From: a virus | Lineage: Duplodnaviria; Heunggongvirae; Uroviricota; Caudoviricetes | IMG/VR virus record: IMGVR_UViG_2695420487_000011 | Strand: one strand, 5' to 3' | Length of the DNA stretch: 4,125 bases | Shown here: piece after piece, positions 1-4,125 of the stretch | Layout: each line of letters starts with the position of its first letter | Position numbering within the stretch: position 1 is the first letter of the stretch | Program-made: the position numbers and the translations under genes | The notes under the pieces: model-generated | Database searches by the model: none | What the model saw: only the letters and a program-made list of their open reading frames with translations | What the model was told of the DNA's origin: nothing

Positions 1-66
1 ACTTTCCAGAACCATACGGACTGCCCGTTGACGGACTTCAGGGGAAAAACGAGTATTTTTAGTCAT
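1..66 (-). CDS. IS3-family transposase OrfA, N-terminal 22 codons only (partial, continues off the window)
   Basis: Minus-strand translation from the ATG at 66 down to 1 gives MTKNTRFSPEVRQRAVRMVLES, a helix-turn-helix N-terminus characteristic of IS629/IS1203/IS3411 OrfA. Too short for the six-frame ORF track to report. Confidence 0.65.
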   Translation of the reverse strand, partial: MTKNTRFSPEVRQRAVRMVLES

Positions 67-120
67 CCTGTTTACCTCTTTCTCAGGAAGTTTAGTCTCC
101 AGGATTCCCGGGGCGGTTCA
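1..120 (-). mobile_element. IS3-family insertion sequence (IS629/IS1203-like), terminal ~120 bp including one inverted-repeat end; element continues beyond the window start
   Basis: Reverse complement of 107-120 reads 5'-TGAACCGCCCCGGG..., the TG-initiated terminus typical of IS3-family ends. About 55 bp inside this end, a minus-strand ATG (complement of 64-66) opens an ORF reading MTKNTRFSPEVRQRAVRMVLES, which I recognise as the N-terminus of IS629/IS1203-type OrfA. Sid-like coding sequence begins immediately at 121. Confidence 0.7.
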
Positions 121-691
121 CGCTGATGACTGGCGCACAGCCTTTCGTGCAGCCGGTGGTGTCCTGAGCGACGAGCTGAAACAGCGCCACATTGAGCGCG
201 TGGCACGCCGGGAGCTGGTACAGGAATATGACAATCTGGCCGTGGTGCTGAATTTTGAACGTGAACGCCTGAAAGGGGCGTGTGACAGCACGGCCACCGC
301 CTACCGGAAGGCACATCATCACCTTCTGAGTCTGTATGCAGAGCATGAGCTGGAACACGCCCTGAATGAAACCTGTGAGGCGCTTGTCCGGGCAATGCAT
401 CTGAGTATCCTGGTACAGGAAAATCCGCTCGCCAACACCACCGGCCATCAGGGCTACGTCGCACCGGAAAAGGCTGTCATGCAGCAGGTGAAATCATCGC
501 TGGAACAGAAAATTAAACAGATGCAAATCAGCCTCACCGGCGAGCCGGTTCTCCGGCTGACCGGACTGTCAGCGGCAACACTCCCGCACATGGATTATGA
601 GGTGGCAGGCACACCGGCACAGCGCAAGGTGTGGCAGGACAAAATAGACCAGCAGGGAGCAGAGCTTAAGGCCAGAGGACTGCTGTCATGA
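121..691 (+). pseudogene. sid: sid-like capsid size determination (external scaffold) gene, 5'-truncated by the IS insertion; 3' portion of about 189 codons retained
   Basis: This frame is open from 32 to the TGA at 689-691, but 1-120 is IS sequence. There is no ATG/GTG/TTG in frame between 121 and the GTG at 200 that the ORF track uses as start (200..691, 163 aa). It sits immediately upstream of, and is translationally coupled to, delta in the conserved P4 order sid-delta-psu. P4 Sid is 244 aa as I recall, so roughly 55 N-terminal codons are missing. Confidence 0.65.
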
Positions 692-1188
692 TTTACTGCC
701 CGTCGTGTGGACATGTTGCTCACACCCGTCGCGCACATTTCATGGACGATGGCACCAAGATAATGATTGCACAGTGCCGGAATATTTATTGCTCTGCGAC
801 ATTTGAAGCGAGTGAAAGCTTTTTCTCTGACAGTAAAGATTCAGGAATGGAATACATTTCAGGCAAACAGAGATACCGCGATTCACTGACGTCGGCCTCC
901 GGCAGTATGAAACGCCCGAAAAGAATGCTTGTTACCGGATATTGTTGTCGGAGATGTAAAGGCCTTGCACTGTCAAGAACATCGCGGCGTCTGTCTCAGG
1001 AAGTCACCGAGCGTTTTTATGTGTGCACGGATCCGGGCTGTGGTCTGGTGTTTAAAACGCTTCAGACCATCACCCGCTTCATTGTCCGCCCGGTCACGCC
1101 GGACGAACTGGCAGAACGCCTGCATGAAAAACAGGAACTGCCGCCAGTACGGTTAAAAACACAATCATATTCGCTGCGTCTGGAATGA
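688..1188 (+). CDS. delta: Delta, P4-type late-gene transcriptional activator (fused tandem Ogr-like zinc-finger domains), 166 aa
   Basis: N-terminus MIYCPSCGHVAHTRR...CRNIYCSATFE is the Ogr/Delta Cys4 zinc-finger signature (CPxCxH...CxNxxCSATF). A second Cys4 unit follows (CCRRCKG...CTDPGCGLVF). The 166-aa length matches P4 Delta. Shine-Dalgarno AGAGGA at 674-679 lies 8 nt upstream, and the start overlaps the sid stop as ATGA (688-691). Confidence 0.92.
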   Translation: MIYCPSCGHVAHTRRAHFMDDGTKIMIAQCRNIYCSATFEASESFFSDSKDSGMEYISGKQRYRDSLTSASGSMKRPKRMLVTGYCCRRCKGLALSRTSRRLSQEVTERFYVCTDPGCGLVFKTLQTITRFIVRPVTPDELAERLHEKQELPPVRLKTQSYSLRLE

Positions 1189-1193
1189 GGGCT

Positions 1194-1209
1194 GCCGGTT
1201 AACACCGGC
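1194..1209 (+). other. Intercistronic stem-loop between delta and psu (GCCGGT-TAAC-ACCGGC)
   Basis: Perfect 6-bp inverted repeat with a 4-nt loop, 6 nt after the delta stop. There is no immediate T-run, so it is not a classical intrinsic terminator; possibly an RNA processing or attenuation structure. Confidence 0.35.
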
Positions 1210-1261
1210 CGTCGCCACACACCGTATTTTTATTCTTCAGCATGATGAGAAAGAGATAACG

Positions 1262-1834
1262 ATGGAAAGCACAGCCTTACAGCAGGCCTTTGACACCTGT
1301 CAGAATAACAAAGCAGCATGGCTGCAACGCAAAAATGAGCTGGCTGCGGCCGAACAGGAATATCTGCGGCTTCTGTCAGGAGAAGGCAGAAACGTCAGTC
1401 GCCTGGACGAATTACGCAATATTATCGAAGTCAGAAAATGGCAGGTGAATCAGGCCGCCGGTCGTTATATTCGTTCGCATGAAGCCGTTCAGCACATCAG
1501 CATCCGCGACCGGCTGAATGATTTTATGCAGCAGCACGGCACAGCACTGGCGGCGGCACTGGCACCGGAGCTGATGGGCTACAGTGATCTGACGGCCATT
1601 GCCCGAAACTGTGCCATACAGCGTGCCACAGATGCCCTGCGTGAAGCCCTCCTGTCCTGGCTTGCGAAGGGTGAAAAAATTAATTATTCCGCACAGGATA
1701 GCGACATTTTAACGACCATCGGATTCAGGCCTGACGCGGCTTCGGTGGATGACAGCCGTGAAAAATTCACCCCTGCGCAGAACATGATTTTTTCGCGTAA
1801 AAGTGCGCAACTGGCATCACGTCAGTCTGTGTAA
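1262..1834 (+). CDS. psu: Psu, polarity suppression protein (Rho antagonist / capsid decoration), 190 aa
   Basis: A 190-aa ORF immediately downstream of delta, matching the P4 sid-delta-psu order and the known length of Psu. A purine-rich SD (GAGAAAGAG) precedes the ATG. The ORF is followed by a hairpin and the cos site, as at the right end of the P4 genome. Confidence 0.8.
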   Translation: MESTALQQAFDTCQNNKAAWLQRKNELAAAEQEYLRLLSGEGRNVSRLDELRNIIEVRKWQVNQAAGRYIRSHEAVQHISIRDRLNDFMQQHGTALAAALAPELMGYSDLTAIARNCAIQRATDALREALLSWLAKGEKINYSAQDSDILTTIGFRPDAASVDDSREKFTPAQNMIFSRKSAQLASRQSV

Positions 1835-1867
1835 AATTCCCCGAAAATCCGCCCGTTTTTACTGAAA

Positions 1868-1898
1868 AAAGCCATGCATCGATAAGGTGCATGGCTTT
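1868..1898. terminator. Hairpin terminator-like structure downstream of psu (11-bp perfect stem, 9-nt loop)
   Basis: AAAGCCATGCA (1868-1878) pairs perfectly with TGCATGGCTTT (1888-1898). On the plus strand the stem is followed by an interrupted T-tract (TTTGCATGCGTTTCCC). On the minus strand it is followed by a clean T6 run (complement of A-run 1865-1870), so it may terminate in both directions. Confidence 0.45.
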
Positions 1899-1925
1899 GC
1901 ATGCGTTTCCCTGCCTCATTTTCTG

Positions 1926-1953
1926 CAGACCGCGCCATTCCCGGCGCGGTCTG
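1926..1953. repeat. Perfect 11-bp inverted repeat (CAGACCGCGCC / GGCGCGGTCTG) with 6-nt spacer in the cos-proximal region
   Basis: Read directly from the sequence. It lies about 45 bp upstream of the cohesive-end sequence; candidate terminase recognition or binding element, or structural element of the cos region. Confidence 0.5.
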
Positions 1954-1998
1954 AGCGTGTCAGTGCAACTGCATTAAAACCGCCCCGCAAAGCGGGCG

Positions 1999-2017
1999 GG
2001 CGAGGCGGGGAAAGCAC
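1999..2017 (+). other. cos site: 19-nt P2/P4-type cohesive-end sequence GGCGAGGCGGGGAAAGCAC
   Basis: Exact match to the 19-nt cohesive-end sequence that I recall as shared by P2, 186 and P4. It is positioned about 165 bp downstream of psu, as at the P4 right end, and is flanked by GC-rich palindromes (CCCGC-AAA-GCGGG at 1984-1996; GGTGCTCG 2033-2040 / CGAGCACC 2061-2068). Confidence 0.75.
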
Positions 2018-2071
2018 TGCGCGCCCCCGGTTGGTGCTCGTTACTAATGTTTTTTGCGCCCGAGCACCGTC

Positions 2072-2099
2072 GGGAAGGGGCTGGGGGGGATAGGGGAGG
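2072..2099 (+). repeat. G-run tract (GGG-aa-GGGG-ct-GGGGGGG-ata-GGGG-a-GG) fitting a G-quadruplex-forming pattern
   Basis: Four or more runs of at least 3 G separated by 2-3 nt, read directly. It sits just upstream of the point where composition changes from GC-rich backbone to AT-rich cargo. Confidence 0.4.
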
Positions 2100-2219
2100 T
2101 GCCTGACGTCGCGCGGTAATGTTGGTAAGTGTGCCGCTGATGGCTTCTGAGGGGAGTGGTAAATAGCCGCCTTTCGACGGTGTAGTGGGGAGAGTATTGC
2201 TTACAAACGTAATGAAATT

Positions 2220-2308
2220 GTTTGAGTAGCTAGGCTACTGCATAGGATTATTTTGTTCTGTTAATATATCCGTTAATATAGATAGATTGATCCAATTGAG
2301 TTTAAGGA
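2220..2308 (+). promoter_or_regulatory. Putative promoter/operator region of the 569-aa ORF
   Basis: AT-rich leader containing a 15-bp palindrome AGTAGC-TAG-GCTACT (2225-2239), a direct repeat GTTAATATA at 2260-2268 and 2272-2280 (12-bp periodicity), candidate -35 TTGTTC (2253-2258) with -10 TATAGA (2277-2282), and SD AAGGA at 2304-2308. Exact promoter elements cannot be fixed by eye. Confidence 0.3.
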
Positions 2309-4018
2309 ATGAGTATGTTTCAGATATCAGCTGGAGTGTTCTTTGATTTAGATAAAATAGAAAAACACGATGGCACATTTGTTTTTTATTCAAATGTTGA
2401 TGTGTCTTTCTCGGTGGAAAACACCTCCCCTCTTTTTAAAGCAAATAAAATAAGTCATGATGGTATAAACTGTTATGTGGTAAACTATACTCTCCTGACC
2501 GAAAAACCAGAACGAATTGAAGCTGGAGTCGTAGTTAGGGCTGGTGATGAGGATTATAGGCAACAATTTATTTTATTATGGGAATTCTATTTTGATTGTG
2601 TGGCTAGAGTAGAAAAAGAATCGGTTAAAAAAATATGTGCATTATCAAATTTTAATAAACATCACTCAAAAATTGCGCTTGAAGTTGCCCCATATTTAGT
2701 GGAGATTAATCGAAGAGTTTCATTTGATGATGTCTCTGGGTTTTCTGCTTTTATTAAAGATGTAGTGAATCTAAATAGATCTGCCTTTAAATCTTTAATG
2801 GCAGCGTTAAAAATAATTAGTGATTCAAAAGAATCATTGTCAACCAACTTTGACCTGACTTATTCCATGTTAGTCTATGCCTTGGAGTCTTTGTCTCAAA
2901 GAAATGATAACTATAAGTCTGATTGGGATGACTACGATCAAAAAACCAGAGGTGAATTAGAGTCTGTATTTGAGCATATGCCTGGTGAGGATGTTTGTAA
3001 AATTAAATCAATACTTATTGAAGGCAAACAATTCAGATTACAAAAAAGGTTCAAAGATTTTATACTGAAAAATCTTGAAGAAAATTATTTCAATGAAACA
3101 GAGAGATATCCAATCCGCTATAGCTTCCTTAGTAGAGCTTTAGATAATTTATACAAAATCAGGTCTTCTTTTGTCCATGAGCTTAAGCCACTTGATGCAA
3201 TGATCTCGAAAGCCTACAATCCTGTTGGTGATTGTCTGGTTCTTTTTGGCGAACCTCACTTCAGTTACTCTGGATTGCTTCGACTTCTTCGCCATGTGAT
3301 AATAAATTTTTGCCGTAAAAACTACAGTCAAAAAAGAGAGTCTGTTAATTGGGTGATGGAAACATCGGGTGTAATGGTTGCAGAGATATCTGCACAATAT
3401 TGGCTCTGGAATGCAGACGGATTTACAGCTAAAAGTATAGCGAAGTGGTTTAGTGAATACCTAAATATGTTAAATTTAGGCGAAGTCACTGATTTGCAGT
3501 CTATCATGGACAAAATTGAGATAATCTATGATCAATCCAAAAAAGAATATAAAAATGGGTTGTTGCATTTTTATTTCTTATATAACTTAATGCATAATGG
3601 AAATAAGGGTGAATGGCTTGAGTTTGCGAACAAGCGAAGTTCTATACTTGTTTGTGATATATATTGGTATTCATGCTCTCCATATTTATATAAATCATTT
3701 ACTAATGTTTCAAATGGTATTGCTGATATAAAAACATTGAGAAACTTTTTGTCTTGTTTTAACGAATATGATAAAAATAAATTTAAGCCAAATCGTTTAA
3801 ATCTCCCTGCAATGACCGAAGTAATTATGTTGGCTTGCGCAGCAAATTCATTCTTCAGAATTGGAATGTATCAAGACTATGTTTTAATGGGCAATAGAGC
3901 GATGAGAGAAATTGCTTCAGTAAAAGATGTATTTTATTATATAAAAGAACGATTAAGTAATTCACAACTTATTGAATTGGACGAGTGCTTGAGATTGTAT
4001 AGAAAAAAGGGGGGCTAA
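2309..4018 (+). CDS. Hypothetical protein, 569 aa, AT-rich foreign gene at the P4 psu/cos-proximal hotspot; candidate anti-phage defence protein with a single HEPN-like R-x4-H motif (R285...H290)
   Basis: Long uninterrupted ORF (1.7 kb) in about 30% GC DNA, where random stop codons would be frequent, so it is very likely real. SD AAGGA at 2304-2308 abuts the ATG at 2309; the in-frame ATG at 2315 has better 6-nt spacing and may be the true start (567 aa). No Walker A, PD-(D/E)xK or zinc-finger motif recognised. Motif KIRSSFVHELK (nt 3161-3178 encode R-S-S-F-V-H) fits the HEPN R-x4-H consensus. Family assignment not possible without a search. Confidence 0.85.
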   Translation: MSMFQISAGVFFDLDKIEKHDGTFVFYSNVDVSFSVENTSPLFKANKISHDGINCYVVNYTLLTEKPERIEAGVVVRAGDEDYRQQFILLWEFYFDCVARVEKESVKKICALSNFNKHHSKIALEVAPYLVEINRRVSFDDVSGFSAFIKDVVNLNRSAFKSLMAALKIISDSKESLSTNFDLTYSMLVYALESLSQRNDNYKSDWDDYDQKTRGELESVFEHMPGEDVCKIKSILIEGKQFRLQKRFKDFILKNLEENYFNETERYPIRYSFLSRALDNLYKIRSSFVHELKPLDAMISKAYNPVGDCLVLFGEPHFSYSGLLRLLRHVIINFCRKNYSQKRESVNWVMETSGVMVAEISAQYWLWNADGFTAKSIAKWFSEYLNMLNLGEVTDLQSIMDKIEIIYDQSKKEYKNGLLHFYFLYNLMHNGNKGEWLEFANKRSSILVCDIYWYSCSPYLYKSFTNVSNGIADIKTLRNFLSCFNEYDKNKFKPNRLNLPAMTEVIMLACAANSFFRIGMYQDYVLMGNRAMREIASVKDVFYYIKERLSNSQLIELDECLRLYRKKGG

Positions 4019-4125
4019 CCCATAAGCGCTAACTTAAGGGTTGTGGTATTACGCCTGATATGATTTAACGTGCCGATGAATTACTCTCACGATAACTGGT
4101 CAGCAATTCTGGCCCATATTGGTAA

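Follow-up and report, generated by a model that had tools for sequence, protein, structure and literature searches.

Apparently very recent IS629-type insertion in the sid gene of a P4-type satellite prophage of Escherichia coli

The DNA analysed here is a single-strand reading of 4,125 nucleotides from a virus of the Caudoviricetes (IMG/VR record IMGVR_UViG_2695420487_000011), which at its full length is called the window. At its left end a terminus that resembles an insertion sequence (IS) abuts a sid-like gene, and behind sid stand delta, psu, a cos site and a cargo gene. Since Sid is required to build small capsids of P4 size, this arrangement raises the question whether sid is really broken, what the satellite would have lost with it, and whether the preserved cargo gene tells of selection acting on the cargo rather than on satellite propagation.

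Layout of the window and its two IS ends

Window 120-1998 showed 98.9% nucleotide identity to positions 9746-11624 of phage P4 (X51522), the right end of the linear P4 genome, in which sid (9583-10317), delta (10314-10814) and psu (10888-11460) are annotated. On alignment with P4 1-260 and 11461-11624, the right-end homology ran to window 1998 (= P4 11624) and the left-end homology ceased at about 2026. A P2/P4-type cos, an intact psu and an intact delta were all present (Table 1), and the delta ATG overlapped the sid stop as ATGA (688-691). [quoted passage not shown] The variable hotspot was seen to start about 27 nt beyond the cos cleavage site, nearly at once to the right of the cohesive end (window 1999-2030). 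The GC content was 30-36% in the cargo segment versus 50-55% in the core, and an Rfam scan gave no family at gathering score.

Table 1. Features of the 4,125-nt window, with positions counted from its first letter
Feature	Position	Strand	Remarks
IS629-type left end	1..120	-	terminal inverted repeat of IS629 read from 120 to 107, TGAACCGCCCCGGG; orfA start (ATG 66, reads to 1 and beyond the window)
sid 3' remnant	121..691	+	sid nt 165-735; codons 56-244 at 122-688; stop 689-691
Longest canonical-start ORF in the sid frame	200..691	+	GTG start, 163 aa = Sid 82-244; no obvious Shine-Dalgarno sequence
delta, Ogr/Delta zinc-finger late-gene activator	688..1188	+	166 aa, full length; PF04606, E 5.7e-22; 98.2% aa identity to P4 Delta
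psu, polarity suppression / capsid decoration protein	1262..1834	+	190 aa, full length; PF07455, E 1.6e-88; 99% aa identity to P4 Psu
cos cohesive end, 19 nt	1999..2017	+	GGCGAGGCGGGGAAAGCAC; identical to the P4 left end; flanking right-end sequence conserved
Hotspot cargo ORF	2315..4018	+	567 aa (569 aa from the upstream ATG 2309); candidate ApeA-like HEPN protein
IS186 target, GGGG-N6-CC(CC)	4009..4020	.	window letters GGGGGGCTAACC; predicted 10-bp target duplication 4011-4020
IS186 end (IS4 family; PGAP 'IS421 family')	4021..4125	+	inverted repeat CATAAGCGCTAACTTAAGGGTTG; transposase ATG 4076, MNYSHDNWSAILAHIG...

The left end of the window belongs to an IS. Window 1-119 was identical at 119 of 119 positions to one IS3-family copy (E 8e-55) and matched IS3-family copies in 3,553 of the 5,426 complete E. 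coli genomes. Its identity was 99.2% to the copies that PGAP names 'IS629 family' and 94.1% to those named 'IS1203 family', so the element is IS629-type. Complete copies of 1,310 bp that end in this same terminus occur in other genomes, for example in E. coli 4/2-1. On the minus strand the orfA ATG opens MTKNTRFSPEVRQRAVRMVLES, and the first 22 codons of orfA lie inside the window; because orfA starts just inside the terminus, this is the left, transposase-proximal end of the IS, and its transposase reads away from sid. In a complete IS629, orfA leads by programmed frameshifting into orfAB, which supplies a DDE transposase.

The IS meets sid at nt 164/165 of the gene, within codon 55 (window 120 = P4 9746 = sid nt 164), and the A at window 120 is common to the IS terminus and sid. 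The remnant showed 98.95% nucleotide identity to P4 (566/572), encodes Sid residues 56-244 with 100% amino acid identity to P4 Sid, and matched positions 55-241 of 242 of the PHROG 6165 profile (E 4e-93). Within the window, sid has neither codons 1-55 nor the start codon nor the Psid promoter, and the TGT-N12-ACA activator site of Psid, which precedes the sid ATG in P4 and the relatives, is absent. The sid frame is open from position 32, inside the IS, and the earliest ATG, GTG or TTG in it is the GTG at 200, from which the longest conventional product has 163 residues. The gene of the window therefore falls short of a full-length Sid of about 244 residues with its stem (residues 11-137), and it is a pseudogene fragment interrupted by IS629 that should be annotated as such.

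An earlier note, made from the letters of the window, had described an IS629/IS1203-like end at 120 next to a sid without its 5' end and promoter. Both parts were borne out: a strong IS match was found for the terminus, of IS629 type by comparison of 1-119 with named copies, and the break in sid could be mapped to the base on the P4 alignment. The same note had held that delta, psu, cos and the cargo ORF were kept, and all four are indeed intact. It had also considered that a sid homologue of about 163-190 residues might be natural in related elements; the relatives E. coli ATCC 8739 and SCPM-O-B-9504 carry a sid of 735 bp encoding 244 residues.

A second IS, which the earlier note did not contain, was found at the right end of the window. 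The relatives cease to match at 4021, and window 4019-4125 (107 nt) was 100% identical to more than 2,700 records of the element called 'IS421 family' by PGAP, including the IS186 copy beside dnaJ in K-12. The terminal repeat, the transposase start and a GGGG-N6-CCCC target all agree with IS186. In the relatives L003 and L015 the uninterrupted site reads AAAAAAGGGGGG(C/T)TAACCCCTTTTATTTTT, a GGGG-N6-CCCC site with the target GGGGGGCTAACCCC, and it is a bidirectional terminator-like hairpin in which the converging cargo gene and int have their stop codons. The K-12 copy stands at the same place within its target GGGGATCACTCCCC and is flanked by a 10-bp duplication, GGATCACTCC. By analogy, the duplication made at the window's target would be GGGGCTAACC (4011-4020), which is predicted to regenerate the end of int (…KNKRG and stop) on the far side, where the junction should read ...CTTATG joined to GGGGCTAACCCCTTTTATT and lead into int. 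IS186 would have entered a classic GGGG-N6-CCCC target between the convergent stops of cargo and int, and a duplication of about 10 bp, as in the K-12 copy, should leave both ORFs intact.

The satellite segment is thus flanked by two different ISs. Both ends of the window stop about 105-120 nt inside a multicopy IS, and the window is probably a whole short-read draft contig broken at IS repeats. Since the contig ends are IS repeats, the completeness of the element cannot be judged from the window.

Relatives and the age of the two insertions

The same element with the same cargo was found next to ssrA in E. coli ATCC 8739 and SCPM-O-B-9504, where it has the full satellite set of alpha primase, epsilon, an Icd/ash-like protein, an AlpA-like HTH protein and int. 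The relatives were retrieved using a query that contained the cargo, so this sample is biased. A search of the relative L015 for att repeats compared the ypjA-alpha intergenic region with the one between int and ssrA, and the two shared no exact direct repeat of 12 bp or longer. Window 120-4021 showed 0 mismatches in 3,902 bp to the element of SCPM-O-B-9504, in which sid is intact and no IS186 is present at this place; it follows that both IS insertions are recent. An otherwise intact element with both ISs would measure up to about 13.6 kb, which is an upper bound, compared with 11.6 kb for P4.

The explanation that accounts best for these data, and that taken as a whole we regard as very probable, is that the window covers the half with the late genes and the hotspot of a P4-type satellite prophage of E. 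coli, one of those that integrate at ssrA, and that this prophage received two independent recent hits by simple insertion, IS629 in sid and IS186 between cargo and int.

The alternative that survives best, possible but unlikely, is that a larger deletion or inversion mediated by the IS has its edge at the IS629 end. The 5' end of sid, Psid and the whole half for regulation and replication (alpA, the cI region, epsilon and alpha) would then be gone or displaced, and the element would be a non-mobile remnant. Such a course is consistent with a window in which nothing to the left of position 1 is visible and a second IS stands at the other end, and deletion remnants of the same element do exist, in E. 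coli XJ34 and in DS26-1. However, short-read contigs end about 105-120 nt into any repeated IS, so that the layout itself is no sign of rearrangement, and at two other IS629/IS1203 hits in sid the insertion is clean, with a 3-bp duplication and both halves of the gene retained. One of them, in E. coli 4/2-1 (NZ_CP023834; L002 4811-6120), is an IS629-type copy with the duplication CAG at sid nt 122-124; the other, in E. coli M25631H (NZ_CP123059; L004 about 10225-11534), is an IS1203 copy in the opposite orientation with the duplication GAG at nt 385-387. The insertion sites of these two copies and of the window are distinct, and the three hits are therefore independent events.

The two deletion remnants are also of note in themselves. 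In XJ34 (L016 4001-7126) the sequence passes from a truncated ypjA into the element about 220 bp ahead of the cargo ORF; cargo and int are all that is left beside ssrA, and the late, replication and cos functions of the satellite are gone. DS26-1 keeps the element only from the middle of psu onward.

Somewhat less likely than a rearrangement is domestication, in which the host would keep the cargo defence gene under selection while the satellite functions decay; the earlier note had leaned to this reading when it saw selection on the cargo rather than on propagation. The idea has a precedent in defective P4-like regions whose mobility genes have become pseudogenes and whose defence genes are nearly identical (de Sousa/Rocha group, NAR 2026, PMC13586616), and the XJ34 remnant, reduced to cargo and int, would fit it too, though it comes from a sample biased by the query. 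In the window, however, the cargo is no better preserved than delta, psu and cos, and with 0 substitutions over 3.9 kb against an intact element the hits are too recent for differential selection to show. As the insertions left no time for a signature of selection to arise, preservation of the cargo is uninformative on selection, and the claim of the earlier note is not supported. The wider record of sid also argues against domestication. P4-type sid was found in 980 of the 5,426 complete E. coli genomes and was contiguous over at least 80% of its length in 974 of these 980; each of two exact full-length Sid alleles was seen on at least 1,000 contigs, whereas the 163-aa remnant ORF was seen on 116. 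These numbers indicate that sid is normally maintained.

Consequences for Sid, delta and psu, and other disruptions of sid

In the proposed course of events, an IS629 copy of about 1.31 kb would have inserted at codon 55 of sid with its transposase pointing away from the gene, and the rest of sid would thereby have been cut off from Psid, the start codon and codons 1-55. The translatable product would then be at most Sid 82-244, initiated at the GTG at 200 and devoid of most of helix alpha1 of the coiled-coil stem. In the cryo-EM structure of Sid, residues 11-137 make up a two-helix stem of 100 Å that trimerises through its tips at the threefold axes, a dimer knot is built by residues 139-189, and helix alpha6 (219-224) binds gpN (PMC7552001). 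With residues 1-55, and in practice 1-81, gone, most of helix alpha1 is missing, and the cage that imposes T=4 should therefore be unable to form. Sid dimers need the stem to trimerise into the dodecahedral cage, and the P2 capsid protein would presumably no longer be forced into small T=4 shells. From the published structure we infer, with good support, that small-capsid formation and size redirection are lost. The earlier note had claimed that capsid-size redirection was lost, and this was sound, given that the remnant is without most of the helix of the stem by which Sid trimerises (PMC7552001).

To hold that the element can no longer propagate would go too far. P4 sid1 mutants are viable and serve as vectors for transduction (PMC9122126). 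When sid is mutated, heads of P2 size take up P4 DNA as multimers, with low efficiency, and the yield of helper phage rises (PMC6893505). The delta and psu ORFs and cos are intact in the window, and if the left half of the element is intact as well, a P2-type helper could package it as multimers in full-size heads, like P4 sid1.

A second effect may be expected on the genes downstream. The genes delta and psu belong to the sid operon, and since transcription from Psid would have to read a 1.3-kb IS in antisense, polarity on both is expected from the operon layout; delta and psu are probably also poorly expressed. This polarity on delta may matter more than the loss of Sid, because delta is the most conserved core gene of P4-like satellites (PMC8628076).

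The effect on delta and psu would be relieved if an outward promoter in the IS629 end drove the sid remnant, delta and psu independently of Psid, as the earlier note had thought possible, and we consider such a promoter improbable. In the IS3 family the outward-facing -35 element (as in IS911, IS2 and IS3) sits at the right end of the IS, not at the left end, which is the one that faces sid here. A scan of 1-2320 found no sigma-70-like site on the plus strand with at least 9 of 12 matches. The relaxed scan gave TTGACG-17-GAGTAT at 28-56 (+), and this site has only 8 of 12 matches, a score expected by chance.

Neither IS junction of the window was found in any of the 5,426 complete E. coli genomes. 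The reciprocal junction of IS629 was predicted as sid...GACGC followed by the right end of the IS, that is, ...GGAAACGACGC joined to TGAACCGCCCCGGGTTTCC, with sid nt 1-167 attached to the IS and CGC as the predicted duplication. Neither the junction of the window (as a 30-mer) nor this predicted reciprocal had an exact match in viral contigs, GTDB-representative genomes or JGI metagenome contigs. An exact look-up of the 163-aa remnant ORF led to long contigs in which sid is broken by frameshifts or a deletion, and in none of the 10 contigs read by the IS of the window. Nine of the 10 have a +/-1 frameshift in a run of seven A (A7) in sid (nt 131-137, codons 44-46), and the tenth has a 62-bp deletion. 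The frameshifted contigs are L006-L014; in L006, for example, the A7 run is at about 9889-9895. This run could be a slippage hotspot, or it could partly reflect homopolymer sequencing error.

IS629-type elements were seen to strike P4-like satellites at several places. In E. coli 14EC001 (L017 1853-3066), an IS629-like copy of the IS3 family stands between the epsilon (derepression) gene and a 151-aa ORF, and sid is intact.

Given that sid is broken by IS629 here, by IS629 or IS1203 at two other sites and by A7 slippage in many public contigs, its inactivation might be a recurrent and possibly advantageous switch rather than mere decay, although we give this reading very little credence. If it were true, turning Sid off would stop the suppression of the helper, and an element enlarged by cargo or IS copies could be packaged as dimers in full-size P2 heads. 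Further along the same line, the stem-less Sid 82-244, in which the dimerisation knot and the helix that binds gpN are retained, might act as a Psu-like capsid binder.

The least likely reading of all, to which we attach almost no weight, is that sid is naturally short in this lineage or that the junction arose as a chimera during assembly. On 116 public contigs the annotation does include a 163-aa ORF identical to window 200-691, but in the contigs read this ORF is what frameshifts or a deletion have left of a sid that otherwise has its full length. SCPM-O-B-9504 carries the identical element with a Sid of 244 residues, and the breakpoint coincides with the IS terminus to the base, as for transposition and unlike a random chimera. 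A naturally short Sid was ruled out, as the relatives have 244 residues, the family is about 242-244 residues long and the remnant starts at position 55 of PHROG 6165.

The cargo ORF, significance and comparison with known systems

The cargo gene, which sits between cos and int in the relatives, gave no match in Pfam, NCBIfam or PHROG and no sequence match in PDB. The PADLOC profile Cas13-ApeA matched it in part (E 7e-6; profile positions 17-133 of 187 only). The AF2 model had a pLDDT of 84, and no specific fold match was found for it in PDB. Homologues of about 565 residues numbered 54, from Enterobacterales, Vibrio, Aeromonas and others, and one of them is named 'Apea-like HEPN domain-containing protein' by UniRef. 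The HEPN motif R-x4-H is present as R283-S-x-x-V-H288, with R283, S284, V287 and H288 invariant in 26 aligned homologues down to 28% identity. ApeA itself is a HEPN defence protein that cleaves tRNA (bioRxiv 10.64898/2026.01.26.701840). On its sequence, the cargo ORF is a candidate divergent ApeA-like HEPN defence effector, and this unannotated candidate is a more interesting object in the window than the insertion in sid.

In conclusion, the window holds an ordinary, apparently very recent IS knock-out of a known gene in a known satellite, and not a new kind of element. The two hits would represent ordinary early-stage decay of a mobile element through IS traffic. IS629, IS186, Sid, Delta, Psu and cos are all familiar components, prophage and satellite genes are routinely hit by ISs, and the pattern of a defective satellite that keeps a defence gene has already been published (PMC13586616), so that the significance lies mainly in annotation.

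The locus can be set beside several known systems. Its IS186 end is identical to that of the K-12 copy beside dnaJ and has the same position within the target, and unlike the K-12 target, the one in the window is the terminator-like hairpin that separates the cargo gene of a satellite from int. The insertion in E. coli 4/2-1 involves the same IS family, the same gene and the same orientation, at a site 43 bp upstream. In both 4/2-1 and M25631H the sites differ from the 164/165 of the window, and the two sid halves with the 3-bp duplication are visible there, whereas the window displays one side only. The P4-like elements of PMC13586616 and of types B and C in PMC8628076 resemble the window in having a broken core gene beside an intact hotspot gene; those are population-level patterns, often with several pseudogenes, whereas in the window the IS hits, one or two in number, are very recent and the sequence has not diverged from that of an intact relative. 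The closest functional parallel is P4 sid1, in which, as probably in the window, the function of Sid is lost in an otherwise P4-type sid-delta-psu-cos operon. Unlike sid1, the lesion of the window consists of a 1.3-kb IS at codon 55, and its effect is expected to reach beyond sid through polarity on delta and psu. By analogy with P4 sid mutants, the element described here would be expected to yield P2-size capsids only, to be packaged as multimers and to leave the helper unsuppressed (PMC6893505).

Follow-up and report, generated by a model that had tools for sequence, protein, structure and literature searches.

P4 relies on the terminase of P2, and the core of the cos signal is common to both phages (Rousset et al. 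2022, PMC9122126). The P2/P4 packaging region is given as a 55-bp cos, credited by later papers to Ziermann & Calendar 1990. The literature further describes plasmids bearing P4 cos fragments that are packaged and transduced by P2/P4, as well as cosmids whose transduction rises by orders of magnitude when the cos flanks are longer. In the description of Rousset et al. (2022, PMC9122126), cos adjoins the psu-int hotspot, and the turnover of this hotspot was speculatively ascribed to recombination of satellites with their helpers at the cohesive end. The presence of cos beside the P4 hotspot is therefore already known, as part of a published and textbook model. In P4 itself (NC_001609, junction 11624/1), the gene order is sid-delta-psu, the 190-residue Psu is encoded by a gene that stops 164 bp short of the genome end, and cos follows directly downstream of psu, with gop/beta/cII on its other side. 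P2 (NC_001895) and other Peduoviridae carry the same 19-nt cohesive-end sequence, with TGCAT repeats equally far from the nick; in P2, old/tin lie to the left and the Q/P genes to the right. The lambda cos (cosQ-cosN-cosB) is of use as an analogy only: it also combines a nicking site with a one-sided flanking recognition sequence and with repeated short motifs that are candidate sites for the small terminase subunit, but shares no sequence similarity and has ends of 12 nt instead of 19 nt. Lambda packages from a concatemer, whereas P2 and P4 package from circular monomers.

The window analysed here, a stretch of 4125 bp, corresponds to the right-hand arm of a P4-like phage satellite with the organisation sid'-delta-psu-cos-cargo, and its gene order agrees with that of P4 and of the published hotspot. 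The capsid-size gene sid is represented by its 3' fragment (121-691, + strand), disrupted past codon ~54, where an IS3-family element is inserted at position 120, so that codons ~55 to 244 are left on the window side; in the IS-free relative L002, which is 100% identical, the intact gene spans locus positions 11838-12572, equivalent to -43 to 691 of the window. The two following genes are intact and of full length: delta (688-1188, + strand) codes for an Ogr/Delta zinc-finger transactivator of 166 residues (Pfam Ogr_Delta, E = 5.7e-22), equal in length to that of P4, and psu (1262-1834, + strand) for a polarity suppression and capsid decoration protein of 190 residues, as in P4 (Pfam Psu, E = 1.6e-88). 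At the right end, only the last sense codon and the stop of the satellite integrase gene (GGT TAG, 4015-4020, - strand) are found before a second insertion sequence, the remainder lying past it; in L002, int occupies locus positions 15896-17092 on the - strand, which places its stop at 4015-4017 of the window. Matches at 98.9-100% identity, over 120-4021 only, were obtained in fifteen complete E. coli genomes. The IS-free relatives that are identical at 100% over this interval are complete P4-like elements integrated at ssrA, such as that of NZ_CP144930, which adjoins ssrA and carries alpha primase, epsilon, alpA, sid, delta, psu, the cargo gene and int. With respect to the core set used to define P4-like satellites (psu, delta, sid, alpA, epsilon, alpha and int), the genes alpha, epsilon, alpA and int are located beyond the window edges and were found in these identical relatives. 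Together with the flanking Psu and Delta ORFs, these elements bear out the prophage context that the first-pass annotation had proposed. No Rfam family matched anywhere in the window. A 68-residue ORF (1887-2093), which corresponds to the RefSeq hypothetical protein WP_071587287 and is listed as a hotspot gene in the table of Rousset et al., overlaps both the cos cleavage site and the boundary between conserved and variable DNA; it has no family match and is most likely not a gene.

Both ends of the window consist of insertion sequences, and homology to IS-free P4-like elements begins at 120 and ends at 4021. The left end (1-120, - strand) is the terminal ~120 bp of the IS3-family element inserted into sid, which we take to resemble IS629/IS1203; bases 1-119 are 100% identical to 'IS3 family transposase' elements in thousands of E. 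coli records. The right end (4021-4125, + strand) is the left end of an IS186-like element (IS421-family IS4), with the transposase ATG at 4076, positioned where the stop codons of the cargo gene (TAA, 4016-4018) and of int (TAG, 4017-4015 on the - strand) overlap. The same IS186-like end, with its transposase annotated, is present in L003 (E. coli 64EVA), where the element measures 1339 bp and is accompanied by a 10-bp target duplication; an equivalent duplication here would keep the reading frames of cargo and int whole. As L003 likewise carries its IS186-like element between cargo and int, the GC-rich 3' end of int may be a preferred IS186 target. Neither IS junction occurs among complete E. 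coli genomes, the 32-mer across the sid/IS junction is absent from the GTDB representative genomes and from all fetched loci, and a look-up of the truncated Sid protein returned unrelated frameshifted sids only. In some other genomes (L091; H61/H62), the same cargo gene and int stay beside ssrA without psu and cos, an IS3-family transposase or ypjA-side DNA replaces the rest of the satellite, and the match to the window starts at 2086. These loci are cargo stranded without cos.

At the centre of the locus, the 19-nt cohesive-end sequence GGCGAGGCGGGGAAAGCAC occupies 1999-2017 on the + strand, exact and in a single copy, and was not encountered in any of 200 shuffles; its intactness, claimed in the first-pass annotation, is thereby confirmed. 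The top strand is expected to be nicked at 1998/1999 and the bottom strand, in a staggered manner, at 2017/2018, and the P4 record indeed stops at the base aligned to 1998 and restarts with the same 19-mer. The surrounding P2/P4 cos core of 55 bp (1970-2024, + strand), which reads TGCATTAAAACC...TGCGCGC, is the block common to P2 and P4. It is identical to P4 at 54 of 55 positions and to P2 at 53 of 55, each deviation from one of them being the state found in the other, and conservation reaches position 1964, extending the block to 61 bp. Over 1835-2024, an interval that follows the psu stop and reaches 7 bp beyond the cohesive end, the window differs from P4 at three of 190 positions, namely, 1909 (C in the window, T in P4), 1928 (G/A) and 2018 (T/C); the first two are the only substitutions in the 164 bp from the psu stop to cos (1835-1998 against P4 11461-11624, the final 164 bp of the P4 genome, 98.8% identity). 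All three columns are polymorphic among P4-like elements, and the T at 2018 is the state of P2 and of 96% of the P4-likes, P4 having C. The comparison with functional P4 cos suggested in the first-pass annotation as a way to refute its reading, by mutated flanking elements, thus does not refute it. Since the 55-bp P2/P4 cos core is complete, the cis packaging signal looks functional.

For a broader comparison, P4-like loci were drawn from IMG/VR both via Psu and via a degenerate cos pattern. The information profile was built on 79 P4-like and 73 P2-like distinct sequences, the positions set by the search pattern being invariant by construction; the columns that the pattern left free (-35 to -30 and +19 to +25) proved near-invariant in both classes. 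A contig labelled 'uncultured Clostridiales bacterium UMGS1151' (L226), which carries a P4 cos and a Psu 99% identical to that of E. coli, is almost certainly an Enterobacterial contaminant of that metagenome bin. To the right of the cohesive end, conservation stops abruptly: the seven bases past the 19-mer (TGCGCGC) are conserved in 73 Psu-linked loci and are then followed by 49 different right flanks. In a set of 70 distinct sequences of P4-like elements, identity relative to the window stays at 0.94 or above through 2024 and falls to 0.29, 0.07 and 0.09 at 2025-2027, and the same 2024/2025 edge was observed in the P4 class of the independent set (79 sequences). To the left, the picture was extended by satellites from Enterobacter, Tatumella, Citrobacter, Kluyvera and Photorhabdus, with Psu proteins 61-65% identical to that of the window. 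In these, the ~165 bp of intergenic DNA between psu and cos are 71-77% identical, compared with 69-75% for psu coding DNA, and the 100 bp right of cos are at the alignment background (51-59%). How far the required flank extends is deduced from secondary citations and from this conservation analysis.

The first-pass annotation had further described an 11-bp perfect inverted repeat before cos and smaller GC palindromes flanking it; all of these are present, and chance would not be expected to produce them. The former is a GC-rich dyad, CAGACCGCGCC/GGCGCGGTCTG (1926-1936/1943-1953, 6-nt gap), with a predicted stability of -15.3 kcal/mol as single-stranded DNA (1926-1953, z = -5.3); perfect 11-bp repeats with a loop of 3-20 nt never arose in 2000 dinucleotide shuffles of 1800-2320. 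The latter are the imperfect palindrome CCGCCCCGCAAAGCGGGCGG (1980-1999, z = -2.0), which abuts the nick, GCGCGC at 2019-2024, and an 8-bp inverted repeat GGTGCTCG/CGAGCACC (2033-2040/2061-2068, 20 nt apart, z = -2.2). As features of cos, these palindromes fared differently: the core of the dyad is conserved, whereas the 8-bp repeat lies in the variable cargo region. This repeat shows no conservation among P4-likes and is already imperfect (GGTGCCCG) in ATCC 8739, and since conservation among P4-likes stops at 2024, it is specific to the cargo variant and belongs to the exchangeable region, not to cos. The first-pass annotation, whose feature extends to 2068 on account of this repeat, thus overstated the role of the right-hand palindrome. 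Elements with the same cargo also vary by a 2-bp CC indel immediately after TGCGCGC (2025-2028; nine loci against three) and in the length of a G-run at 2082-2088, which has seven G in the window and eight in ATCC 8739; these are slippage-type polymorphisms at the hotspot boundary.

With regard to the GC dyad, only its core CGCC/GGCG (1933-1936/1943-1946) is conserved; it is common to most P2-like helpers of several genera, at an equal ungapped distance from the nick, and its ancestral form is GCGCCAG-NN-CTGGCGC. The complete 11-bp repeat is perfect in a minority of P4-likes. P4 has both this dyad and the second hairpin described below, the dyad with a single A.C mismatch at the position where G1928 makes the repeat of the window perfect. 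The outer pairs, on which perfection over 11 bp depends, are specific to the E. coli P4 clade, often mismatched, and paired in fewer than 50% of sequences, compared with 60-92% Watson-Crick pairing, mostly of one type, for the core pairs. A stem acting in RNA or DNA was considered for this dyad and rejected, given a single Watson-Crick type at most pairs, common mismatches and little covariation. The mismatches are mostly A.C on the + strand, which would be G.U wobbles in a - strand transcript; among about eight independent variants, some six are A.C-like and two of the opposite type, a bias that is not significant. P2 itself is devoid of the dyad, which therefore cannot be essential for terminase action. 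In our view, the dyad is an element of the extended cos region that is conserved at the level of sequence, possibly as a protein-binding site, and not a structure kept by compensatory change.

Further upstream, a block of TGCAT repeats (1868-1902) with flanking A/T runs overlaps a second perfect 11-bp inverted repeat, AAAGCCATGCA/TGCATGGCTTT (1868-1878/1888-1898; -12.8 kcal/mol, z = -4.1), which was absent from the first-pass annotation. The three TGCAT motifs of this block (at 1873, 1888 and 1898) are common to P2-like helpers of several genera, P2 included, and the motif positions -111 to -107 and -103 to -97 from cos are conserved in P4-likes and P2-likes. In total, five TGCA(T) motifs (1873-1902 and 1964-1974) are located at -126, -111, -101, -35 and -29 from the nick. 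Because these motifs are conserved at fixed nick distances in P4-like satellites, in P2-like helpers and in P2, the small terminase subunit is a candidate for binding to them. The block at 1868-1902 is probably a psu terminator and/or a protein-binding repeat, both assignments being putative.

Right of 2024, where P4 continues into gop/beta/cII, the window has a G-rich segment (2025-2200, + strand) at the start of the variable hotspot, followed by the cargo gene. Its composition (A.15, C.19, G.40, T.25) is close to the mean of the spacer that separates cos from the portal gene Q in P2-like phages (.16/.19/.38/.27) and far from that of P4-like right flanks (.32/.16/.19/.33), among which only three of 65 distinct sequences reach a G content of at least 0.35. 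The segment is collinear with a P2-like spacer at equal offsets from cos (score 51 versus 25 +/- 2.5, attained in 0 of 100 shuffles), the first 55 bp past cos also being in register, and retains at ~2164-2180 what resembles a remnant of the tQ terminator hairpin (AGCCGCCTTTCGACGG, compared with AGCCGCCTTTCGGCGG in the P2-like spacer). A short-word BLAST of the right flank alone against P2-like right flanks gave nothing at E <= 1e-3, and a Smith-Waterman comparison restricted to the first 90 nt was marginal (its score was attained in 3 of 200 shuffles), so that the 180-nt test alone is clear. This satellite variant thus seems to carry, directly adjoining cos, some 176 bp of non-coding DNA of the helper type, joined at ~2200 to an AT-rich cargo module. 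That it is a helper-phage spacer, left as the footprint of a helper-to-satellite recombination anchored at the cohesive end, would match the speculation of Rousset et al. (2022, PMC9122126) and is put forward as a doubtful proposal; it could alternatively be an ancestral remnant that most satellites have lost. A gene-based survey of 2026 concluded that P2 and P4 'almost never exchange defence genes', and a survey at the gene level would miss such an exchange since the transferred piece is non-coding.

The cargo gene (2315-4018, + strand), a single-gene candidate system of the 'HEPN-TPR' type, is situated between cos and the int stop and codes for a protein of 567 residues (569 when started at 2309). 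This protein corresponds to WP_000486481, is present in the hotspot table of Rousset et al. and recurs in exact form in over 1000 assembly blocks. Of ten places listed, nine have it in a complete P4-like context, the tenth being L091, without psu and cos. Rousset et al. (2022, PMC9122126) cloned the locus of E. coli ATCC 8739, which has the same architecture and 99.1% identity over 120-4021, under the name pFR83 'HEPN-TPR'; the cloned fragment starts in the 3' end of psu and includes the same cos and right flank, the latter with a 2-bp deletion, one substitution within the 8-bp repeat and one extra G. Unlike this copy, that of the window is bracketed by two insertion sequences. The protein contains an R-x4-H motif (RSSFVH, 3161-3178) and weakly matches the PADLOC Cas13-ApeA HEPN model over residues 150-275 (E = 7e-6); searches of Pfam, NCBIfam and PDB returned no sequence match. 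The search for homologues in phages yielded a single weak match, of 24.5% identity, in an unannotated gut phage, and no sign of an origin in P2-like phages. A role in defence is a reasonable guess. The first-pass annotation went further in speaking of defence cargo, which is not established: pFR83 appears in Table S2B under 'additional tested systems', the validated systems being in Table S2A (Rousset et al. 2022, PMC9122126). The gene should not be named a defence gene without evidence.

Taken together, these comparisons indicate that 1835-2024 is very probably the cos packaging site and left-hand recognition region of a P4-like satellite. Following excision and circularisation of the satellite, this region would be recognised by the terminase of a P2-family helper, which would nick at 1998/1999 and 2017/2018, generating 19-nt 5' overhangs, and the DNA would be packaged; in the resulting linear genome, the cargo gene would end up at the left end. 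The cis information on the psu side would comprise the TGCAT repeats and the GC-rich dyad as well as the 55-bp core, and would stop at TGCGCGC, 7 bp beyond the cohesive end, all DNA right of 2024 being exchangeable cargo. A different account of the palindromes would confine packaging to the 55-bp core and make them transcription signals, namely, terminators insulating the psu operon from the cargo. The hairpin at 1868-1898, directly after psu and flanked on both strands by an A-run and T-rich sequence, makes a terminator role plausible at that site, and the core palindrome at 1980-1999, followed by TTTTAAT, has a terminator-like score on the - strand. The absence of the GC dyad from P2, which is competent as a helper and packages its own DNA, and the frequent mismatches and seldom covarying pairs of this dyad also suit such an account. 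Yet the terminator scan made no call at 1868-1898, the window contains one terminator-like site for a shuffle mean of 1.0, nothing in the promoter and terminator scan exceeds shuffle expectation, and the GC dyad is not accompanied by a T-run on either strand. In P4-like satellites and P2-like helpers, which have unrelated genes there, the TGCAT repeats and the dyad core stand equally far from the nick, without gaps, so that a role linked to cos fits them better than one linked to a gene; the gain in cosmid transduction from longer cos flanks points in the same direction. We consider the transcription account unlikely and retain an extended recognition region.

By these comparisons, the packaging signal is inferred to be functional in this copy, which is a separate matter from the mobility of the element. 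As reported, the substrate of P2-type terminases is the excised covalently closed circular monomer, for which reason an integrated cos is insufficient for mobilisation; excision (int and AlpA/Vis) and replication (alpha) are required, and these genes lie outside the window. The statement of the first-pass annotation that an intact cos would allow packaging and mobilisation thus holds for the P4-type cos, intact by sequence, but overstated mobilisability, considering the two insertion sequences and the destroyed sid. One could go further and view cos as an intact-looking relic, persisting only for lack of time to decay, in an IS-broken, immobile 'domesticated' defective P4 whose cos and cargo are stably chromosomal. 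By splitting sid, the IS3-family element comes to lie between the late promoter, which precedes sid, and the genes delta and psu, and the IS186-like element separates cargo from int. The element would measure ~13.5 kb with both insertions and ~10.8 kb without, the latter being an estimate based on the crr and arm-type repeats of L002, against 11.6 kb for P4, with presumably ~1.3 kb contributed by the IS3-family element. The 2026 survey found transposable elements to be almost nonexistent in functional P2/P4 and described defective P4s keeping defence genes, and the L091 and H61/H62 loci show the same cargo with psu and cos deleted beside an IS. Against a relic, the stretch of 3902 bp that separates the two insertion sequences is 100% identical to complete elements free of IS, with no other decay visible, and the insertions must therefore be recent, while a 10-bp target duplication as in L003 would spare the frames of cargo and int. 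Furthermore, sid mutants of P4 are said to be packaged as multimers in P2-size heads, in which case the loss of sid need not block transfer. On this evidence, a relic is a possibility to be taken seriously, if on the whole a somewhat doubtful one, and a cos region that looks fit for packaging is the interpretation kept here.

The accepted account of the spread of P4-like satellites with P2-family helpers, and of the contents of the psu-int interval along with them, invokes the placement of cos by the hotspot. As this type of locus has already been catalogued and cloned, the significance of the present copy goes little beyond correct annotation, and, bracketed by insertion sequences, it may be stranded rather than mobile. 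As a corollary of the doubtful proposal of a helper footprint, the psu-side flank and 7 bp would suffice for the packaging of the satellite, and the hotspot boundary would therefore mark the edge of what the terminase requires. The helper-type spacer, for its part, represents a small but concrete lead on recombination at the cohesive end.

Follow-up and report, generated by a model that had tools for sequence, protein, structure and literature searches.

Organization of the locus

The window, meaning the whole 4,125-nt stretch of DNA analysed here, belongs to a decayed P4-like phage satellite. It carries the following features, listed by position.

1-120: terminal part of an IS3-family insertion sequence, by which sid is truncated (thousands of megablast matches to IS3-family transposase over 1-120/126; P4 identity begins at 120).
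120-1834, + strand: P4 late-operon backbone with sid (5'-truncated, ending at 691), delta (688-1188) and psu (1262-1834), assigned by P4 identity and Pfam.
1969-2024: 55-bp cos core common to P2 and P4, comprising the cohesive end (1999-2017) and TGCGCGC (2018-2024), aligned with P4 and P2-like phages.
2025-2203, + strand: GC-rich, G-skewed block, a probable diverged copy of the P2-like non-coding left end (cos to the gpQ terminator), from composition, cos-anchored alignment and its presence as an indel relative to satellites L047 and L053.
2033-2040 and 2061-2068 (2033-2068 overall): perfect 8-bp inverted repeat, GGTGCTCG / CGAGCACC, flanking a T-rich tract at the position of the P2 left-end T-rich tract (repeat search and P2 alignment).
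2072-2096, + strand: G4-motif tract GGGAAGGGGCTGGGGGGGATAGGGG, which contains a length-polymorphic poly-G run at 2083-2089 (G7 in the window).
2166-2181: decayed counterpart of the P2 tQ terminator hairpin by alignment, GCCGCC-TTTC-GACGGT against GCCGCC-CGCA-GGCGGC in P2.
2180-2210 (best estimate 2194): compositional step at the junction of the helper-like block and the AT-rich cargo module, from change-point analysis and from homology to an Enterobacter leader that begins at about 2204.
2204-2314, + strand: AT-rich cargo leader with a palindrome (2225-2239), tandem 12-mers (2257-2280) and a Shine-Dalgarno sequence AAGGA (2303-2307), conserved upstream of the L047 homologue.
2315-4018, + strand: cargo gene (GC 0.33); its 567-aa product carries an invariant HEPN-type motif, Rx4H, and is a candidate ApeA-like defence nuclease.
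4019-4125: end of an IS4-family element of the IS421/IS186 type (matches annotated as IS4-like IS421 transposase), in place of the integrase of intact relatives.

Phage P4 (X51522 9746-11624) is matched at 98.9% identity over 120-1998, and Pfam matches identify Psu (E = 1.6e-88) and Ogr_Delta (E = 5.7e-22). At 1999-2017 there is an exact 19-mer copy of the P2/P4 cohesive end, GGCGAGGCGGGGAAAGCAC. The sid-delta-psu-cos context read by the first-pass annotation, which was made from the sequence alone, is therefore correct. The 55-bp cos core of P2 and P4 is described in PMC9594776 and PMC3931495, both of which cite Ziermann & Calendar 1990.

The compositional step and the end of satellite conservation

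The first-pass annotation had also placed a sharp compositional boundary after cos, estimated at about 150 bp in width. The boundary is real, and it is a single step only about 30 bp wide. By maximum likelihood the best single change point in GC is at 2194 (2-lnL support interval 2180-2210; log-likelihood gain 90.9), with GC 0.541 to its left and 0.334 to its right. The change is stepwise rather than gradual: GC in 30-nt bins is 0.57-0.73 as far as 2190 and 0.20-0.40 beyond it, and 100-nt windows go from 0.57 at 2101-2200 to 0.30 at 2201-2300.

The step had further been taken as the edge of the variable cargo. This stands insofar as it is the left edge of an AT-rich exchanged module whose content is variable, but conservation among P4-like satellites breaks earlier, at 2024, 7 bp beyond the 19-nt cohesive end. 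When the region is aligned to other P4-like prophages the match ends at window positions 2022-2025, upstream of the step, in all 27 E. coli P4-like matches sampled. A Psu search of genome contigs yielded six loci, including the Kluyvera satellite L007, too few for a survey, and pattern scans of IMG/VR were used instead. In 36 of 36 IMG/VR P4-like loci, as in reference P4, the common sequence after cos is YGCGCGC only, followed by divergence. Past cos+7 these 36 loci fall into 28 (250-nt flanks) to 31 (600-nt flanks) mutually unrelated flank types, most of them AT-rich directly after YGCGCGC; the GC of 121-2024 in the window is 0.539.

Two distinct boundaries are thus present, a conservation break at 2024 and a compositional break at about 2194-2204, and it is the GC-rich block of about 180 bp between cos and cargo that displaces the second from the first by about 170 bp. 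Since satellite conservation ends at 2024, the conserved sequence available for cargo exchange is the 55-bp cos core, which ends about 170 bp upstream of the GC step. The suggestion that 2018-2200 serves as a conserved flank for cargo exchange does not hold, because shared sequence stops at 2022-2025; nor is the flank shared across cargos, as 2018-2310 was found in no more than 19 genomes and these share one cargo. Not all of the DNA on the GC-rich side is satellite backbone: 2025-2203 is lineage-specific and resembles the left end of a helper phage.

The GC-rich block resembles the left end of P2-like helper phages

The block was found in 19 of 5,426 E. coli genomes, in one IMG/VR locus (L018) and in two metagenome contigs, the only further copies in a metagenome scan; the same cargo lies downstream in all of them. 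It was not found in reference P4. The E. coli copies are 98-100% conserved, but these carriers are too closely related for that figure to be informative on constraint.

Positions 2025-2194 span about 170 nt (170-179 nt for the block) with GC 0.61 and GC skew +0.36. The corresponding flanks of 86 P2-like phages have GC 0.59, skew +0.37 and a modal length of 168 nt (about 155-176 nt), so the block agrees with a P2-type left arm in its start at cos, its length, its GC and its G skew. The P2 arm ends in the rho-independent terminator tQ, annotated at P2 160-181, and the tQ-like hairpin of the block lies at the matching distance from cos. Only a decayed remnant of the terminator is present at 2166-2181: its fold is -1.9 kcal/mol (z = +0.55), whereas the intact L007 hairpin has -11.5 kcal/mol (z = -4.2). 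The cos-proximal part, 2025-2075, has a DNA fold of -11.2 kcal/mol (z = -3.0). In a terminator scan of 1800-2450 the sole terminator-like site was the hairpin within the cos core, on the - strand.

In blastn searches, similarity to P2-like phages extends from the cos core to window position 2082 at about 80% identity. Cos-anchored alignment to P2 gives a score of 15 for +8 to +67 (shuffled -2.4+-2.9), 8 for +128 to +187 (-3.7+-2.5) and 18 for the whole block (-2.9+-4.2), none of which was reached in 1000 shuffles; the middle third of the block is not significant by the same alignment, and overall identity to P2 is about 61%. An nhmmer profile of the 86 P2-like flanks with the cos core removed, searched against P4-like flanks, gave no match in the window; the profile was built from very similar sequences, which is why cos-anchored alignment with shuffle controls was used instead. 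Without the anchor, Smith-Waterman alignment between block and P2 flanks also fell short of significance (z = 0.6-2.6). Homology of the block to P2 is therefore weak once the cos core is left out, and the P2-like assignment rests on position-anchored similarity together with matching composition and architecture.

Other satellites carry clearer versions of this arm. The Kluyvera satellite L007, an independent case, has a full block with an intact hairpin; its alignment with P2-like phages spans 215 nt and is 81% identical (E = 1e-49). L003 and L031 also keep intact hairpins. We rejected the possibility of P4-like satellites with an exact P2 right arm, as gpQ adjoins the P2-type pattern in 120 of 120 IMG/VR loci.

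An arm copied from the helper might extend cos functionally, improving or re-targeting recognition by the terminase or host factors of a particular P2-like helper. Significant helper similarity in the proximal 60 nt, including the T-rich tract and its flanking inverted repeat, is in keeping with this, as is the retention of part or all of the arm in several independent satellite lineages (L003, L007, L013/L056, L031) and an association of longer cos flanks with better P2 cosmid transduction (PMC9594776). We nevertheless consider it unlikely: no trace of the arm is seen in reference P4 or in about 22 of 28 E. coli flank types, which are packaged (P4) or presumed packaged, sister elements with the same cargo and integrase do without it, and in the window the distal hairpin is decayed and the middle third diverged.

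The only ORF across the G tract (see below) also crosses the cos site. It is an annotated 68-aa ORF (1887-2093; WP_071587287 in RefSeq) that is listed as a gene in Table S1A of Rousset et al. (PMC9122126), and on that ground the block might be thought to encode a small protein, or else a small RNA. We give this almost no credence. The ORF spans the cos cleavage site, half of it is conserved non-coding P4 sequence, and C- and G-run length variation inside it causes frameshifts, while Rfam gave no match anywhere in the window at E <= 1.

The G tract at 2072-2096

The G-run tract reported by the first-pass annotation is present, and by its sequence it qualifies as a G4 motif. GGGAAGGGGCTGGGGGGGATAGGGG is the sole canonical four-run G4 motif (runs of at least 3 G, loops of 1-7 nt) on both strands of the window. 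Its G4Hunter score of 2.72 over 25 nt was reached by 1 of 1000 dinucleotide shuffles of 2018-2194 and by 0 of 1000 shuffles of the whole window; G4 formation at 2072-2096 is a prediction from sequence. Across E. coli carriers the poly-G run is G6, G7, G8 or G10, with about 300 bp around it nearly invariant, and the motif persists throughout this variation. A poly-C run is also length-variable among carriers.

Related sequences have G runs of other kinds. In the flank of L013/L056 a run of G9/G11, with ATAGTGGG after it, lies as far from cos as the run in the window does, and P2-like flanks have G6 and G9 runs at three other positions. The four-run motif itself was found neither in L013, which has G9 only, nor in any of the 86 P2-like flanks. 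G runs are a general property of the helper left-end sequence class.

About 110 bp separate the tract from the conserved cargo leader downstream, and about 225 bp from the cargo start codon. The first-pass annotation suggested that this edge may be the flank used for cargo exchange; length changes or quadruplex formation might make the tract a fragile site whose breaks promote such exchange, or a phase-variation switch that tunes the downstream defence gene. The very high predicted G4 propensity on the sense strand fits this idea, and so does the G6-G10 polymorphism between strains, with G8 recurring in several independent ATCC 8739 assemblies. G runs also accompany the cargo family elsewhere, near its left junction: as G8 at cos+7 in Pectobacterium and, in Klebsiella in a non-P4 context, as GGCTGGGGGGATA at the step from GC to AT. 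However, a scan of 1800-2450 found no promoter-like hexamers or near-consensus sigma-70 site on the + strand, which, with the distance to the start codon, speaks against a switch. The Enterobacter copy of the cargo has no G run at all, satellite breakpoints cluster at 2022-2025, away from the tract, and the similar G6/G9 runs in P2 flanks have no adjacent hotspot on that side. Part of the homopolymer differences may moreover be assembly errors. We regard a working role of either kind as very unlikely.

The cargo leader and the 567-aa gene

AT-rich repeats had been noted after the G tract, and they are present as a tandem 12-mer, TCTGTTAATATA/TCCGTTAATATA, at 2257-2280 and a palindrome, AGTAGC-TAG-GCTACT, read from the sequence at 2225-2239 (DNA fold -3.8 kcal/mol). 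The gene that follows is variable cargo and not conserved P4 backbone: 16-19 of 5,426 E. coli genomes carry it, whereas a P4-type psu-cos region is found in roughly half of 2,260 matching records.

All 26 homologues compared, the most distant at 18% identity, keep R283 and H288 of the 567-aa protein, and PADLOC gives a weak match to Cas13-ApeA (E = 7e-6). The protein has no match to Pfam HEPN_Apea or to any other Pfam/NCBIfam model, and its fold matches solved structures only as generic helical repeats. It is a candidate ApeA-like HEPN defence nuclease. The protein (WP_000486481/482) is already in Table S1A of the P4 hotspot catalogue as 'hypothetical' (PMC9122126); the Rx4H motif and the weak PADLOC match, taken with that entry, make anti-phage defence a candidate function for this cargo.

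Homologues of the cargo are found on other backbones. The Enterobacter L047 cargo has 88% aa identity, with an upstream leader homologous to window 2204-2314, and in both L047 and Pectobacterium L053 (69% aa) the cargo leader is joined straight to cos+7. The block is thus a discrete indel relative to these two elements. The hotspot is bounded on the other side by a 398-aa integrase in the intact relatives L001 and L178-L182, where it overlaps the stop codon of the cargo; in the window the IS421-type end starts at 4019 instead. Between the E. coli and Pectobacterium elements, identity is 69% for the cargo and 77% for Int, and 30%, 46% and 51% for Sid, Delta and Alpha. This comparison suggests joint movement of cargo and integrase from one divergent P4-like backbone to another.

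The block could also belong to the cargo module and travel with the HEPN-like gene, for example as a regulatory region, given that the same cargo follows it in the 19 E. coli genomes, L018 and the two metagenome contigs. Those copies, however, all descend from one element and are almost identical. No block is present with the more distant cargo copies of Enterobacter, Pectobacterium and Klebsiella, in L013/L056 a related block with G9/G11 precedes an unrelated 435-aa cargo, and the composition of the block is that of helper phage DNA, unlike the cargo. Common travel of block and gene is highly improbable.

Proposed origin of the junction

The GC step is real and lies where an AT-rich defence-type cargo begins. 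The G-rich DNA ahead of it is not a conserved exchange flank and is probably a rare, eroded copy of the cos-adjacent DNA of helper P2. The region would then consist of three pieces. The first is P4 backbone up to 2024, ending in the cos core common to P4 and helper P2. The second, 2025-2203, would be a diverged and partly decayed left genome end of helper type, about 170 bp from cos to the gpQ terminator, and this origin would account for its high GC and strong G skew. Within this G-rich sequence a slippage-prone poly-G run may have arisen, which meets the G4 motif by chance. The third, from about 2204, would be the AT-rich module of leader and HEPN-like gene, with the integrase after it in intact copies, exchanged horizontally between divergent P4-like backbones. 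The GC step would be merely the junction of the second and third pieces.

The decayed hairpin, the middle third diverged beyond recognition and the variable poly-G and poly-C lengths suggest that the block is a relic. It may be what is left of a longer, ancestral cos region, or it may have been acquired through recombination with the helper at cos. It is probably dispensable for packaging, although one study reports better P2 cosmid transduction with longer cos flanks (PMC9594776), and cargo exchange probably does not run through the block or the G tract. A more ambitious proposal is that the minority of P4-like satellites with the helper's whole cos-proximal left arm carry a footprint of helper-satellite exchange across cos, combined with a hypermutable poly-G/G4 tract that tunes packaging efficiency, helper choice or read-through into the defence gene. 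This is quite unlikely.

Comparison with known systems

The P2-like left-end non-coding region (cosL to tQ, upstream of gpQ; NC_001895 1-186) has the same position relative to cos as the block, and also its length of about 170 nt, GC of about 0.6 and skew of about +0.37. Both have a T-rich tract at +25-35 and an A-run with a GCCGCC hairpin at +165-185. The block differs in its identity of only about 61%, its unrelated middle third and its mutated hairpin 3' arm, in a G4-type tract of a kind found in 0 of 86 P2 flanks, and in having a satellite cargo gene downstream instead of gpQ.

In lambda-type phages, cosB is an arm next to the nicking site that binds terminase and IHF. By analogy, the block may be likened to it as a non-coding arm on one side of the nick, at the left end of the genome, with an AT/T-rich element that could bend DNA. 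In contrast to cosB, no binding sites are defined for the P2 left arm in the literature searched, and as most P4-like satellites lack the arm it is not an obligatory cosB equivalent.

The G6-G10 run resembles homopolymeric contingency tracts in differing in length between near-identical strains. Unlike them, it lies outside any meaningful coding region, with no promoter-like hexamers around it and no apparent ON/OFF consequence. The cargo protein resembles ApeA-type HEPN proteins (Gao et al. 2020; PADLOC ApeA models) as a single gene in a defence hotspot with an invariant Rx4H in an all-helical region, and differs from them in lacking a Pfam HEPN_Apea match.

A close parallel is the defence hotspot of P4-like satellites between psu/cos and int, directly adjoining cos (Rousset et al. 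2022, Cell Host Microbe, PMC9122126), which is also treated in de Sousa & Rocha 2022 (PMC8628076) and NAR 2026 (PMC13586616). The locus lies downstream of psu and directly adjoins the P2/P4 cos, and its content varies among elements with common flanks. The window has the same order of psu, cos and variable AT-rich cargo, with int after the cargo in intact relatives, and the cargo differs between elements. Since a defence hotspot beside cos with AT-rich foreign cargo is already known, the present findings mostly confirm this picture for one more decayed element. The difference is the helper-like GC-rich block of about 180 bp between cos and cargo; the published accounts of P2/P4 and of the hotspot that were consulted confine homology to the 55-bp cos and mention no such block (PMC9122126, PMC9594776).

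The interposed helper-like arm is a modest addition to the known cos-side hotspot. What is added is the exact anatomy, with a conservation break (2024) apart from the compositional break (about 2194-2204), the apparent co-transfer of cargo and integrase between divergent backbones, and a helper-type left arm in some satellites, probably in the window and clearly in Kluyvera, despite the 55-bp limit in the literature. The arm gives a modest entry point to how the hotspot is reshaped, through recombination at cos and erosion of the arm, and to whether the flanks of cos matter for packaging.

Satellite backbone and bracketing insertion sequences

The window holds a decayed P4-like satellite, its P4 backbone lying between the ends of two insertion sequences. 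From sid to the right genome end (120-1998) it is 98.9% identical to satellite phage P4, and Pfam recognizes Psu (E = 1.6e-88) and Ogr/Delta (E = 5.7e-22).

Features of the window
1-120: IS3-family element end, truncating sid
120-1998: sid (5'-truncated), delta and psu, then the stretch to the right genome end, by P4 similarity
1999-2017: P2/P4 cohesive end GGCGAGGCGGGGAAAGCAC
2225-2239: palindrome AGTAGC-TAG-GCTACT in the cargo leader; conserved in the Enterobacter copy with one arm changed
2257-2280: tandem 12-mer TC(T/C)GTTAATATA in the cargo leader; single-copy in Enterobacter
4019-4125: IS4-family IS421/IS186-type element end

In intact relatives, the stop codon of the cargo gene overlaps that of a 398-aa integrase gene beyond it, beside ssrA and smpB. 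In the window the integrase position is taken by the IS421/IS186-type end, inserted exactly at the cargo-stop/integrase-stop junction and directly 3' of a G6 run (GGGGGGCTAACC followed by CATAAGCG, within 4009-4125). IS186 has a reported preference for G/C-rich targets, which this site would fit. The IS3-family and IS421 ends leave the satellite as a non-mobile remnant. In E. coli SCPM-O-B-7615 (L001, 11196-13678), the cargo gene is broken by an IS1A insertion in an otherwise identical element.

Within the cos core, a GC hairpin at 1980-1999 (CCGCCCCGCAAAGCGGGCGG) has a T-rich run after it on the minus strand; the hairpin is kept in P2 and P4, and a terminator scan flagged it as terminator-like for leftward transcription. 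RefSeq places a 68-aa "hypothetical protein", WP_071587287, at 1887-2093. This ORF crosses the site of cos cleavage as well as the polymorphic C and G runs, and the call is very probably spurious; even so, the published P4 hotspot table lists a two-gene "system" of which it is one gene.

The GC step and the conservation break

A single GC change point lies at 2194 (support interval 2180-2210; log-likelihood gain 90.9), with GC of 0.54 to its left and 0.33 to its right. GC in 30-nt bins is 0.57-0.73 until 2190 and 0.20-0.40 thereafter, and the change is therefore a step of about 30 bp. The sharp compositional boundary of the first-pass annotation is thus borne out, as are the AT-rich repeats it placed after the G-run tract, namely the 6-3-6 palindrome and the tandem 12-mer. 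Its reading of the boundary as the edge of variable cargo is right in general, but on the other side of the step from the cargo lies a rare helper-like cos arm, not conserved backbone.

Satellite conservation breaks about 170 bp upstream of the step. In a megablast search of 5,426 complete E. coli genomes, P4-type matches end at 2022-2025, as seen in all 27 P4-like rows of a sample taken at even spacing from the 2,260 matching records. Reference P4 continues from cos with CGCGCGC and is AT-rich immediately after. All 36 IMG/VR P4-like loci have cos plus YGCGCGC in common, followed by 28-31 unrelated flank types. The first 170 nt of these flanks have a median GC of 0.32 (range 0.23-0.48), and the window type, at 0.61, is the sole exception. 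The interval 2018-2310 is present in only 19 of the E. coli genomes, and in all of them the same gene lies downstream. Given where satellite conservation ends and how the flanks diverge after YGCGCGC, the conserved flank is the known 55-bp P2/P4 cos core (1969-2024), which PMC9594776 and PMC3931495 describe with reference to Ziermann & Calendar 1990.

Block and cargo

The cargo family also occurs in an Enterobacter remnant (L047, 88% amino acid identity) and a Pectobacterium P4-like satellite (L053, 69%), where the cargo leader is joined straight to cos+7. In a three-way alignment, 2025-2203 stands out as a single discrete indel, and the stretch homologous to the Enterobacter leader begins at about 2204. 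Conversely, loci L013 and L056 carry a related block 5' of an unrelated 435-aa cargo. Their proximal sequence is similar, with a G9 or G11 run and then ATAGTGGG at the same distance from cos as in the window, and their anchored scores of 5 and 1 (shuffles, -15±5) were reached by 0 of 500 shuffles. The cargo without the block, and a related block with another cargo, show that the two are separable; the GC step is their junction.

The cargo gene most likely begins at ATG 2315, with AAGGA (2303-2307) seven nucleotides before it; homologues in the databases have 567 aa. About 70 homologues are found in Enterobacterales, Vibrionaceae, Aeromonas and others, with R283 and H288 of the Rx4H motif invariant. 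PADLOC gives a weak match to Cas13-ApeA (E = 7e-6), and one homologue has the UniRef label "Apea-like HEPN". Searches of Pfam, NCBIfam and PDB sequences with the protein found no match, and a confident structure model (pLDDT 85.7) gave only generic helical matches. The protein is already listed in Table S1A of Rousset (PMC9122126) as a "hypothetical" P4 hotspot cargo. The palindrome and tandem 12-mer of its leader are candidates for an operator or for overlapping -10 elements.

Protein identity of the E. coli to the Pectobacterium element is 69% for the cargo and 77% for the integrase, far above the 30% of Sid, 46% of Delta and 51% of Alpha, and the 4-bp stop-codon overlap of cargo and ssrA-type integrase is the same in both (L053 4001-6897 against the window and L001). 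Cargo and integrase have evidently travelled together between divergent backbones, which suggests exchange as one unit. In a Klebsiella non-P4 locus (L049), the neighbours of a 71%-identical cargo homologue are a gene for an SOS-response-associated peptidase (SRAP) and a umuD-like fragment, and the region has a resolvase gene as well.

The G tract

The G-run tract noted in the transition zone is present as GGGAAGGGGCTGGGGGGGATAGGGG (2072-2096), and the window has no other canonical G4 motif. The tract's G4Hunter score of 2.72 was reached by 1 of 1000 shuffles of 2018-2194 and by none of 1000 of the whole window, in line with the proposed G-quadruplex likeness. Its placement in a conserved exchange flank does not hold, since sequence shared with other P4-like satellites stops at 2022-2025, before the tract, which is a polymorphic homopolymer inside the rare helper-like arm. 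Among E. coli carriers about 300 bp around it are almost invariant, yet the run at 2083-2089 is G6, G7, G8 or G10, and 2024-2028 holds a C run of either C5 or C3. G8 recurs in several independent ATCC 8739 assemblies, so the length variation is real, at least in part.

Runs of G6 and G9 occur in P2-like flanks too, at three other positions, and no such flank contains a canonical G4 motif. A promoter scan found no promoter-like hexamers on the plus strand of 1800-2450, and Rfam found no family in the window. The simplest reading is that the poly-G runs are slippage products in a strongly G-skewed sequence class, with the predicted G4 motif as a by-product. A role for G runs at junctions keeps a small probability because they also lie near the left junction of the cargo family elsewhere: Pectobacterium has G8 directly after cos+7, and Klebsiella L049 has GGCTGGGGGGATA at a GC-to-AT step. 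The latter (3861-3874) is about 130 bp upstream of the cargo homologue and is a near-match, perhaps by chance, to window 2079-2092.

Relation of the block to the helper left end

In P2-like helper phages, blastn from the cos core reaches window 2078-2082 at about 80% identity, and a MAFFT alignment pairs 2025-2190 over its full length with the P2-type left end, as far as the terminator hairpin that lies downstream of gpQ. The cos core drives these alignments, so the flank was tested alone. With the core left out, an nhmmer profile built from 86 distinct P2-like flanks had no significant match to the block, and unanchored local alignment of the block flank against P2-like flanks gave nothing significant. 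Cos-anchored alignment scored 15 at cos+8 to +67 (shuffles, -2.4±2.9), 8 at cos+128 to +187 (-3.7±2.5) and 18 over the whole block (-2.9±4.2), each reached by 0 of 1000 shuffles; the middle third, with most of the G tract inside, was not clearly above shuffles. Block composition (GC 0.61, skew +0.36 over about 170 nt) agrees with that of the 86 P2 flanks (GC 0.59, 0.57-0.61; skew +0.37, 0.29-0.46; modal length 168). The hairpin counterpart at 2166-2181 is decayed (-1.9 kcal/mol, z = +0.55). From these comparisons, 2025-2203 is concluded to be a putative helper-type left-end arm, diverged and partly decayed.

Just right of cos, a perfect 8-bp inverted repeat (GGTGCTCG/CGAGCACC, 2033-2068; DNA fold -11.2 kcal/mol, z = -3.0) surrounds a T-rich tract; in the alignment, the T-rich tract of the P2 left end is enclosed by a repeat as well, the shorter GCTGA/TCAGC.

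An independent precedent for such an arm comes from Kluyvera, where the P4-like satellite L007 (Psu 62% identical) has a complete one. The hairpin of that arm is intact (-11.5 kcal/mol, z = -4.2), and the arm aligns with P2-like phages over 215 nt at 81% identity (E = 1e-49). Hairpins are also intact, at equal distance from cos, in the E. coli satellites L003 and L031. The literature describes P2 and P4 as having only the 55-bp cos in common, or very little homology (e.g. PMC9594776). The hotspot directly adjoining cos is already published (Rousset et al. 2022, PMC9122126); what is new is the interposed helper-type arm, a modest variant of it.

Follow-up and report, generated by a model that had tools for sequence, protein, structure and literature searches.

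A candidate cassette-borne promoter region ahead of the HEPN-TPR gene of a P4-like phage satellite

P4-like phage satellites carry a published defence hotspot, the interval from psu/cos to int, and systems from it have routinely been cloned "with their native promoter", several of them proving active in that form (Rousset et al. 2022, PMC9122126). For PARIS-1, inactivity from the native promoter was overcome with Ptet (PMC9122126). The same study holds a direct counterpart of the gene considered here: the protein is listed among the P4 hotspot loci (Table S1A, WP_000486482/481), and the locus of E. coli ATCC 8739 was cloned with its native promoter as pFR83, under the name "HEPN-TPR" (Table S2B; PMC9122126). 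HEPN-TPR appears only among the "additional tested systems" and is absent from the validated ones (PMC9122126).

We analysed a 4,125-nucleotide stretch of viral DNA (IMG/VR record IMGVR_UViG_2695420487_000011), hereafter the window, in which a single cargo gene is preceded by a short leader containing a palindrome and a tandem repeat. In terms of the window, the pFR83 insert begins within psu, at the sequence of position 1746, and continues through the gene, leader included (PMC9122126). The ATCC 8739 copy is 99.6% identical to the window over 2030-4020 and 100% identical over the leader, and it occupies the same position in the order psu, cos, cargo gene, int; the window copy differs in that it additionally has IS elements on both flanks. 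The promoter, the palindrome and the repeats are not described by Rousset et al. 2022 (PMC9122126), and a literature search on "HEPN-TPR" found nothing. Table 1 lists the features discussed below. Comparative loci carry L numbers, with the protein identity of their homologue to the cargo protein in brackets.

Table 1. Features of the cargo gene and its upstream region (positions in the window)
Feature	Position	Strand	Remarks
P4/P2 cos cohesive-end sequence, GGCGAGGCGGGGAAAGCAC	1999-2017	+	19 nt; P4 match stops at 1998; left border of cargo hotspot
Decayed cos right half and flank, GGGGAGAGTATTGCTTACAAACGTAATG	2186-2214	+	21/28 aligned to cos-adjacent sequence of L042
15-bp palindrome, AGTAGC-TAG-GCTACT	2225-2239		Exact match; arms 6, loop 3; lineage-specific
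Weak -35-like hexamer, TTTTGT	2251-2256	+	Within conserved ATTT block 2250-2253; 2/6 consensus match
Two contiguous 12-mers, TCTGTTAATATA + TCCGTTAATATA	2257-2280	+	11/12 identical; contain both GTTAATATA copies
Candidate P1 extended -10-like box, TGtTAATAT (copy 1)	2259-2267	+	Read from sequence; predicted start ~2274
Candidate P2 -10-like box, TAATAT (copy 2)	2274-2279	+	Only deeply conserved box (TAnTnT); predicted start ~2286
Short unstructured 5' UTR with SD AAGGA at 2303-2307	2281-2314	+	SD 7 nt before ATG 2315
Cargo gene, "HEPN-TPR" candidate defence protein, 567 aa	2315-4018	+	PGAP start

The cargo gene and its satellite

The window covers part of a P4-like phage satellite, which in intact copies lies at ssrA. 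Its order is sid (interrupted by an IS3-family element), delta, psu, cos, one AT-rich cargo gene and an IS4-family element; the open reading frame at 200-691 is the C-terminal part of Sid, and Pfam matches identify those at 688-1188 and 1262-1834 as an Ogr/Delta zinc-finger protein and Psu, respectively. Reference P4 matches the window at 98.7% up to position 1998, which is the right end of P4 (base 11624), and it is because the match ends there, at the right cohesive end, that cos is placed immediately downstream. Of 5426 complete E. coli genomes, 2250 share this backbone, and the similarity to them breaks off at about 2024-2038. Intact copies at the ssrA site, such as that of ATCC 8739, run from alpha through sid, delta, psu, cos and one hypothetical gene to int, with the integrase convergent with the cargo gene. 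The latter, a variable gene flanked in a P4-like element by psu/cos and the integrase, has the arrangement that characterises the described hotspot.

Both ends of the window are occupied by insertion sequences. Positions 1-120, on the minus strand, lie inside an IS3-family insertion sequence and are a 100% match to multi-copy "IS3 family transposase" elements found, for example, in O145 strains. The element joins sid at base 120/121, at a point 163 nt into that gene, and since it ends inside sid, the capsid-size gene is disrupted in this satellite copy. At the other extremity, 4021-4125 holds one end of an IS4-family element (IS421 family in the annotation, IS186-like), with the terminal sequence CATAAGCGCTAACTTAAGGG and a transposase start at ATG 4076. 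Its insertion site is the G-rich palindrome GGGGGG(T/C)TAACCCC, at which the stop codons of the cargo gene and the integrase overlap in intact copies; the cargo open reading frame is intact despite the adjoining insertion.

The interval between psu and cos holds two strong inverted repeats with 11-nt arms. The one at 1868-1898, GCCATGCA...TGCATGGC followed by TTT, is also found in the Erwinia and Pectobacterium relatives and looks like a late-operon terminator; the other, at 1926-1953, consists of GACCGCGCC...GGCGCGGTC. Between the working cos and the cassette lie about 168 nt (2018-2185) of GC-rich cos flank of the P2/P4 type. This is followed by the decayed second cos flank of Table 1, whose alignment score was equalled by 5 of 1000 shuffles, and in L042/L043 the same leader begins about 25 nt past the cos-flank sequence. 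It would thus seem that part of the cos flank of another satellite came in together with the cassette. In three E. coli genomes, NZ_CP098231.1 and NZ_CP098227.1 (H47 and H48) and NZ_JALDNN010000001.1 (H49), the match to the cargo region begins at window 2086 or 2162. The cargo region of H47 and H48 adjoins ypjA, which suggests that the rest of the satellite was deleted there and the cargo gene and integrase were kept.

The start codon of the cargo gene is the ATG at 2315, and not 2309: PGAP begins the gene at 2315, all homologues start MFQI, and the SD sequence fits this start. The protein contains an RxxxxH motif, RSSFVH, encoded at 3161-3178, whose R283 and H288 are invariant in 30 homologues, and it gives a weak PADLOC match to the Cas13-ApeA HEPN model (E = 7e-6). 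Searches of Pfam (E <= 0.01) and NCBIfam gave no match. An AlphaFold2 model (pLDDT 85.8) has a beta-rich N-terminal domain and a helical-repeat C-terminus; comparison with PDB structures gave no significant match, and fold searches returned helical-repeat matches only. We therefore regard the protein as a candidate HEPN protein, on the basis of the invariant RSSFVH and the weak PADLOC match, an assignment that Pfam and the structure search do not confirm. The family is small, comprising 54 clusters from Enterobacterales, Vibrio, Aeromonas and others. The gene in this form is carried by only 20 genomes, all at >=99% identity. At L015/L016 (gene at 4001-5695) and L023 a homologue of 60% identity is the second gene in the hotspot, after an AIPR-domain gene, and is thus paired with another defence candidate; the DNA ahead of it is different there and includes a near-consensus -35 box, TTGACC.

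Conservation of the leader and its promoter core

The 110 nt preceding the ATG occur in E. coli only in 19 genomes that have the cargo gene, are 100% identical in all of them, and were never seen beside other cargo genes in the E. coli genomes. Since the shared backbone ends upstream of this sequence and the leader occurs only with this gene, it is specific to the cassette: the leader belongs to the cargo gene and not to the satellite. Homologous leader and gene are found together in P4-like ssrA elements of Erwinia, Pantoea and Pectobacterium, and the gene lies in such elements of several metagenomic contigs too. Islands that are not P4-like, from Klebsiella and a metagenomic genome, also have both; the gene adjoins a umuD-like gene in Klebsiella and a TetR gene in another genome. 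A recognisable homologous upstream region is present in all relatives of >=69% protein identity, while those of <=63% have different upstream DNA. Most of these comparative loci came from exact-protein look-ups and from metagenome and viral scans; a scan of GTDB genomes gave 2 loci only, and the plasmid and phage collections held no homologue of the cargo region. A partial Salmonella copy of 95% identity came without its upstream sequence. The palindrome was also considered as the left boundary of the cassette or a recombination site, and this was rejected: homology to relatives runs leftward past it into the decayed cos flank, and a junction is also opposed by the exclusive association of the leader with this gene.

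Within the leader, conservation is concentrated in a core at 2250-2280. In an alignment of 11 relatives of >=69% protein identity, T2274, A2275, T2277 and T2279 are invariant, as are T2243, T2251, T2252 and T2257 further upstream, and A2250 and T2253 are nearly so. The downstream group forms a TA.T.T box that precedes the ATG by 40-42 nt in each of the 11 sequences and covers positions 1, 2 and 6 of a -10 hexamer, and the spacer separating it from the conserved ATTT block, or -35-like hexamer, is 17 nt. Identity to the window is inflated in non-coding AT-rich alignments, so the flanking segments serve as the control: in relatives of 70-76% protein identity the core is 58-65% identical, compared with 19-34% for the palindrome segment (2218-2249), 21-50% for the UTR (2281-2314) and 37-52% for 4-fold synonymous sites. 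At L011 (69%) the corresponding values are 48%, 41%, 41% and 42%. Conservation among homologous loci, which the original prediction had put forward as a check, is therefore seen for the core, and the palindrome and the repeat pair are kept in close relatives alone. Similarly, its view of the leader as the control region of the cargo gene stands in so far as the leader is cassette-specific with a core conserved across contexts, but the operator or regulator-site part of that view finds no support.

The two GTTAATATA copies noted in the leader are correct in sequence and lie at 2260-2268 and 2272-2280. Their spacing, described as about one helical turn, is 12 nt from start to start, slightly above one turn. 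Each contains a TAATAT hexamer (2262-2267 and 2274-2279) with the A at position 2 and the T at position 6 that are expected of a -10 box. At copy 1 the hexamer is in addition preceded, one base away, by TG, as in an extended -10 element, whereas copy 2 has CGt. Extended -10 promoters tolerate a weak -35 element. The copy 1 box resembles the extended -10 (TGn) sigma-70 promoters of E. coli in its TG, in the A2/T6 of the hexamer and in the weak -35, and departs from them in that its hexamer matches TATAAT at only 4/6 positions and a more deeply conserved -10-like box lies 12 nt downstream.

The two boxes have different histories. TGtTAATAT at copy 1 is kept in L042/L043 (91%), L005 (88%) and L003 (82%) and reads TGtTAATGT in L045 (81%); it is restricted to the clade of 81-100% identity and is absent in relatives of <=76%. 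In the alignment of this clade copy 2 forms a graded series: GTTACTCTA in L003, as in the distant relatives, CTTACTCTG in L045, GTTAATCTA in L044 (86%), and finally GTTAATATA in L042/L043 and the window. A graded series of this kind shows point changes, and not duplication, to be the origin of the repeat, the copies having become identical by two C-to-A substitutions in the -10 box of copy 2 (TACTCT -> TAATCT -> TAATAT). In L005 a 12-nt indel has removed exactly one unit, leaving TGtTAATAT as the sole -10-like box, which presumably suffices there on its own. The GTTAATATA pair is thus not conserved, copy 2 being TACTCT or TATTCT in relatives and L005 having a single copy, and the tandem repeat is best read as two neighbouring -10-like boxes, not as a duplicated operator.

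Promoter prediction gave a mixed picture. A position-weight promoter model placed the conserved box, paired with a TTCACT-type -35 at 16-17 nt, first in three relatives (L003, L026 and L007) and within the top three in four others (L018, L008, L022 and L027), that is, in 7/10 relatives in all; the scores are modest (5-8 bits), and rival candidates do as well or better in the window and the Klebsiella group. The -35 of the relatives is TTTCAC or TTCACT, with 4/6 matches and a 16-nt spacer, compared with 2/6 at 17 nt for TTTTGT in the window. A simple consensus scan of 1800-2500 found no promoter on the plus strand, because the -35 of the window is poor.

These observations suggest a model in which the cargo gene has a promoter of its own and a short 5' UTR at 2220-2314, and both move with the HEPN-TPR gene between sites; we consider this model probable. 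Two weak sigma-70 promoters that overlap, 12 nt apart, would drive transcription, either singly or together. P2, which is deeply conserved, would use the -35-like TTTTGT, the 17-nt spacer and the TAATAT of copy 2 to start at about 2286, and P1, confined to close relatives, would use the extended -10 of copy 1 to start at about 2274. Judged from sequence comparison, the conserved boxes likely serve as -35 and -10 elements, with the start sites and choice of promoters given here. The leader of the resulting mRNA would be short and unstructured, with plain translation initiation from the SD AAGGA. On balance we favour an ordinary, weak sigma-70 promoter borne by the cassette, with two -10-like boxes and a plain leader.

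The folding calculations are in keeping with such a leader. The two candidate 5' UTRs fold worse than shuffled sequences (z = +0.8 and +1.3), and the palindrome as an RNA hairpin (-6.7 kcal/mol) reaches only z = -1.2; the description of the leader as "structured" is not borne out at the RNA level. The idea of a conserved hairpin or operator in the stretch from the -10 box to the SD was rejected, RNAfold z-scores being unremarkable in 15/17 loci and the window UTR folding worse than shuffles. Two further points count against the promoter model. A conserved CTATG in the spacer is unexplained by a single promoter, and pFR83 conferred no phage resistance from its native upstream DNA, which may reflect very low expression or an unrelated cause.

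Silencing, operator and other readings

The alternative that survives best is xenogeneic silencing, whereby the AT-rich leader and gene would be covered by H-NS or StpA and the cargo gene hardly expressed, the TpA-rich repeats acting as nucleation sites. H-NS is known to prefer horizontally acquired AT-rich DNA in E. coli and Salmonella, and the AT-richness reported for the leader is real: GC content falls from 0.56-0.67 at 2000-2199 to about 0.30 from 2200, and most of 2200-2600 lies at 0.29-0.36 (one window at 0.41), as in H-NS-bound DNA. A gene of about 30% GC inside an E. coli mobile element is in this respect like known H-NS-silenced acquired genes, and the lack of phenotype of the native-promoter construct in MG1655 would fit. 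However, it is the whole 1.8-kb gene that is AT-rich and not the noted motifs in particular, and there is no specific signal. The high-affinity H-NS motif (TCGWTWAATT-like, 10 bp, <=2 mismatches) has 23 matches against 18.2 +/- 4.2 expected. Only two of these fall in the leader, at 2279-2288 and 2299-2308, each with 2 mismatches and off-centre from the GTTAATATA copies, so that the idea of the noted motifs as specific H-NS sites is without support. The lack of motif enrichment and of a known counter-silencer also sets the locus apart from H-NS-silenced genes, and the literature searched held no H-NS ChIP or hns-mutant data for the locus or for satellite hotspot genes. Silencing and the promoter model are not mutually exclusive, and the AT content of the whole cargo region makes it a plausible target of H-NS; as an account of this leader we regard silencing as possible but rather doubtful.

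A second alternative, and the substance of the original prediction, is that a dimeric transcription factor recognises the palindrome, the two GTTAATATA copies or both and so controls the cargo gene, as a repressor or an activator. The palindrome was described correctly, so the dyad symmetry is present, and with its centre at 2232, some 54 or 42 nt ahead of the predicted start of P2 or P1, it would be within the range of activators and repressors. The symmetry itself, however, is at the level of chance: a perfect inverted repeat as good or better (arms >=6, loop <=10) arose in 18.9% of 5000 shuffles that preserved the dinucleotides of the 89-nt region, and the window has 27 comparable ones. The arms are intact in L042/L043 and carry one transition each in L005, L044 and L003, none of them compensatory. 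Retention across the relatives of 86-91% would favour an operator, but in L005, the close relative in which they were measured, 4-fold synonymous sites are still about 73% identical, and the presence of the palindrome in close relatives therefore says nothing on selection. It is lost in relatives of <=76% protein identity, where it is unrecognisable; the number of its columns that match the window drops from 13/15 in L005 to 7/15 in L003 and to 2-5/15 in those relatives. We conclude that the palindrome, which lies upstream of the promoter core, is probably fortuitous and without function.

The direct repeat is locally unusual, and to that extent favours an operator: an exact repeat of >=9 nt within 20 nt occurred in 0.86% of the shuffles. 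About 0.4 direct repeats of 9 nt are nevertheless expected somewhere in a 4-kb window, so that window-wide it is unremarkable, and Tandem Repeats Finder did not call the repeat at 2257-2280. The different sequence of copy 2 in relatives, described above, and the single copy in L005 count against an operator here too. Moreover, neither motif recurs: there is no second copy of the palindrome in the window or in the 20-kb locus L001, and no further copy of the GTTAATATA motif, as might mark a regulon, in the 20-kb element. The cassette holds a single gene, with no regulator gene in any context, and Pfam, NCBIfam and a fold search on the AlphaFold2 model gave no DNA-binding domain for the cargo protein itself. 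With a dyad at chance level, no regulator and a repeat pair that is not conserved, the proposed palindromic operator and repeated sites are unsupported, and we hold regulation of this kind to be quite unlikely.

A more elaborate form of regulation would make the palindrome and the doubled -10 box an infection-responsive switch that keeps a potentially toxic HEPN-TPR protein off until infection, a host or phage factor acting on the palindrome from its position about 54 or 42 nt upstream of the two predicted starts. Were this true, it would explain the lack of defence by the native-promoter clone in plaque assays; both the switch and its proposed mode of action are very improbable.

Nor does the palindrome or the UTR make a convincing regulatory hairpin, be it for attenuation, for temperature sensing or for the termination of transcripts that read through from psu. 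The palindrome can fold, some inverted repeat lies between the -10 box and the SD in several relatives, and two of the three arm transitions would give G-U pairs. The third gives an A-C mismatch, however, and compensatory changes are absent; the z-scores given above are unexceptional for the hairpin and positive for the UTR, and Rfam gave no match across the whole window at E <= 1. The palindrome also lies upstream of both predicted starts, with no U-tract directly after it, and on these grounds an RNA-level role is highly improbable.

Least credible of all is that P2 Ogr or P4 Delta switches the cargo gene on during helper infection: the gene follows directly on the sid-delta-psu late operon and cos, sharing the element and neighbourhood of the P2/P4 late promoters and the weak -35 of activator-dependent promoters, but the TGT-N12-ACA dyad that marks the late promoters, centred near -55, has 0 matches in the window, and the same core is conserved outside P4-like elements, in Klebsiella and other islands without P4 genes.

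A promoter that travels with the cargo

The reading we prefer thus remains that of a weak sigma-70 promoter belonging to the cargo gene. The scientific weight of this is limited, the observation being real but modest. It has one practical consequence, because the native promoter, with its poor -35 and without a call in the consensus scan, looks weak and the gene has been tested only from it: a re-test of HEPN-TPR under an inducible promoter would be worthwhile, as for PARIS-1. More generally, the cargo gene of a P4 hotspot would carry its own compact promoter module, of about 65-100 nt, which is kept through moves between satellites and islands. A portable promoter module of this kind fits the modular swapping of defence cassettes that has been reported for P4-like elements.

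Follow-up and report, generated by a model that had tools for sequence, protein, structure and literature searches.

The window, a stretch of 4,125 nucleotides from a tailed-phage record (IMG/VR IMGVR_UViG_2695420487_000011), includes part of a P4-like satellite, whose psu-cos-int hotspot is occupied by a single large gene, carried there as exchangeable cargo. The product of this gene is a predicted HEPN ribonuclease, and probably an immune protein of the abortive-infection type. It is best read as a candidate distinct from ApeA, DARNA and HepS. The locus, the gene, the HEPN-TPR domain call and the status of candidate are all already in the literature. As described by Rousset et al. (2022, Cell Host Microbe 30:740, PMC9122126), NC_010468 / WP_000486482 is P4 hotspot cargo (Table S1A), and the gene of E. 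coli ATCC 8739 is listed as pFR83 'HEPN-TPR' (Table S2B). This is the same gene as the window ORF, at the same P4 psu-cos-int locus, so that the novelty claimed in the preliminary description is withdrawn. The two proteins differ at one residue, with H418 in the window and Y418 in WP_000486482, and over the 399 amino acids that are printed for it, the pFR83 protein matches the window ORF exactly. The published entry consists of a line in a supplementary table, without structural, phylogenetic or mechanistic analysis or a positive phenotype. The accession and the name 'HEPN-TPR' were not found in main texts of the literature, the gene being found only in supplementary tables, and it is absent from the supplements of a 2026 P4/P2 hotspot preprint in which other unknown cargo was tested.

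The arrangement of the satellite backbone, of the cargo gene and of its predicted domains is given in Table 1.

Table 1. Features of the window, with positions in nucleotides counted from its first letter.
Feature	Position	Strand	Basis or remark
IS3-family terminus	1..119	-	transposase orfA from 66, reading leftwards; cuts the 5' end off sid
sid 3' part (capsid size determination), IS-truncated	120..691	+	annotation under genome matches
delta (Ogr/Delta zinc-finger late-gene activator)	688..1188	+	Pfam Ogr_Delta 5.7e-22, two stretches; RefSeq annotation
psu (polarity suppression / capsid decoration protein)	1262..1834	+	Pfam Psu 1.6e-88
13-bp hairpin 3' of psu	1868..1898	+	minimum free energy -21.5 kcal/mol
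cos, presumed cohesive-end sequence GGCGAGGCGGGGAAAGCAC	1999..2017	.	P4 alignment ends just before
Cargo-specific upstream region	2025..2314	+	GC-rich to about 2200, AT-rich beyond
HEPN-TPR gene	2315..4018	+	567 aa plus stop
N-terminal domain, aa 1-110	2315..2644	+	five beta strands plus helices (AlphaFold2 model)
Central HEPN domain, aa ~136-340	2720..3334	+	
Predicted catalytic HEPN R-x4-H motif, R283-S-S-F-V-H288 (RSSFVH, aa 283-288)	3161..3178	+	
C-terminal alpha-solenoid, TPR-like domain, aa ~372-567	3428..4015	+	presumed sensor
IS421 (IS4 family) terminus	4019..4125	.	inserted right after the HEPN-TPR stop codon

At the left end, positions 1-125 are 100% identical to sequence annotated as 'IS3 family transposase' in 3,538 genomes, and the homology to intact P4-like elements begins at position 120. 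The sid frame is broken upstream in the window, the sid CDS of ATCC 8739 starting 163 nt 5' of the base aligned with position 120, and the matching complete genomes annotate this region as Sid, 'glycoprotein 3' or hypothetical. The psu DNA is 98.9% identical to that of P4. The hairpin that follows it (z = -4.37, with an equally good fold in 0 of 200 shuffles) is likely the intrinsic terminator of the sid-delta-psu operon, and was probably missed by the consensus scan because the tail after the stem (UUGCAUGC) does not contain the required T run. The alignment to linear P4 (NC_001609) runs to the last base of P4, 11624, which corresponds to position 1998, and the 19-mer directly after it is taken here to be the P2/P4 cohesive end. 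The backbone common to P4-like elements with other cargo ends at about 2024, as the matches stop at 2023-2025.

Regarding the right end, the terminal segment listed in Table 1 is 100% identical to sequence annotated as 'IS4-like element IS421 family transposase' in 2,191 genomes. At this site ATCC 8739 has the 3' end of int; its satellite lacks both the IS3-family end in sid and the IS421 end 3' of the HEPN-TPR gene, and there the next gene is a P4-type integrase at ssrA, whose CDS overlaps the end of the HEPN-TPR ORF by 4 bp. The int gene is also next to the homologue in a Pectobacterium element. The placement of the cargo in the P4 psu-cos-int hotspot, made in the preliminary description, is thereby confirmed, with the ORF downstream of sid', delta, psu and cos and the same assignment in Table S1A of Rousset et al.

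Thousands of E. coli records contain the backbone sequence, and its segment 120-2024 carries other cargo, e.g., Kiwa, in many genomes, whereas the combination of backbone and HEPN-TPR cargo is limited to 15 of 5,426 complete genomes, the behaviour expected of a variable hotspot. This distribution also bears on a reading without any role in immunity, in which the protein would be a housekeeping enzyme or one processing RNA in the satellite life cycle (e.g., P4 or helper transcripts), as its position near cos and the late operon could suggest. Such a role is very improbable for a gene carried by so few complete E. coli genomes, in a slot that holds unrelated cargo elsewhere (PMC9122126), and with homologues that are also present outside satellites, in unrelated islands and prophages.

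The frame on the plus strand is uninterrupted between 2309 and 4018, encoding 569 amino acids when counted from the first ATG. Of the ORF as it had been described, the open frame stands and the length does not, since translation almost certainly begins with the second ATG, at 2315, giving 567 amino acids. This is the length in RefSeq, where the protein is named 'hypothetical protein', and 31 of 33 homologues (alignment A1) start with M-[L/F]-Q, the remaining two having an N-terminal extension. In addition, as read from the sequence, the ribosome-binding site AAGGA at 2304-2308 has the proper spacing for the ATG at 2315 only. The gap from psu to the ORF measures 480 nt, and includes a direct repeat (GTTAATATA) at 2260-2268 and 2272-2280. 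The promoter scan returned seven sites, compared to 7.6 expected by chance, and no good sigma-70 consensus on the plus strand just upstream of the ORF. For the upstream regulatory region of its own attributed to the gene, the gap, the strong hairpin after psu and the missing plus-strand sigma-70 consensus are what was seen.

The GC content of the ORF is 0.330, compared to 0.543 for positions 120-2100 of the window; near position 2200 the sliding profile falls from about 0.6 to about 0.3, and the ORF with its proximal upstream region ranges from 27 to 41% GC. The contrast between an AT-rich ORF and a GC-richer backbone had thus been correctly noticed (33% against 54%). The conclusion then drawn from it, a recent acquisition from a low-GC donor, does not hold, as the homologous genes lie 4-18 GC points under their flanks in seven of the seven hosts checked, although the deficit of the Vibrio homologue is only about 4 points, and one homologue lies on a contig of 63% GC. 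Because the deficit recurs in all of these hosts, the low GC is a trait of the family.

In the AlphaFold2 model of the monomer (mean pLDDT 86.4), the protein has the three-domain architecture of a putative HEPN ribonuclease in a single polypeptide. The N-terminal domain opens with an M-[L/F]-Q-I sequence that is nearly invariant among homologues, and Q3 and N27 are invariant in alignment A1 and at least 90% conserved in alignment A3. The central helical bundle of the predicted model can be superimposed on solved HEPN domains and contains the R-x4-H motif, in which R283, S284 and H288 are invariant in the 33 homologues (18-88% identity); in 66 diverse representatives (18-37% identity), R283 and S284 are still invariant and H288 is at least 90% conserved. 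Such strict constraint on the predicted catalytic R-x4-H shows that this cargo is not in decay. The C-terminal domain resembles TPR proteins, among them the peptide receptors PlcR and Rap, and is the least conserved of the three.

When the protein was compared with sequence models, the PADLOC model Cas13-ApeA was the sole significant match (E = 7.3e-6), being accompanied in the PADLOC scan by only a marginal match to CSD_V. This model also matches 13 of the 33 close homologues and none of 65 diverse representatives, and Pfam HEPN_Apea is weakly touched by six of the 33 homologues, with a best E of 0.011. In Pfam and NCBIfam, no curated HEPN model was significant for the protein, and no Pfam family was reached at E ≤ 1. 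The search of the sequence profile against the PDB gave no match and that of the whole chain with Foldseek against the PDB no significant one, and no HEPN match was obtained when 66 diverse family members were compared with Pfam and PADLOC in search of a bridging member. Sporadic unrelated domains were seen in diverse members, namely DUF2934 in three and CBM_20 in one.

Regarding the size of the family, a word-indexed search returned 70 homologues, and the exhaustive profile search 1,204 representatives of 50%-identity clusters, nearly all full length, of which 477 were at E ≤ 1e-30. These numbers remove the orphan status that had been assigned to the gene, and the motif together with the fold identifies the HEPN domain where the preliminary description had seen no motifs and no obvious nuclease signature. 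The reading from which those claims came, namely an orphan with no recognisable enzymatic domain, forming a categorically new defence and recently imported from a low-GC source, draws on the Pfam/NCBIfam, PDB profile and whole-chain Foldseek blanks and on the RefSeq name, and is hardly credible in view of the invariant R-x4-H, the HEPN fold, the TPR-like tail, the 1,204 cluster representatives, the published name and the low GC in all the hosts checked. The blanks in Pfam, NCBIfam and the PDB do not amount to the absence of a domain, since motif and fold show HEPN; orphan status, missing nuclease signature and novelty are already refuted.

Among the known HEPN systems, ApeA (Gao et al. 2020; mechanism in bioRxiv 10.64898/2026.01.26.701840) is similar in being a single polypeptide of about 570 amino acids, where a HEPN RNase effector is joined to non-catalytic domains, and in being present in P4 hotspots (HEPN_Apea entries in Table S1A, PMC9122126). 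In addition, the invariant A-L-E-S-L helix of the HEPN-TPR protein resembles, by eye, 'WIALESLIP' and 'WIAIESLIP' in two ApeA variants. Besides these similarities, there are differences in their domains. The HEPN domain of ApeA is C-terminal (residues 335-583), with R521 or R502 as the catalytic residue, and its tightly packed N-terminal and Mid domains are mostly helical, whereas HEPN-TPR has a beta-rich N-domain, a central R283 in 567 residues and a TPR-like domain of about 195 amino acids after it. ApeA assembles into decamers or dodecamers shaped like a doughnut, with a pocket that binds a dinucleotide. The HEPN-TPR protein does not match PF18739 (HEPN_Apea) at the gathering threshold. When alignment A1 was compared by hhalign with the first 399 amino acids of the two ApeA variants, in which most of the HEPN domain is missing, the probability was below 1%, and because this is not significant, the ALESL resemblance stays an observation by eye. 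Identity with ApeA, suggested by the PADLOC match and by the length, is rejected on motif position and architecture; the phenotype of ApeA is proven, and that of HEPN-TPR is not.

DARNA (PD-T7-3), which cleaves tRNA on sensing a phage-dependent cue (bioRxiv 10.64898/2026.02.22.705581), is comparable as a single-protein HEPN abortive infection system that comes from the E. coli pangenome and has its effector and its sensor in different domains. However, the HEPN domain of DARNA lies at the N-terminus (R117-x4-H122), followed by a C-terminal domain that binds ssDNA, compared to a motif at 283-288 in HEPN-TPR. The PADLOC PD-T7-3 model does not match the HEPN-TPR protein, and identity with DARNA/PD-T7-3 is rejected on motif position and architecture. 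HepS, an anticodon nuclease switched on by direct binding of a phage protein (Nature 2026, PMC13043305), is also a lone prophage-borne HEPN protein without a partner gene; however, it has fewer than 250 amino acids, R100-H105 and no extra domains, compared to 567 amino acids and two additional domains in HEPN-TPR, and identity is rejected on size, motif position and domain number. Finally, the TPR-fused HEPN families LA2681 and C6orf70 (Anantharaman et al. 2013, PMC3710099) follow the same idea, with a HEPN domain bearing R-x4-6-H, a TPR region and conflict contexts. The membership of HEPN-TPR in those named families is unsupported, because none of the Pfam HEPN models, LA2681 included, matches it even at E ≤ 1.

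The surroundings of homologues were surveyed in 11 contexts, a hand-picked sample that is not an enrichment statistic. Lone genes in P4-like hotspots are seen in E. coli, in Pectobacterium and, alongside an AIPR gene, in a third element, and accessory positions of prophages are occupied in Klebsiella and Lacrimispora. In other contexts, one each, the homologue adjoins Gabija-like OLD-TOPRIM and UvrD genes, SIR2 with HerA/DUF87, Abi_2 plus an RT fragment, or an AbiV-like gene plus a large helicase. An obvious link to defence is missing in two of the 11 contexts, the gene following an RND pump in one and lying in an uncertain island of Ferrimonas in the other. In addition, seven related loci were found in IMG/VR viral contigs. 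No conserved partner gene was present across the contexts examined, and the single-gene cargo previously proposed agrees with the stand-alone homologues in P4-like hotspots, prophages and defence islands. DefensePredictor (2026), whose strict cut-off is 4, gives the gene a mean log-odds of 7.09 and the label 'Predicted novel defense gene', and its Table S6 of cloned units does not contain it. Together with the contexts of the homologues, this score makes the status of anti-phage candidate, given to the gene from the beginning, a reasonable one.

In the work of Rousset et al. (PMC9122126), the gene was cloned in a pSC101 plasmid, pFR83, together with its native promoter, and assayed in MG1655. 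Counted in window positions, the insert begins at 1746, and the upstream region is essentially identical, so the cargo-specific upstream region is included. HEPN-TPR is among the systems without detected activity on eight coliphages (Table S2B, Methods), and in E. coli C, where the whole set of P4-encoded systems was challenged with P2 and four P2-like phages, TIR-NLR alone protected (PMC9122126). Thus, the plating test that had been proposed for this gene is already published, for an allele with one residue changed (H418Y) and with no activity detected; the lack of protection, which had been named as an argument against the candidate, extends to this 13-phage panel only.

The negative result on eight coliphages and five P2-like phages would be expected of a conflict gene not aimed at lytic phages, such as a toxin or addiction factor stabilising the satellite or prophage, or a weapon directed at mobile elements that compete with it (other satellites, plasmids or temperate phages at induction), which would therefore show nothing in ordinary plaque assays. 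The constant presence of the gene on or beside mobile elements fits this explanation as well. It is nevertheless unlikely, considering that the gene has no conserved partner across contexts, that in chromosomal islands it lies beside classical anti-phage systems, and that the native-promoter clone could be kept in MG1655, although a toxin expressed constitutively and on its own would kill the host. Moreover, no RNA-antitoxin-like repeat array or Rfam family was found nearby: regarding an RNA antitoxin as in type III toxin-antitoxin or AbiF-like HEPN systems, there were no tandem repeats at score ≥ 30 and no Rfam match at E ≤ 1, the only repeats near the ORF being a two-copy 9-mer upstream.

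The same assays would say little if the gene were functional but its native promoter left it silent or inert in E. coli K-12, because of xenogeneic silencing of DNA with 33% GC or because of a need for transcription induced by the satellite or helper. This is quite unlikely, and is more a qualifier of the preferred one than a true alternative. The composition of the ORF and its proximal upstream region (27-41% GC), the missing sigma-70 consensus on the plus strand, the common orientation with the delta-activated sid-delta-psu late operon and the precedent of PARIS-1, which worked only from an induced pTet promoter (PMC9122126), are all consistent with silence. However, the strong hairpin after psu speaks against simple read-through from the late operon, and silencing by H-NS is deduced from composition alone.

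In the preferred reading of a HEPN immune protein, the RNase would be held inactive before infection. Active HEPN enzymes are endoribonucleases that need no metal and whose composite active site is formed by a dimer. Here an infection-specific ligand (such as a phage protein, a peptide or a nucleic-acid product) would be bound by the repeat domain, perhaps together with the N-terminal domain, and the HEPN domains would pair or rearrange, creating a composite active site that cuts cellular RNA, with the result that translation and phage production stop. Since ApeA, DARNA and HepS all cut tRNA anticodon loops after a phage-derived cue (bioRxiv 10.64898/2026.01.26.701840, bioRxiv 10.64898/2026.02.22.705581, PMC13043305), these loops are the most likely RNA target; target, trigger and oligomeric state are proposed here purely by analogy. 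A more extensive and tentative reading sees in HEPN-TPR a genuine and widespread anti-phage system (about 1,200 clusters in Proteobacteria, Firmicutes and Actinobacteria), overlooked as it is silent or narrowly triggered, whose RNase could be switched on by the variable TPR-like tail directly recognising a phage protein or peptide, with the M-L/F-Q-I N-terminus maybe being autoinhibitory. It would then be a single-chain pattern-recognition receptor free of an NTPase, with an architecture unlike those of ApeA, DARNA and HepS.

The discovery value of the locus is small, as the obvious experiment was already published without a phenotype. It also shows that the lack of a Pfam hit should not be taken as the lack of a recognisable domain, and that negatives in supplementary tables easily resurface as apparent novelties. 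What is added here is a sharper case for re-testing, given that the family is large and conserved end to end, that the C-terminal repeat domain evolves fastest, as expected of an immune sensor, and that the neighbours of HEPN-TPR genes across phyla are classical defence genes. If validated, HEPN-TPR would be a further architecture among the single-protein HEPN immune proteins of the anticodon-nuclease type, and would offer, in a simple form, the direct coupling of a TPR sensor to an RNase without a STAND NTPase.

The protein encoded by the cargo gene of this P4-like satellite belongs to the HEPN superfamily, where both its motif and its fold place it. R-x4-H is the catalytic motif of HEPN domains, and the preliminary description, which reported no placeable motifs, missed R283-x4-H288 within RSSFVH. 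R283, S284 and H288 are invariant in 33 of 33 aligned homologues (18-88% identity), together with R155, Y183, E191-S192-L193, W204, R245 and Y280; in a more diverse set of 66 representatives (18-37% identity), W204, Y280, R283 and S284 are invariant and H288 is kept in at least 90%. Regarding the structure, AlphaFold2, given the alignment of the family, yields a model of good confidence (mean pLDDT 86.4, pTM 0.68) that comprises three domains, with the HEPN fold at the centre. Sequence models are much weaker evidence than this motif and fold: the PADLOC Cas13-ApeA model matches the protein at E=7.3e-6 and 13 of the 33 close homologues, Pfam and NCBIfam scans of the protein gave no match, and Pfam and PADLOC scans of diverse family members recognised none. 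The assignment as a HEPN-fold protein whose R-x4-H is under catalytic constraint is highly confident. Compared with the query, the HEPN domain has a mean identity of 0.32, and 16 of its 205 columns reach 90% conservation or more; the TPR-like tail has a mean of 0.18 and 1 such column of 185, a pattern of aligned residues that would fit a conserved effector joined to a diversifying sensor.

Features of the window and genomic contexts of homologues
Feature	Location	Remarks
IS3-family terminus	1-119	truncates sid; shared at 100% identity with copies from 3,538 genomes of E. coli
sid, truncated	5' of ORF	
delta	5' of ORF	Pfam Ogr_Delta 5.7e-22
psu	5' of ORF	Pfam Psu 1.6e-88
Hairpin	1868-1898	13-bp perfect; -21.5 kcal/mol; z = -4.4; 34 nt past psu stop codon
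GTTAATATA, two copies	2260-2268, 2272-2280	9-mer; 12 bp apart; AT-rich leader
AAGGA	2304-2308	
HEPN-TPR gene	2315..4018 (+)	567 aa
M-[L/F]-Q-I	2315-2326	aa 1-4
N-terminal domain	aa ~1-110	beta-rich (AlphaFold2 model)
Central domain	aa ~136-340	helical (AlphaFold2 model)
RSSFVH	3161-3178	
C-terminal helical repeat domain	aa ~372-563	AlphaFold2 model
Codon 418	3566-3568	H
IS421 (IS4-family) terminus	4019-4125	directly 3' of ORF stop codon
E. coli	P4-like hotspot at ssrA	
Pectobacterium	P4-like hotspot at ssrA	
ENA metagenome	P4-like element at ssrA (locus L025:3451-9695)	right after AIPR (abortive infection) gene
Klebsiella	prophage, accessory end	past tail-fibre invertase, adjoining UmuD-like and SRAP genes
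Lacrimispora	prophage (loci L011:6406-11678, L012)	between large terminase (terL) and portal
Vibrio navarrensis		directly 3' of Gabija-like OLD-TOPRIM/UvrD pair, transposases around
Aeromonas	integrase-bounded island	~1 kb from SIR2 and HerA/DUF87
Photobacterium		adjoins Abi_2 and RT fragment
Cellulomonas		between 1,013-aa helicase and DUF5677; weak AbiV-like HEPN gene nearby

The reading frame 2309..4018 (+) is uninterrupted, as had been described, although its start was not: translation almost certainly begins at the second ATG, considering the RefSeq length of WP_000486482.1 (567 aa), the N-termini of the homologues, which start with M-[L/F]-Q in 31 of 33 and carry an extension in the remaining two, and the AAGGA, whose spacing is right for position 2315 only. 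The initial M-[L/F]-Q-I is near-invariant family-wide, with Q3 in 33 of 33 homologues and in at least 90% of the 66 diverse representatives. This conservation, unusual for first residues, suggests from the alignments a structural or regulatory role, an autoinhibitory plug being one possibility. The repeated GTTAATATA, ~35-55 nt 5' of the start codon, is a possible operator or part of a promoter, and so short a repeat, in two copies, could also be due to chance.

The gene lies as cargo in the psu-cos-int hotspot of P4, the position first proposed for it. In E. coli ATCC 8739 the satellite integrase comes next, its 3' end overlapping the ORF by 4 bp at the site of the IS421 terminus, followed by ssrA. 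The alignment with linear reference P4 ends at the last base of P4 (window 1998), so the cos cohesive end begins at 1999, and matches to P4-like elements with other cargo end at 2023-2025. Among the complete genomes of E. coli (5,426), 15 have backbone and HEPN-TPR cargo together. The hairpin past psu, with an A-run on its 5' side and a tail containing U on its 3' side, likely terminates the late operon, in which case the cargo gene would be transcribed separately. Intact P4-like elements align with the window from 120 onward only, and the satellite of the source genome, with an IS in sid and IS421, looks immobilised with its cargo gene intact; both IS junctions together were found in no complete E. 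coli genome, nor in a 100% identical IMG/VR contig. In E. coli XJ34 and XJ6-3 (query 2086-4021) the cargo gene and integrase are kept, adjoining ypjA, and the remaining P4-like backbone (sid, delta, psu, cos) has no match, which suggests satellite decay sparing the cargo.

Far from being an orphan, the protein has 70 homologues by word-indexed search, where the 100%-identity match is a cluster of 344 sequences. Those from Enterobacter, Pantoea, Klebsiella and Pectobacterium share 50-90% identity, those from Vibrio, Aeromonas, Photobacterium, Ferrimonas and Vreelandella ~40%, and Lacrimispora and Cellulomonas, the farthest of the 70, 21-26%. When 1.84 billion representatives were searched exhaustively with a profile, 1,204 clusters matched at E<=1e-3, of which 477 reach E<=1e-30; the best 150 of the 1,204 are nearly all 555-625 aa long and match end-to-end, indicating that the three-domain protein is conserved as a unit. 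In 11 of 11 examined contexts the gene stands alone without a recurrent partner, two of them being ambiguous, and seven related loci lie on IMG/VR viral contigs. The metagenomic element has three Psu-domain ORFs and a hotspot with double cargo, and in Lacrimispora a 215-aa gene of unassigned function lies directly 3' of the homologue, the sole context with a possible partner gene. Searches near the gene found no tandem repeat and no Rfam family, making an RNA antitoxin unlikely.

The GC content is 0.330 in the ORF vs 0.543 in the backbone (120-2100), falling from ~0.6 to ~0.3 near window 2200 in a sliding profile. This had been taken for recent acquisition from a low-GC donor; however, the homologous gene is 4-18 points below its flanks in seven of seven hosts (loci L001, L002, L006, L007, L009, L011 and L013), with the smallest deficit, ~4 points, in Vibrio and one of the seven being a 63%-GC contig. 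Thus, AT-richness is a family trait and no mark of a recent single jump. The deficit persists even at 26-40% protein identity, a bias kept across long evolutionary distances.

Neither is the gene novel, being already known as a catalogued candidate. As found by literature search, WP_000486482 appears in supplementary tables and in no paper's main text. In Rousset et al. 2022, the P4-encoded loci of Table S1A include 'NC_010468, hypothetical, WP_000486482', and the 'additional tested systems' of Table S2B include plasmid pFR83, a single-gene 'HEPN-TPR' system from the P4 locus of E. coli ATCC 8739 (PMC9122126). The pFR83 insert starts at window 1746, and its protein as printed (399 aa) is identical to the ORF; over its full length, the ATCC 8739 protein has one difference, Y at residue 418. 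This position varies H/S/Y among homologues, and H418Y is unlikely to explain any phenotype. DefensePredictor (Science 2026) lists WP_000486482.1 in an ECOR genome as 'Predicted novel defense gene', with a mean log-odds of 7.09 vs a strict cut-off of 4, and, since the transcription units tabulated as cloned do not include it, it was apparently neither cloned nor tested there (PMC13092281). A 2026 P4/P2 hotspot preprint reports tests of other unknown cargo, and its supplements do not contain the gene. It is a published, unvalidated 'HEPN-TPR' P4 cargo, and the preliminary description made a real observation with an over-reaching interpretation.

The main evidence against defence is the negative published assay, in essence the native-promoter, low-copy coliphage challenge proposed in the preliminary description: 19 P4 systems, each cloned under its native promoter in a low-copy vector, were assayed in MG1655 against eight coliphages, seven of the 19 giving robust resistance (Table S2A), and, of all P4-encoded systems against P2 and four P2-like phages in E. 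coli C, TIR-NLR alone was protective (PMC9122126). This result is tempered by the small panel, by the narrow spectra of related systems, as ApeA variants protect against particular phage groups only, and by PARIS-1, which needed an inducible promoter in the same study (PMC9122126). Speculatively, expression of a 33%-GC gene driven by its native 5' region might also be poor in K-12; a scan of that region gave no match to a promoter consensus. A role in defence or conflict is considered probable.

ApeA (bioRxiv 10.64898/2026.01.26.701840), DARNA (bioRxiv 10.64898/2026.02.22.705581) and HepS (PMC13043305) each act as a single HEPN protein, cleaving the anticodon loops of tRNA upon sensing a cue that derives from the phage. 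The protein is placed with none of these, as none has a central HEPN with a beta-rich domain before it and TPR-like repeats behind it. ApeA has a similar length (~570-580 aa) and also occupies P4 hotspots, whereas its HEPN is C-terminal (residues 335-583, R521 or R502) and the rest of the protein consists of mainly helical domains in tight packing; hhalign against ApeA, with the first 399 aa only as target, was not significant. The HEPN of DARNA/PD-T7-3 is N-terminal (R117-x4-H122), and HepS, shorter than 250 aa, consists of a HEPN alone (R100-H105). Anantharaman et al. 2013 had already described fusions to TPR repeats for other families of HEPN proteins (PMC3710099); the protein, matched by no Pfam HEPN model, is not placed in LA2681. 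By analogy with the three lone proteins, the HEPN-TPR RNase would be latent until its variable tail recognises an infection cue, after which the HEPN domains would form or open a composite site, cutting tRNA or other RNA and aborting the infection. The specific sensor and the specific target are each tentative guesses within this analogy. If validated, the protein would give HEPN immunity by single proteins a new architectural variant.

Follow-up and report, generated by a model that had tools for sequence, protein, structure and literature searches.

A near-invariant R-x4-H motif and a predicted central HEPN domain in HEPN-TPR, a probable anti-phage protein of a P4-like satellite

Ligand-activated, tRNA-cleaving HEPN defences made up of a single protein are established for ApeA and DARNA. 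ApeA (Gao_Ape) cleaves tRNA anticodons in response to 5'-phosphorylated deoxydinucleotides (bioRxiv 10.64898/2026.01.26.701840), and DARNA, likewise a HEPN tRNA anticodon nuclease, becomes active when phage SSB presents ssDNA (bioRxiv 10.64898/2026.02.22.705581). Together with DS-11, a CBS-HEPN protein (DefensePredictor, PMC13092281), they are at present a source of insight into the link between infection cues and the activation of RNases. HEPN families that lack the R-x4-6-H motif are the non-catalytic ones (PMC3710099). The psu-int region of P4-like satellites is a documented antiviral hotspot, and the gene described here was entered for it in Table S1A of the study concerned (PMC9122126). 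We put at roughly 60% the probability that an R-x4-H motif in the product of this gene is the catalytic motif of a central HEPN RNase in a stand-alone 567-aa protein, which would be autoinhibited, activated by infection and abortive in its action.

The stretch of DNA analysed, here called the window, is 4,125 nucleotides long, and its features are listed in Table 1. The cargo gene stands alone between psu/cos and int in a P4-like satellite of Escherichia coli ATCC 8739, and a homologue is likewise the sole occupant of this interval in a P4-like element of Pectobacterium. GC content is 33% in the ORF and about 52 to 53% in its flanks. The protein is WP_000486482.1, 567 aa long in RefSeq, and translation almost certainly starts at ATG 2315 and not at ATG 2309, because the Shine-Dalgarno sequence AAGGA (2304-2308) leaves no spacer before ATG 2309 and a 6-nt spacer before ATG 2315, and because MFQ or MLQ opens 31 of 32 homologues, in agreement with the RefSeq length. 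Residues are numbered here from ATG 2309; in RefSeq all are two lower, and the motif runs from R283 to H288. Rousset et al. (2022; PMC9122126) cloned the same gene from ATCC 8739 as "HEPN-TPR" in plasmid pFR83, the insert of which starts at window position 1746, includes the native upstream region, on which its expression relies, and encodes a protein beginning MFQISAGVFF; a promoter scan upstream of the ORF found no convincing + strand sigma-70 site. HEPN-TPR appears in that study only as a label in a supplementary table, and motif, fold and family analysis are not published there.

Table 1. Features of the 4,125-nucleotide window (residues counted from ATG 2309)
Feature	Coordinates	Strand	Basis or remark
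IS3-family insertion sequence end	1..119	-	100% matches annotated "IS3 family transposase"
P4 sid (capsid size determination), 3' part, truncated by IS	120..691	+	phrog_6165
P4 delta, Ogr/Delta zinc-finger transcription activator	688..1188	+	Similarity to PHROGs and annotated genomes
P4 psu, polarity suppression; left border of P4 defence hotspot	1262..1834	+	Similarity; hotspot per PMC9122126
cos-proximal intergenic region, presumed native cargo promoter region	1835..2314	+	GC drop; extent of pFR83 clone
Cargo gene, 567-aa HEPN-TPR protein	2315..4018	+	ORF as listed from 2309 = 569 aa
N-terminal domain (aa 3-131): beta-sheet 17-77 plus helices	2315..2701	+	Alignment, model
HEPN domain (aa 132-346)	2702..3346	+	Predicted structure
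A-L-E-S-L (aa 191-195), HEPN helix 2; E193 = 2885-2887	2879..2893	+	Conserved upstream acidic residue
Extended active-site motif N-x-Y-x2-R-S-x-[YF]-[VA]-H-x-L (aa 280-292)	3146..3184	+	184-sequence counts
R285-S-S-F-V-H290 (R-x4-H)	3161..3178	+	Translation, conservation, shuffling
C-terminal all-helical TPR-like domain (aa 347-569), least conserved	3347..4015	+	Predicted structure
IS4-family IS421/IS186-like element end (CATAAGCGCTAACTTAAGGG...)	4021..4125		Annotated "IS4-like element IS421 family transposase"

A sequence-only reading of this DNA had singled out RSSFVH, at residues 285 to 290, as a HEPN-like R-x4-H motif that occurs just once. In-frame translation counted from ATG 2309 bears this out: positions 3161-3178 of the + strand ORF 2309-4018 read AGG TCT TCT TTT GTC CAT and translate in frame as R-S-S-F-V-H, and this is the sole R-x4-6-H in the whole protein. 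The same reading warned that a lone R-x4-H can arise by chance, rightly so, as a protein of the same composition is expected to contain 0.49 such motifs and at least one was present in 39% of 20,000 shuffles (P about 0.39). Since chance alone gives 39%, the significance of the motif lies in its conservation and not in its mere occurrence. In an alignment of 32 homologues with identities down to 18%, R285, S286 and H290 stand among only 15 invariant columns. The larger set, 184 sequences of at least 500 aa comprising the query, its close homologues and 50%-identity representatives, retains R285 and H290 in 182 sequences each, which answers the question, raised earlier, of whether both are kept among homologues; S286 and Y282 are present in all 184, L292 in 182 and N280 in 151. 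These counts effectively refute the idea that RSSFVH arose fortuitously in a helical protein whose fold is unrelated to HEPN, an idea to which the frequency of the motif in shuffles and the lack of any Pfam match would otherwise lend some weight, and which now seems scarcely credible.

One part of the proposed signature did not survive the same alignments. The acidic residue after the histidine, E291, is found in only 78 of the 184 sequences and lies outside the HEPN signature. The conserved acid lies upstream instead: E193, on helix 181-199, is invariant in the 32-homologue alignment and present in 183 of 184 sequences. Such an acidic residue on HEPN helix 2, typically within E-x3-[KR], has a role described in PMC3710099. 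Here the position four residues beyond E193 is a nearly invariant glutamine, and the resulting E-x3-Q in place of E-x3-[KR] sets the protein apart from other HEPN families. S286, the polar residue after the arginine, is also atypical, the usual residue being N, D or H (PMC3710099). The HEPN definition of that study is matched here by the R-x4-6-H motif and the polar residue after the arginine, and E193 is the candidate for its helix-2 acid, with the departure from E-x3-[KR] counting against the HEPN RNase reading.

Comparison of predicted structures recognised a four-helix up-and-down HEPN bundle. In the AlphaFold model the core helices lie at about 157-177, 181-199, 271-291 and 320-337, and the domain has two extras, a three-helix insert at about 200-270 and a beta-hairpin at 309-318. 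The helix that bears R285 spans 271-286 in the full-length AlphaFold model and 271-291 in the domain model. The expectations that the motif lies in a helical segment, and that structure prediction would place both residues at the end of a helix in a HEPN fold, are thus borne out for the fold and for R285, which sits at the C-terminal end of its helix, but not for H290, which falls in or at the start of a flexible loop; in the full-length model it lies beyond the helix end, within loop 287-292, a low-confidence segment, ahead of the last core helix (320-337). The domain order also differs from that first proposed. In place of an N-terminal domain of about 270 aa fused to an RNase effector, the HEPN domain is central (about 132-346), between an N-terminal domain of 130 aa and a C-terminal domain of about 220 aa. 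As a whole, the sequence-only reading is partly supported: the conserved motif and the HEPN fold agree with it, and the domain order and the acidic residue after the histidine do not. The HEPN domain is the richest in invariant residues and the C-terminal domain the most variable, while the extreme N-terminus, M-[LF]-Q-I-x2-G-x-F-[FY], is nearly invariant. The C-terminal TPR-like domain is presumed to be a sensor or oligomerization module. A whole-chain Foldseek search of the full-length model against the PDB gave no match with E < 0.5, and PDB sequence and profile searches with full-length and domain alignments gave none at E <= 10.

Scans of the protein against Pfam, NCBIfam and PHROGs likewise returned no match (Pfam none at E <= 10), and a word-indexed profile search limited to the HEPN domain brought up same-family fragments only and no Pfam-annotated relatives. 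The family is large and widespread, on satellites, prophages and plasmids, yet Pfam, NCBIfam and PHROGs miss it, as do the PADLOC system models. With a cut-off of E <= 1e-3, a family profile recovers 1,204 cluster representatives, the best 150 of the 1,204 being mostly full length at about 560 to 620 aa, and members occur in Proteobacteria, Firmicutes, Actinobacteria and cyanobacteria, on plasmids and in prophages. The absence of any other enzymatic domain detectable by library scans bears on the proposal that the protein is HEPN-like without being a nuclease, its R/S/H/E/Y cluster binding a nucleotide or nucleic-acid ligand or holding an interface while the protein serves as a sensor, as a scaffold or through an unrecognized N- or C-terminal activity. 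Near-invariance of the arginine, the polar residue that follows it, the histidine and the helix-2 acid is the pattern of an active HEPN RNase and argues further against this proposal; we see only a slim chance that it is correct.

HEPN-TPR resembles ApeA in being encoded by a single gene and in being roughly 570 to 600 aa long, mostly helical, equipped with one HEPN domain and borne by mobile elements; among the complete E. coli genomes that served as ApeA references, Ec2- and Ec3-type ApeA genes are set within the tail and baseplate genes of P2-like prophages. At the sequence level the likeness extends to short stretches only, at both HEPN motifs (WIALESL versus VYALESL and IYRTRNxIVH versus LYKIRSSFVH). 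In favor of the HEPN reading, the protein matches the PADLOC profile Cas13-ApeA at E 7.3e-6, as do 12 of 32 family members. Pfam HEPN_Apea (PF18739) was the Pfam family most often met, only below threshold, in 5 of 32 homologues (best E 0.011), and none of ten divergent members scanned against Pfam matched HEPN_Apea; PF18739 is insensitive, in that the validated Ec1 and Ec2 ApeA proteins are also unmatched at E <= 0.01. The HEPN-TPR gene is not an ApeA gene, since ApeA models do not match it and profile similarity is not significant. The curated PADLOC model PDLC02157 is matched neither by the query nor by any of the 32 members, whereas the positive controls, Ec1, Ec2 and Ec3 ApeA, match it at E 0, 1e-12 and 1e-10; conversely, ApeA proteins do not match the Cas13-ApeA profile that the HEPN-TPR family matches, and the NCBIfam library (PGAP) yields "HEPN family anti-phage protein ApeA" for Ec1ApeA and nothing for HEPN-TPR. 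For these comparisons full-length Ec1, Ec2 and Ec3 ApeA were recovered from E. coli genomes by means of DNA fragments in the preprint supplement, and 120 ApeA homologues were compared by hhalign and by hmmsearch with shuffled controls. The hhalign probability was at most 1.7%, and hmmsearch scores of -3 to 4 bits lay below those of shuffled controls, which reached 12 bits. In ApeA, moreover, the HEPN domain is C-terminal and split (residues 335-583 in Ec2ApeA), behind N-terminal and Mid domains, whereas here it is central and followed by the TPR-like domain. By analogy, the working mode is probably like that of ApeA, with an autoinhibited RNase turned on by an infection cue. A literature search found no papers on "HEPN-TPR" or "Cas13-ApeA" by name.

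DARNA and DS-11 offer a likeness of another kind, in that each combines a HEPN RNase and a sensing module in one polypeptide, and the catalytic R/H residues are essential in both. They differ from HEPN-TPR in domain order and in their sensors (ssDNA in DARNA, with catalytic H122, and a CBS domain in DS-11), have no PADLOC or other sequence link to it, and have a defence phenotype, which HEPN-TPR does not yet have. Within the wider HEPN superfamily (minimal HepT toxins, AbiV, Csm6/Csx1 and the AbiA HEPN; Anantharaman et al. 2013, PMC3710099), the protein has no sequence match to any solved HEPN and is distinguished by having no MNT partner, no CARF or reverse-transcriptase fusion, and an N-terminal domain of its own in addition to the TPR-like C-terminal domain. 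Of the P4 systems that were named recently (Bandua, Aernus, Toga, Reve, Crouga and Hailong; PMC13586616), none fits the cargo gene.

The gene probably encodes an anti-phage protein of the P4-like satellite defence hotspot. DefensePredictor gives it a mean log-odds of 7.09 and calls it a "Predicted novel defense gene" (PMC13092281); it is absent from that study's supplementary tables on cloned systems, tested proteins and plaque assays. Distant homologues adjoin SIR2-HerA in one case, DUF4145, a kinase and PP2C in another, and a helicase and an AbiV-like HEPN in a third. No shared neighbor or partner gene was found in the E. coli locus or in seven other contexts; a conserved partner is lacking, since the genes downstream of three distant homologues are mutually unrelated and no common neighbor occurs elsewhere. 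A HEPN-MNT type II toxin-antitoxin pair was rejected, with no adjacent MNT antitoxin gene in E. coli or in the seven other contexts.

A genuine HEPN RNase could also serve some end other than phage defence, as an addiction or selfish-stabilization toxin, or in RNA processing for the satellite cycle, for example of helper P2 or host transcripts at induction. The gene directly adjoins the satellite cos and int, one distant homologue sits between terL and portal of a prophage, and the one known experimental test, which also counts against the preferred reading, validated no defence: pFR83 is listed in Table S2B among "additional tested systems" and not among the validated ones (PMC9122126), a placement which implies that no robust protection of MG1655 from eight coliphages, or of E. 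coli C from P2-like phages, was reported. These points are offset by the lack of an antitoxin-like partner beside the gene in any context examined, and by the occurrence of the family outside satellites as well, in islands with known defence genes and on plasmids of unrelated phyla, a spread that portable defence cargo fits better than does a P4-specific function. Furthermore, only TIR-NLR among the P4-encoded systems acted on P2-like phages (PMC9122126). We therefore regard a role outside defence as unlikely, and a negative outcome with a small set of phages gives no reason to abandon the defence reading.

Under the preferred reading, that of an infection-activated HEPN RNase, the protein would be produced constitutively in an autoinhibited state, and two HEPN domains would pair to form a composite, metal-independent RNase site. 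An infection cue sensed by the variable TPR-like C-terminal domain, the N-terminal domain or both would switch on the RNase, which would then cut RNA of the cell, the most plausible targets being anticodon loops of tRNA or other RNAs of translation, as with ApeA, DARNA, PrrC and RloC. Translation would stop and the infection would be aborted, protecting the host population of the satellite. A bolder version, which we offer only tentatively, takes HEPN-TPR as the founder, in E. coli, of a large, phylogenetically broad and uncharacterized family of single-protein immune sensors, with no fewer than 1,200 50%-identity clusters. In these a fast-evolving TPR-like domain (compare the peptide or ligand sensors Rap, NprR, PlcR and MalT) would bind a phage protein or peptide directly and so free a central HEPN tRNase or mRNase from restraint by the invariant N-terminal M-L-Q-I segment, with a narrow phage range that the classical coliphage panel missed. 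If the preferred reading holds, the family would add a new architecture, a central HEPN domain with a TPR-like C-terminus, to the single-protein HEPN defences represented by ApeA, DARNA and DS-11. The analysis also defines R285, S286, H290, E193 and Y282 as targets for mutation. Specialists will not be surprised, as they would look for HEPN effectors in the P4 hotspot anyway and the name HEPN-TPR was already in print, in a supplementary table.

Both IS ends of the window are context and not parts of the system. On the left, the IS3-family terminal repeat TGAACCGCCCCGGGAATCCT ends at 119, with an orfA transposase starting at 66 and running leftward; this end occurs at 22,814 places in E. coli genomes and truncates sid, and matches to genomes carrying the cargo gene begin only at 120. 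Sid was identified from one RefSeq record (H14), "sid: capsid size-determining scaffold Sid", together with its place upstream of delta in the P4 gene order. The PHROGs name for phrog_6165 is "polarity suppression Psu-like", and ATCC 8739 names the sid CDS "hypothetical protein". On the right, the IS421/IS186-like element is inserted 2 to 3 nt past the ORF stop, within the last codons of P4 int, which normally overlaps the end of the ORF, and homology to intact satellites ends at 4021.

The sequence RSSFVH, put forward by the sequence-only reading as a HEPN-like motif, is encoded at 3161-3178 in frame with the cargo ORF and, as claimed, occurs once, being the sole R-x4-6-H of the protein. The accompanying warning about chance was sound: 0.49 R-x4-H are expected from composition and 39% of shuffles contain at least one, so a lone R-x4-H is unremarkable. 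The residue numbers 285-290 hold when counted from ATG 2309 (the numbering kept here) but are two too high against RefSeq, because the homologues and the RefSeq protein have an N-terminus that corresponds to ATG 2315, not ATG 2309. Translation almost certainly begins at ATG 2315. A Shine-Dalgarno sequence, AAGGA at 2304-2308, abuts ATG 2309 and is well spaced (6 nt) for ATG 2315, and both the MFQ or MLQ N-terminus of 31 of 32 homologues and the RefSeq length of 567 residues agree with this start.

Judged from the alignments, it is conservation, not the mere presence of R-x4-H, that gives the motif its significance. Searching 5.8 billion proteins yielded 70 relatives, and an alignment of 32 of these, with identities down to 18%, has just 15 invariant columns, among them R285, S286, and H290. 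At E <= 1e-3, an exhaustive profile search gave 1,204 clusters, each with a representative at the 50% identity level; the best 150 of the 1,204 representatives are mostly full length (560-620 aa). In a second alignment, of 184 sequences no shorter than 500 aa (the query, close homologues, and listed profile-search representatives), the motif consensus is N-x-Y-x2-R-S-x-[YF]-[VA]-H-x-L, with Y282 and S286 kept in all 184 sequences and R285, H290, and L292 in 182 each. The acidic residue that had been read as part of the signature does not belong to it, E291 being found in just 78 of the 184. Upstream, E193 (in A-L-E-S-L), R157, Y185, and W206 are conserved as strongly as the motif.

The full-length AlphaFold model (pLDDT 85, pTM 0.65) has three parts: an N-terminal domain that combines a beta-sheet (17-77) with helices reaching about residue 131, a helical middle region (about 135-340), and an all-helical C-terminal domain (374-568). 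From secondary structure, the predicted HEPN core helices are H1 (157-177), H2 (181-199, with E193), H3 (271-291), and H4 (320-337); a three-helix insert separates H2 from H3, and a beta-hairpin separates H3 from H4. In this mapping R285 to H290 closes H3, placing the motif at a helix end, and the low model confidence at 290-292 is compatible with a flexible, partly non-helical HEPN motif region. We regard the motif as genuine and the HEPN reading as right in substance; the biological role is a prediction. The suggested order, an effector preceded by a sensor of 270 aa, does not hold, as the HEPN domain is central, extending from about 150 residues ahead of the motif to about 50 beyond it. The share of columns at least 90% conserved is 15/215 for the HEPN domain, 4/129 for the N-terminal and 1/221 for the C-terminal domain, with median identities to the query of 33%, 24%, and 21%, respectively. 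In keeping with these figures, the previously overlooked C-terminal TPR-like domain is the likeliest sensing part. The extreme N-terminus, M-[LF]-Q-I-x2-G-x-F-[FY] (aa 3-12, window 2315-2344), is nearly invariant across the family, as is S28-N29 (aa 28-29), and Q5 and N29 are invariant in the 32 sequences; the extreme N-terminus may serve autoinhibition or form an interface. Near-invariance of the very first residues of a protein is unusual.

The cargo protein matched nothing in Pfam, NCBIfam, or PHROGs. PADLOC gave one significant match, to profile PDLC01679 'Cas13-ApeA' (187 positions; E 7.3e-6, residues 150-275), which 12 of 32 family members match, every other PADLOC model being matched by at most one. 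No other library profile recognizes the family, and the name of this one was not found in the literature searched. Pfam HEPN_Apea (PF18739) is the most frequent match in the family, always below threshold (5 of 32 members, best E 0.011). By eye, the protein resembles ApeA, a HEPN anti-phage tRNA nuclease, in two HEPN motifs (WIALESL vs VYALESL; IYRTRNxIVH vs LYKIRSSFVH). Full-length Ec1, Ec2, and Ec3 ApeA, recovered from E. coli genomes via DNA fragments in the ApeA preprint supplement, match the PADLOC ApeA model (E 0 to 1e-10) and do not match the Cas13-ApeA profile. The validated Ec1 and Ec2 proteins gave nothing against PF18739 at E <= 0.01, so a missing PF18739 match says little about ApeA-type HEPN domains. 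An HMM of the cargo HEPN domain scored ApeA no better than shuffled sequences, and hhalign against 3 or 120 ApeA homologues gave inconsistent alignments whose probabilities did not exceed 1.7%. ApeA also differs in layout, with N-terminal and Mid domains before a C-terminal split HEPN, whereas the HEPN domain here is central. Membership of ApeA was rejected on these grounds, and the protein is therefore placed in a family of its own within the HEPN superfamily. In the E. coli ApeA loci (L015-L017), Ec2- and Ec3-type genes lie amid P2-like prophage tail and baseplate genes, and the Ec3-type copy of strain EC416 is split in two ORFs.

We propose that the protein is a HEPN RNase in an autoinhibited state, with a composite active site that would form where two HEPN domains pair, a general feature of the superfamily according to the ApeA preprint. 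As a stand-alone protein without an antitoxin, the RNase would be held off by its own domains, the TPR-like domain being the natural sensor candidate because it is the most variable. On sensing an infection cue through the TPR-like domain, the N-terminal domain, or both, the RNase would become active and arrest the cell by cutting the anticodon loops of tRNAs or other RNAs of translation, following ApeA and the anticodon nuclease DARNA, which arrest cells by such cleavage. We give this mechanism as a whole a probability of about 0.6.

Our chief reservation about this mechanism concerns the negative plaque assays. The identical gene was cloned by Rousset et al., together with upstream sequence from window 1746, as pFR83 'HEPN-TPR' (PMC9122126, Table S2B), so its HEPN(-TPR) nature is already noted in a supplementary table; Table S1A lists WP_000486482 among P4 hotspot loci as 'hypothetical'. 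Validated systems are in Table S2A and 'additional tested systems' in Table S2B, from which it follows that no robust protection was reported (eight coliphages in MG1655; P2-like phages in E. coli C). A phage range that is narrow, or weak expression of the cloned fragment, may account for these negatives, a caveat that the authors of a 2026 P4 study made for their own negative results (PMC13586616). None of the P4 systems named in 2026 (Bandua, Aernus, Toga, Reve, Crouga, Hailong) corresponds to the cargo gene. DefensePredictor scored the same protein in E. coli assembly GCF_003334425.1 at a mean log-odds of 7.09 as a 'Predicted novel defense gene' without homology to known defence proteins, and in the supplement of that paper the gene is absent from the tables of cloned systems, of proteins tested, and of plaque assays.

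The window is part of an E. coli P4-like satellite prophage. E. coli ATCC 8739 has a matching arrangement, with the satellite integrase at the end and ssrA adjoining; its cargo ORF is WP_000486482.1, annotated 'hypothetical protein', and the gene is present in 15 of 5,426 complete E. coli genomes. GC content is 33% in the cargo ORF vs 53% in the flanks, and the psu-int stretch is known from published work as the antiviral hotspot in P4-like satellites (Rousset et al. 2022, PMC9122126). Only 120-4021 is homologous to intact satellites. The IS3-family orfA (transposase) starts at 66 and runs leftward; insertion of this element in sid, the capsid-size gene, has truncated it in this copy. The IS421/IS186-like element is inserted 2-3 nt past the cargo stop codon, within the last codons of the satellite integrase. 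This double-IS configuration was found in no complete E. coli genome of the collection searched. The GC-rich hairpin is the sole terminator-like site within 1800-4125.

Features of the window and genomic contexts of homologues
Feature	Position	Strand	Remarks
IS3-family insertion sequence end	1-119		terminal repeat TGAACCGCCCCGGGAATCCT on minus strand
sid, 3' part	120-691
delta	688-1188
psu	1262-1834
cos-proximal intergenic region			between psu and cargo ORF
GC-rich hairpin	1980-1999		CCGCCCGCTTTGCGGGGCGG then T-run on minus strand; cos-proximal, between psu and cargo gene
Long AT-rich cargo ORF	2309/2315-4018	+
IS4-family IS421/IS186-like element end	4021-4125		sequence CATAAGCGCTAACTTAAGGG...
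Pectobacterium homologue			same P4-type hotspot, adjoining int and ssrA
Klebsiella homologue			island with resolvase and S24 peptidase gene
Aeromonas homologue			integrase island, beside SIR2-HerA
Ferrimonas homologue			beside DUF4145, Ser/Thr kinase, PP2C
Cellulomonas homologue			beside large helicase and AbiV-like HEPN gene
Lacrimispora homologue	L003 (prophage locus):10001-11701		moron between terL (large terminase) and portal of prophage; 26% identical

No conserved neighbour gene was found in the contexts examined, so the cargo gene is a single-gene module; in Lacrimispora the next gene is an unrelated 215-aa ORF. Further homologues are carried on plasmids of Bacillus, Paenibacillus, Acinetobacter, Ralstonia, Bradyrhizobium, Nocardia, and a cyanobacterium, and one lies on a gut phage contig.
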